The position numbers were made by a program, and so were the translations under genes. A stretch of 63,986 bases of DNA, the filler included, from Porpidia crustulata (Eukaryota): assembly GCA_964255105.1 (NCBI GenBank). It is 4 parts of 4 records of this genome, joined end to end, with 100 filler letters (N's around TTAATTAATTAA, not from the genome) between each part and the next. Parts side by side here need not be neighbours in the genome. Positions count along the whole stretch, not along the records: positions 32,795 to 49,071 come from CAXUWE010000266.1; 3 more parts are not named here. One strand, written 5' to 3'. Shown here in pieces: positions 1-63,986 of the stretch. How positions within the stretch are numbered: position 1 is the first letter of the stretch; each line of letters starts with the position of its first letter. The notes beneath the pieces are model-generated. The model ran no database searches, was not told where the DNA came from, and saw nothing but the letters and a program-made list of their open reading frames with translations.

Positions 1-481
1 CCCCCAACACCCGCCCTCACTTCAGCTACATGACAAGGTGCGGTTGTCAAGTTTCTATATGGTGAAACTCCATTACGATAACGATGATGGATTTGCAGGA
101 TGAAAGGGGGATGGGGTTAATGGTAGTTCATTTGGTTAAGTGAATGATGGGTTTCTTGGGAATGGTATTTTGGAGATGGTGAGGAGGATATAGTTTTGGA
201 TATGTAGATACAGGATGCTTGGGGTCTTGATCGTGATAGGTTTCTTACTTGTAGTTTCATGGATTTGGAGAATTGTATATATACCTCCCCCCCACCTTTC
301 CCTGACCACCCTAATAACTCCGAAAATGGGTATAAGAAAAAATAATCCAAAGTCCCGATCCTGAAGAATTGACGCCTCGCTAATGCACCGTCGCCTAACC
401 CCACTCCCCATTTCCCACACACCATTCTCTAATATTACAAGCACCACCATGTACAAAGAGGGGACCGGCCCTTCTGGGTAA

Positions 482-3346
482 CTACTTACCACCGCCTACG
501 CCTCCCCGTTCCACAATCCGCCGCTGCCGGTTCAACCAGCTGGCGTCCATATCGCTGCGACGCAGCAGCCCGACGTTGGTCATCTGCAGCCGGCCGGCAA
601 GGGTATGGTACGCGGACGCCATGAGCCTGGTCTCGCGCTCAAGGTTGGCGATGTAGGCGCTCTGGTTGGGGTCGGGTAGCGGTGGGAGGACTTCCGGGGT
701 CGCTTGCGGTTGGAGGCGCTGGTGTTGAAGCTGGGCTTCAAGGTCTTTGATGATGGCGTCGCGTTGGTCGATTTGCTAAGGGTGTTTGTGCGCGTCAGCT
801 TTCTGTTTGGGCTTGAATCTGCCGATCCAAGAGGTGTCGGATCGAGTGGAAGAAAGAGGGCGATGGGAAGCGGAGGCAGAACGGGTTGCGGAAGCAGGAC
901 GTGAAGAACAGGAGGGGGTTTGGGTAGTAGGGGGGTTGAGAAGGGAGCGGAATTCGTAATCGGATTCAGGTAATAGGAGATGGTTCACCTCTCTAGCTTT
1001 GGCGACGCCTTCTCTATCTGTAGAAATTATTTCCGACAGCGATTCGATCCTCTCGGTAATGGCGATATGGGCAATGGATTCTGTGGGTCGCTCAGCAGTG
1101 GCGGCTTTGATGACTTCTAGGATGCTTTGCAGCTCTTGGCTGGATGAAGTGTTCACTTGGGTGGACGCTTCATCGTCTATTGACTTTCGGAGCATGGCTT
1201 TGTGGTCGTCAAGGTCGCTTTCTACGCCGTTATAGTGGCCTTGAAGAGCTTTGTGTTGCTTCTGGAGATGGATCAGTGCAGCGGAATTCTGTTTTTTCAC
1301 CTCTTCCAGCATCTCTAACTTGTCGAGGTCGACAAGCGCAACTGAAAGATGATTAGTGTGTTGCTCAACGACCATCCAGAAGAGTCCCTCAAGTGACATA
1401 CGATCCTGCTGAGACGCGTCGACTTGTCTGATAGCTTCGCGCAGCTGTCCCTCGACTTCTGCCCGTTTCTTCTTTTCTTGTTCAAGCTGCGCGGTTCGCT
1501 TCTGGAAGGATTCGGTGCTGCAAGGCTTGTGAGTAGGATCTCTAATCTTCGGACTTTCAGACTTAGACCCTTGGATTGATGTTCCTTCTTGGACTTGCTT
1601 TAAAGATGACTCTAGCTGAAGGTTCTCCTGAAAGAGATTCAGATACTTCTCGTCCCTCGTCCTTAGTCGTTCATTGGCGTCATCTAGCATTGACCGTAGT
1701 GCGCTGATTTGGTTGTCCAATTCTGTTTGCGTCTCTTGGCTTTCGGCTTCAAGCAAGGAGTTTTGGTCCTTCCTGCTCAGACTGATTAGTCGTGTCCATG
1801 TTAGGAGCGCAGTGGCTAACCGCAATTGACTCTCGCCTTCCGTGGACCCGTCAAGTTGTGTCAAAAGAACAGGATTCGGAGTCATGCTTGAGAATTCGTC
1901 ACCCACAGATTCTCGACGGTCTTCTCCGAGCTCTCGAGTCAATGCTTGCTCTCTTTGCTCGCATGCATGAAGCCGTTCAGCAAGCTCAGTATTGTCGAAT
2001 TCGAGCCGCTTCTTGGCCTTTTGTAGGTCATGGTTATGCTGTTCACTCCGCGACAAGGCAGGTCGATACTCGTCATGTTCAAGCTCCATCTTGGTATTCT
2101 GTTTTCGCAGCTCATCGATAGTACTGGAGTGGAACTTCAGGGCGTCGCTTGCAGCATTATTCTCCTTACGCAGTTGGCTGAGCTCTTTGCGCAACTGATC
2201 TGTGTCTTGCTGTGAAGATTGTAGCTTATGTCTGTATTTCTCGAGTGTATTTGCTTTCTTGGCAAAATTATCCCGCTCACTTCTGATAACATCAAGCTCG
2301 TCCTTGAGCTCCTGGACTTTAGCTCGTTCTGCTTTTGCGTTGCGGGCATTCTTCTGCACCTGTTCCCTCAAGTCAAAGGTTTCGTGGTCTTTATCGCTTA
2401 TGATCTCTTCTTTCTCTTGAATCTTTGCCTGTAAAATTTTGATGGTTGGGTTTGTGTCACCTTTCAATACCGAGGCGTTTGTTTGGAGGGTTTTCTGCGT
2501 GTTTCCAAGATCTTCCTTCAGTAATTCGTGCTTATCCTGTAGTCGCAAATATCTGTCCTGGTCTGCTTGATACAATATTCTCAAGTCGCCCAGTTCATGC
2601 TTCAACTGGTTATTCTCGGCGTGGAGCTGGGCCGTCTGTGCTTCATACGCCAAATCCGAGTCTATCGCTAATGTCGATGGCGTGGGAATGTGGATCTGAC
2701 GCTCATCTTGGGTTTGGGGGCTTTCTGTTCCCGAACTGTCCGATTGCATGGCCCAGCTAGGTACATCTGCCATTAGATCTCCTAGTCTAAGCATCGTTGA
2801 CTCCTCTAGCGTGGCCATCCTCTGCTGGCATTCGTCTTTTCTTGGCCCCATGGGGCAGACGGCTACCCCCAGGAAGACTAACTTCATGAATTTGACCATT
2901 TCTTTTATATCACCGTCTCGAGCGACTCTTTTGAGATCTGCCGTATCTGATTTTGGAGGATTGCATCTACCGCCATGTATCGCGATGTAAGAGTATAGAG
3001 TATCGGATAAGTGCTCCAGGTTTCGTTGTCGCGATTTCCATTCTCCTGAATTATCTGGGTTGTATGGGAGGTCACCGGTGATATTTTCGGGGTCGACGTT
3101 ACCTGCAAGATATGGATTAGCAGGCCTCTTGTTCGGTATGATGGGTATAGGAGACGTACGAAGCGCTTCCCAAATGACATGCCCATCGTTTAGAGCCCCT
3201 AAGCTTCTTGCCCGTTCTTCTAGGGGAAACGTATTGATCTATGAAATCAAATGTTAGCTATATAAAACTAAAAGCTCTAGGTATATCGAGCTTACCCATG
3301 CTACCAGCACGTCCTCAATTTCTTCAATCGCGAGTCGGCGGTCCAT
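482..3346 (-). CDS. hookA: Hook-family microtubule/dynein cargo adaptor (HookA-like), multi-exon
   Basis: Spliced N-terminus MDRRLAIEEIEDVLVAW/INTFPLEERARSLGALNDGHVIWEAL (Hook CH-like domain), long coiled coil in ORF 776-2899, last exon LERETRLMASAYHTLAGRLQ...SWLNRQRR typical of fungal Hook C-termini; GT-AG introns with CTAAC/CTGAC-type branch sites. Confidence 0.8.
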
Positions 3347-4128
3347 TTCCGCTAGAGCAGGTACGATATGGTATTCGTCCTTGGTAAAAGAATATTGAAT
3401 CAAGCGGAAAGCTTAGCAGCATTTTGACGAAGCAGTAATTGCATGGGCAATGAATAAGTATATTGAAGCACGTTCTCTCGGGACCGCGACCTTTGTCCTC
3501 GTCAGACCCTCCCTTGTCTCGACGCTCGAAGCGGGCGCTAGTGCGGGCTTGAACAAAGAGGTCTTTCTTCTTCCACTGCGATTGTATCAACTCTTTCTTT
3601 CACCACGTACCATGATCCATGTCAACCCTAGCACAATGGTATATCGAGAGCACGCTCGGAGTATTTTCGATTCTCTGCTATTATTATAAGTCAACTGCAA
3701 TATAGATAGCGTATGTTGCACTAATTAGGCAGTGTTCGAGAGCAGCTACGCACTTCAGTCCTTTGTAGGCATTTGATCATGCTAGATCATTAATTCCTAT
3801 GTTCGTATACTATAACAGGCATCCGCTATGTTACACATGTCAAATCACTACGAAAATATCCAACGCCCCCACGCTGCATGCTGCCTCCGGCCCGTTGCGA
3901 CATTTGTGACGCGTCCCTGCATGAATATAATCCCCCCGTGCCTAAAGCTCTTGTATCGTGTGAAGTGCAATAGAATTTTCATGGAACATCTAATCGTAAG
4001 ATGATGGGTTCTGAAGTAAGCTGATGATGCCGAGAGCAACATATTGCGACCACGACCATGACGTATCCCAACGGCATGATATAGATCGTGCTAGTCTCCT
4101 TTGACCATAATCTTGTAGTAACTATCCT

Positions 4129-4587
4129 TCAGTTGTCCTGCGTAGTGACAGTATTATCATCTTCAATGATTGGGATGTGTTTCATTGACAGAGTATTGAT
4201 AGCCTCCAAAGTCTGGCTTGACGCTTTGGCTGCAAAACCCCTTCACACGGTCAGAAGTGTATCATAGTGCATTCATGTCTCGGGAATAATACTTGATGAG
4301 GTCTTTTGCACACGCAGGTTAGCAAGCGGAATAAGACTTCTGTGATCTGGACTCACTGAATTCTGCCGTAATTTGCCCCCCCTTCGAGACCTGAGTTAGC
4401 TGAATCCTAGGTGACCGCGCACAATACATACTGCAGCTCTGATGGTGTCTTTTGCGTTGTCGAGAGTGGACTCGGGCGTATCGTTTGGATAAGTGACAAG
4501 AACTTGTCTTTGAGGCGCAAGGCCACTGACACCAAGGCCCGCTGCTACCAAGAGGACGGAGATACTTGCTAATTTCATGGTGAGCAT
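4129..4587 (-). CDS. Small secreted protease propeptide/inhibitor I9-like protein (4 exons incl. a 10-nt microexon)
   Basis: Signal peptide MKLASISVLLVAAGLGVSG, then QVLVTYPNDTPESTLDNAKDTIRAA/GGQITAEFN/LIK/GFAAKAS...IEDDNTVTT, the I9 pattern GG.I..EF.LIKGFAA. Confidence 0.8.
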
Positions 4588-5289
4588 AAGGCTGAGATGT
4601 TGCTACTCAGATGAGATGCGAGCGTAAGTTTTGTGGATGCAAAGGACAGTGAGAAAGGATGTGATTGCGACTGGCTCGCGCTAGCGCATGATCTGCTTAG
4701 CGTCCGCGGCTTCTTCCGCTAGACTGATACCTCTTTCTTTCCCGCTTGTTTGCTCAAACACAACCACACCTGGTCTTCTCAGGTTCCTATCGTTGAGGTT
4801 TGACTCCATTCCACCATCAAGCACCCGCCTCAGTCCTCCATACCTTTCATCACCGATACCCAACATTGACCGACAGCTAAGACCTTCATACATTCCTAAG
4901 TCCAGTAATCTCGCACTCGTTCGCGGAGGTCTGTTGGTGTGGGCTAAACCTCTGTTCTTGATCATCTGGCTAGGAGGGCAGTTCAAGGTGGAGGGAAAGC
5001 TTCGGTGTTGAGCCAGCATTTGCTTCGCGTTGGTCGTTGACATGCGTGCTCCATATTGAGGACTAGCTAGCAGTGATTTAAATAATTCTCTGCTCCTGTT
5101 TGCAGCAACATCTGATTGAGAGCGTCTGGTTTTCCTTCTCTGCATAACCAACCAATAAGCAATATTGCGCAAGGCTACCATCGTTGCTATTGCCGTCTAA
5201 CTCCCGCGGCTCTGAAATTCATCTCTATCCCAACAATCAGATCTTTCTGACTATACCGTCTGGAATCCCCGTCAACGTCAGCATCCATC

Positions 5290-7658
5290 ATGTCTGTCGG
5301 GCTTCTTTCAGATGAAGTCGCTGAGGACTATAAGAACTCCCTTGAGGATCTGACTATGAATTCAAGATACGAGATTAGTAACCTAACAGTCATAGCGAAA
5401 GAGAACACAGAGCATGCCATGCAGATATCGCGGGTCTTGGAGAACCATATCCGAAATGTAAGTGCTGGAATATAGGATCAAGATCCAACCACCGCTTTCC
5501 ATCGTCCGTCATAGAAGGCCACTCGACGTCTGTAAATAATTCATGAAGAGTTACTAATCTTTTCTCAGGCACCTCCCGATCGTAAACTCCCAGCACTGTA
5601 TGTGCTTGATTCTGTCGTCAAGAATGTTGGTACACCATATACCTTGTTCCTTGGACGAAATCTCTATCAAACCTTTATGCATGCATATAGCCAGGTCAAT
5701 AGTCAGGTACGAAACAAACTAAACGAGATGCTCAAGACTTGGAAGGAACCAGTACCTGGGTCCCAGGACCCAAGGCCTGTGTTTCCCCATGACACTACTA
5801 GACCCATAGAGAATGCACTCATTAAATTAAGGACCATGGATCTGGAGAAACAGCAACAAGAGACAAGAAATCAGCAAGCACTGCTGGGCCGCACGCGTCC
5901 GGTACCCAGTCCTGCCACTGCGCTGCCAGTTCGATGGCCGAACTCCCCAGCTCCCGCTTCAGCCGCGAATCCTGCTGTCTACTCAACCCCACATAACTTT
6001 GTACCAAGATATCCCCAGCAAAATGGACAGAACAACTATGGCCAGGTACGCAAACATCTAAATCTTCCATGATATCTACTGATCGAGAACAAAGCCTCGG
6101 CCCCCTTATAATCAATACGCGCAACTCCCTCCGAGTTCGATACAACCTCAATTCCAACAGCCTATGCAACAATTGTATCAACAGCCACCAGTACATCCAC
6201 AACAGCCGCCGGTATATCAGCAGCATTCGCCGGCTATCCCACATTTAGATCCGCTGCATCAAGATATTGAAATTTTGATTATTACTACAAAGCGAGAATT
6301 TGCATCCGCGCCTTTCGATGCCGCAATACAGGAGCGCCTACGTGCCTTACTTGCTTTGCAAGATGTTCTTAAAACAACAGCTGTGTCACCTGAGAATATG
6401 CAGCAGATTCGAAACCAAGTTGCTCAACTCTCTCTACCGAGGACAATAGTGACAATGTCGCCGGCCCCCCAACCCCCAACTGTTTATGCTGCTCCACCTC
6501 CTCCCCAGCAAGTGCCACAATCAGCACCCGACCTTCAAGCTTTGCTCTCATCAAATACCCTAGCTGACATACTCGCTAAGGCCGCCATACCCCAACAGTC
6601 TCCGCAAGAGACTTATACCCAGGCACCCCAACAGCCTCCTGTGCCTGCAGCCCAAAAATTTACAACACAGTCGCCTATACCGCCTACAGGGGGAAGTTCC
6701 TTGATAGAATCTCTTAGAGCGGCTGGTATGCTCACTGCTCAACCTACTCCTCCAGTAAATGGCTCTGCCTACTCTCAATCTTCTCATGCATACCCGCCTC
6801 TATCGCATACGCCGTCAACACCTCCTAATATCCCGTCGCGGCAAGCTATCTCACAGTTGCATAACGATGTTGAACTTACCTCCATTTCTCTGAAAATGTA
6901 GGTGCACCCATACGTTAAGTATCGAACTTTCCCCTAATTTCATGCAGACCACGACCGCATCTCATCTCGAGAATGTACGAAGCGCTACCGAATCAGTGTT
7001 CCACCTGCGGGCGACGTTTCCTTGCCACGGAAGAAGGCAGGACAAAGAAGGCTCGGCATCTAGACTGGCATTTTCGGACAAATCGGCGTTTAGCTGACTC
7101 ATTCAAGCGAGGACAAAGTCGAAGTTGGTATGTGGATGAGCTGGTAAGCACTCTGCCGATATGCCACATACAGGAGAGATACTGAACACTCGCGATAGGA
7201 ATGGATCAAGAACTGTGAAGTTAATGAAGAAGAAATCTCCTTGACCCCCAACAGCTTAGAAGACTTACAAGCTCAAGCGGCCGCTAAGGTTGCTAAAGAA
7301 GATCCTAAGAGAAAACATATTCCTGTCCCAGCTGATGCCGCACTTACTAATCTGCCTTGTCCCATTTGCCAAGAGAAATTTGTAACATCATGGAATGATG
7401 AAGCGCAGGACTTTGTTTGGATGGATGCGGTCAAGATAGGAGCAAGGGTATATCATGCTAGCTGCCACGCGGAGGTCAAGAAAGACGGAGGCAATACGCC
7501 ACTTAGAACAAGTACGCCAGAAAGCGTGTTAGGGAAAAGAAAAGCCGGGGTGAGTGCTCGGTGTGTCTATGAGCGTTGTTTTGAAATAAGGCTTATGGAT
7601 GACATAGGGTGTGGATACCAACATTATACGTTCGAAAACTCTAAGGGCCACTCCGTGA
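5290..7658 (+). CDS. PCF11: mRNA cleavage and polyadenylation factor subunit Pcf11
   Basis: CID domain (DYKNSLEDLTMNSRYEISNLTVIAKEN; KLPALYVLDSVVKNVG), zinc fingers QCSTCGRRF...HLDWHF and CPICQEKF...YHASC, Clp1-binding RGQSRSWY. Confidence 0.95.
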
Positions 7659-8253
7659 GCTTGTGATTGAAGTATACTGCCACGATAATCCCGCCGGTAT
7701 CGCTCCCACTTGACCAATACCTCCTTGGAAGTCCTCTCATTTTGGTTATTCTCTGTATTTTGTTATGGCGCATGAAAAAGGTTTCGTTCCATTCGGTTTG
7801 CATGCAGTCCGGAGTTTTCTCAACCTGTCGTTTCTGTCACGCACCATCTCTATATTCTAGTAGACCGCGTGCTCGCATTATTTTTGGCGTTCTTAGATGT
7901 CTTTTGACGATCTGGGTAGATTTGAACAAATTCATTAAACCAAAACGAGCCTCTACCATTAAGTGAAATAATGCTAAAGTAGACACATGAATTGTGGCCA
8001 AGATATGGTTAGACATTTAAAGATACTAATAAATCTAGGATGTTAGACCTAAATTTACGTAACATACTGCGAGACACACTGATACATAATGAATCCTGGA
8101 ATCAATCGTGTTTTTCGACACCGTCTCACATATTTACGCTAGCTCAAATCAAGCCTAGCCGTTGTTGAGCTTCAAGAGCTTTCCTAATGTAAGCGCATTG
8201 GAATCGCAAGATTATCATCCTTTCCAGTCTCGTGCTCTACTCTATCTATCGTA

Positions 8254-9438
8254 ATGCCCGCGACTACGGCCGAAACTCTGTCACTTGTTACCCGGAACGT
8301 GTCCGTCGCCCCTCTCGTTCTCCTTTCCGCAGCAGATCACTTCGGCCGATCAGGCAAAGGTCGAAAACGAGTTGTCGGGGTCCTCTTGGGACAGAACGAT
8401 GGCAAGAATGTACGAGTTTCGAACAGTTTCGCTGGTATATATCACAGATTATACATTACTTGGGGGAGAACATGCTAATAGCAACGCTTCTAGTCCCTTT
8501 CGAGGAGGACGACAAAGATCCTTCGGTATGGTTTCTAGACCACAATTACGTAGAGTCGATGAACGACATGTTTAAGAAGGTCAATGCGAGAGAAAAATTA
8601 ATAGGGTGGTATCATTCTGGACCAAAGCTACGGGCCTCCGATTTAGAGATCAACGAGCTTTTCAAGCGATATACCCCAAACCCGCTTCTAGTCATTATCG
8701 ATGTCCAGCCCAAAGAGGTTGGCGTACCTACAGACGCCTATTTCGCGGTTGAAGAGATCAAAGATGTACTTCGTGATGTACACCGGACGAAACTTCTAGG
8801 GCTAACACGCGCTCTAGGACGGTACAACAACGACTAAAACATTCGTACATACACCCTCGATCATTGAAGCCGAAGAAGCCGAAGAGATAGGCGTAGAGCA
8901 TCTCCTCCGTGATATTCGCGACGTCGCCGTCGGGACTCTCTCCACCCGTATAACCGCACAACTCCAATCGTTACAAGGCCTCCATCTTCGCTTGCGAGAC
9001 ATTGGTCAATACCTGCAAAAAGTGCTCTCCGGCGATCTCCCTGTCAACCACGCTATTCTTGGTAACCTTCAAGATGTATTCAATCTCCTCCCAAACCTAT
9101 CAAATCCCACTGCCACACCCCTGAAGAATGGCTCCGAGAGTCAGACGTCAAGCGACAATACTGAGTTAGCGAGAGCGATGGGCATCAAGACAAATGATCA
9201 ACTTATGGCCATATACCTGAGCAGTCTAATACGGGCTATCACAGCTTTCCATGACTTGATCGAGAACAAAATACAGAACCGGCAGCAACAAGAGGAGAAA
9301 GACGCGAAGAAAGAGGAGGGTAAGGAGGACAAGGAAGGGAAGAAGATAAACGGCGCTGTCAATGGCGATGCAAAGGAGCCCAAAGAAGACGAAAAGCATG
9401 GGAAGGAGAAGGGGAAGGATAGTGAAAAGAAGAGATGA
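8254..9438 (+). CDS. RPN8: 26S proteasome lid subunit Rpn8 (MPN domain)
   Basis: [85 protein letters not shown]-like tail; 2 introns. Confidence 0.97.
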
Positions 9439-9945
9439 GAAGATTTTTATAAGAGGTGTTTAATCAGGGCCTGGGGTCTCAGCAACCCTGCACACCAGGG
9501 CTTCAGTATACAGTTTGAGGTATGGTCTACAGCCAGAGAATATGCATATAGCATATCCACTGCAGCTTGCATCAGGATCGCGGCGGTGTGGCATTTTCAG
9601 GCGTCTTCTCTCCCACAACGGTCGTGCAAGAATTAGCACTATCAACAATGCGCCGAAATACCAGACCACACAAATTTGACTTAGTACCAAATCTCCGTCC
9701 AACTTCATTCTGCTGTCGGCTACGATGGGTTTTAACCATGGGCTATGACGTCTTACCACGCTCTCGGTCTATCATCAATGCGGTTCCTCGGATACCACTA
9801 CCCCACATGCCCAACCTTTTTCCTTCACAGTCCTCCACTTCTCCACACTTATCCATGACTGAGTGAAGAAATTGTTACGCGCTCACATAGCTGTCACTTC
9901 CACATTTTGCTTTGCTTCCTTTCCTACTCCCTTGATCGCGTCGTA

Positions 9946-11331
9946 ATGTCGTCTCCTTACACTGTTCGCTGGGGCATCTTAGGTGAGCAGTAGAAAAATT
10001 TTCGCTCTATGTGTTAATGTATTTCAGAAGTGGTTGTCACAGAAAAGAATCTCCGAAGTGCTCATGTACTAATCGCACCGCTGACTATTTCGTAGCCACG
10101 GGAGGAATTGCAGAGAGTAAGCTTTACTTCTCCTCACCTTTTTAGATACAAGCAAAGCCCTCAATCTAAACTCCTTCTCCCTTTCGAAAAGTGTTCACTA
10201 AGGATCTCATGATTGACTCTTCAACACGAGACGTTTCCGACATCAAGCACACCGTCGTAGCTGTTGCCTCTTCCTCATCCGCGGACCGCGCGAAGCAGTT
10301 TCTTCAAGAATGCAACTGTCCGTCTTCGGCCAAAGCCTACGGGTCATACGAGGAGCTCGTGAAAGACACAAATGTTGACATCATCTACGTGGCTACCCCC
10401 CACTCGCATCATTACCAGAACACCATGCTCTGTCTGTTGGCCGGCAAGAATGTGCTTTGCGAGAAATCATTCACGACAAACGCAGCGCAAGCAAAAAAAC
10501 TTATTGCAACAGCCAAGGAAAGGAACCTTTTCTTGATGGAAGCTGTGTGGACAAGATTCTTTCCTTTGAGTGTCAAAATTCGCAAAACGATCGAATCCGG
10601 CGAACTTGGCTCAGTCCATCGAGTCATTGCGGATAACAGCTTCGGCGTAGACGTCGAGAAAATATGGGGTACTAAACATCGCATGGTCAACAAAGATCTT
10701 GCTGGTGGTGCTCTCCTAGATCGTGCGTTTCATCTTTCTTATCCCTGTCTTGTGACAAATATTCTGGTTTGACCGCCATCCAGTGGGCATCTATTCCTTA
10801 ACCTGGGTCTTCCAAACCCTCTACCATACTCTCAAGCCTTCTGACCGCAGGCCACCCACCGTTGCTTCCCAAATGGTTCATTATGATCAGACTGGCGCCG
10901 ATGAGTCAACGTCGATTCTCCTTACTTTCCCCAATGGTCCTCACACCTCGAGACCGGTAACTGGTGTTGCACTCACGAACTTCCGCGTTGCGACCGACCC
11001 AGATGGGAGAGGTACAGCAAACCCAGCGATGCGAATCCAAGGTTCCAAGGGAGAGCTTCAAGTCGATGGACCTGCGTACAGACCTACGACTTGGCGGGTC
11101 ATTTTCCGCGATGGAAGAGTGGAGGAACACGAAGAGAAGATTCCAGGTCATGGCATGTTCTGGGAGGCGGATGCTTGTGGAAGGGCGCTGAGGGACAAGA
11201 AGCTGGAGAGCGAGGGGATGGGTTGGGAGGAGAGTGTGGTGATTATGGAGGTCATGGATGAGGTGAGAAAGCAAGGGAGCCTGACTTACCCCGATAAGAT
11301 TGAGACGTTGGATTACCTGGTGAAATTATGA
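9946..11331 (+). CDS. Gfo/Idh/MocA family NAD(P)-dependent oxidoreductase (dihydrodiol / D-xylose dehydrogenase-like)
   Basis: VRWGIL/ATGGIAE Rossmann start, IYVATPHSHH, LCEK, FLMEAVWTRF, AGGALLDLGIY; 3 introns incl. a 21-nt exon. Confidence 0.92.
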
Positions 11332-12169
11332 TTGCCCGGGCTAGTGGAGATGATGAGAAAATGGGAAAGATGTATTTAGGATTAGGATGAACCGTAACAA
11401 CTCACGGGCTCAAGCTCATTGTTGATGATTTTGCCCCCCCAATCTCTCTCCGAGACCTTTGTCTTCATGACCTGTCGGTATCTACTAAGTTTTCGTTCGA
11501 GGTTCAAGATGTTCACCCGTGCCCTAAGATTAGATATATTTGTTCAAGCTGTCAGCTCTACCACTATATCCTCCAAATGAAAGACCGTTTCATCAGAAGG
11601 TTTCTAACTTCCAAATGCAATAGTGTTGTGATTTATGTCAAAGTGATTTCAATCGCCACGAGTCCTGCCGTGTGTGAAGGTTTTCTCCGTATGAATGCAG
11701 TCCTCGCAGATCAACATCAGAGTCTCAAGTCCTGTAGGAAGTCGGTGGCAACCAAATGCGTAAGATGACAAGAAGATCAAGTATTCTGCGATGTTAGTAT
11801 CTACCGTAACCACAGCTTTTCGATGGTCACGATAGATCGCGAGTGATACTTCTTGTCTTCCTTCCAGATAATCACATGCATAGCCAATGATAAAGATCTA
11901 TATAGATTCCCAATCGGAGTCTGACGTTCAGGTGCAGAAGCGGGCCGTTAGGACTTGAAGCAGCTCCGGAGCACCGTGATTGGAGCCTCGGTGGTCCGCG
12001 GGCCAAAGGCACGCTAGTCATACCTGGGGCTTTCCCGGCCAACATCAACTGCCAGCTCTCTACTTCCGACTCTCCACATCTACAGCTCTCTTATCTCTTT
12101 TCTCCGTCCGTGCCCTTAGGCTTGCTCCTCCGCCTTGGTCAGGCCTCTTGCTGCATCCAGTCTCCCTCA

Positions 12170-13182
<1,013 letters not shown>

Positions 13183-14282
13183 GCTTTACCTCCGCGTTCC
13201 TCGATTTATGGCGAAGCAAGTAAAATCTTCGATCTTCGAGAGCATAGCGGGAGGGACGAATCGATGATCTCAAATGTCCAAAAGCATTGTATCTTACAGG
13301 TGAGTATATTCGAGAATTGTAATGCCTCCAGGGTATCTTGTAAAACACTTGTACCTTCTCAATAGACTTGCATAATCGCGTCCTTACATATGGCCTTTCT
13401 CATGTTGTACCTTTTCATTATCGAAGTGGTCCTGTGCTTGACAGCTCCGTGACCGAATCTTCTAACATAAATGAAAAATCCTACTCAGCTTCCAGTCTCC
13501 CTAGTAAGCTTGCTGCGGATACTGATGAGATAGGTACTGTCGAGTATGATTAGGTATAGGATGCGGAACAATAGTGGATGATAAGATCACACAAAAGGAG
13601 GGAATAAGGGTCAAGTATGAAATTTCACAGTAATCAGCTTGATGACGAAATCCTTACCGTGCAAACTTGAAGTCAGAATCAAATCCCACGTTTTAATTTT
13701 CATGGCTTTCATGATTTCGAGAAGTTTCATTGTCCATTCTCAAACGGGCGCGGCTATCGTTACAGACTTGCTCCAATATCTGGTAGTAAATGTTTGGGAT
13801 AGTTCGGTTTAATAAGACCAGGGGGAAGACAGCCATGTAGATGTGATATCTTCTGACGATTTCGATGATCCGACAGCTCGAAAGACTCAACGAGTGACTT
13901 CTGCGACGGCTCAACGATACACCATAACCGTCAATGAACCCCGAGGCAACAACTACATCACAACGGTATTTCGACCGAGATTGCTGGAGAACATCTCAAC
14001 CACAATATGCTATTGTAAGTCTAGTGGCTCTTGCCTTGTTGATCTTACTGTAGCGTCGTCACATTCACCACTGTCCTGTGACACCCATTTCAACACCAAC
14101 AACTCACATCATTCATTTTTCACTTGAGGGTTAAACCCCCCCTTTACGCTCTAACTATGATGATCACTATGCGCTTGCCGAGGACGATCCTCAATACCTG
14201 AGGCTCATGCTTACAGTTGAACAGCAGATCCAAGAAATCTCCTCCGAGCGTCACCCAAGACCTCATCGATCCAACCACAATC

Positions 14283-15933
14283 ATGCCCAGGAAAACCCCT
14301 TCAGGTTCCGGGCTCCCGGCTTGTTGGAATGAGGAAATGGACCGTTTTATTTGTCGATGTGATGCCCTCGGTGACCTCGAGATGTCTCTGATTATCCTTG
14401 GATTGAAGAGAAACTTCCCGCAGCTCACTCAAGTACGTTCATTTTCAATTCCGATCATGACCGGCAAGGGGCGTTGAGCTAGAGTCTGGCGATTTGCTAG
14501 GAACTAAGCTCACTCATTCTCTCACAACAACCCACAGCGATACGAAATCCTGCACTACGCTGACGCATCAAATAGTACGTCATCACCGAGGAGGCCATCG
14601 AGCGCCGTACCCTTTGCCTTGACCAGATGGAAAACGATTACTTCGTTGAGGGAATGAAAGCTGGGGTCAAAAGAGCCGAGGACCGTGGATATGTGTTGCC
14701 ACCAATGAATTTTGCAAAATACGACACAAAGATGGAAAACATGGCCGAGAAGCTTGGGGTGAGCCTCGTCATTCTTTGATAGGGAGATACGACAGCTTAC
14801 AAGGACTAGGTTTTGGATGAGATCGAGGAGATCAATAGGATCGAAAAACCTGAAGCAGGCATTGCTGTATTGAGCATTGACGGTGAAGCTGGCCATGCGG
14901 GTGAGAGTTCGCGTAGAGGAGACATCAATACGCAGACTGCGTCCAAGGTATCCGTTGCGACAAACTCTGAGTGTCTGTTTCTTCTTCATACTCGAGTTCC
15001 ATAATCACCCAAGTTGCTGTCAACACTCTGTATTTGGGTTTTGCCTCTCTCGGTTCTACGGAGGCCTTAATATCCTACTACGACTGGTTGCTGACGCTTT
15101 TCTAGGAAAACTACATACCTGACTCCAGTAGTCCCACTCGCACTGACTCTAAAGGGTATTCGAACTCCGCATCTACTGGAACGTTTGGCTATAAGTACAA
15201 TCCCAACGAAGCTCAAAAGCACTCGAACAATCTCAAAGCTAGCCATGGTAGCACGGGCTCCCGAAAACAGTCCAATACTAAAGCTGGTGTCGCTCGTGGT
15301 ACATCTAGTTCAGCCCCACCAAATACGCCCGAAAAAGACTACGGGTATCTTGACAATCGCAACTTCAACCGTGTGGGCATGAGTCCTGGAGCTGAGCCAA
15401 ACATCAATCGGACAGCCTTTCGTCGTCCAACCACTCCGAGTCGTGACCCGTCTACACCACTACCCAGAAACCCAGCACGTGTTGTCCAGGAGTCGCCTCG
15501 TGGACGTCGCACTCCAGCCCTCGACTCGCTTCATGACAGCCGCACACCATTTCAGGAACCACTTCAAGGCCTCCGCACACCAATGCAAGAATCACTTCAT
15601 GGTTTCCGCACGTCAGGTCAGGATTCGCTCCATGGCCGCCGCACACCGGTTCAGGAATCATTCCAGGGTCTTCGCGCACCGGCCCAGGAATCGCATCACG
15701 GCCGCCGCACCCCAGTCCAGGATCCACTTCATGGTCGTATTACTCCAGTCCAAGAGCGCTCTCCAAAGAGTATGAGATCTGCAGCTGCCCCGACGAGAAT
15801 TCCCAGCAGCCCCCAGAAGAACTTGAACCCTGCGTCTGGCACCCCTGGAACTCCGCGCAGCCATCGTCAGATTAGCAATGACGGTTCTCATATGGATACT
15901 GGACGCAAGGCTGTCGCGTGGACTCCTAGGTAA
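14283..15933 (+). CDS. Hypothetical protein: small helical N-terminal domain plus disordered C-terminus with 11-aa tandem repeats
   Basis: Four exons join in frame through GT-AG introns (MPRKTPSGSGLPACWNEEMDRFIC.../YVITEEAIERRTLCLDQ.../VLDEIEE.../ENYIPDSS...VAWTPR*). Confidence 0.7.
15502..15765 (+). repeat. Coding tandem repeat, 8 x 33 nt (11 aa, consensus approx. GxRTPxQESLH)
   Basis: GRRTPALDSLH DSRTPFQEPLQ GLRTPMQESLH GFRTSGQDSLH GRRTPVQESFQ GLRAPAQESHH GRRTPVQDPLH GRITPVQERSP. Confidence 0.9.
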
Positions 15934-16306
15934 GAACTTCAGCGGGGATCGGGAGTATCGTGGATTGTGATTTGGTGATCGCTCACTTATCTAGGTTCTC
16001 GGACTACACGGATTAGATTTGTGGAAGGTTGACTGCTATGGGCTGCTAGCTTGCTGAATGGAGGCAATGAGACGATGACCCTGCTAGCGTTGAGAGCAGT
16101 GATTGCTGAGCGATAACAATGAAATGCCTTTCCATCCAGGAGCTGGGAAAAGTCCCGGTATTGCCGGAATCCACACATTCGTGGAAAGTTCCTCGTCTCT
16201 GCCAGATTACAATCTCCACACAGCACAGACCCACCGCACTAGCCTGCACAGCATATCGAGAAATAACCTGCAGCCTACAATTTCGACAGACCTTGAAATC
16301 GGTACC

Positions 16307-16406
16307 NNNNNNNNNNNNNNNNNNNNNNNNNNNNNNNNNNNNNNNNNNNNTTAATTAATTAANNNNNNNNNNNNNNNNNNNNNNNNNNNNNNNNNNNNNN
16401 NNNNNN
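16307..16406. other. Artificial contig linker (N run + TTAATTAATTAA six-frame stop + N run)
   Basis: Same 100-bp spacer occurs three times in the window. Confidence 0.98.
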
Positions 16407-16445
16407 GTGATATTCGTCAGTGATGCGTCCGCGCCCTTTCCTACT

Positions 16446-19274
16446 TCAAGCCTGTTCCTCGTTCCTCTCCTCGACCACTTCCCTCTCCTTGCCGTTTCGC
16501 ATCTTCCTTACGTCCAACGGCCCGGTCGATGTACGAGGGGTCTGCGATCTTGTAGGTGTCCGGGTTGGCCGGGGAGGTAGCGGGGCGGTGTTTTCGCCAT
16601 TGAGGCTGGACTCGCTGGGCTTGTTGTGCAGACTGACACGGCCCATGAGTTGAGAGTTACGGTTACTGGCGTCGTTCCAGGCGTTAAAATCTCTACTGCT
16701 CCAACTGGCTCGGTGGACGCGGGCGCCGAATGGAACATTATGATACGAGGCCTGAGAATGCATGCTGTTGGCTCGACTGGCTCGACTTGTTGGCCCTGCT
16801 AGAGATGCATGAGAAGCCATTGGGTTGGTTTCGACCACATTATCCTCATCTTCGTCTTCGATTTTTGCGACCCGACGGACCGAAGCCACGCTAAAGTACG
16901 GTTCCTTTGATTCTTCGGGTTCCGGGGGTGGCGGTGGAGGCACATCGGGTGCGGTCTTCTCCAAATGATTGAAATACTTTTGCCGGAGTGGTGCCCAGCT
17001 CCTGGGTTTGAATTCCTCGTGGTCGCGAGTGACGGACATATAACTGGAAATAGCTCCGACAACAATTGCAATTAGTAATAAAATGGTAAGGATTCCTTGG
17101 ATGACGATGATCACAATTCCGACGACAGTAGTCGTGATACGCTGCAGGTTGAACCGACTGTCGAAAGCGGCTGACAAAGCTAGAGTAGCGATCTTGCTGA
17201 AGCCTAGTACATAGACCATTAAAGCATTCAAGCGGGCGCCTTCAAAAGGCTTCATTGCAATGATGATGACCAAGGCAATAAACTCAACCACCAGGAGACC
17301 AAACACCTGTGTCAATGGATGACCAGCGGCTCCTCCATAGAAGCAGGCGCGAATGAATTCGTAAACCAGCCAGACGGCAAAGAACCACCATCTTGTCCTT
17401 CGGAAACGTGCCGACAGCCAGCCAAATTTCTTATTATAGTCCTCGTCCTCATGAACCGAGATCCGTTGAGTATCATCATTCACATAATCTACTCTCCACC
17501 ATCGGAACGACCCAGCAGATGCTTTTATTTCGGACTTTTCTGATCTCTTCCTTTCACTTCTAAAGCCGTACCAAGGAACGAAACCAAGAGCTTTTGTCCT
17601 CTCGAGGTGTACCCGATCAGGAATCATTTCGTAGCGCCCATACCGGAGGCGATAGAAACAGGCGTAACCAGCAATAGCGAAGAGGCCAACGAAGAATATC
17701 AAAAATATAATCGCAGCGATCGCTGTGACCCCACCGGATCCATTGTAGACGAATTGGAAGAGTGCTAGGAAGATCATCATGAAGAATCCAATGAGCATGG
17801 TTCGGAGAAGAGCCACGCCGATAAATCCAAGCCAATGGGATCTGAAGAATGTCAATTGATCGTTCCTCATAAGCTTGGTCCTGACGAGGCCCTCGAGTAG
17901 CCATTTGAATCCAATGACCGAGGCAGCGACAAGTACCGCGAGGATCAAGAACCAAAGGAATCCAGTCAGGAATGCATTCGACGCGGGAATATTCTCCTCA
18001 ACAAGCGTACCCGCGAAGCCGGAGAAGTTACCGGGAAGCGGCAAACCCGGCTTTACTGGGGATCCGTACCAGGAATAGCCATCTGCCGCAGTCGCAAGGG
18101 CACCTTCTCTTTTAGCGAGAGCGTGCTCTAAATGCCTTGTCCTCAGTAGCGAAAGGGCATCGCTGGGCGAGCTGACACCACGACGAGATAGGTCAGAGGA
18201 TGTTCTTTTGTAAATCTGAGAGATGACATAACCACCGCCATTGCCATCCGATTCAGGTCCGGTGCCTGCGGCGCCAACACTGCTGGTGTTACCCCTATTA
18301 CTGCCAATAAGTTGGTTGACGCTGTTTTGCATTTTGTTGCTGTAAATCATCCCTGCACTCCAGGCAAAGTTGCTCCAAAATGCAGGGAGCACACTAGGCC
18401 AATTCACGGAGAGAGCTCCAGTGAAGAAGATATGATGGAAGATCGAGAAGATGACCAAGACGGAAAGCGAATGAGCGTAGTGTGTACGCGTTGTGGGGAT
18501 ATGGTTTCCGTAGATAGCAGTGGCAAACGATGCTGCCACTGCGACAATAGTGAAGATTCCTAGAATGGATCCCACGGTCTTTGGCTGAGAGAATGTCGCC
18601 CCATTTGTGATCAGCCCAGAATAACAGCCTATCTCGGATTGTGTTGAATTGGCATAGATACGCAAAAAGGCTTGACCCTCAAAATCCGGAATGACTAGAG
18701 CAATTGATGGAATCCCAGCGACGTCTGATTGCGATACTGGAATGATACCGCTGGCTTCGATTGGAATTGTCGCATTCGTTGGGCAAAGACTGAGGTGTGT
18801 TAATGAGTAAACAACGGTGGACCGCATGGATACTCACCTGTAGATTTGGGCGTTGCATGGATTGAAGTTCAAGTTGAACCGCGGAGAACCATAGGCATAG
18901 ACACCAATGGACACTATGATGTTTCATTAGGCTGATACCACCCCCGGAAAGGCGGACGTACTCATCAAGCTCTCGTTGGTCATGGCAGTGTTTCCCTCCA
19001 AGTGAAACAACACCGTCATATTGTCGGCATAGTAAGCAGCATCGAAACGCGTGACATTAATCAAGGAGTTGCCCAGGCAGTCCCCAAAGTTCTGTGTGTA
19101 CAACGCTGGTTTCCTGTCGTCGGCCAGGTAGATGACTTCTCCCGCATTATTGGTGGTTTGTATGACTTTAGTATCGATGGCAGTGGTGAGATCTATAAAG
19201 GAAAAAAGAGACATTAGGAGGAACAAAACGCTCGACCATGATGCATGGCTGGAGCTTGCTCGTGCAAAGGCCAT
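16446..19274 (-). CDS. FLC/Pkd2-family TRP-like membrane protein (ML-like TRP_N domain + TRP domain)
   Basis: Signal peptide, RKPALYTQNFGDCLG..INVTRFDAAYY.DN.TV.FH, FNPCN, IPDFEG, GALSVNWPSVL.AFWSNFAWS, multiple TM helices, KKFGWLSARFRRTRWWF; 2 introns. Confidence 0.9.
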
Positions 19275-20426
19275 GTTGGATTTGATGTGATTTGATTAGG
19301 GACGCGGTGAGCCCACGGCCAGGTGAGCTGTATGAGTCTTCCAGGTGCAAGTGACAAGGTGTTGTGGACGTCGTTTGCGTTATCTCTGGCCCCCAGCCTT
19401 CGAGATTATCTCAGCGAGTGATGACGGCGGTGCTAGCGAGTGAATCGGACATTTCCCATTAAACTTCACTTTGGCAGCGGACCAACATATTGTACAAGAT
19501 CGTTCGGTCGGGTGTAGGACACAACGAATGTCGTTGAAGTTTACCGTTGAAACAAAGGAGAGTGTCACTGCTTGGGGGGAGTATGCGTGCGTGAAGGAAA
19601 ACGAAAGGGAAAGCGAGAAGATCCGGGCAATTCAAGGATTGTACGTGGGAGGGTTCGCTATGCCGGAATAGGAATAATACTTTAATCAACTTCCTGAAGT
19701 GGCTGATGTACATTCATACCTTCGTACCACCACGACTTTGACACCGAACACACCGAACGCACTTGTCACTCATTGCCATTGGTAGATAATCTGGTCACAC
19801 TCTGCATGCTCAGCTCTACAAATTAATAATCGCTCGTCCATCAGCATCCGCTACGCATCCTTTGGGTTTCACTGCTCATGAATCATCTGCTTCAGTTGGC
19901 AGATCCGAAGATGCCGGTCAAGCATACCATTGGTCCACGGGTTTACCGCGCGGCCACACCTGTTCGCCCAAAGCATTCCTGCCGGAGGCCGACAGAGCAG
20001 AACCTCCGTTCGCGTCCTAATTCGCGCTCATTGTGGATTGCACCTCATGATTACACAATGCGACAGCGACAACGTAAGAAGATGGTCACCGCCTCCATGT
20101 ATCTTGAGAAAGTACCATCTATGTACAACCTCTTACGTCTGTCGAGCGGGATTTCTCCCCGTGTTGATGTCTCTCCGACAGTAGAGCGCAATATGTCATA
20201 CTTCGAACCACGGTCTAGGTGCCCTAATTTGCCCGCTATGACGGCGTGCTTCTTGACGACATTATTGTCAAGTTCGAGCACAGCCAAAGGAGAACCATGG
20301 AATGAGACTCTATGTTTTTGTATAACCAAAAAGGTCACAGCAGCATATATCGATGGTCGAATGACTTGATCGAAGGATTGACATGTCACGGGCAAGTCTT
20401 GTAGAACTACATAGCCACAATTCCCG

Positions 20427-22467
20427 TCAGGCATCCAGCTTGAGTCTATCCAATAGCGAATCAATCTTGCCTAACAGAATCTGGTAATTCACTGCATCGC
20501 CTGCGAACTCGTCTCCAGCTATCTCTCCATCCAATGTCCTAACAGCACCATCGCGCATCCTATCTTCTACACTGGGAAACGAGTCCAGTGTAAGTGTGGC
20601 TTGCCCATTAGAAGCTGCGGCGTCAAAGTCGTGATCTTTGGCGCCATTACAGTCAATAGAGATCAGTTTGGTCTCTGTGACAACGGAGCCGTTGGCCAGC
20701 TCATTCTCCTCCTCCATCATCTCTTCAAGACCTGCATCTTCGAACCTCAGGCGAAAGCGTTCCGAGAGGTAATAACGGATATCATCCAGCAGCTCGATAC
20801 TGTCGGTCTCCTGTCTGCCCTTGATTCTGGCCGCGCTCTCGGTGATTAGCTCTGCGAAATCTTCCTCATCAATGTAATCTTCCAATCTATATGCAAAGTA
20901 CCGAGCGCCAAATTCTTCTAATCGAGGTACCCGCGTTGACCAGCCAGCTCGGACAACATCGTAAATATCTATATCATTGTCTTGTATTTTTGAATCATCA
21001 AGGTTCTGCTGAGTAGCAGGTAGCTGGGCCATCGTAGCGTTGCCGTGAGTACTTACGATTACCGCAGCTTTGAGTTTCAATTTTTCTATGAGTAAGAGAT
21101 CGGCGGCGAAGAGAACGTCAATTGCAATATTCAAAGGAAAATCTGTCTTTTCCGTGTAGAGAAAGGTAATAACAGTTTCGAGAACTTGGGGAGAGCAATC
21201 AATGGGGATAATGCGGAGACGATCCGTGTTTTGGGCCTCGAGAAAGGCGGAGGAGAACATGGTAAGGAAAAATTCTCCCCTCATTAGGATGGCGCGATGA
21301 GCAGGGAAAAGAGTGGATTTCCGTGTTTTTCGAGTCCGAGACTGAGAACGGGACGTTCGCAAAGTTGGACCAACTGGTATTCCATTCAAAGAGCCGAGAG
21401 TATTGCGTGTTGTATTTAGACTACTGTTGACAAGAGGTTCCGGTTCTGTATCCTCCTCAGGATTGTCTGCTCGCAACAGAACATCAGCGAAGATGCCGTT
21501 ATCTCGGTCCCATTTCACACCGTCCGCCTTCTCCGTATCAACAACAACTTTGTGTTTAAGCACATTTTCTCGAAACCACGTTTCTAGCTGACTTCGCCCC
21601 TTTTCTACCTCGTCTGTCCGACGCTGTCTCGCAAGTCTGCGATCCCCCCCGTCCAATACATCCTCCCACAAACTCCTAATCTCCAACTGCCTACTGATCT
21701 TGTCGATGCCTTCTAGTATGTCGTCTTCGGAGTATCCAGTCCCTGGGCCTCCACCTACGTCCGTAGGTATTTCGCCAAGATACAAATACTTGATAGCGAT
21801 AGTAAAGGCTTGAGGTGGAATTATAGGTGGTAATTTCCAAGATGTGATCTCTGGAGTAGCTAAGAGCTTCTTCCGAAAATAAGGGGAGCGCGCTGAGAGG
21901 ACTATCTTGTGAAGATGAAAGACCTCACTTGTAGTTGCTACCGTTATATCGGATGTTTGAGGATGATCGCGGGTCAACAGGGATGTGACATGCGCGGCAA
22001 ATGGCTGTAATGGATCTGTAGACTTGGAATAGTCGTATGAGAGGAGCAGATTCCGTATTCTGTCGTTCAGAGCATTGTATAAACATCGCTCGCCTTGGAA
22101 CGTATCTCTTTCGCACAGAGCGCCAGACTCGAGTAAGAGCTGAACAACTTCATAATGGCCACATAGACTAGCCTTCGAAGAGCGACTATTAGCGAGTGGA
22201 ATCTTAGATGAGTATAGAAATTGCGTCGACGAGCCAGGTACTCACTAAGATCAAGGGTGTATAATCAAATCTGTCCCGTGCATTAATATTTATCCCCTGC
22301 ATTATCAGCACTTGACAAGCTTTAATATCACCCCGACGGGAAGCTTCACAGAGCTCGGAAAAGCCCTCGCTGAGGTCCAGTGGGTTCTCCTCCCTCAATC
22401 TACCATCCTCGATGAGTTGGTTCTCCTCGTGGAGTGTGATTTCGAGCTGGTCTTTTCTAAAAACCAT
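20427..22467 (-). CDS. Ankyrin-repeat and BTB/POZ domain protein (Btb3/ABTB1-like Cul3 adaptor)
   Basis: LCEASRRGD...NARDRFDYTPLIL/ASLCGHYEVVQLLLESGALCERDTFQGERCLYNAL, two BTB motifs (FHLHKIVLSARSPYF; FPAHRAILMRGEFF). Confidence 0.92.
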
Positions 22468-22823
22468 GACTGGAGGAAGGGGAGAAAGAAGTCTGGCTGA
22501 CCAGCAGCGCCCATTCAACCACCCATCCACGCCATCGTAAGGACTGCACAATGACAACATTCCGCTTGTGGGCGTATTGGGCAACGGAAAGTCGGCAGTT
22601 CGGGTGACTGATTATCTTATCGCAACTTGACCTGAGAATGCTTTGGTTGCTGCACCAACAGCAATATTGTCAACACGGTCCATCATGGTCACTAGACACA
22701 AAGTACCAGAAAGGTTTATATAATTTAATCACCTTATCTCAATTGAGTCAATAATATTCTGGTAGGCTTGCGTTGCTACTTCGATTTGCTGTCGTCAGTG
22801 GACATAAGTAACCCCAGCTAAAG

Positions 22824-25076
22824 ATGGCGAGTTCGACGGAATCCGAGAAGTATGAGGTGCTTGAAAAGATTGGTATGTACAGAAAGTATACGGGACACGG
22901 GTGCAGTCCGTGATTAACGCCTCTTCAGGCCATGGATCATTTGGAATAATAAGGAAAGTGAAGCGACACTCTGATGGCCTTGTAAGTGGCACTCCGAGGT
23001 GTTCAAAGTTCGGTAGAAACTGATATGCAGCTTTTAGATTCTCTGTCGGAAGGAGATCAGTTACCTCAAAATGTCAATGAAAGAACGTGAACAATTGCAT
23101 GCAGAGTTCTCAATTCTGCATTCATTGAAACATCCCAATATTGTCGGCTACTACCATCGCGAACATCTCAAATCATCCCAAGACTTGCACCTGTATATGG
23201 AATATTGTGGAGGAGGGGATTTAAGTAAAGTGATTAAGAAGCTTCAACATAACAACCAATTTGCCGAAGAGGACTTTGTCTGGAGTATTTTTGCACAGAT
23301 CGTCACCGCACTGTATCGATGTCACTATGGCGCCGATCCACCAGAGGTGGGAAAGAACTGCATGGGAGGTAGTAATGTGGCCAAGCGTACCGTGTTGCGT
23401 TCGAAGACTCAGGTCATGATATTACATCGTGACCTAAAACCGGAGAACAGTAAGCTGTTCAGCCCATTTTCGAACATGTCACTGTGATGCTTACTGTTGC
23501 AGTATTTCTTGGCGCTGATAACTCCGTCAAGCTCGGAGACTTCGGACTATCCAAACTAATGCAGTCGCATGACTTCGCCTCGACCTACGTCGGAACACCA
23601 TTCTATATGTCTCCTGAAATCTGTGCTGCAGAACGATACACTCTCCATTCAGATATCTGGTCTCTTGGGTGTATCATGTACGAGCTTTGCACAAAGGAAC
23701 CCCCATTCAACGCAAAAACCCACTTTCACCTGGTGCAGAAGATCAAGCTGGGTAAAGTGACGCCTTTACCGACAGTCTACTCGCCAGAGCTGCAAAAGGT
23801 TATCTTGAGCTGCCTAGAAACGAATCCCTCGAAGCGACCAGACACGGCTCAGCTACTCCAACTCCCAGTAGTCCGACTAATGCGCAAGGAGCGAGAGGTC
23901 GCGGACGTTGGCAGGCTGTTGCAGGCGCAGACAGAACAAGCTCAAACTCAGGCCCGAGAGGCGGTAGAGAAGCTTGAGATCTTGAAGGTGGAGCACGATA
24001 AGATGCGAGGTAGCGTCGAATCAACCGTGCGTCGAGAGTGGGAAGTCAAAGCACGATTGGAAATCGAACGCCAGATCCAGCTCGAGACCGAGAAACTCCA
24101 AAAGAAATACGAAGCCGAAGTCCGGTCTCGTGTTGACTTGGAAGTCCAACGCTACATTCGCGGTCTCAACGCCCCCAAAGAAGCATTGCCAACTCCTCCA
24201 CCAGAATCTCAATCCTCAACCGCTACCGGTATCTCAGCTTCCTCCGCTTCCTTTACCGACCTCAGCTCTCTGTCTCTTGACTCACCACCTTCCTTGAAAC
24301 CCACGTCCAACCCAGTCCCACAGCCAAGGAAAACAGCACGTACTCCGTTCTCCCGCGCCCGCACTCAATACGACTCCCCTATGGACGTACCAATGTGTGA
24401 CCCCTCCCCCATGTCCATCGCCTCTTTAGCCCTCTCTCCACGCCGCACTGCCACTGCAAACGTCTCAGGCATACCAAACAGCCAAAATATCTTTGCTGCC
24501 GCTGCTGCACAACAAAAATCCTCCAAACTCACCACTTCGTTCTCGCATTCCGATCCAGCAATCCTCGAAGACGATGAGGAGGAAGACGATCTCCTTCCAT
24601 GCCTACCCTCTCCCACTCGACTCCCTTCCTCTCAAGACCCATTCAAACTCCCTTCTTCATCCCGTCCGGGCCTGATGAGGCAAAACACAGCCCCAACGAA
24701 GCGCCTAACAACGCAGCCGTCTCTCTTTCCCACAAATAACCCACCTCAACGACCAGCCCGTATCCCTTCCCCACCCAACACCTCGTATGGTTCTCCAGTC
24801 CGTAAAGCACCTCCTCGACCCACCACAATCGTCACAACAATGGGCACTGGAGAGAACGAAATGTTCAAGGCCGTCATGCACAAGAAGTTTTCGGCCGGGA
24901 ATGGAGGGGCTATAGGAGGAGCAAGCGGTGGGAGAACTTTGGTCGAGCTTGCGCAGGCGAGGGCCGGTGGTAGGGCTGCTGTTGAGGACAAGGAGGTAGT
25001 AGTGTGGGACCCAGAAAAGGATGACATGCCGAGTCCATTCCTTGTCAGGGGAGGCAAGGGTTTAAGAAGACTTTGA
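22824..25076 (+). CDS. nimA: G2/M NIMA (NEK family) serine/threonine kinase
   Basis: KYEVLEKIG/HGSFGIIRKV/ILCRKEISY, HRDLKPEN, DFGLSK..SHDFASTYVGTPFYMSPE, coiled coil, C-terminal GRTLVELAQAR...VWDPEKDDMPSPFL. Confidence 0.96.
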
Positions 25077-28000
25077 AGAGTGGTCGGTGATATGTGGAGG
25101 TATGGAATTCGAATTGAAATACCGATGTTTTGCGACGACTGGATGATGGTTGAAAACAGAGCTGGTGGATCTTTTGGGATTTTTGATGGGGGATTTTGGT
25201 TACAATTGTCCTTCCGGTCTTTCGAATTAACTTGACGCAAAAAAAGGAAAAGGAGTTTTGATCGGTGGTTGCATCGCACATGATGGCGTTGACCAAGGTA
25301 TTGGTTTTTTGGACCTTTCATTGCATAGCGCTGCATCATTGAGCGGGTGAGTAGCATTCTCTTCTTATGAAGCGGTCTCAAGCTGTAGATATCTCAAGGC
25401 ATCTACATTTCTAAGCCACAAGTACGGGGAAAGCAGTACACATATGCGGCTCGTTTCACATTGAGGGTTTTGCAAGTATAGTCATGAGATGCTTCTTGTT
25501 CGTCGAGGACAACACAGTGACTTGATAGATATCCCGGATAACATTCATAAGATAAGAGAGAGCCTATCCAGAAGACGGTCTAGAAGTTCGATACTTGAGA
25601 ATTCTTGGCTTTGCGCTCACTTTTGCTCTGTTTGCCGTCGGCGACATGAGAAGTCCTTTACAGATGAGAACCGGTATTGGCCTTTCGTCTTCATTACTTG
25701 AGGTCTGCCGCAATTCCAATTAGACCGACTTGATGCCTTTTGATACAGAGTCGCACGTGGATATTCCGGCTAGTCGGCTAAATCATCTTTGGCTAGGATG
25801 GAATCTCCTACACAAGGCAATCTCTTGATGTCCGGAAGATAAAGCTTGTTCATGTCAGGCTCATTGCTCACGGACGGTTTGGCTCCGCGGCTTAGTAAAT
25901 GTTGATGGGAGAGATCGTGGTATAGAATTAGTAAAATAGAGAGTAGCTTGATAGTTGAATTCACAAAGAGCGAAGGTCCAAGGACATGTAAGAGATAGCG
26001 GCCATCAGGGGTTGATGACCGTACGTTTTTGAATCCACGCGACGTAGCCTGAATAGGAAGATCAACATCCTCAAATTCAATGTTTGATGGCACCTGCACA
26101 GCAGCTTATCTTACGTTTCATGGGAAGTGACTCTTCGTACCTCGATCAGTCTAGAGTAACTCTGAAGTCTTACAATATTGCGACGAATCTATCAAATGCC
26201 ATGAACAGTCGTGGACGTATGTACTTATCTCCTGCTTTTACCCTCCGACCATTTTTCGAAGGAATAGAATGCAATGTATCCCACGCACCCAAGTCTAGAA
26301 CTAGGAGTACTATTGTGAGGTAGTTGTCAATGTTGTATTCCTGCTCCCCTCGAAACTTTCTCTTATAACCAACTCCATGAGTGAGAACAACTAGATTCCA
26401 CTTAGCTACACACCACTGATAGCATTATGGTGCTCGAAAATAGAATAAGCACCGCTGTGGTAATTGCTTTGGATCTATTACTTATCCAAATTGCTTACCG
26501 ACTGAAGTGAGATGGATTCTAGCAGCTGAATCTACAGTACCATTCTTGACGCCTGGAAACCTGGATCTGACGAGGATAATTTTGCTCCACACATGCCTAC
26601 CACAGCTCATAGGAAAAAAGAAAAATCTTTGTCTCTGATTTCAAGCCGCTACACTAGCACTCGTAACATGGTTCCGAGGAAGTTGAGAATCTGCAAAACG
26701 AATACGAATTCCTCATAGGGGCTTGGTGAATAGGCACTCATAAGTAGAATTGAACATTTAGACAAGGAACAGCTACCTACAATTGAAGCTTTGCCACGCT
26801 ACTAGCCAATTGCCGGTCAAGTACACGGTCGATCTATGACAAGATGCATAAGGATAGAGATTCGAGGCAGTTCGGACGTCCTGGAGGTATGAATCTTTGA
26901 CTTGTCGCTGTTGTGGACGCTTGATACCACTACTGGTTTTAGCCAGCCGCGGCCTGAATATGGCCGAACCCTTAATTTTAATGAGTGACGCTGATGACCA
27001 TACAGTAGGTAGCGTTGCTGCAATGTTAAGCATGGGCAGTCAGCCAGTCTCGAGCCAGTTTGTCCAACTCGAGGCAATGGCTTTTTGAGGTAGTACTAAA
27101 CGTTGTTAAAGTGCAGATCTGCGGTCTGGTAGAATCTTTCTGAATCATCTGTTCAGATGGACAACGGCCAACGAGAGATCGTCTTGTCTCGTGCATTCAA
27201 GTTGACCACCAGGGAAATGAGACTTCATGGACCGCCAGGTACGTTTACCTTATGTTCAAACTCGGCTAGTTAATTTCATGGCTCATGGCTTTTGGCTTTC
27301 ATGGTTAGTCTAGCCGCTGATAGCTTAGGGGGAAGGTAAGCGAGATGCAGGGTACCTGTGTTTTGGTACACTCCAAACGTGATACGCTCTGTGGCTCTCA
27401 TCGTTTGTACGTTTTACCTTACTTAATAATATACCATTATTGCGATCCCTTTGCTATGCATGCTATTGTTTCGATGGGTAGGTACGTCATGTACGTGTTC
27501 TCTCACCATCTGTCACTGCTTTGTTGCTTATCGGTACAGTAACATGCCGCATATCAGCGCACTTATGTCATTGTCTTTTCGCAATTTTCCACCTGAAAAA
27601 TATATTGCGCCTTAAAATAGACGGCAAGGGTGCGGCTTCTGGTCAAAATGATCTTCAGTTGCGGTTCCGCGCAAAAATCAATGCGACCGGGTTCGGCTCT
27701 TATGTTTCTAGCGGGCACTGACTGCTGATCTGCTCAGTGGGATAAGAGCCTCAGGCGATCACTGTCAAATCTGGACACTCCTAAATGGCTATTTGTAGAC
27801 ACTTGTTGCTGAGGCTAGATCATCGTGAACATCTTTGCAAAAATAGTACTTGACAGACGCATCAGGGAGACTTGATGGACTCACGAAAGAAACGACAAGG
27901 TAGATGACTATGAACATCCGAATACAATTACCGCACACGATACGGTTAAGTCTGGTTCCCTATCCCAGCATTACATGTATCGAAAGTATAGATAACGGAG

Positions 28001-29328
28001 GAGTGGGATAGGCGAAACGGACGTCGCGGTATCGAAATTCACCTTCCAATACCTTACCTGGATCTATGCTAGCAAATATTCTGCAATTGTACCTAGAATT
28101 AAGATGCAATTACGGACTGTGACGAAACGTCTGTTGTCAGCAGTCGACTAGTAATGTAATAGTGACAGGACGCGGCGACCAGCCTTACCTCCGTGCCCAA
28201 CGGCCAATAGTTAAGATTAAAGAATGCCGGCAGCTGCATGGGTCATACGAGCTTAATTCCCAGGCGCTGGCACTGGAGCCTAGGTGCCTACTGTGTACGT
28301 GCATCCATTGACCCCTTAAATTGAATCATCCACCACATTGGAAGCATGATCAGATGTTGTTCGCGTGAACCAGACATACATGAAGAGGGTTAGGACTGAC
28401 TCCAGGTACTATTGTGTGGGACCGCTCTGCATACACCTAGAGTACAGCGAGGAGGTATGTAAATAACTTGCTACTATCATGGACCTTGTTGAGGCAGGAA
28501 GGTAGTGTTACTCCGACTCCCTACTGTACAGCACCTAAATAGGTACTTAGTTTAAGATACTCGTAGTTTCTATCGTGTGTACTGTATTTCGTACTGATGG
28601 GATATGATCCCTCGCCATCGTTGGCAGTTGTCACGTCCGCTGCAGCTTCCCTGCTGGCTGCTAGCACGATTCAGTGGACTGGTGTCCTCCGAATACTCCC
28701 CAAATCCTTCCTTCTAATTCCAGGGTCAACGCTCGAGGTACCCGAGCCTTCCACAGTGCAAAAACTGATGCACCAGCCCGCGCAATAAATAAATTAATCC
28801 CAACTTCACTCATTTCTTGCCGACCGTTTTCCGAGTACCGCCATCGACAAGCAACACACTTTGGCCCTATTGGCATTTCACTCGCTCAGCGTTCGCCATA
28901 TCTCAATCAGTTCCCTCGTTTTGTCGCACACTGACTGCTCACTGTACTGTCATTCGGCGGCTGTGCCAGTGGTTGAGGTGTGGCTACCGAATCGAGATTG
29001 GCGCGCAATCCGACCGCCGTTGAAATAATTCGGGACATTCATCCCCATACTGTCGTGAGGCCAGGACAACTAGCACCCACTCCTTGAACTCAGTCAACGC
29101 ACACATCACCGCCATATCCTCACTGTCCTTACTTGGAACCAAAATCCTATCAGATTCCGCAGCACTTGTAGCTGTTTCGGGCGCAATCTTACTCGATGTT
29201 GGTTGTTATATGATCCCGAGTTGGATTTACCATAAAGTACAGAGAGCTGTTCTTCATTGGCATTATAGTCAATTGATTAGTCTCATCTACTTGCCCTCAG
29301 CTCTTACTTGGCTGTACATAGGTATACG

Positions 29329-31983
29329 ATGGCTCCTTCTCCGCCACGGCTACGAATTCTGTCAGGTAAGTCTATAACCCTCGCACTTGCTTCAATTCCT
29401 CTACCTAGTACAAAGCCATCAACGCTTTGTCGAAGGCCGCTCCACGTGGCATTTCCGGCCATTCCCCATGATGGCACCAAAGCTGAGATGTAGTTGCTGT
29501 GTAGTCGGCGGTAACGCGGTTTCAGCGTTCCTTTCATGGAGATTGCAGGCCACCAACGCCTGCGATGTGACATTGGTATGGAAATCTGGCTTTGACGCCG
29601 TTTCGCAGTATGGCATATCATTTAAGTGAGTCACCCAGCTATTTGTCGCTCGAGCAAAAATGTTGACTCGCCTCAGATCCAAGCTCTTTGGCAATGAGCG
29701 TTTTAAACCACGACACGGTCAGTGCAAAGAGCGAAAATCCAGAACAAGAATCGTAAGCTAATATCAGTCTTAGTTGTGAGATCTCCGGAAGACGCGGCAA
29801 ATAGAAAAGCCGCTTTCGACTACGTCCTTCTTTGTGTCAAAGCTTTACCTGATGTCTACGATCTCGCCTCTATCATTGAATCTGTTGTTACGCCCCAACA
29901 TACCTGCATCCTTGTAAACACCACACATACACTCGGGATTGAGTCGCACTTGGAGCAACGGTTCCCGACAAATGTTGTGTTATCGTTAGTCTCTGGAGCA
30001 GAATTAACACAATTAGGGGCAAGCGAATTCGAGCATACTGGGGCTACGGATATCTGGGTTGGTCCGGCAAACAAGAACGCGACCATCCCCGTGGCTATAC
30101 AAAATGATATGGCAGAGGCTTTGGCTATGACTTTGAGCACAGGCCAAGTCGACTGCAAGGTGGCTGTCAACATTAGGCAGCAACAGTATGAGCGTATGAT
30201 AGGGTAAGTGGTGATTGTGCAATTCCACAGAAGATGTGCATTGACCCTTTCTAGTCCTATTGCTTTCCACCCTCCCAGCGTTTTGTTTGAGATTCCTTTA
30301 CACGCCGATTTATTGGAAAAAGTCGGAGTGCGGTCCATGGTCAACGACGTAATAGACGAGCTCCTCGCTGTGGCACGGTCTCAAGGCTGCAGCTTCAACG
30401 ATGATTTCAAAGAGAAAATTATCCAGAATATGACCAAGCCCTCGGAAACTAACAGCATCATGTATCAGGATTACACAGCTAAAAGACCGATGGAAGTCGA
30501 GACTTATCTTGGTTCACCCATTAAACTCGCACAGGAGACTGGGATCAAAGTTCCACGAATTGAAACCCTGTATGCCCTTCTCCATCATTGCAACATTGTC
30601 AATCAGCAACGACCAGCTGTTCCCTCGATACCCCCTCATGCGGCAACAGGACCCACACCACCACCACGATTATCATCCGCCCCTCCCCATCGACCCCCGG
30701 GGAACGGGTCGATAAACGGACATGGAATGAATGGAAATGGAATGCATGGCATGCGAGGAAGAAGGCCCTCGATGGGACCGCCAATGAGAGGAGGACCAAT
30801 GAACGGCTATCCGCCAAGAGGACCCAATGGCTTCAATTCTCGTGGGCCGCCCACAAATCCGCTTTCGAGAAGGCCCTCGTTTGAGGGCAACGATCTCGAG
30901 GAGTTCAGCCACCTTATGCTCTACGACGATGCCATACCGGAAGGAGGGGTAGCCCCTGGGTACAATGATATGAGTAATGGAACAGGCTCTGGAACAGAGC
31001 TGGCAATACGCGAACGGGAATTAAATCTAAGACAAAGAGAACTGCAATTGAGGGAACAGGAGTACAGCATGCGTCGAGGAAGCCGACGACCACCACCGTC
31101 GCATCGAGGAGGATACGACGACGACGATGACGACGACGATGATTTTTTCGACCCTATGGCAGCACGTGGACCGCCGCCGAACGTTGACCCTGAAAACCTC
31201 GACATGATGAGTGTCACATCGCGAAGAAATAGGAAAACGCCTAGCCTCAGTCAAATACGGAAAGATCCAGAAGGGGGTCCAATCGGACGAGGAATGCGCA
31301 ATAGCCACAGCTATGGCCCCAGACCAGGCATGAATCGGAACAGAGTTTCGGCGCAAATGGTGGCGGGTGCCGCAACATTGCACGATCCTCTGATGGATAA
31401 CCCTATGTTAGGATACTCGTCGAACCGTTACGCCGGAGTTGATAGAAAAGCCATCGCGGACGACTCAAGAGCGAACTCATTGACAGCAGCGCGTTTGAGC
31501 GAATTACAAGGCGCCGGCACCACCGCCGGAATGAATGGCGCGTACCCAGTACCACCAGCCAGTCGACGGACAAGTCACTCGCCAGGTAACCCTTTCGGTC
31601 CTGGAGGAAGGGTGAGTGTGAATGGAAGGCCGTCACCACCGCATGACGGATATATGGGGGCACCGGGGGCGATGCCACATGGTGGACCATCGCCTCCGGG
31701 GATGCGTCAGCCTGTACCTCGATACCCTCCTGGGCAGGGTAACGCGGTGGCACCACAACAAGTCGAGCAGCATGCTGGGGTGAGCAACCTTTACCCACCC
31801 AAAGGTCCCGCACAAAAGAATGTACGCAGTCTGACCGGTAGTGCGAGCGCTAGCGCGGGGAGTGGCGATAGCGGAGCCAGCGCTCAATTAGATTCGGAGA
31901 ACTCTGCGCAAAGCAGCCAAAGCAGTCTCGGTCCTCGACGACAGGCATTGGGTATACCACGGGCCCCTATCGGCGTCAGGTGA
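29329..31983 (+). CDS. Ketopantoate reductase (ApbA/PanE)-fold protein, Svl3/Pam1-like, with long Pro/Gly-rich tail
   Basis: RLRILS/VGGNAVSAFLSWRLQATNACDVTLVWKS, FDYVLLCVKALPDVY, SIMYQDY..KRPMEVETYLGSPIKLA; 4 introns. Confidence 0.88.
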
Positions 31984-32694
31984 TTGAGAAGCTTTCACCA
32001 TCCACCACGCCCTACCTTTCAAGACTTCGAACGATCATCTTCCTGGCGACATCCTCCGCCATGCCTTTGGTCCAGCCTAGAGGGCATTTGTTACACACTA
32101 CCTTCGCACCGTACACGCTTTACAACATCGCATACGCAGAAACCTCCTCCCTTCTTCATCAGTAACGGAAAGGTTTCATGGATCTGGAGCTATGGCAAAA
32201 GCTCTGCGCTTTAATGACGGCTAGAGGATTGGGGACGGAGATTCACACAGCATACATCATTTTCATACAACCCACGTTCATTCCTTTTCCGTACATATGC
32301 ACATTACCTTTGTGTTCCTTTCATATGAAATTCGTGGCGTGCTCGAATATAATATGCATTTGAACCTAGCGTTCGGGGCGTTCTTGTATTTTCTTCCAGT
32401 GCTCAAAATTACCCAGCGAGCAACATAGGGAAGGAGACATTTTCTCGGCCGTATTAAGCAGCTTTTGTTACTGGTTTCAGGGGAAGTTAGCTTGGTGTGT
32501 GCTTGAATGGAATGAGAAATATTGCCTCATAGGAACTATAGTAATTGATCGAATGTCGCCTTTTGTTACGTGAAATGGAGTATCTATAGTCGGAGTGTAG
32601 CTGAAGTCGTAGGGAAGTCCTGTCATCGTCCTACTCGAGCGTAATCGCGTATAAACAAACGCGCCCTTTGACAAGCCCCACTACAGTAATACAC

Positions 32695-32794
32695 NNNNNN
32701 NNNNNNNNNNNNNNNNNNNNNNNNNNNNNNNNNNNNNNTTAATTAATTAANNNNNNNNNNNNNNNNNNNNNNNNNNNNNNNNNNNNNNNNNNNN
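32695..32794. other. Artificial contig linker
   Basis: N run + TTAATTAATTAA + N run. Confidence 0.98.
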
Positions 32795-33809
32795 AGACAA
32801 GAACGACGCAACCCCAACGCCTATTACGGCCAACAAGTCCGCTGGTGGCCTTGGAGCCAGCACTAACGCACACGAGTCACCGCGCACCCACTTCCAACCC
32901 AACAATTGGGCGAAGTCCCCGTGGCGGCTTGGACTCAGTCAGGAAAGTGCGAAAATGTTATCTGGGATACTCGAGCGGGGGCAGAACGGGGGGGAAACAG
33001 GGACCAGCAAACGCCCGTGTAAAGTTTCAGCGTGGACAAGCGAGAGGAAGAAAGAATCCAGGCGTTCTGTGGAGTAAATTTTCGTCATTGCATTTCTCGG
33101 CGATTTTTCTTCTTCTTCTTTTCCTTCCTTCAAGCGTTTTGAGCCGATTTTATAGCGGAGCCGGGGGCGGGAAATGCGTGTCCGGCGGAGGTCTGGAAGG
33201 ATAGCTGCCAATTTGCATTGGGGCGTTGTTGTTTTTCCCTTGGAGGGCAAGAGGAAGAGGGTGGGGAAGGGGATGTATTTAGAAAGGGAATTATGATAGT
33301 GTAGGAGTAGGCGCAAGGGGAATGCAATGATATCGAAGGAGAGACCTTAGCGAGGCTATGATGCGTGGAGAGTTGTGTACGAAAAGAGTGTAAAACAATG
33401 ACTCGAGATATCGTGTGAGAAACATGTAACTTTGTGGCATGCGAATTTGAAGACACTGGGCCGCCTTCCGATTTCCACAGCTCAGACACCACTCTCCAAA
33501 CTCAAAAGACGAACTCCAAATTTGCTGGTGTGCAAGATAGATACCTACAGTTGCCTCGGCCGCAGATCGAGCTCCGCGCCTGTCGCCATTAGGAAGCCCG
33601 TCTACCATGCCCATCCAACGACCGCAACAGACTGAGTGAAAAAAAAGACAAGATACGAGCTCCTCTAAACGCAAGCAATTTGCTGAACCTTACAAAGAAG
33701 AAACACGGGCTCCCTGTACCGTGCTCGAAACCCGAAGACGGACTGACCACCCCCATGCTCTCGTCACCGTGTGCTTACTGCCGCCCATCGCGCCCCGACG
33801 ATTTCATCT

Positions 33810-34769
33810 CTAACAGCATCCACCAGCCGAGCCTGACTGTACACCTTGACCTTGGCCGACTTGGACTGTGGGTTTATTGTTGACGGTCGTGGTGCCCATT
33901 CGCTCTTTGATTTGGCGTGCCATGGTTAGGAAGGCTTGCTCGACGTTTGAGGCGTTTTTGGCGGAGGTTTCTAGGAAGGGGATGCCCAGGCTGTCGGCAA
34001 ATTCCTAAGATAGCGGAATCAGTATCGACTTGGGCTCTGGAGCTAGAGATAAGCGGATCAAAACTCAGCACACCTTTGCAACCGTGTACTCGACGACCTT
34101 TTTATCCGACATATCGCTCTTGTTTCCCACAAGTAGCTTGTTCACGCCTTCGGTCGCGTACCTATCGATTTCTTGCAGCCATTGTTTGACATTGTTGAAC
34201 GAGTCCATATCTGTTACATCATAGACAACGCAGATGCCATGAGCACCTCGGTAGTAGGAGGATGTGATTGTGCGGAATCGTTCTTGTCCTGCGGTATCCC
34301 ACTATCATTCAGGTCAGTTTCTACTGTTCGATCGAGTTACAGTAGTAAGAGCTCACAATTTGAAGTTTTACTGTCTTGCCGTCAAGTTCGATCGTTCGGA
34401 TTTTCTAGGAATTTATTAGCGGAACCGTTGCAAGGCTCGTAGCGAGGACATCCCTTACAAAGTCGACACCGATCGTAGAAATGTAGCTCTCGGTGTATGT
34501 ATCATCGGCGAATCGTAAAAGCAGGCAAGACTTCCCAACTCCGGAGTCACCGATAAGGAGGAGTTTGAAGAGGTAGTCGTACCTAAGGCAAAGGGCGCTC
34601 AGCAAACGTCACCCTCACATAAACTGTTCAGCTATCCAGCTGAGAGGAGAGATAGAGCTCGCTACGACGTTGCAATAGAATTCTAGCATTAGTACTCTGT
34701 AAAAGGTAATATGTCAGTGGCTCGCTATGCTCTTCAGCCATGGGAGGCAGCGTACTACTCTGGATTCAT
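33810..34769 (-). CDS. ypt1: Rab1/Ypt1 GTPase (ER-to-Golgi traffic)
   Basis: [79 protein letters not shown]-terminal GGCC prenylation motif. Confidence 0.98.
34583..34758 (-). other. Putative [D3,4] stwintron: 59-nt internal intron (34755-34697) interrupting the donor GTA|AGT of a 117-nt external intron
   Basis: Minus strand reads ATGAATCCAGA | GTA [GTACGC...CACTGAC...TTTTACAG] AGTACT...GCTGAG...CCTTAG | GTACGACTAC; removing the internal intron creates GTAAGT, and the second splice restores MNPEYDY. Confidence 0.75.
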
Positions 34770-36019
34770 CGTGAGAGGTGAAGGGGTTCTCAGAGTTCAA
34801 GATAGGTAATAAAGAGGAACGATCGAAGACAGTTGATGAGGCTCAATATGGTGTTTTTTCTTTGTTGTGTGAGGAAGACGAAGTTAATGGAGTATCACGA
34901 TGTCCAAACAGTCGAGGAATACTTCCTAAATCGTAAATAGCCTAGCGGCAAAGCTGACTACTCGCAGGTGAAGATCCTGTCACTTCGATCCCGTGACTAT
35001 ATCACGAATCCATTTTGTCTCTGCTATGTCTTGACAAGAGGTCGTCGCTCGCACACAATCATCCATCGTTGATACCGCATGACGCCTATGATAGAATTCT
35101 TTGCTCATATGCAAACAACGACGATAGACATCGTGCGGCTCTTGATAGTGATGAAAACCCGCCACATTGGAATTATCACATGAGTAAAGTATCTAGAGCT
35201 TACGTATCCAAGTACGCGATCAGCATGGCTTAGTCCAGACGAAATACCGAGAATTTGAAAAGCTGGGCAGTCATGATCCCAATGTCACCTCTCATCTTTG
35301 ACGTCCCAATGTGACGGTGGTAAATGAATATACACAGAGGAACTTTTGTACTATGAAATCTAGTCTCGATATCGGCCTAAGGCCAATTAACAGTACATGA
35401 TGTTTAATCGTCAGGTTCCACTCATTTCCTGTGCTCTGATATGTTGCTCACACGAAGCCTTCGCTAAAACACAGAATCCTAGTAAAATACAGATATATGA
35501 CATGTTAACGCAGAGAAATTAGAGCTGTCACCCTGTAAGTAGCGCTGAACCCCAAGTGGGTGCTCTGGGCTATTCCTGACTTGACAAGCCTCTTTTATGT
35601 CTGCCGCGACCTTTCCAAAGACCCCGGGGGCACGAAGGCCTATGCTTGAAGAGCTAGGTCAAAGAGTCTCGTCTAGAAACGAGTATGATGATTTAGAATG
35701 TGATAAATTGGAATGAATGTCACCGTGAAGAGAAGACCTAAGTGTATGCCAAGTTGAGGAGCTGCTGTGGCCTCGAATTTCCGCAGTGTCTGGAAAATTG
35801 AGCCGCAGTGGCGAACAGCGAGCTATAGCAAGTGCTCTTGGTAATGTATAATAGCGAGGCCATATCAGCGACATATGTGTTATCCCGGTTTCAGGTAGCC
35901 CAGGCCAATTATGAACTCCAATGCCGAATGAGGTTTGACCAAACAAGTATTGAGAGGATCCGAATTTACGTCGAGTAGCCAGAAGCAAAGGACCCTACAG
36001 CGTAACCCTTAATGATTGC

Positions 36020-38798
36020 CTAACGATAAGCTCCGCCAAAGCGAGGTACATTTGTTTGGGCGCTCGGAAATCGATTGGCAGGAACTCCCACACCGGGGCC
36101 GGGATGGGTTGCGTAAGCTGGGTTACAGCACAGCATGCCGACACGAGAACCGAACTTCGAGCCACGGAGAGACACCATGTGTTTACTGCAGTCCGTAAGC
36201 AAGATATCTGCGTTCATAGGGACAGAAAGTGCACCTACCGAATATGGGATGCGACAATGTCACGATGGGTTGGGTTCGCATGGGTGAGTATGTACTGGAT
36301 CAGGTAATTTCCATATTGGTCGCTGGCAACTACAGAGGGATTAGTACAGCTAACAGTTTAGACACGGAAACGGCTTACTGTCGATGAGAGGGATGCGGGG
36401 ACGGTCAGCACGTCCCTCGCAAACACGCTCGAGATACCGCTCCAAAAAATCTGCATTGCCAATCTTGAGGCACTTCTCGACTACCTTAGACGCAAATTGA
36501 TCCATACTATACTCGGTCGCATATCGAAGGACATGGTCAACGGCGCGACTCCGATCTTGGGGCGCTCCATGTTCGCAGATATGTTGAATGCACCAATTTC
36601 CGAACTGGCCATGAGCGACAATATCAATACTTGCGAGAACTTCGTTGATGCAGGGACGCTGTTATGATTGTCAAGCCTATTAGCTTCCATTACTGTAGGC
36701 TGAGACGATTCCACAAACCTTGTCTTCTTCGAGGCAATTTTCGAAGATATTCTGCACGACCAAGCTACCAGTCTCACCAAGGGCGACGTCATGCCACATC
36801 CCCGCCAATGCCTCGTTGACGTACTTCATGATCTGTGGCGGAGAGTCACTCCAGCGTAGCTCGAATAATTTCTGCCACACATGGCAAGCATAGCGATGAA
36901 TGACTGTTTCTGGGATTCGTCGTAGAAGTTCATGAACCATAATGGCTTTGTAATCCTCTGGAACGGCATCGAAAGCCTTTTGGACAACATGACAGCCAAA
37001 AGCATCCATACTGAGGCTTAAGGTGTTTCCTCGGATAGCGTTAGCAATGGCGATGACCTGCTCGGGTGTGCCGTGCTCGAAGCATCGTTGCACGAGGAAG
37101 TTCCCAAAGCGATTGACCATCAATGGATAAGCCTGAGCAACAATGGCCTCGATGATCTCGTATTTATGCTCAACAGTACCGATTTTGAGCTTTTGTTGTA
37201 GAAAGATTGAAGCTTGCTGGTCGTTGTTGCACACAATCTTATCAACAATATACTTCCAGTTGCATGTAACAGTTCGATCAAGAAGACGACGGTAATTGAG
37301 AGGCTCCATCGGTGAAACGTAAGTTTGCCCTGGCGATGATGGTGGCTGCAATCTCTCAGTTTCTCGGATGACAAATATATGAAGATGACTCACAGCTGCA
37401 TTCCAAGGATTGACGGATGACTGGCTCGTCGTAAACTCTTCCGCTGTAGGAGAAAGAGGTGTACCAATGGGTCGCGGCTGATACGGCATCGAAGCTGGAT
37501 ACATACCAGCGGACTGGTAAGCTGTACTGGGACCCATTCCAAGATTTATGCCTTCTACGCCTCCAACACCACCGGTGTACATGTCCCAGCCATTGTTGCG
37601 GGGTTGTGGATAGAACGAGGTAGCACGGTTACCATGCGTGTTGGGCCGACAAAGGCCAACGCCAGAACTGGGTTGGAAATGGCCATATTCATTCAAGCCA
37701 CGAGCATCGCTACCAGACGCAGGAGATGCGGGTCCAGAGTATGTCCGCTGTTGCTGCAAGTGTTGAGGCTGCGGCAGCATGGGTGCTGGCAAAGCAGTGC
37801 CTAGAACGCGATGATTCCAAGGACGAGCACCTGGTTGTCCCCAATTCGTACTGGCTTGCGGATAGTTAACACCAGGGATGGTGGAATTCATGTTGGCTCT
37901 AGATGATGGAGACCATATATTGCTGGGGTTATAAGTCCCAGTAGACATGGCGTCCGATATGTCAGACTGAGCGTCGTCGTTGATACGCCAGCTGTCTTGA
38001 CGACTGCTCTTGAAACGGCCTGAGGGACTGAAGAGATTTTGCTTGTCGGTCTTATAGGCAGGACTTACAATAGTAGTAACGGGTTTCTTGCTTACACGTG
38101 TCTGGTCAAGCTGTTCCTGCTGGCGTGCAATCTGGTTATTGGCAGCATCAAGCTCTTTCTTCAAGCGAGCCATCTCGCCTGCGCCAATCTCAAGGGGTTC
38201 TTCCATTTTCTTACTTTCAGAGCTGTGTTCGTCGGTCAAAGACTCTGAAGCAGGTGTCAAGAGGACCGAGCTTGTGGAAGATTCGCCATTTCCGATGGCG
38301 CTGTCCTTGTCATCTTGAGCTGAAACTTCGTTCTTCTGTTTCTCCAACAACGCTTGCTGTTCGGAAAGCTTGGCGAGCAAAGTGTCCATCGTGGCAGACG
38401 GCATCTCGCCTTTATGGGTGGAAGCGGAGTGATTGATTTTTAACTTCTATCACCATCAACGAAGTCCAAATCTACGAAGAATGATTGTGCCTAGCAAACC
38501 TTGTAAGCAGAAGCTGCTTGACTACCCGACTGGGCCTGTGCGTTTCCCATCTTAGAGGTCATTAAGGGAGATGGACCATCATTAGACGCAATGGCATGCT
38601 TGGTGCTCTATGTACGGTCAGTGGTTAATCTGATCTCTAACTTTGTATCCACGTTAGGTACTGGGTTTGACATACAGAGCTGACCTGACGCGTGGTGGCG
38701 GCAGTATTCTGACTACCATCCTTGTCTTCATGAATAACAAATCTAGATGCTGGACGAGAACGAGCCGCCGGAGATCCATCCGAAGGAAGTGCCGACAT
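36020..38798 (-). CDS. Pumilio/PUF-family RNA-binding protein
   Basis: Puf repeats NNDQQASIFLQQKLK, MVNRFGNFLVQRCFE, SMDAFGCHVVQKAFD, HRYACHVWQKLFE, ASDQYGNYLIQYIL, LRGSKFGSRV; the start exon is less certain. Confidence 0.92.
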
Positions 38799-39443
38799 GT
38801 CGTAGAAACAGGCCCGTGTGACTCGCAATGTAGTGTTGTTGTGGTGCAAGACCGAGTGCCAGATGCGCCGGTAGAGACGCCTCAGATGCAGTAAATGCAC
38901 AATGTCTCCAAAAGTTCAGAGCAAGGATTGATTCGGACTAGATTGTGGCAATGATGAACAGATGCAGAAGTGTGAAGAGATGGAAGAGAAGAATTGATAA
39001 ATGTTGGCAATGACCTAGATGACAAGCTTGCATCCAGGTGGGAAGGAACGTGCTAGGTACAACTCTTATTTCGAATGAGAGGCAAGAGCTTTCCAACTCA
39101 AAGATTGCGGGGGAGGTGAGGCTCTTGCAAATAATGTTGCGTATGAGGAAGAAGACTGCAAGGTGCAAGATGTAGAAGTGAGAAAGATTGAGGAGGATTA
39201 GGAAGTGTTGTGTTTATTGATGAAGGCCAGACTGTTGCCCCAGATTGTCGCGTATCTGGAAGCATTACTAGTGAATAATAACGCCAGATCTTGATTGACA
39301 CCTAAAAAAACGTGTAGAGATCGTACCTGCTTTACGTAGAGTACGGTATGATACTGGCAGATGGAGGTGGTGGAGGGCTTTGGTTAAGTTACCTACGAAT
39401 TATATCGTCTATCATCTATTCGAGATCGGATTGGGCCTATCCT

Positions 39444-42370
39444 TCAATCGATGAATGAATTTTCTGATACTTGCCAGAAATTGTCGAAGAACCCCATCGC
39501 ATGCACTCCCGCAGCTCCCTTCCAAGCACACCTCTTACTGGTGATTACAAAATCTGGTTGGCCCACCCCAGTCATCATTGGCAACAGACGAGCAGCCTGC
39601 TGGAGTCCACGTAGATCGAACCCCCAGATAAGCAATTCCAGTCTCTCATCTGGCAATGGTCTTAGTAATATAGCCCCCAAACCCTCTTCGAAGTCATAGA
39701 CTTTCTTCATTTTGCGATTTATAGAAACGGAAAGTCCATGGTCTTGATCAACAGTGATTGGAAATTCCGCAATAGAGCACGATATCACTGCACTTCCTAG
39801 AGCTACGTTGATAATGTTGCCCTTGTGATGCACTAGCTGACCGTCCTCTTCAGTAATTTTCACGTCTGCTGCAAAGTATTGGAAGAGATTTCGAGATATC
39901 TGCAAGGCGATATCAAAAGCTTTTTCATGTGGACTGTGCACTAAGAAACGGCCGTTGGAAAATAGTAACGAATCTATGGTGCCCATCTGAGCACCGTGAC
40001 GTTGCTGTAATGATCGCCACCCTTTTTCGTTCGATATCTGATGACATGAGTGGCGAATTTGACGTTGGGGATCATGTCTCACCTCCCAAGACCCTTCATC
40101 GGACCGCAGAAACCAGAAGTCGTTGGGGCACGGGGATGTTGGCATCCTCAGCAAAGACCCATCAACTACGATCGAATCAAGCTCTTTGCCTTTCAAGTGT
40201 CGACTTGAAAAATGAAAACGAAGTATATTTGAGGTCTTGAGGCTCCAAGTCGACATTTCCGAGCTACGCTGTACCTCCATTCGGCCCAGCTGACCTGGGG
40301 TTACCAATTGATCTATGAAAATACCTCCCCGAGATCCGACGCTGGCAGGATTTGATGTGTTCATGTCAAATTTGTGTGGTAGCTCCGGATAAGTTGAGCT
40401 ACGGACAAGTATCTCATCGTAATATTTCCGAAGACACGTAGTGGTCATAACACCATCAAACCAATGGCCCTTGCCGTCTAGTTCGACATACTTTGATGGG
40501 TATCCTTGTTGGGAGATTAATTGACTAAGACGTCGAGAATGGAACGCTGGAACGTTATCGTCCGCACTTCCATGTTGCTGTAAAATCGATATACCCGCAA
40601 AGTTCGCGAGGAGTAATTCATGGCGATAGTTGGCTAGAGAGCTTTGTATCACCGAGACCAATTTTGGGTCTGCTTCGTACCAGCGCTGGTATGGAACGTA
40701 CGCTATCAACTTAGGTCATTGATCAAGAACCATCAATGATGGCATTTCATTCGGGCCGTTGGTGAGGTGAGAACGAACCTTGAATTGATGAATAACCCGA
40801 CACTGGGGCGGCTCCAATAATTTTATCGGGTCTATGGGTCAGAGCGTACCACGCCCCTTGTCCTGTGTTGTATTAGAAAGTTCAGCTCAAGAGGAGAACT
40901 TCACATGCCTCCGTTAGAATGACCGCTGACAAGCCACTTCTCAATATCGACTGATGGACCAGTCCATTTATTAATACTTATCCAATTTACGATGGTCCCT
41001 ATAGCAGCTTCGACATCGGCGAAGCCCCAACTGTCTAATTAGGTATCAGCATTAGGCTAGTCAACTAGGGTAAGGCATACGCCAATCATCACCACTCCAA
41101 GGAGTAACTCCTGTTGGAAACAATACCCATCCGCGAAGATCGGGGACCGAATCAAGCGTATGACGCACTTGTGGACTATCTGCCTCGAGGCCTGCCCCAT
41201 GCAGGCTCAGGAATACAGGTAAAGCTTGATCACAATGCAGGCCACGACTTATAGTTGGTGAAGGAGCTCTTAAGATGGCATATGAGACGATACCCCCGGG
41301 ATGAAGGAATGTAACCTTATGAGGGTCATAAATAGAACATTTTGAGAAAGTATGAGACTTCAGGCGATGGTGAAGAAGTGCCTGAGAGCTTTTCACTCTG
41401 AAGGTAATCACCAAAGATACCTTCAAAACGTCTAGGCTTGTCGCAGATAAGCGGAATGAGAGTGGTCTTGACTGTCCAGGTGCGAGCTTAAATGGAGCTT
41501 CTCCTAAGATTGCAGCATTAAAATGGTCCTTTGTGAGCATCAGCCAGCATTCGGCAGTCCTGTTGTGTTGGAGCTTACATCATTGGACGTAAGGGAATAA
41601 ATATAAATCCAATCTTCGCCTTCATTGCACACAGGTATAGAGCCCAAGTTGCTCACCAGCCTGCCTCCCACCATATCAGGCACGAGAAGTTTACCATTCA
41701 TCACTGACAAGCCACGACTAGACATCTGTGCTTCTAGATTGATGGAGATTTGCGGCTCACCAACCGCACCCATTATTCGAACGTCTCGGATGAGCCTCAA
41801 ATCTAGTCTATGTTCCCCGGGTCCAAGTTCGAGCACCAATGGCGCCCTGCGGTACGTATATAGGTCTCCACCGAAGTAAAGCTTATCATCGACCCAGAAT
41901 TCAAGTACATCGCCGGTAAAAAGTTTAATTGCTTGAGAGGAGCTGCCTTCAATGATAAGAATTCCTCGTGCCCACGCTTGATATTGGAGAGCAGCCCAGC
42001 CATATACGGATTGCATAAATCCCCAATCAATTTCTGAAAACCCGACTGTCAATTTCATCATAGCAGCTGTCTTTTTGCTTGCTGACACGTCTGCCTGATG
42101 GATCGACCATCCAACCTCGCCTTTGGTACTAAGCGAGCTATGATATCTGGCATGGACATCATACTCAAGCGAATGAAAACTCCCTTGGTGCTCAAGAGGG
42201 TCTGCTCCCCAGCTTGCCTCTGGTCCGCATCAGAATGGTAATCTTCGCGGTATCCATCTTGGGGCATCCGGCTTACCCCTTGTGCCGATTTGGAAAGGTC
42301 CAAGGACTTGCCATTGAGTCTCGAAGCTGATCATTGAATTTTCTGCGTCTGTCGAGTGCGGCACTCGCAT
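39444..42370 (-). CDS. Alpha/beta-hydrolase with peptidase S9-like catalytic domain, uncharacterised fungal family
   Basis: WQVLGPFQIGTR/EASWGADP, LSLHGAGLEAD, GHSNG/GQG nucleophile elbow, QQHGSADDNVP, GKGHWFDG (Ser-Asp-His triad). Confidence 0.85.
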
Positions 42371-43009
42371 GGTTGAATATTTTCAGCTAAGACTGATTCA
42401 ATTTGTACTCGATAATCAACATGTTTGTGAAACCAAAACGTCTCTGGTAGTTCGCAGGAAGAAAAAGGTTTGTTCTTAGAAGTTAGACTCCTCATCCTAC
42501 CTTACTCGTTCTCACCCCTCAATAGACCACACCCCTCAAGGGGCTATCTACGCATACAACATAGAGTCCTAACCCTAGGCTACGTGGCCCGTTGAGGAGT
42601 GAGAGTGCGTGATGGTGGAAGGCTGTCTTATGTAATCATGGCCAAGCCACTCGACCCTCAGCCTACCAATCACGGTTGACTCTCAACAACTTTCGACAAC
42701 CTTCAAAGCTCTTCAGATTCTCGTCAAGCTGATTGGACACTCGTTTTGTCTGCTTTACGAGTGTATATTCTCATATTTATTCTCTCCAAATAACATGAAG
42801 AGAAACGGCTTTCATCAGTGTTCCCTAGCATAGCCCACCTACGATGTCCTCGCCGTTTCCACTGCCCTTCAACACTGTCGGGCAGTCTAGCCAATTTAAC
42901 AAGGCGACGCTCGAGAACAGCGCCTGCGCAAGAGAAGTTCATTGTAGCTTAAGGAGTTCTGGATCGAAGTATACTCTACTATCGGATCTTCTATCAGTTT
43001 AGACCGAGG

Positions 43010-44739
43010 ATGAACCCGTCAAGTACTGGGCGACGACGTTCTTCGTCGACCAACAATCATGGAGAGACCTTCAAGTTTCCAGATTTCGAACAGCCGACGA
43101 CGAAGGATCTATTGGAAACGCACCATGAAGAAGCCTCTTCAGGTAGAATCTTTGCCAGGACCTCTAGCCCAAATGCTTTTAGAGAGATCAATGGCAATGC
43201 GCCGAGCGGAAGGTGGAAGACTCGACGAGATAGCCATGTAGCTTGGGGTAATGGACACATCAATGGGATAGGCAATAGGGGACATGGGCGACAGAAGAGT
43301 CTCAGTGATGCGATAAGAACCATTAGGACCCGGAAAGGGAGCGTTTCCGCAAACGCCCATGAAATTGCGGATGCGCTGAAGGCCCCAATATCATTGAAAC
43401 TCATAGTATGCACCTCACTTGCTCTCATGAGCATATTATACGCCACTGATACTCGATACAGATCCTCTGCCTTGTCTGGTACATGTCCTCTGCGCTGACA
43501 AACACCTCCTCGAAGTCCATTTTGAACGTTTTTCCTAAGCCAATAACCCTCACCCTCATTCAATTCGCCTTTGTCTCCTCATGGTGTGTCTTTTTCGCCT
43601 ACCTCGCCCACCTGTTCCCTCTCCTGGAGACCGTTATCCCAGCGCTAAAACACGGTATTCGATACCCCACGCGGGACGTTATCGCTACTACCCTCCCTCT
43701 CGCCCTCTTCCAAATCGGCGGTCATATCCTCTCCTCCACGGCTACCGAAAAGATACCCGTATCTCTTGTTCACACCATTAAAGGTCTGTCCCCGCTCTTT
43801 ACTGTTCTGGCTTACCGCTTTATCTTCCATATCCGCTATCCAAACGCAACATACCTTTCCCTCATCCCTCTCACCCTAGGAGTTGTCCTAGCCTGCAGCG
43901 TCGAGTTCTCCGGGAATCTGTTCGGCATCCTTTGCGCCTTCGGCGGCGCTCTTATCTTTGTCACCCAAAACATCTTTTCCAAAAAGCTCTTCAACGAAGC
44001 CGCTAGAGCAGAAGCAGACGGTCCCTCTCCCCAAAATCAAAAACTTGATAAACTCAATCTCCTCTGTTACTGCTCCGGTCTCGCCTTCCTCCTTACTGTG
44101 CCCATTTGGCTCTGGACCGAGGGCTTACCGCTCCTATCCTCCGCATCGCTTATGCACCCTGGGACTCTCTCCCCCATACCCGCCTCCGTTCCCAGCAGCC
44201 TCCCCCTAGAGTTCCTCTTCAACGGAATCTTCCACTTCGCCCAAAACATCCTCGCCTTCGTCCTGCTCTCGCTCGTGTCCCCCGTTACCTACAGCGTCGC
44301 TTCGCTAATAAAACGCGTCTTCGTCATCGTCGTCGCGATCGTCTGGTTCGGCTCCCGGACCACGCCGCTCCAAGCCGGCGGCATCGCTCTCACGTTCATC
44401 GGCCTGTACCTATACGACCGCACGAGCGCAACGACGAAGGCGGAAAAGCGGGCGAAGCTCGAGGGCCTGCGCATCCAAGAGCCTCTGCTTCCCGTAGCGA
44501 CGAACCAGGCCATCACCAATACCCTGTTCACCGAAACTCCCATCCAAACACCCTCCAACAACAGCTTTTTCGCACATACGAATGGTTACGTCAGCGGCGG
44601 AGAGAAGAAGGCGGATGCCGTGGGCCCTAGGAGACCGGACGAAATGAGGGGAAACCCGTGGCTGCCGCCCGGGACGAGGCAAGAGGAGACGTGGAGAATG
44701 CGGGATCTAGGGGCAGGTGAAGGGATCGTGGTGTCGTAG
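43010..44739 (+). CDS. SLY41: Triose-phosphate transporter family (SLC35E) protein, Sly41-like
   Basis: LKAPISLKLI/ILCLVWYMSSALTNTSSKSIL, FPKPITLTLIQF, IPVSLVHTIKGLSPLF, QNIFSKKL, KLDKLNLL, VSPVTYSVASLIKRV. Confidence 0.85.
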
Positions 44740-45150
44740 TTCTGCGTCGTTGTATATGATAGAGGTTTCTAGGGAGGAGTAGTTCATAATAGATAGGCTG
44801 ATGGCTCAGCTGGTGCATATGGACGGCGGAGTTTATGGATATGAGGAATGGAATCTTTATGGGGGCATGAGGGTTCTGTGGTCGAGGCAATATACCCCTT
44901 TTGGTCGGATAGACGCGCACATAAGATTTGCAAAGGTGGTGCATATTTCGATGCTCAACTTCCACAGGATCTAATTTACCACTCACCGACGGCGTGTCAC
45001 CGCCCGTACAGTTCCGCGGACATCGTGCGTAGCAAATTGCTACGGTAAATTCCTTTACCCCAGACCGCAATATCTACAAACCTGAACCACTCCTAAACGC
45101 CACTAGAAACACCCCTCATCCCCCTCACGCTTTCATCTGGACTTTCACCA

Positions 45151-47731
45151 CTATTTATACGCGCCATGCTGCACCTGCGGCGTCCCATACTCGACCTGAC
45201 TGTTCGGCTCCCCGGGTGCCAAAAAGTTTGTTTGAGCGTTCCCTGAAGCTTTTGCCGCCGAACATCTCGCCATCGTGGGAGAACTATATGGAAGAATCGT
45301 TAATCTACATGAACCGCAAAGGGCAGAACATCCACCGGATATCAACATGACTTACCTTCGTGATATAACGTCTGTGAAATAGAAATCCTCAATCACCCTT
45401 CTGAAAGGCGATCCACTCGCTTTTGCCCCCTTGTTTTGATCGACTAATTGTACTTTCTGTAATGCTGGGAGTCCTGTGCCTTCCACGACGTCGTAACGCC
45501 GCAATGCGGGGCTGATCTCCTCCATGCAATCCCTTAGGGCCTCAATATCGTCATACGGCAGCGGAACCCCGAGGTATTCACTTGCTGCCCTGATGATTTT
45601 CCAATCATCACGCGCAGCACCCGGGAGCGACGTTGCGGCGCGCGTCAGCTGTACTCGGCCTTCGGTATTGACGTACGTGGCGTGTTTCTCCGTGTAGGCG
45701 GCGCCCGGCAGGATGACATCGGCGAGTTGTGCACCTTTATCTCCATGGTGGCCTTGATAGACGACGAAGGCGTTCTTCGGTATGTCACTTTCCGTTATCT
45801 CGTCGGCACCAAGAAGCCAGATCATCTTAGGGACCGTGGCGGCGACAGCGGGAGAGGGGACGGTAAAACCGACCTCGTAAGCACCTGCGCGGGAGGCAGC
45901 GCGCTGAAGGACGTTGTAGCCTTGCCAGTCAGGAGTGAGGAAGTTGGCGGCGTTTCTATCGACAAAAGCACCGACGATTTCGAATATAGATTTTGCGTCC
46001 GGATGCTCCACGGCTGAGCTACCAACGACGATCATCGGGCGTTTTGCCGCCTGAAGCTTCCTGCCCCACGGTCCTGAGAGAGCTTTTTTCAGCGAGGCGA
46101 AATCTGCGCCCAGATGTTCGAACTCAAATGTGGATTCGAATGTTTCGCCAACGAGGGCGACCTCTAGATCGGAGCGCAGCCATTGTTTTCGTATTCGTGC
46201 ATTGAGACCAGCCGCTTCGTGACGGGGATTTGTGCCGACGAGAAGGATAGTGTCAGCTTCCTCGACACCGTAGATCTTGGAGTTGAAAAGGTAGTTCGAA
46301 CGCAGATCAATACCGTGAGCAATGGGTTGACTACCTTGTGGTTGGTCAAGAGCAAGATTGTCAGATCCGAGTTTGTTCGCAAGATGTTTCATCGCTACCA
46401 ACGTCTCCGTTTCGACGAGGTGGCCCGCTATAGCTTTGAACTCATTTCCTTTCGGTGCTATCTTTTGGAATGCGTTACCAACTTCTTGCAGAGCTTCTCC
46501 CCAAGATGCCGGCGCAAATTGGTTATCTCGGCGGACCAACGGTGTCGTGAGCCTCTGCGTTTTAAGCGCGTCGCAAGCAAACCTGGTCTTGTCATTGATC
46601 CACTCCTCATTGACATCGTCATTCAGTCTCGGGAGAATCCTCATAACTTCCAAACCACGTGCATCAACTCGGATATTCGACCCTAATCCATCGAGGACAT
46701 CAACGGACTCAAAATGCTGCAATTCCCAAGGTCTTGCTCGAAATGCATATGGCTTTGATGTAAGAGCACCGACAGGACATAAATCAATGACATTACCGGA
46801 CATTTCCGAGTCCAGTGCGGTCTCGAGGTATGTTCCGATTTGCATGTCGTTGCCTCTGCCTGTCGAACCAAGCTCTGGTGCACCTGCTACATCGTTTGCA
46901 AACCGTATACACCTCGTGCAGTGAATACACCTGTTCATAGACGTCTTGATCAAAGGTCCCATGTTCTTATCCTCTACGGCACGCTTGCCACCCATCTCAT
47001 GGAATCGGCCACGATCTGCTCCGTACCGCATTGACTGATCTTGCAAATCGCATTCTCCTCCTTGATCACAAATCGGGCAGTCGAGAGGGTGGTTGGCTAA
47101 TAAAAATTCCATCACGCCTTCGCGAGCTTTATGGGCCAAGGGAGAATCGGTCTTGACCACCATGCCAGGTTGTACGGGCCATGCGCATGATGCCACAGGT
47201 TTCGGCGCTCTCTCAACTTCAACCAAGCACATTCGGCCTAACAATCATCAGCGCCTTGGACGATCTCGCATGTTATAAGGATTCTTCACAATTTCCGGCA
47301 ATCATGAGTTTTCTAGAAGCCTTGATTTAGCTGGAAGTCATGTGAACAGTACTGTAGTGGCTTACTCGTGGTAACAATATCTTCAAAGCGGATTAGTAAA
47401 TTATTGTAGTAGGTATGCTACGGGAGGAAAGTACCTTGGTATCACAACGCCCGCCTTCTCACACGCTTGGATGAGGGCCGAACCCGCTGTAGCAAAGATT
47501 AAACGGCTGCAGTAGCCCACCACATCAATGAATGCATACCTTCTATTGATACCTTCCTTCCATCTGCGCAATGTGTCAGCAAAGTTCAATCAAAGGGCTT
47601 AGAAAGTACCAACCAACCGTTAGCTCCACCTCTGCCCGCCTCGCAGGCGTCACAAGAAATGTTCTTGCGGCATTAGGCTTCGCATACCTGCCCACTCTGG
47701 CTGCAGACCTTACAAGCTGTATCCGCAGCAT
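45151..47731 (-). CDS. nuo78: NADH:ubiquinone oxidoreductase 75/78-kDa subunit (NDUFS1/NuoG)
   Basis: Mitochondrial presequence, ALIQACEKAG..IPR/YCYHE/KLMIAGN/CRMCLVE, NHPLDCPICDQGGECDLQDQ, RCIHCTRCIRF, DLCPVGAL; several microexons. Confidence 0.97.
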
Positions 47732-49071
47732 CCTGGTGGATAGAAAAGAGAACAAAAGAAAACACAATGTCTGTGGCGAGTCTTTCGAATGTTGCACGGG
47801 TATTGACAAGTCCTTACCTCCGGGCCAGCTTTAGCGCACGATGCGTCTCACAAGCGCTTGCCGCTGCCACAACAGATCTTATTCAGATATAATATCTCGG
47901 TTACGAAATTGATTTTTCTCCATAACTCATTCGGGCACAATTTATTGTAGGATTATCTGGCGACTGTGCTTCTGTGCAAGAACTCTACCATATTTTCCTC
48001 TACAATGTGATCCAAGAGCACGAAGCTTCGAAGGCGCTGTAGCTGGAGCGAACGAGGGTTTTCCCCATGAAGTTTCTGTTCCTTACCAACGGCCGCTACA
48101 TTTCGATCTGACCGATTGGGGTGTAGAACAAAACACAAGCATATGCAGATACATTTGGAGCATCTATATAAAGCTTTACCTCTTGACTACACAGTTCCTG
48201 TATGGGTAGCATAGACAATGTTCATACTAACAAGATTTCTGAAACCCACAGCTTCTTCTATGGTAGTTCGAGACTCTTACAGTAATACCCCCCATGTGTA
48301 GAGAATCCACCGTTACCGTGATGGAATAAATATTCTAGCTACCAGAAAGCAGACTGTGTAGTCTACACAGATGAAATCGATATACTATTACATCCCTCGA
48401 TTTCCAGGCATTACACTGAAATTGAAAACTTGCCTTCCACTTGAAGATAGCGAGCAGCCATGGTTCTTATCTGCAAGGAAGTCTCCCGTCTCAGCCAATA
48501 CTAATGAAGGCTTTGCAAAACCTCACTTTACCGGCTGGAGCTTTACCAAATCTTTAGACCTTTTCTTGAAAAGAAACCTGTTGATCATAGAGGGCATAAT
48601 GACTTAGAGAATCTGAAGCTTTAAGGTACCTTAGAGACATGGCGAAATTTATATCTCAATCCACCCACGTTTCGATCGGAAACATTGAATAGATTATGTC
48701 AGAGTGCCAAGTTTTCTTGCCTCCTTTGTCTACGAAATTCAATGATCGTCATCGTGCCAATGGTAACGCCGAAATGGTCCCTCCCGGAAAGTATAGTGTT
48801 GCCTAAAGCCAGAGGAGCTTCGAGTGATGAAAAGCAACCGAATTGAATTTTAGGTTTCCCACAGCGCACGGAGCAACTATCCTGGAGCCCCTGATCTGAA
48901 TCTGTACTTCTCCCAGAGCACCATGTTAACACCATCGCTCAAATTTTGCTGCATTAGCTATGCAAAGGTAAATAAAAAGCCACAGCCAGCCAAATCCTGC
49001 TATAGAATCTCAACTTTTCCACGAATCGCCCACCTCCAATCCTCTCCCCCATCTGCTCCGTTTCTAAAGCC

Positions 49072-49171
49072 NNNNNNNNNNNNNNNNNNNNNNNNNNNNN
49101 NNNNNNNNNNNNNNNTTAATTAATTAANNNNNNNNNNNNNNNNNNNNNNNNNNNNNNNNNNNNNNNNNNNN
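49072..49171. other. Artificial contig linker
   Basis: N run + TTAATTAATTAA + N run. Confidence 0.98.
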
Positions 49172-51361
49172 TCCTTCGCCCAAGGTCAACGTTGCTTGCC
49201 ACTGTTTGTCGTGAGTGTAGATCTCCGCGGTGTACTGCTCTGGATCCACGGCAACTTGGAGAATGTGCGGCTGAAGTTGGACGTCTGGTTTTTGGAAATT
49301 TTCCATTTGATCAGGACGGAGGCTAGCTTGTGTTGACAAGGGGGGGAAAACATTACCTTTGATCTCAATCTTTTGGAGGGCGGACTTGGAACAAAAGTTG
49401 ATGATGATGTAGTCGTCGATGATGTTCCATTCTCGATACTTCCCCCCGGGTGCGAACCGGGCCGCATGCTCTGTGATGTCGATCTTGCTTCCGCATTGGA
49501 GCATCATAATGCCCCATTTCTTGTTAAGGATATGAAAGTCAACTCGTCCCTCTTCGGTATGAGAGTTTTCGGATAGAATCGGTAGGGTTTGGAGCTCATA
49601 GCTGAGAGCGCGGTACATCTCGTCTTGAAATACTGCTTCTGGAATACCCAGGCGGCCAGAGGACTGCATCGATCGTTTCTGTAAAACGGACGGACTGAAT
49701 CTTTCGATGGCATGAACGCAGGTCTCTCGAAGGAACAATTTTTCCGAGGAATGGCCTGGCTCGAGATCTGCGCAAAGACGACGATAGGCGACTCTACTTA
49801 AGTCAATAAAAGCGATTATCATGTATGAAAGGCCCTTGTACATACCTTCGGTGTATTGGGGATGCGAAGAGATACATGACATTTTCACTCCCTCGGCAGG
49901 GTCGTTCCGTATGAAGATAACCCATTCCATTGCAGAATTCGAACACCTTTGATTCCTTCTCGAGGATGTAGTCATGTGGTTCTACCGCTACCTGTCGAAG
50001 CGCGTTCACGATATCAGAGAATTTGATACCTCCAGTGTCATTGTTCCTTAGATAGGTCTTGGCAAAACCCTCAGCTTTGGTTGTTCATAGTCCTCTTCCC
50101 CATATCTCCAGCTGATCTATCAATTCGTCATGATCACAGAGAATGTTGTGGCACTGTTCGGGTGTCCATAGTAGAGAGAGTTGAGCCGCTTCAGGGAACT
50201 ATAAATATTGCGTTAGTAGGAAATTTGTCTTGGAAATATCGATCTCATACCTTCGAAACATAGAAGCTAAAATGTCGCAAGACAAATCCCACCATACCCG
50301 GGTGTCCGTCGGTAATTCCGTGAAGATATTTGTATAGATCACTCCTGAGCTGATAATCATTCGACAAGGCCCATTTCTGAACCACATTCGTCGTTTCCTC
50401 AAGCTTGAAAAGCGTACTGGCTGAACTCTTTATCCACCTTTATCAGGAATACAAAGTCACAGTGGACCTAGTGTAGATTTAGCTATATTTGCCTTATGCA
50501 CGGGTTTCCGGTGTTTGACGGACGTAAATCAATCCGCTGAACAGGGCTGATCTTGCGAGGTGTTGCGATTCGATACCTAGGAAACGACCGAGAGAGACGT
50601 TTACACCGTGTAGACAGACCAACACATACAATGGCTGGCCTCTGGCACCCTGATGCCTCAGCTCTCTACCCCAAAAAATCTTCCTCTTCGTATGATTTTT
50701 GACCTTCATCAATCAGATAGAGTGTCTTGGCTTCGGGATTGTGAGGGCGATATTTAGCATTCTTCTCTTGCCACGATGATTTTCCACATTCTAAATACTC
50801 CTTGTATGGAAGACGCTTGCGCTGATCCAGTGTTTTCCATTCAAAGTAGACTGGTTCTAGATCCCTTTGATCACGGAGAACGTGATGGTCTAGGAGCTGA
50901 AGGAAGATCGATTGGGGAGTAGCACGAATAACTACCATTCTCATAATGTCTAGCAATCGCATGACTGAGGCTACCATATCCTCCCTTGGACAAACATAGG
51001 AGCAGCCGGAGTCCCAATAAGGATTAACGTTTTCGTGCGCGTTCATCTCGTGCCCACAGCGAATGCAAGAATCGACTGGAAAATTAAAGGCTCCCTGTGA
51101 ACAGGAACAAGTCCGACAAGCCCAGTGAAGGACGGTGCTGTTAGAAAGGTCTGGCGAAGAAAGCTTTATGGCTGTTTGAGGCTGCTCACTTCTATCGGAG
51201 CTTTGGTGCTTGCGAGGTCGTTTTTGCGTCTTTTGCAAAGAGGAAGGAGCTCGTTTCACCTTGCGAGCCTTCTCGACAGTGGCAGGCTTCCTTTTTGAAT
51301 TACTAGGGGTTGTAATATGAACAGAGTTTCCAACTGTCTCGGTAGACGGCTTGGTAAACAT
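49172..51361 (-). pseudogene. Degenerate P-loop NTPase + C-terminal PD-(D/E)xK restriction-endonuclease-fold protein (Crinkler-type NTPase+REase architecture), truncated by contig end
   Basis: Cys-rich N-terminus (CRTCSC, CIRCGH), eroded Walker A (VVIRATPQSIFLQLL, no GKT), Walker B LYLIDEGQ, frameshift at the A run 50673-50678, REase motif PEAVFQDEMYRAL...GRVDFHI..KWGI...EHAARFAPGGKY. Confidence 0.65.
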
Positions 51362-51435
51362 AAATCCGCACTTTCCAAGGTGGGCAGGACACCAGATGAT
51401 CTGTGCTTCTGTGATCTAGTAATTACAGGCATGTT

Positions 51436-51551
51436 CGGTGTTCAAGAGGCTGCGACAAGCTTTCGAAGTAGAAGGAATCGGGTGTTCGATAAGCTGTCGC
51501 AAACTTTCAATTAAGAAACGGGTGTTCGGGAAGCTGTTCCAGAAGTTCAAC
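51436..51551 (+). repeat. Three imperfect direct repeats, about 40-43 bp period (core CGG(G)TGTTC..(A/G)(A/G)GCTG...TTC(A/G)A)
   Basis: cggtgttcaagaggctgcgacaagctttcgaa / cgggtgttcgataagctgtcgcaaactttcaa / cgggtgttcgggaagctgttccagaagttcaa. Confidence 0.6.
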
Positions 51552-51696
51552 GTAGAATATGATTACGTTCTTACCGCTTGATATGTTGATGTAAGGTTTT
51601 TATCTTGAGACTTTGAAATCATGTTAACTGAAATCGTGACCGACGGAAACGGGTTCAAAGAAACAAAGAAACAAAAGAAGGTACGGTTTCGGTGTA

Positions 51697-53147
51697 TTAT
51701 TCGGGGCCAAACGGGAGACTACCGACAAACAAAGGAATTACCTTTTGGATACCGGTATGTACTTTCGAGAACTCGCAAATTTGAAACCAGAGATTAGTGT
51801 CAAGTGCGCTGGGGAGAGATATGTATTCACCAGCAGACCAGATGCCACAATCCTCGCCCATGCCCACCCTTAATGCTTCAAAGTGCTGAAGACAATCGCG
51901 GAAGCCAGTCGGCAGATTGACGAACGATCCAAAGCCCGTGAACTTGTCGCCTTTTCTGTCTGTCAACATGAATTTGAGGAACTTACATTGAGAGAAGGCA
52001 GGATTGTAGTGAGGGAAATTGAAGTAAACCGGCCTGAAATTATCTTTAAGAGTCCTATAATATTTGCCAGCGTCCTGCTTCATACGTCCAACAAGCGCAG
52101 TAATACGCCTTTCCCGTTGTTCATAGACAAAAAACATGATAATGGGTAGTGAGAACGGCTCTAGCAATCCTGAGAAGGACATGATCTCCTGCGGCCATTT
52201 CGCTGGATTCGTGTCATCAATGCTTGCGAAAACTTGACGAACACTCTTTCAAAATTCCCATGTCCACGAGATCCTTAGTGCTAGTGACGTCGAGTAGACA
52301 TTTTCACTACGCTTCAACCAGCCCAGCAGCGCTGTAACGACGACATCGTCGAAGACACCCAAGAAGTCATTAGCTGCATTAATAATAAAGACATCTATAT
52401 TGCTGTAAGCTATTCTGAAAATTTTCCGAGAGTAGAAGCGACAAGCTAAATACTATGTCTTCGAATGTTGACGCCACGAATAATTGTTTTGATCGAAGAA
52501 TAGTCAACTATGTTTTCATCAAGAGAAAAGATGTCAAAATCGACTATGTGCTTCTCTCAAGCCGGCGTTCAGCCACGAGTTCTTCAAACCTTGGGTTTCG
52601 CGCTCGCTACCTGTTAAAGCTCTCCACCTCTCAACAATTTGCACCATCAAGCTCTGATAAGTCTTCGACTGTCTAACTTGCGAGCGCCTCTTTGCCACTT
52701 CTTGACGAAAGAAATCCACTATCTTTGCAGAGTCCGCAAGCGATGCGTTTTCTTTGCGGCTCTTGTCCATTGCCATTTCCAGAATCTCTTACACTTTCTT
52801 GCAGTAACGCCATGCGGTATTACTGCTAAGCCAAACCCCGATTGAATCACAGGATGAGTGAATAGCGCCACAAGCTACGATGACTGATCTCACTTTCTCG
52901 GCGAGATGTACATTCAGATTATGTTGTGTTCCGTGACTTCAGCTCGCGCTGAGATTGATGAGCGGGCCAAACCAAGAGCTTTGATGAATGCGGCCATTGA
53001 TGCGGTCTCGACTCTCAAGACAGATGGCCTGAAACCCTGTCGTAATGAGCAGCTCGGCCGCTCGAAGCCCGCTTACCCCAGCCCGACTATGCAGATCTTC
53101 CTCGACCGACCCTGACGATTGAAATGTACACTGGCTATGTCCATCAT
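51697..53147 (-). pseudogene. Flavin-containing amine/polyamine oxidase (Fms1-like) pseudogene
   Basis: Pieces across frames: KICIVG/AGVSGLRAAELL...CLESRDRINGRIHQ (frameshift inside GxGxxG), FDDVVVTALLGWLKR, DKFTGFGSFVN, GIWSAGEY; multiple stops and frameshifts. Confidence 0.8.
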
Positions 53148-53701
53148 TTTCATAACTCGCGAAGCGGATGATGAAGAGTGATGAACTTATTGGAGTGGAA
53201 GGCTTTTGCGTAACCAATAAGTGCAACAAAGAAGAACAAAAGTATACTGAGCTCTCTAAAGCTGCTTTGCATTATTTTATGTTATCTCAATGTGAAATGC
53301 ACAGCAGATGACAGCTAGAACAGGAAACGCGAGTTTCAACCGGCACTGCCAGACATGTGCTAATCTGTACTGTCGCAAATTTTTGAACCAACGCAACATT
53401 GTCTTGACCTGACAATATGTAATGACGAGCTCCGAGAGCGACATCTTGTGAGGCGATGCTCTATCATGCCTCGCAGCATCCATTAACCTATCAGAATGCT
53501 ATGATTAATGACTCATGGCTGACAGTGAACCATGAATATACGCCTCAATCGAAGTTATCATCCTGAGGTGTCCCTCTTTTTTGTCCTGACAGGAAGGCAT
53601 TAGATACAGTGCCACATAGAATTTTTGTTTTCTCACTCGGAATATCCATTGCTTTTCGTCTAATTCAGCTTACCTTCAATCCAGCCTCTGCCTGCTACCA
53701 C

Positions 53702-54300
53702 ATGGAGGAGGCAAAAGAAGCAATGGAAGCAGAAGCAGAGAAAGAAAACAATCGGTTCAAGCTAAGGCATCCTGGCGCGAACTGTCCGTCACTAATATCA
53801 AGAGCCTTGCCTGCGTGGCAGACAAGATTCGCCCTGATCTTCCAGAAAGTGACGAAATCTTTGCCGAGCGCGTCATGCGATTCCCAGAAGGCTGCCTGGG
53901 TCTTTTGGGAGGCAAGGGTGACAAGCTCTGCGACTATGTCATCTCTCATCCTATCAGGCGCTTTTAACCTCCAGCTTTGAACACCATGTTCGGGAAAATA
54001 GCCTCTGTCATGGAACAGTTCTATATCCACGACCTCGCAATTCTGCCCGATATCTGAGGGCGTGGCATTGCGCAGGAATGTATTAACAAGCTCTTTGCCG
54101 TCGTCAAGCGATGTCCGACGACCTACCTCATCTCCGTCGATGGCACAGAACAGTTCTAGAGCCGTTCTAGGTTCGTGCCAGTGTATATCGATGATGTTTG
54201 GGAAAAGAAGTTGCTGGATTATGGGGACGATGCTACTTACCTTCAGCGCAAGAACGAGGAACACCAGCTGCAGGGGACGAAGAATGCGAGACCGGCGTGA
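53702..54300 (+). pseudogene. GNAT-family N-acetyltransferase pseudogene (intronless, bacterial-type subfamily)
   Basis: WRELSVTNIKSLACVADKIRPDLPESDEIFAERVMRFPEGCL...YVISHPI...PPALNT...FYIHDLAILPDI*GRGIAQ...LISVDGTEQF*...KLLDYGDDATYL; in-frame stops at 53965, 54055, 54157. Confidence 0.8.
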
Positions 54301-55804
54301 TTAAGTTTGCAAATAGGGCTTCGTCGCTCCCATTTCTGGCAAGGCCTCAACACCCAGAATGTGACAGCCTTTAATCGGCTTCGACTTGTTCAATTAGGGT
54401 TGACTGCGACAACATCAATTTAGATTGCTCCTATTTTGATAAGTGCCAGTCGAGGCACATCTTGGTAAGCCCCCCCCCGATGGCAAATCTCAGAGATTGT
54501 AAAGGCTCGCTTTAAAAAATGCGGTAATCTCTCCATAAGTACATCGTGTGATGACAAGAGTTGAAAAGCGTGGCTTTGCCATTTTCATTTCTTTCGTATC
54601 AATAAGCGTCGTCTTAGTCCATCGAAGCTTGTCTTCGTCTTCGGGTAGAGAAGCTTCAGAATCCCATCAACTACGAGCTCTCGTCTTCTTGTGTGATGGT
54701 GATTCGTCGGGCATCCGCACACTCTCCGTACATACTCAAAAGATATGTGGGGATAATTCATTTTGCTATCCTCCTCCCGAACGATCAATCGAGGACATTC
54801 TGCTCTGCATCGGATCTCACGTCGCGAAGAAAAGATTGTCTCAAGGCGAACCTAGCTTCAAAAGAGAGAATCGTCTATGAAGTTGCGAGATCAGCGAATG
54901 GGATGTAAATTTTGCCCAACATTTAGACAGTCGACGCTGTTTTGACTAGTCGCTATTAGCCAGAAGCGAAGTCCATTGTGACTGAGGAATTGGCTTCGTC
55001 TTCCAATAACTTCATTGAGGTGGTTCCTCACGACAGAGTGAATATAATTCACATCTCTGCTGCTCAGTACTTGCAGATGCACAAATATCTTGGATAAAGT
55101 AGACCAGGGGACGCTATACGATCTAACGAAACATACGTTTCACAAGAACGAGGCAATTGCAATTCGTGCCAACGTCATCAATTCCGTTGATACAGTCTCT
55201 TCAGCAGGTTCCGTCAAAAGTAGTGCACTCTACCAAGTTTCGCGAAGTAGGTAAGATCAAATACGATGGGGTAAGTTGTATCTTCCATGATGAGTCTTGC
55301 GCATATACAGCTTGTTGATCTTATAAAATTCGCCTTGACAGATCAGAATCGTGTCGATGTATTGCGTACCAAGGTTTGGCCTCCCAGAGAACAGCTTCGG
55401 ATATTGTTTTACGATCCATATCCAGTAACTGAGGAGAACAGGTTTCTGCCACTTACAGCTTAGCTGTCATGGCACAATTGAAGAGGCATTATGTTCTCTT
55501 AGGGCCGACTGCTTTAAGGCCACTTTTGTCGATTGTGTAGGGGCTTGCAAGTCTCTGATCTTTGGCTGCTACTGTCCGGTTTCAAATGGGCGCAGAACCA
55601 TTATTAGATATACACCGCCCCTTTATTGCGGATACACAGCTGGTTTTGGCGATCGTCATGACGAATTAAAACCTCTATGCGTCATTCTTCCATCCATTTC
55701 TATAGTCTTTGCAAGATATCTTTTCCTTCAGGAGTTGCTCCAGTTCATGAAGTAGCGATTTCATCTGAGATGTAAGAGGTTTACCGAGCAGAGTCTCAGA
55801 CAGA

Positions 55805-56170
55805 TCAGTATAAGCCTTTCAGGATGTGTGAGTACAAAGTCCACGCGGAAGACATTCTTGTTGCCTCTAGCCCCAGTATTTGTTTGACATCCCATAGTCT
55901 TAAAAGATCTGCACAATGTCTTCCGCTTGATCCTGCATCACAATCTAAAGCGGCGTATTTCCATATGAATTCTCCACATCCGCAATTGCCCCATGTGCTA
56001 GTAGAAAGCGCACGGCTTCGGGTTTGGAACATTGCCTGCGTACAATAAAATTGTCCGCCCTTGGCCGCAAAATGAAGAGGATATTCCTGTTCTTGAAGCT
56101 GTTTATCGTTGGAGCCCCTTGGTTGATAGATCTTATTGACATCGGCACATAGTCCATATCTCCGCATTGG
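55805..56170 (-). pseudogene. Ankyrin-repeat gene remnant
   Basis: YPLHFAAKGG and, in another frame, EAVRFLLAHGAIADVENSYGNTPL*; disrupted by a frameshift and a stop. Confidence 0.6.
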
Positions 56171-57489
56171 TGAGTTGACCGTACTGAACAGCTTGCCGCA
56201 AGGCTTGAGTTCGTTCGTTCGACTTTAGCTCCGTGCTAAACTAGCAAGTTGAGCATGTTAGGTGGTAGATCCGACGCCGCTGTTCTCAGGAAGCTGTCGG
56301 TCTAGCCACCACGGTAGCATCCATTGACGTCCGCATTATGCGAGAGAAATAAAGTCGCAAGCTCAATATCACCGCGTGGTACTACGTAGGTAAATAATGA
56401 AGTAGCTTGGTCAAGATCGTAGTTTGGACTCGTTTCAGCCTCCAACAAGGCCCCAAAGACTTCATGAGATCACTGCCTTCCAATGCCTCGTGAATTATTG
56501 AGTGTTCGTAGATCTCCATTTCTTGGGGATGCTGTTTCAGGTCGTTCCGTCAGAGAGTTCACGATCCCCTGATCTGCCATGAAATTCCACATCCGCAGAA
56601 TACGTGTGAAATAAAGTTCATCAGGAGATAGACGGTGCCGGTTCAGCCGTGCTTGGTAATGATTTGGAGAAGGTAGTCGGTGATTGGTATTAAGGCCGCC
56701 AAGACGAGCTAGGATTAGGCGAAAAGGGCGTGGCATTCGGGGAGGCAGCCAGCTCCGCTTGCGGTGATGATAGATTGCGCGAGCTCTTCATCAAGGGGAA
56801 TCAAAGGAAGGATTTGATAAGTTCGAGATAGCTAGTACAACATCGGAAGGCGGACTGATTCGGGGTCGACATAATAAGCGGCTGAAGCCGGTAGAGATTC
56901 GAAGGCCTACCAAAAGAAAAAGCTTGTTTGCAGTAGCGCGAGATCTTGAATACAAAGTGGGCGTGTGACGCTCAATTTATACAAAGTAGAAGACCATCTA
57001 GGTACATTGCGATTACCACAAAGTGATACGTGGCGTGGCTTCATGACGTAGAGCGATAAATCAAAAGCTCGACCAGGCTTTTAATTTACGAAGCTGATAT
57101 CGAAATGAGTGTTCGTCTGCTGCGGTTTTCCCCAAAAACAAATCCATCCGTACGCGGTTCAATGTCGGCAAGGCGCGTGGGCGCATATTTACGGCATATT
57201 GTTACTCTAGGTCGCTTAGATACTCGAGCATAGGCGGCTGCAAAGCGGCACAGAGCGTCTGATGACTCCGAAGTCCTTCACTTCACATATCTCAATCAGC
57301 GACTTCATGATAACATCACCAAACACCGTGAGCAGCTGCGGAGTAACTTTCTATTGTCAAGGTCCCATTTGACGGACTAACTTAAAGCTTACAGTTAGTG
57401 TGCATAAGTCTTCAGCTACCCAAAATCAGTACTTTTCAGAAATTATTGATTTTGATGTAAAAGTAGGAATAGCCGAAGACTTTTGCCCA

Positions 57490-59391
57490 CTAGCTGTAAA
57501 ACGCCCACGTCCCTCCGAGGCCGAATCCCAACGGTTCCACCGAGTTGAATCCTATCATTTCCACCGCGCTGATCAGAAATGTCTCCTCCCACTGCAAGTC
57601 CCGCCTCACGCCGAAGCTATTCTCATAAGTTCCTTTGTCCGAAACCTCATGCGTAAAAACACCCTCCGTCAAAGTCTCATCCAGAGACAAGCGCACGCCC
57701 TGGGTACCCCCAAACAAGAGTCCACCCGTCGCTGGAAAGCTAGCATGCTGTGACGTTTGCTTCTGTGATAGGAACACTTCGTGGATCGGAGAAAGTTGGA
57801 AGAGCAAACTATGATGGAAGCCGAAATCTTTGTCGTGGGTACCGTCCCAGGATTCCCGAGAAAATGCACCGTAGATCAAAGGCACCTTCTCAACAGATTT
57901 CGCTGACGTCGCATGCTGGTTCTTGGGAGGACAAGGCTTGTATCCTGACACAAGTAGCACCGAAGGGTTTCTCCAAGATTCCATGTGGCCCTTGAGCGCA
58001 TCAATCGATACGGAGCCACTCGTAGTATAGAGCAAGCGTAGATCGTGAAAGCCAATGGCTTGGCTGAGGAAAAAGCTAATCTGACTAAGCACGGGAGGGG
58101 TCAGAATGATACCGGGAGTTGGAAGATAGGGCTCTCTGGGTTGGCTGATCTCTGCCGGTAAACTGAAGAGGCATTCAATAAGATTGTCGAGGTTGTGTCG
58201 CAGGTATGGCTACATATGTCAATATTGAACGATCATCTTCATTAGTCTCTTACCATTGACTTAGCTATGACCCAATTGAAACACATCCAGCGGACACCTT
58301 TATCCTCTATTTCGACAAATGCGGCGAGTAAACAGCTTGCAACACTCTCGAGCTCCGCAATCCACCCGACGTACTGCTCAGCAGCTGGGCCAGGTCCGTC
58401 GAGCCGGATCGTGAGTAGAAGCTTCAGAACAAGTAATAGATTCGCCGGGGGGATACGAAGATGATCCATGTTGGTGTTCAAACGCGGAAGCGTTCCCGCA
58501 ATAGGACCAAAGGCTGCACGCGCCGTCATCCTCAAGCAAGGATCTTGATCGGGTTGTGTGGTTGTCAAGGCATCCAAGAGGTCGGTGATCTCGGTGTCTT
58601 CCACCGAGGTGTCGATGAGCCAGTCGCAATCGGTATCCTGGTCAAGAAGTCGGGTCTCTTCCGCGTCGTCCTCGAGGGAAGGATTCCTCCACGCTTTTGC
58701 ATTCTCGGCTCCACTATCACAAGTCTGACTGGCAAGGCTCTGGAAAATCATCCTTCTCTTATCCCTTCTGGTCCTTTGGCGTGAGACCACCCAGTCCCCT
58801 GGGCCGCCTACTCCTTTACTCATAAAATCTCTCCTTTGAATCAATAGGGTAGCAGCACGTAACAGTCCCTCCAAGGTAAGCACGGGTAGCGGGTATATCG
58901 GAAACGGAACGGCGGCATGGTAGTTGATTGAGGCGAACAAGATAGGAGCCGCTTCTCTAACTGGATGGAATGGCACCGGAAACAGACTGACAAGCCATGA
59001 GGTGAAAGATGATTCTTCCCAGTCTAATAATGCATCAATATCATGAACCGAGAATGATAACACAGTTAAGAATTATGATAACAGGTCTCGCATCGTTACC
59101 TACGTTTGACTGAGGACTTTGAGCAGTAGGACGTGAATTGAGACTGCAAAAGGAGAAAATCATCACCATACAATCTCGCTTCAGCCTCGAGTGTCATTCT
59201 CTTCATGATGACGTCTGACAATTAGATGAGATCAGACTTGATGATCGAATAGACTGACCAGGTGTGAGTAGACCCTTTTCCCTCCAAGCAGTCACACTTG
59301 CGTTGTACGTCTTCTTCATATTTTCCTCCATGTTATTGTGTGGTCCCGCTGCAACTTCCAAGTCAATACTCCGATTAAGGTCGTAGTCCAT
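57490..59391 (-). CDS. TLDc-domain protein, divergent Rtc5-like
   Basis: Four exons join in frame through GT-AG introns; C-terminal LLYTT..S...ESWRNPSVLLVSG, IYGAF, LLFQLSPIHEVF, LSLDETLTEGVFTH, WEETFLISAVEMIGF. Confidence 0.75.
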
Positions 59392-60165
59392 TATATACTG
59401 CTTGACTCTGAGGATGGAGAAGAGTGTGGAGAGAAGGGTACGGTAGGAGGTGAAAGATGGAATGTTATAGTGATAACGGTGAGGCGTGAACAGGCACCAA
59501 TTAGTATGTCAGATACAGCATGTGCCACATTGGCTGTGCACCCAAAACCAACAACGTTTCGGGACTTGATCCTAATCCAGGGCTGAAACAGGCGGGCTTA
59601 ATCAGGGCGGAGCACTTAGGGTTGCCTAACCCGTCACTCCAGTGCTACCGAATTTATCCGTATCCACTACCATCGCCCACGCTGGCTGACTGGCTGGCTT
59701 TGAATCGATCATATAGCCCTAACCCTAGACAAGCTGTTCCTTTGAAAAGTCAGCCACCGATCGGCCCGACCGGCTCCGAGCTAGAGTGGGCGTAGCACTC
59801 GTAGGGAGGTGGCACGGGTGGGTAAGCACATGCACCATATGTGATGGAAACTTCCAATCTTACCAATCGCCAAATCATTGTTTCAACAAACGACACCTTG
59901 CCCACAAAAGTGCATAGATCAAGGCCACCCGACAGAAACAGAATTTTATGCTTGCAACAGTTCAGGCCACTTGAATCATGCAGGAAGTGGCATGGAAAGA
60001 ACCTTAATTCGAGCATCACGAATTCTGGTATATTATGCATCATTGCCTCCAATGTCTAGGGGACATGGCCGCACCGTTCTATGGCTTAAAGATAGTAACA
60101 GATCTCCCGCGAAATCAACCAACCAACCCAACACTCAATCAGAACACTCTTCCAAGTCCGGCCCG

Positions 60166-60836
60166 TTATGCTTTGATTGCATTGAATAGATCATCGGCAA
60201 ATGTTTTGCAATCATATTCGTCCTGAATATAATGCTTGCCCGTGATCAGATGCTGCCCTGCTCGTATATCTCGTCTCAGCGTGTGCTCCGAGTGTGCGTT
60301 TCTCCTATTGTATGGGAGAAAGTATGGACTTGAAGGGCAAACTCACCTAGGGCCGCGATTTCTCGGGGTTTCAAGGACGATCTAATTTCACCTAGAAAGG
60401 CGACATTCTCAAGACCTGGGGCCCATACAACTGGATCTTCTTTCACGGAAATACCCTTGTCTCCCGCATTTTTCCACAAGTCAAAGATGTGGCCCGTGAA
60501 ATCCCAAATGGTACGGTCGCTACCGTGTACGTATCCCACCATGACGGCCTTGTGCTTAAAACCAAGCCTCTTGCAGTAATCCTTGAGTTCAGCGCTGGCA
60601 TAATATCCCTCGTTGTTGTCCCAGGTGAGCATGAATGCATATTTTGATCCCGTTGTGATAAGAGTGTTGGCCGCGAAAATCTTACTGTACCTCGGTGTCT
60701 CTTGTCGGGGATCCCGGCGGACCGGGTCACGAACACTGGCGGAGACATCCCGAGAGGCTTCGATGGACCGAAAAACAACACTTGCTGCCGCGCTATAGGC
60801 GAAAAGAACGTAGCTCAGGAAGCTCAAGAACTTCAT
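60166..60836 (-). CDS. Secreted effector-like protein with putative permuted papain-like His...Cys motif (2 exons; intron 60346-60258)
   Basis: Signal peptide MKFLSFLSYVLFAYSAAA; LGFKHKAVMVG; after a GTGAGT...GCTGAG...CAG intron the exon reads QHLITGKHYIQDEYDCKTFADDLFNAIKA*. Confidence 0.75.
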
Positions 60837-62461
60837 TGTAACGGCTAAAGATCTGTAAAAACTTGCTGTGTAGGTAGAGAGACTCAATTGGATTTAGGAT
60901 ATGGAAAAAATTTCAACGACCGGCGTTGGTTTTGCTTCTTAAACGATTTCTGGGTTATTCAAGTGAGAAGGTGAGAGAAGTTCTTATATTGCTAGCAAAG
61001 ACACATCACCAGGTTCTAGTTCTCCATGGTTTAGAGCCAGACATTTCCCTCAGATCCCTCCTTCGCTGCGTCATACGTCTCATTGACCAATCAGCAAATG
61101 TAGAGTCGACAACTGAGATCCTTCATGTCGTTATGTTTACATCGAGGGAAACTTCGTACACGGATAAAACTAGAGGAGCGGTCATTCAAACGAGCTGCGA
61201 CAACTAACCACCCGCAGTGATCGCATGAGCTGTGACGTTAAAGACCACACCGCCTCATTCTCGGGAGGAAGGGCGGAGGAGATGGGCCAAACGGCACGGT
61301 ATCTGGCGTTTCACTTCAAAGTACCTGTGCCGTAAGGGCGCACAGATCATGTGTACATCTTACATCCAAATATATCGATAACATCTCTGTTTTTCAGTAC
61401 ACCCTAATGGTGATCGCCGTCCAGTCCCCTCTAATGTATAACATGAGTAGAGCTGGTTGTGGTTTCAAGATTAGGACACTTTTGGATATGAGTAACGCTA
61501 ATGACTGCAACAAGGCAGGGTATCACTTTCAAGGTATCTTATGGCTACCGTATAGTACGCAAATGCAACATCGCGACGAAGAAGCTTGGACTGTTGTGTG
61601 ATTTGATAAATCGTGATCAGACGCGCACGGTCGAAGATGGCGAAAATCTGGGATCTAAACTTGCATCTGGCAACATTGATCTTACTTCCAAAACTACATC
61701 TTGAATTGGTTGAACGACTGTGGAACGACTCTGGACTACGCCTTTGGTTGACGCGATTATCTCGACGAGTTTGCGAAGGCGCAGAATTGGGCTAAGGCTG
61801 GACTCAAACATGGCGTCGGAATCGCGATCCGTCACTTCGAGTCAGGAACATATATGTGCTTCGAAGTGGATGTGCCCTTCGGATGCTGTGGAGTGACATC
61901 GCAGCCTCCTTCAGATAACCTCTCTGACCCAGCCCACGTACAACAGGAAGCCTAAATGTTGGAAGGATTGGCAGCGCCACAAGCGCTTTGTATCGAATCT
62001 GAGAAATCGTGGGCATGTGGCCAGATTCGGATAACAGATCTTGGAATAAGGAGTCGACAGTGCAATACACCTCCGTTAGTTGTACGTTTCGTTCACAGTG
62101 TCAGAGTCCGCATCCCAACCACCTAGCTTCCATTGCGACGTCTGAGCCCTTCAAGACCACGTTGTCATTGATGGCCAACCCTTATAAAGAACAGACGCTC
62201 TGCCCATTCAAGACCGTACATCAACACAATAGAATAGCATCTCCATTGTCTTCAACCGAGTAAACGCTTCATCAACAAGTCCAATTTTTGACCGCCGAAA
62301 TCTGTACCAAGCCTCAGGTAGGCACGTCACAAGCCAGATCGCATCCTATCTACCGATAATCCATACTCGACCCATACAGGATCTAACGCCTTTTCAATTA
62401 CTATTATCATCCCATCGTACCGCTACCTCAATATCCCGCACTACGAAAACCGGATCGCAAG

Positions 62462-63235
62462 ATGCTCGCCTACACACACGCTGCGCTGGTCGCTGCGCTC
62501 TTCTACCAGGCAACCGTTGTGTTGGCCAACCCTGTCGACCTCGGGACTCGCACGGTAGTTGACGCGGACTGGGTCCAGTCCAACTTTGTCAAATGCATGA
62601 AGGGCATCTATCCCAATTTCCCTCAGGGCCCGCTGACGGCGGATAACGCCGCCAAGTGCCACGCCGAAAGCTACAAACCTCACAAGCGCAGCGCCACCGG
62701 CGTGGCGTCCGACAGCGAAGACGAGGGCGACTGGCTGGAGGCCCGCGACGACGACGTGGCGCTGAGCGTGACCAACGACCCCGCCTGCAACTCGGACCGT
62801 CTCCCCAAAAATTTCATGATCGTCACCGACATCAGAGCCAAAGCGCACGACTACTGCGACGAGATGAAGGCCGACCTGATCCAAAACGGCATCGGCAGCA
62901 TCAGCCCGACCTTGGCCAACGCCGTCACCAAATCGGCCAACGAACTGCACGGCAGGAAGGCCGTCATGCTGAGCCTGGTGCTCAGTGCCAACCCGCCGGC
63001 GTTGGCCGCCTTCAAAACAATTCAAGGCCTCGATGCCAAAATCGTGGATGTCTGTACGAAGGCGTTGACGACCCTGGCGACCAAGGGTCAGGGCTGCACG
63101 GGCGAGATCAACTCCTACAATGCGGGCAAGGCCAAGCAAATGACCACGACCGGCGCAATTGGCGGTGCGATTGATATATCCAACGGCCAGGTCCCGTGGT
63201 TGTGGCTCGCGGCTGATTACATGGCGCCGAATTAG
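62462..63235 (+). CDS. Secreted 257-aa Cys-containing prepro-protein (effector/toxin-like), CDS intronless and GC3-rich
   Basis: Signal peptide MLAYTHAALVAALFYQATVVLA-NPV, putative Kex2 sites (LGTR, HKR, LEAR), 6 Cys, strong C/G third-position bias; probable 5'UTR intron near 62318-62379. Confidence 0.85.
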   Translation: MLAYTHAALVAALFYQATVVLANPVDLGTRTVVDADWVQSNFVKCMKGIYPNFPQGPLTADNAAKCHAESYKPHKRSATGVASDSEDEGDWLEARDDDVALSVTNDPACNSDRLPKNFMIVTDIRAKAHDYCDEMKADLIQNGIGSISPTLANAVTKSANELHGRKAVMLSLVLSANPPALAAFKTIQGLDAKIVDVCTKALTTLATKGQGCTGEINSYNAGKAKQMTTTGAIGGAIDISNGQVPWLWLAADYMAPN

Positions 63236-63986
63236 GGGGACGTTTGGTCGGCGTAGCGCTCATGTTGAATCAATCTTGTTATTCTTGGCTTTTTCGGCGA
63301 TTGACTTTGAGCTGCTTGTACCTCATCTTGCTGTCACTATAGGTCTAGATATCGATGAATTTCCTGTTGTATGCACTCTGAAAGAGCTCCGCTATTGACA
63401 ACCAAAGCGCTTTCTTCGTCCTCTGATGATTGCTGCTTTGAATTTTCTTATCGACGAACTTTGTAATCCCTCATAAACCCCAGAAGACACCTATCACGGC
63501 AACAAAAACCCCAGAAACCCTTCTCTCACCAACAAAAACATCCACATCCCACATCCCATCCCCATCCCACCTCAAAAATTAAAAATCAAAAAACACAAAC
63601 AAAAAAGTCTGCGAGCTGTCTCAACGAAATTCTGTGATGTTCCAAAGAGAAAGCTAGGGGGGATAGAGAGTAGAAATTTAGAGGGGAAAAGGAAGAAGGA
63701 AAGAACGGGGAGTTGAGAGAAAAAGATTCGGGAGTGGTGATGGTGGGTTAAACGCGAGGGAAGGCGCGGGAGGGCGGTAGGAAGCGGAGCGCGCGGCAAA
63801 GGAGGAGGGTAGGCGGCCGAGCGGGTATGGTGCGCTAGGCGGATGAGGTGATTCATGTGCGCGGGCAGACTAGTTACGGTACGCGTACCCCACGCGCGCC
63901 GGTCCCTCCCTTAATCCCATCCTCTTGCTCTGCCACCTCAACCACCTTCTCCCTAAACCCTACCTACTACTAACCTCTCCATTCCC

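Follow-up and report, generated by a model that had tools for sequence, protein, structure and literature searches.

The first intervening sequence of ypt1, the Rab1/Ypt1 gene of Porpidia crustulata, is most likely a conserved donor-disrupted [D3,4] stwintron, to judge from its sequence and that of its orthologues. An inner U2 intron of 59 nt would split the donor of a 117-nt outer intron after its third base, and two ordered splicing steps would then be needed to produce the mRNA. The gene was found on the minus strand of the window, by which we mean the whole 63,986-nucleotide stretch of DNA that was analysed, filler included. The first-pass annotation of the window had proposed the [D3,4] reading, and it is now supported by the mature exon 1–exon 2 junction in RNA contigs of a close relative and by the same nested layout in four of four orthologous loci.

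Identification of the host gene as Rab1/Ypt1 agreed with the first-pass annotation. The five-exon model gave an open frame of 201 codons. Exon 4 gave bit scores of 138 with human Rab1A and 128 with yeast Ypt1, compared to 94 or less with Rab10, Rab35 and Rab8, and three exons of ypt1 matched the Pfam Ras family. An alignment with full-length yeast Ypt1 placed the Y that opens the exon 2 translation at residue 5. Four residues must therefore be supplied from upstream, which fits MNPE; yeast Ypt1 has precisely four residues ahead of YDY. The neighbours of ypt1 were ordinary nuclear genes, encoding one protein with PUF repeats and another with an ApbA_C domain. The gene was laid out as follows:

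34769–34759, minus strand: exon 1, ATGAATCCAGA, 11 nt, encoding M, N and P, with the E codon split after its second base
34758–34583, minus strand: first intervening sequence, proposed [D3,4] stwintron, 176 nt, beginning GTAGTA and ending TAG
34582–34459, minus strand: exon 2, opening GTACGACTAC, with a translation that ends ...GVDF, from the gene model and the Ypt1 alignment
34458–34405, minus strand: intron 2, 54 nt, donor GTAAGG, branch element GCTAAT
34404–34357, minus strand: exon 3, from the gene model
34356–34302, minus strand: intron 3, 55 nt, donor GTGAGC, branch element ACTGAC
34301–34074, minus strand: exon 4, from the gene model
34073–34005, minus strand: intron 4, 69 nt, donor GTGTGC, branch element ACTGAT
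34004–33810, minus strand: exon 5 including the stop codon, from the gene model

The donors of introns 2, 3 and 4 were all canonical. The first intervening sequence was 2.5 to 3 times the length of these introns (54, 55 and 69 nt) and contained the following elements:

34758–34756, minus strand: first three bases of the outer donor, GTA (in the orthologues, GTA in three loci and GTG in one)
34755–34697, minus strand: candidate inner intron, 59 nt, fitting the strict model of GTNNGN donor, DYTRAY branch element and HAG acceptor
34755–34750, minus strand: inner donor, GTACGC
34718–34713, minus strand: inner branch element, ACTGAC, with the branch A at 34714, then 13 nt, the last of them a T run, up to the acceptor
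34699–34697, minus strand: inner acceptor, CAG
34696–34694, minus strand: last three bases of the outer donor, AGT
34603–34598, minus strand: candidate outer branch point, GCTGAG, with its A at 34599, fitting the relaxed branch model only
34585–34583, minus strand: outer acceptor, TAG, joined to exon 2 in the relative's RNA contigs

The inner intron had the donor, branch element, acceptor and length of a complete canonical U2 intron, and the outer intron had a branch element and acceptor of its own downstream. The outer donor was interrupted between its third and fourth bases and became uninterrupted only on excision of the inner intron, which fused GTA and AGT into GTAAGT. This restored donor matched GURWGY at 6/6 positions, whereas the head GTAGTA, from which a one-step splice would have to start, matched at 3/6. 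The outer branch-point candidate GCTGAG matched DYTRAY at 5/6 positions, with the mismatch at the last position, and was weaker than its counterparts in the four orthologues, all of which were strict. It lay 16 nt ahead of the end of the outer intron, with 12 nt between it and the TAG. A second inner-intron candidate in the window (94 nt, ACTAAT...TAG, restoring GTACGA) was discarded, as it skipped an earlier AG, placed C at +4 and was without a counterpart in the orthologues.

Joining exon 1 to exon 2 gave ATG AAT CCA GAG TAC GAC TAC, encoding MNPEYDY. Splicing of the inner donor to the distal acceptor gave GAG TAG, and excision of the inner intron alone gave GAG TAA, both with a stop at codon 5. 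The single GT-AG route that would remove the window's intervening sequence in one step used GTAGTA as donor. The first-pass annotation had listed these outcomes (restoration of GTAAGT, the final MNPEYDY, the two stops and GTAGTA as the only one-step donor); all of them hold, and its coordinates and letters were correct throughout on the minus strand.

GTAGTA...TAG fits the GT-AG rule and yields the correct mRNA, and the sequence might thus be read as one ordinary 176-nt intron that is removed in a single step from a weak donor, with the nested signals irrelevant. We regard this as unlikely, and the frequency of the nested signals in the window is a point in its favour. A motif model of the [D3,4] arrangement (GTR, GTNNGN, a strict branch element, HAG, WG, an outer branch element and HAG) had three matches on the two strands of the 64-kb window, at 38716, 34758 and 6952, where 100 dinucleotide shuffles led us to expect 2.07 ± 1.5. 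The bare motif is thus at chance frequency window-wide. The matches at 38716 and 6952, both on the minus strand, were rejected on inspection as chance-level occurrences, the former lying inside an open frame. The interior of each intervening sequence was also shuffled 20000 times, with either the GTRGT head or the whole inner donor fixed; in the head-only version for the window, GTAGT and the last 30 nt were held. A valid nested intron restoring W4G5 arose in 395/20000 shuffles of the window intron with GTAGT fixed and in 2162/20000 with the inner donor also fixed, that is, in 2–11% of shuffles. With the motif at chance frequency and the nested pattern this common, the window alone is only suggestive, and the significance of the nested layout comes from the orthologous loci.

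Metagenome contigs were scanned with a degenerate pattern made up of the acceptor AG followed by 12 codons from the start of exon 2. As the pattern was limited to the acceptor and the start of exon 2, the donor region was left unbiased. The scan revealed four ypt1 loci (L001–L004); a scan of the same kind had no matches in prokaryote genome contigs and none in viral contigs. Together with the window these made up a comparison set of five sequences from about four lineages, L001 and L002 being close to each other. All four loci (4/4) had the nested layout of ATGAAYCCNGA, GTR, an inner intron and AGN at the same position in the gene. In the literature, conservation of this kind across diverged orthologues serves to validate stwintrons. 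The inner introns of the four loci had strict branch elements and YAG acceptors (a slash marks a splice boundary here and below):

L001: GTA/GTGCGT, branch element GCTAAC, TAG/AGA; inner intron of 91 nt; restores GTAAGA; outer branch element GCTAAC
L002, close to L001: GTA/GTGTGT, branch element ACTAAC, TAG/AGA; inner intron of 91 nt; restores GTAAGA; outer branch element GCTAAC
L003: GTA/GTAGGT, branch element ACTAAC, CAG/AGT; inner intron of 59 nt; restores GTAAGT; outer branch element GCTGAC
L004: GTG/GTGCGG, branch element GCTGAC, TAG/AGC; inner intron of 74 nt; restores GTGAGC; outer branch element ACTGAT

The GTAAGA restored in the two related loci, L001 and L002, had 5/6 consensus positions. 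The total length of the intervening sequence was 152–177 nt, about that of two normal introns of these genes (50–88 nt). Where the head begins with GTA, the intron borders can shift by as much as 3 nt with the mRNA unchanged. The GTG of L004 removes this 3-nt ambiguity, since there only GA/GTG...CAG/GTAC preserves MNPEYDY.

The proteins encoded by exons 2–4 of the four loci were 97–100% identical to that of the window, and introns 2 and 3 were at the same positions. Identity at the third codon positions of exon 2 was 19–24/41 between lineages and 38/41 between L001 and L002. Judged by exon 2, third positions are near-saturated between lineages, whose divergence is deep. When the intervening sequences were aligned with MAFFT, conservation was confined to GAGTRGTNNG at the head and AG/GTACGAC at the tail, the interiors being unalignable. 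Between L001 and L002, 22/177 positions differed, with 2/30 differing among the signal positions, both of them degenerate consensus positions; this signal-versus-rest comparison has low power and is consistent with retention of the signals.

Removal in a single step gives no account of why the GT at +4/+5 and the G at +8 were kept in 5/5 sequences despite interiors that could not be aligned. G at +5 was present in none of the five one-step heads (0/5), in 5/5 inner donors and in 5/5 restored donors. All 15 of the other donors, those of introns 2–4 in the five sequences, had it too (15/15), and its consistent lack at the head of the first intron is left unexplained by a one-step intron. Also unexplained is the strict branch element, YAG and G5-restoring AG in each sequence. 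With the GTRGT head fixed, nested introns arose in 205, 288, 192 and 29 of 20000 shuffles of L001, L002, L003 and L004, respectively; with the inner donor fixed, the counts were 1023, 1160, 821 and 179 of 20000. The joint chance over four lineages, with the inner donor fixed and L001 and L002 counted once, was about 2e-6. A further point on the side of the one-step intron is that one- and two-step removal coexist in one Lipomyces species (PMC7138796), and some one-step or distal splicing may likewise occur in ypt1 alongside the main two-step route.

RNA evidence for the mature junction came from soil metatranscriptome contigs (X1, 0.10 of words) that derive from a close relative and not from the same organism. 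The relative differed from the window at 5 of 124 nt in exon 2 and at 10 of 137 nt in the 5′UTR and exon 1; at the exon 1–exon 2 junction, two contigs had roughly 93–96% identity to the window. One contig, ending at 34582, continued for the next ten letters as the reverse complement of TGAATCCAGA, and another, covering 34892–34756, continued into CGACTACCTCTTCA. Read from the loose ends of these two contigs, the mRNA of the relative was joined as ..TGAATCCAGA/GTACGACTACC.., which is the predicted CCAGA/GTACGAC, and the whole intervening sequence had been removed precisely. The junctions left by removal of introns 2, 3 and 4 were also present in X1 contigs. The relative's 5′UTR contig, which runs about 120 nt upstream to 34892, contained no further exon. 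Two of the points raised in the first-pass annotation were answered here: the mature CCAGA/ junction for which it had asked RNA to be searched was found, in the relative, and the different upstream start exon that it had named as contrary evidence was absent from the 5′UTR contig to 34892. A second run (X2) supplied one near-identical contig that spans the whole stretch, introns included; it is probably source DNA and thus gives no independent support.

The head of the intervening sequence also resembles a GYNGYN tandem donor. The GT at 34758 could be a productive one-step donor and the stronger GT at 34755, spliced to the distal acceptor, could yield an RNA longer by 3 nt that tunes Rab1 through regulated unproductive splicing. 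GTAGTA and GTGGTG do fit the GYNGYN motif of alternative 3-nt donor choice, as described in the accessible part of PMC1779574, the +3 form reads GAG TAG in 4/5 sequences, and distal-site mis-splicing has been reported for [D1,2] stwintrons in the accessible parts of PMC9024468 and PMC12403724. We nevertheless consider regulated donor choice quite improbable, because even with the downstream donor granted, a nested acceptor restoring W4G5 would not be expected by chance (product 2e-6), and because the +3 form of L004 has an in-frame Trp, so that the regulatory stop is not conserved. The X1 contigs showed the short form alone at GTAGTA and no +3 contig; this counts only weakly against a tandem donor, since contigs drop rare variants. 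No X1 contig fell within the intron, and no splicing intermediate, lariat or +3-nt form was seen; as X1 consists of assembled contigs from another organism, this carries no weight in choosing between the readings.

That the gene model is wrong, with another start exon or a pseudogene and an odd donor that is never used, is extremely improbable even though many public Pezizomycotina Ypt1 annotations have other N-termini, because the relative's RNA contigs link the 5′UTR from 34892 via exon 1 to exon 2, splicing gives an open frame of 201 aa with Rab1/Ypt1 as its best match, four residues precede YDY in yeast Ypt1 as well, and the aberrant annotations are mostly of the ..RYDYLFK form expected from read-through of the acceptor AG/G.

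For the [D3,4] stwintron we infer the following order of events from the sequence. GTAGTA has 3/6 of the GURWGY positions and lacks G at +5, so the inner intron is expected to be defined first. In the first step the spliceosome would excise the short inner intron, whose donor has G5, by intron definition, joining exon 1 and GTA to AGT and so creating the donor GTAAGT. The intermediate left by inner excision alone is predicted to have the junction ..CCAGAGTA/AGTACTAATG.. (..GAGTA/AGTACT..). In the second step GTAAGT, the branch element GCTGAG and the acceptor TAG would remove the 117-nt outer intron to give CCAGA/GTACGAC. Faulty RNAs, whether halted halfway (GAG TAA) or spliced to the distal acceptor (GAG TAG), would carry a stop at codon 5. 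In the sequences compared, half-spliced RNA would have a stop at codon 5 in 5/5 (TAA or TGA) and the distal mis-splice would have one in 4/5; the in-frame Trp of L004 means that the stop of the distal route is not universal. As the first-pass annotation proposed, the codon-5 stop could possibly make Rab1 dosage depend on splicing efficiency and NMD.

The stwintron types described in the accessible parts of the literature include [D1,2], [D2,3], [D5,6] and [A2,3] (PMC9024468, PMC5639578, PMC12403724, PMC5587772), with [D4,5], [D6,7] and [D7,8] in a reticulon-like gene of Lipomyces (PMC7138796). Cases adjoining the donor have also been described in this literature, and 'almost all' described stwintrons are said to be [D1,2]. 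The first-pass annotation had named [D1,2], [D2,3], [A2,3] and [D5,6] as the main fungal types; these are right, and its list was incomplete in omitting the three Lipomyces types. It had named no [D3,4] case in ypt1, and none was found in the accessible part of the open stwintron literature, which also took in PMC6616335 and PMC8469720. [D3,4] was likewise not found among the types in that part of the literature, where the type name itself is not searchable. A literature full-text search, in which 12 papers use the word stwintron, found no mention of ypt1 with stwintron and no match for 'third and (the) fourth' with stwintron, and stwintron with GTPase returned a general review only. The accessible part of the PMC9024468 supplement had no ypt1, Rab or GTPase entry. 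On this coverage, [D3,4] in ypt1 appears to be a type that the open stwintron literature has not described. Donor splits have been reported after bases 1, 2, 4, 5, 6 and 7 in the accessible reports, and ypt1 would fill the slot after base 3.

The proposed architecture is like that of the [D2,3] stwintron of the biotin gene bioDA in Sordariomycetes and of [D1,2] stwintrons, as these are described by Flipphi, Fekete and co-workers (PMC5639578 and PMC9024468): one U2 intron interrupts the donor of another, the site is conserved within a conserved gene, and the outer donor is canonical only after inner excision. In those cases, as predicted here, distal mis-splicing gives a faulty product and loss of an inner site would be deleterious. 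By this likeness, inner-site loss in ypt1 would be deleterious and the stwintron would be stable as a result. The ypt1 stwintron is unlike these cases in its host gene and in the split after base 3 rather than base 1 or 2. With a 3-nt split, a distal mis-splice leaves 3 nt and stays in frame (a stop with GTA, an inserted Trp with GTG), unlike the frameshift of [D1,2]. For other [D] types, inside-out excision in two steps with a detectable intermediate has been shown experimentally (PMC5639578, PMC12403724, PMC7138796, accessible parts), and in filamentous ascomycetes splice sites are paired by intron definition (accessible parts of PMC5639578, PMC12403724, PMC5587772 and PMC7138796).

Like the stwintrons of the Lipomyces reticulon-like gene, that of ypt1 is the first intervening sequence and has its inner donor a few bases 3′ of the outer one (PMC7138796, accessible part). 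The origin proposed for those stwintrons, 'stwintronisation' by a small tandem duplication of the donor start (PMC7138796), fits GTAGTA and GTGGTG, and by this analogy the heads of the window and L003 (GTAGTA) and of L004 (GTGGTG) resemble a 3-nt tandem duplication of the donor start. The Lipomyces stwintrons belong to one yeast genus and vary in type by species (PMC7138796), whereas the type in ypt1 is constant over four deeply diverged lineages. The proposed ypt1 stwintron is unlike GYNGYN tandem donors too: both have two GTs 3 nt apart at the end of the exon, and tandem donors give two alternative one-step products (PMC1779574, accessible part), whereas ypt1 keeps a nested acceptor and a restored donor. 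The stwintron of rtnA is similarly donor-disrupted, conserved in position, apparently old and near the 5′ end of its gene. It is found in an N-terminal extension that is poorly conserved, whereas that of ypt1 interrupts codon 4 of a protein that is among the most conserved in fungi, and the donor is split at a different position in ypt1.

Recursive (ratchet-point) splicing of long animal introns is also stepwise, a 5′ splice site being re-formed once the first step is complete. Ratchet points read YAG/GT, and their donor is regenerated from downstream bases alone. The first intervening sequence of ypt1 is proposed to be removed in successive steps in a similar way, with a donor rebuilt after the first. 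Unlike at ratchet points, the inner acceptor of ypt1 was followed by AG in 5/5 sequences, directly by GT in none, and the donor would be rebuilt from two halves.

It is conceivable, and here we are tentative, that the ypt1 [D3,4] stwintron is old and widespread, dating from before the divergence of several major lineages of filamentous ascomycetes and retained since then in an essential gene that is among their most conserved. If so, it would supply the missing donor-split type and be one of the stwintrons with the deepest conservation. No Rab1 mRNA in these fungi could then mature except by two successive splicing steps, and the codon-5 stops in half-finished or mis-spliced products would act as an inherent check on how much Rab1 is made. 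The clearest evidence for intron definition in filamentous fungi comes from stwintrons, which also serve as models of intron birth and loss. Most described cases are species-specific [D1,2] copies, going by the accessible reports, whereas the ypt1 case lies in codon 4 of a housekeeping gene that is essential and nearly invariant. With four near-saturated lineages, ypt1 would offer a natural and strongly selected test bed for stwintron splicing, in which mutations of the inner sites are predicted to be lethal or strongly deleterious.

Among public Ypt1 protein models (35 of 120 listed), many had N-termini such as ..RYDYLFK, which are predicted read-through of the acceptor AG/G, and a few started MNPEV.... 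These models were rejected as evidence of how far the stwintron has spread, because an 11-nt first exon is hard for gene callers. An old and widespread stwintron would account for the frequent wrong N-termini among them, as gene callers that require a canonical donor, or that miss the 11-nt first exon, will mis-annotate Ypt1.

Many public Ypt1 protein models, drawn from several filamentous ascomycete classes, are annotated at the wrong length, being either too long or too short. These include at least P0043, P0044, P0046, P0052, P0053, P0066, P0068, P0069, P0071, P0074, P0086, P0090 and P0094. In such models unrelated N-termini run into ..RYDYLFK, a sequence which is the acceptor AG|G read through in frame. 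Two of these misannotated ..RYDYLFK groups were clusters of 207 and 280 member sequences. The incorrect N-termini indicate that gene callers have evidently overlooked either the 11-nt exon 1 of ypt1 or the odd donor that follows it. Some annotations (P0050, P0090 and P0116) instead begin MNPEV..., which needs GAR GTN after the Pro codon as opposed to GAG TAG. Such a start is a hint that some lineages may have a different exon 1-intron border or intron structure, perhaps displaced by 1 nt or nested in another way.

A second AG directly followed the inner acceptor (CAG|AG) in all five sequences, i.e. the window (34697–34694) and the four metagenome ypt1 loci with the same nested layout (L001–L004). 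This is unavoidable as A4G5 of the donor must be restored. If splicing took place at this second AG, the result would be a dead-end donor, GTATAC in the window.

The head of L004 (L004:148–156) was GTG|GTGCGG in place of GTA|GT.... In L004, a mis-splice joining the inner donor to the distal acceptor would add one in-frame Trp codon (MNPEWYDY) and would create no stop. The donor heads of the window (GTAGTA, 34758–34753), L003 (GTAGTA) and L004 (GTGGTG) resemble a 3-nt tandem duplication of the first bases of the donor. Small duplications of this kind are the proposed origin of Lipomyces stwintrons (PMC7138796).

Two long open frames neighbouring ypt1 in the window are ordinary fungal nuclear genes:

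36680–38446, minus strand, long open frame with Pumilio/PUF repeats
30208–31983, plus strand, long open frame with a ketopantoate-reductase C-terminal (ApbA_C) domain

In the window, two places other than ypt1 matched the model for the [D3,4] motif:

38716, minus strand, [D3,4] motif-model match within an open frame that lies upstream of the PUF gene
6952, minus strand, [D3,4] motif-model match with no obvious exon context

With the ypt1 match counted as well, the total in the window was that expected by chance for this model.
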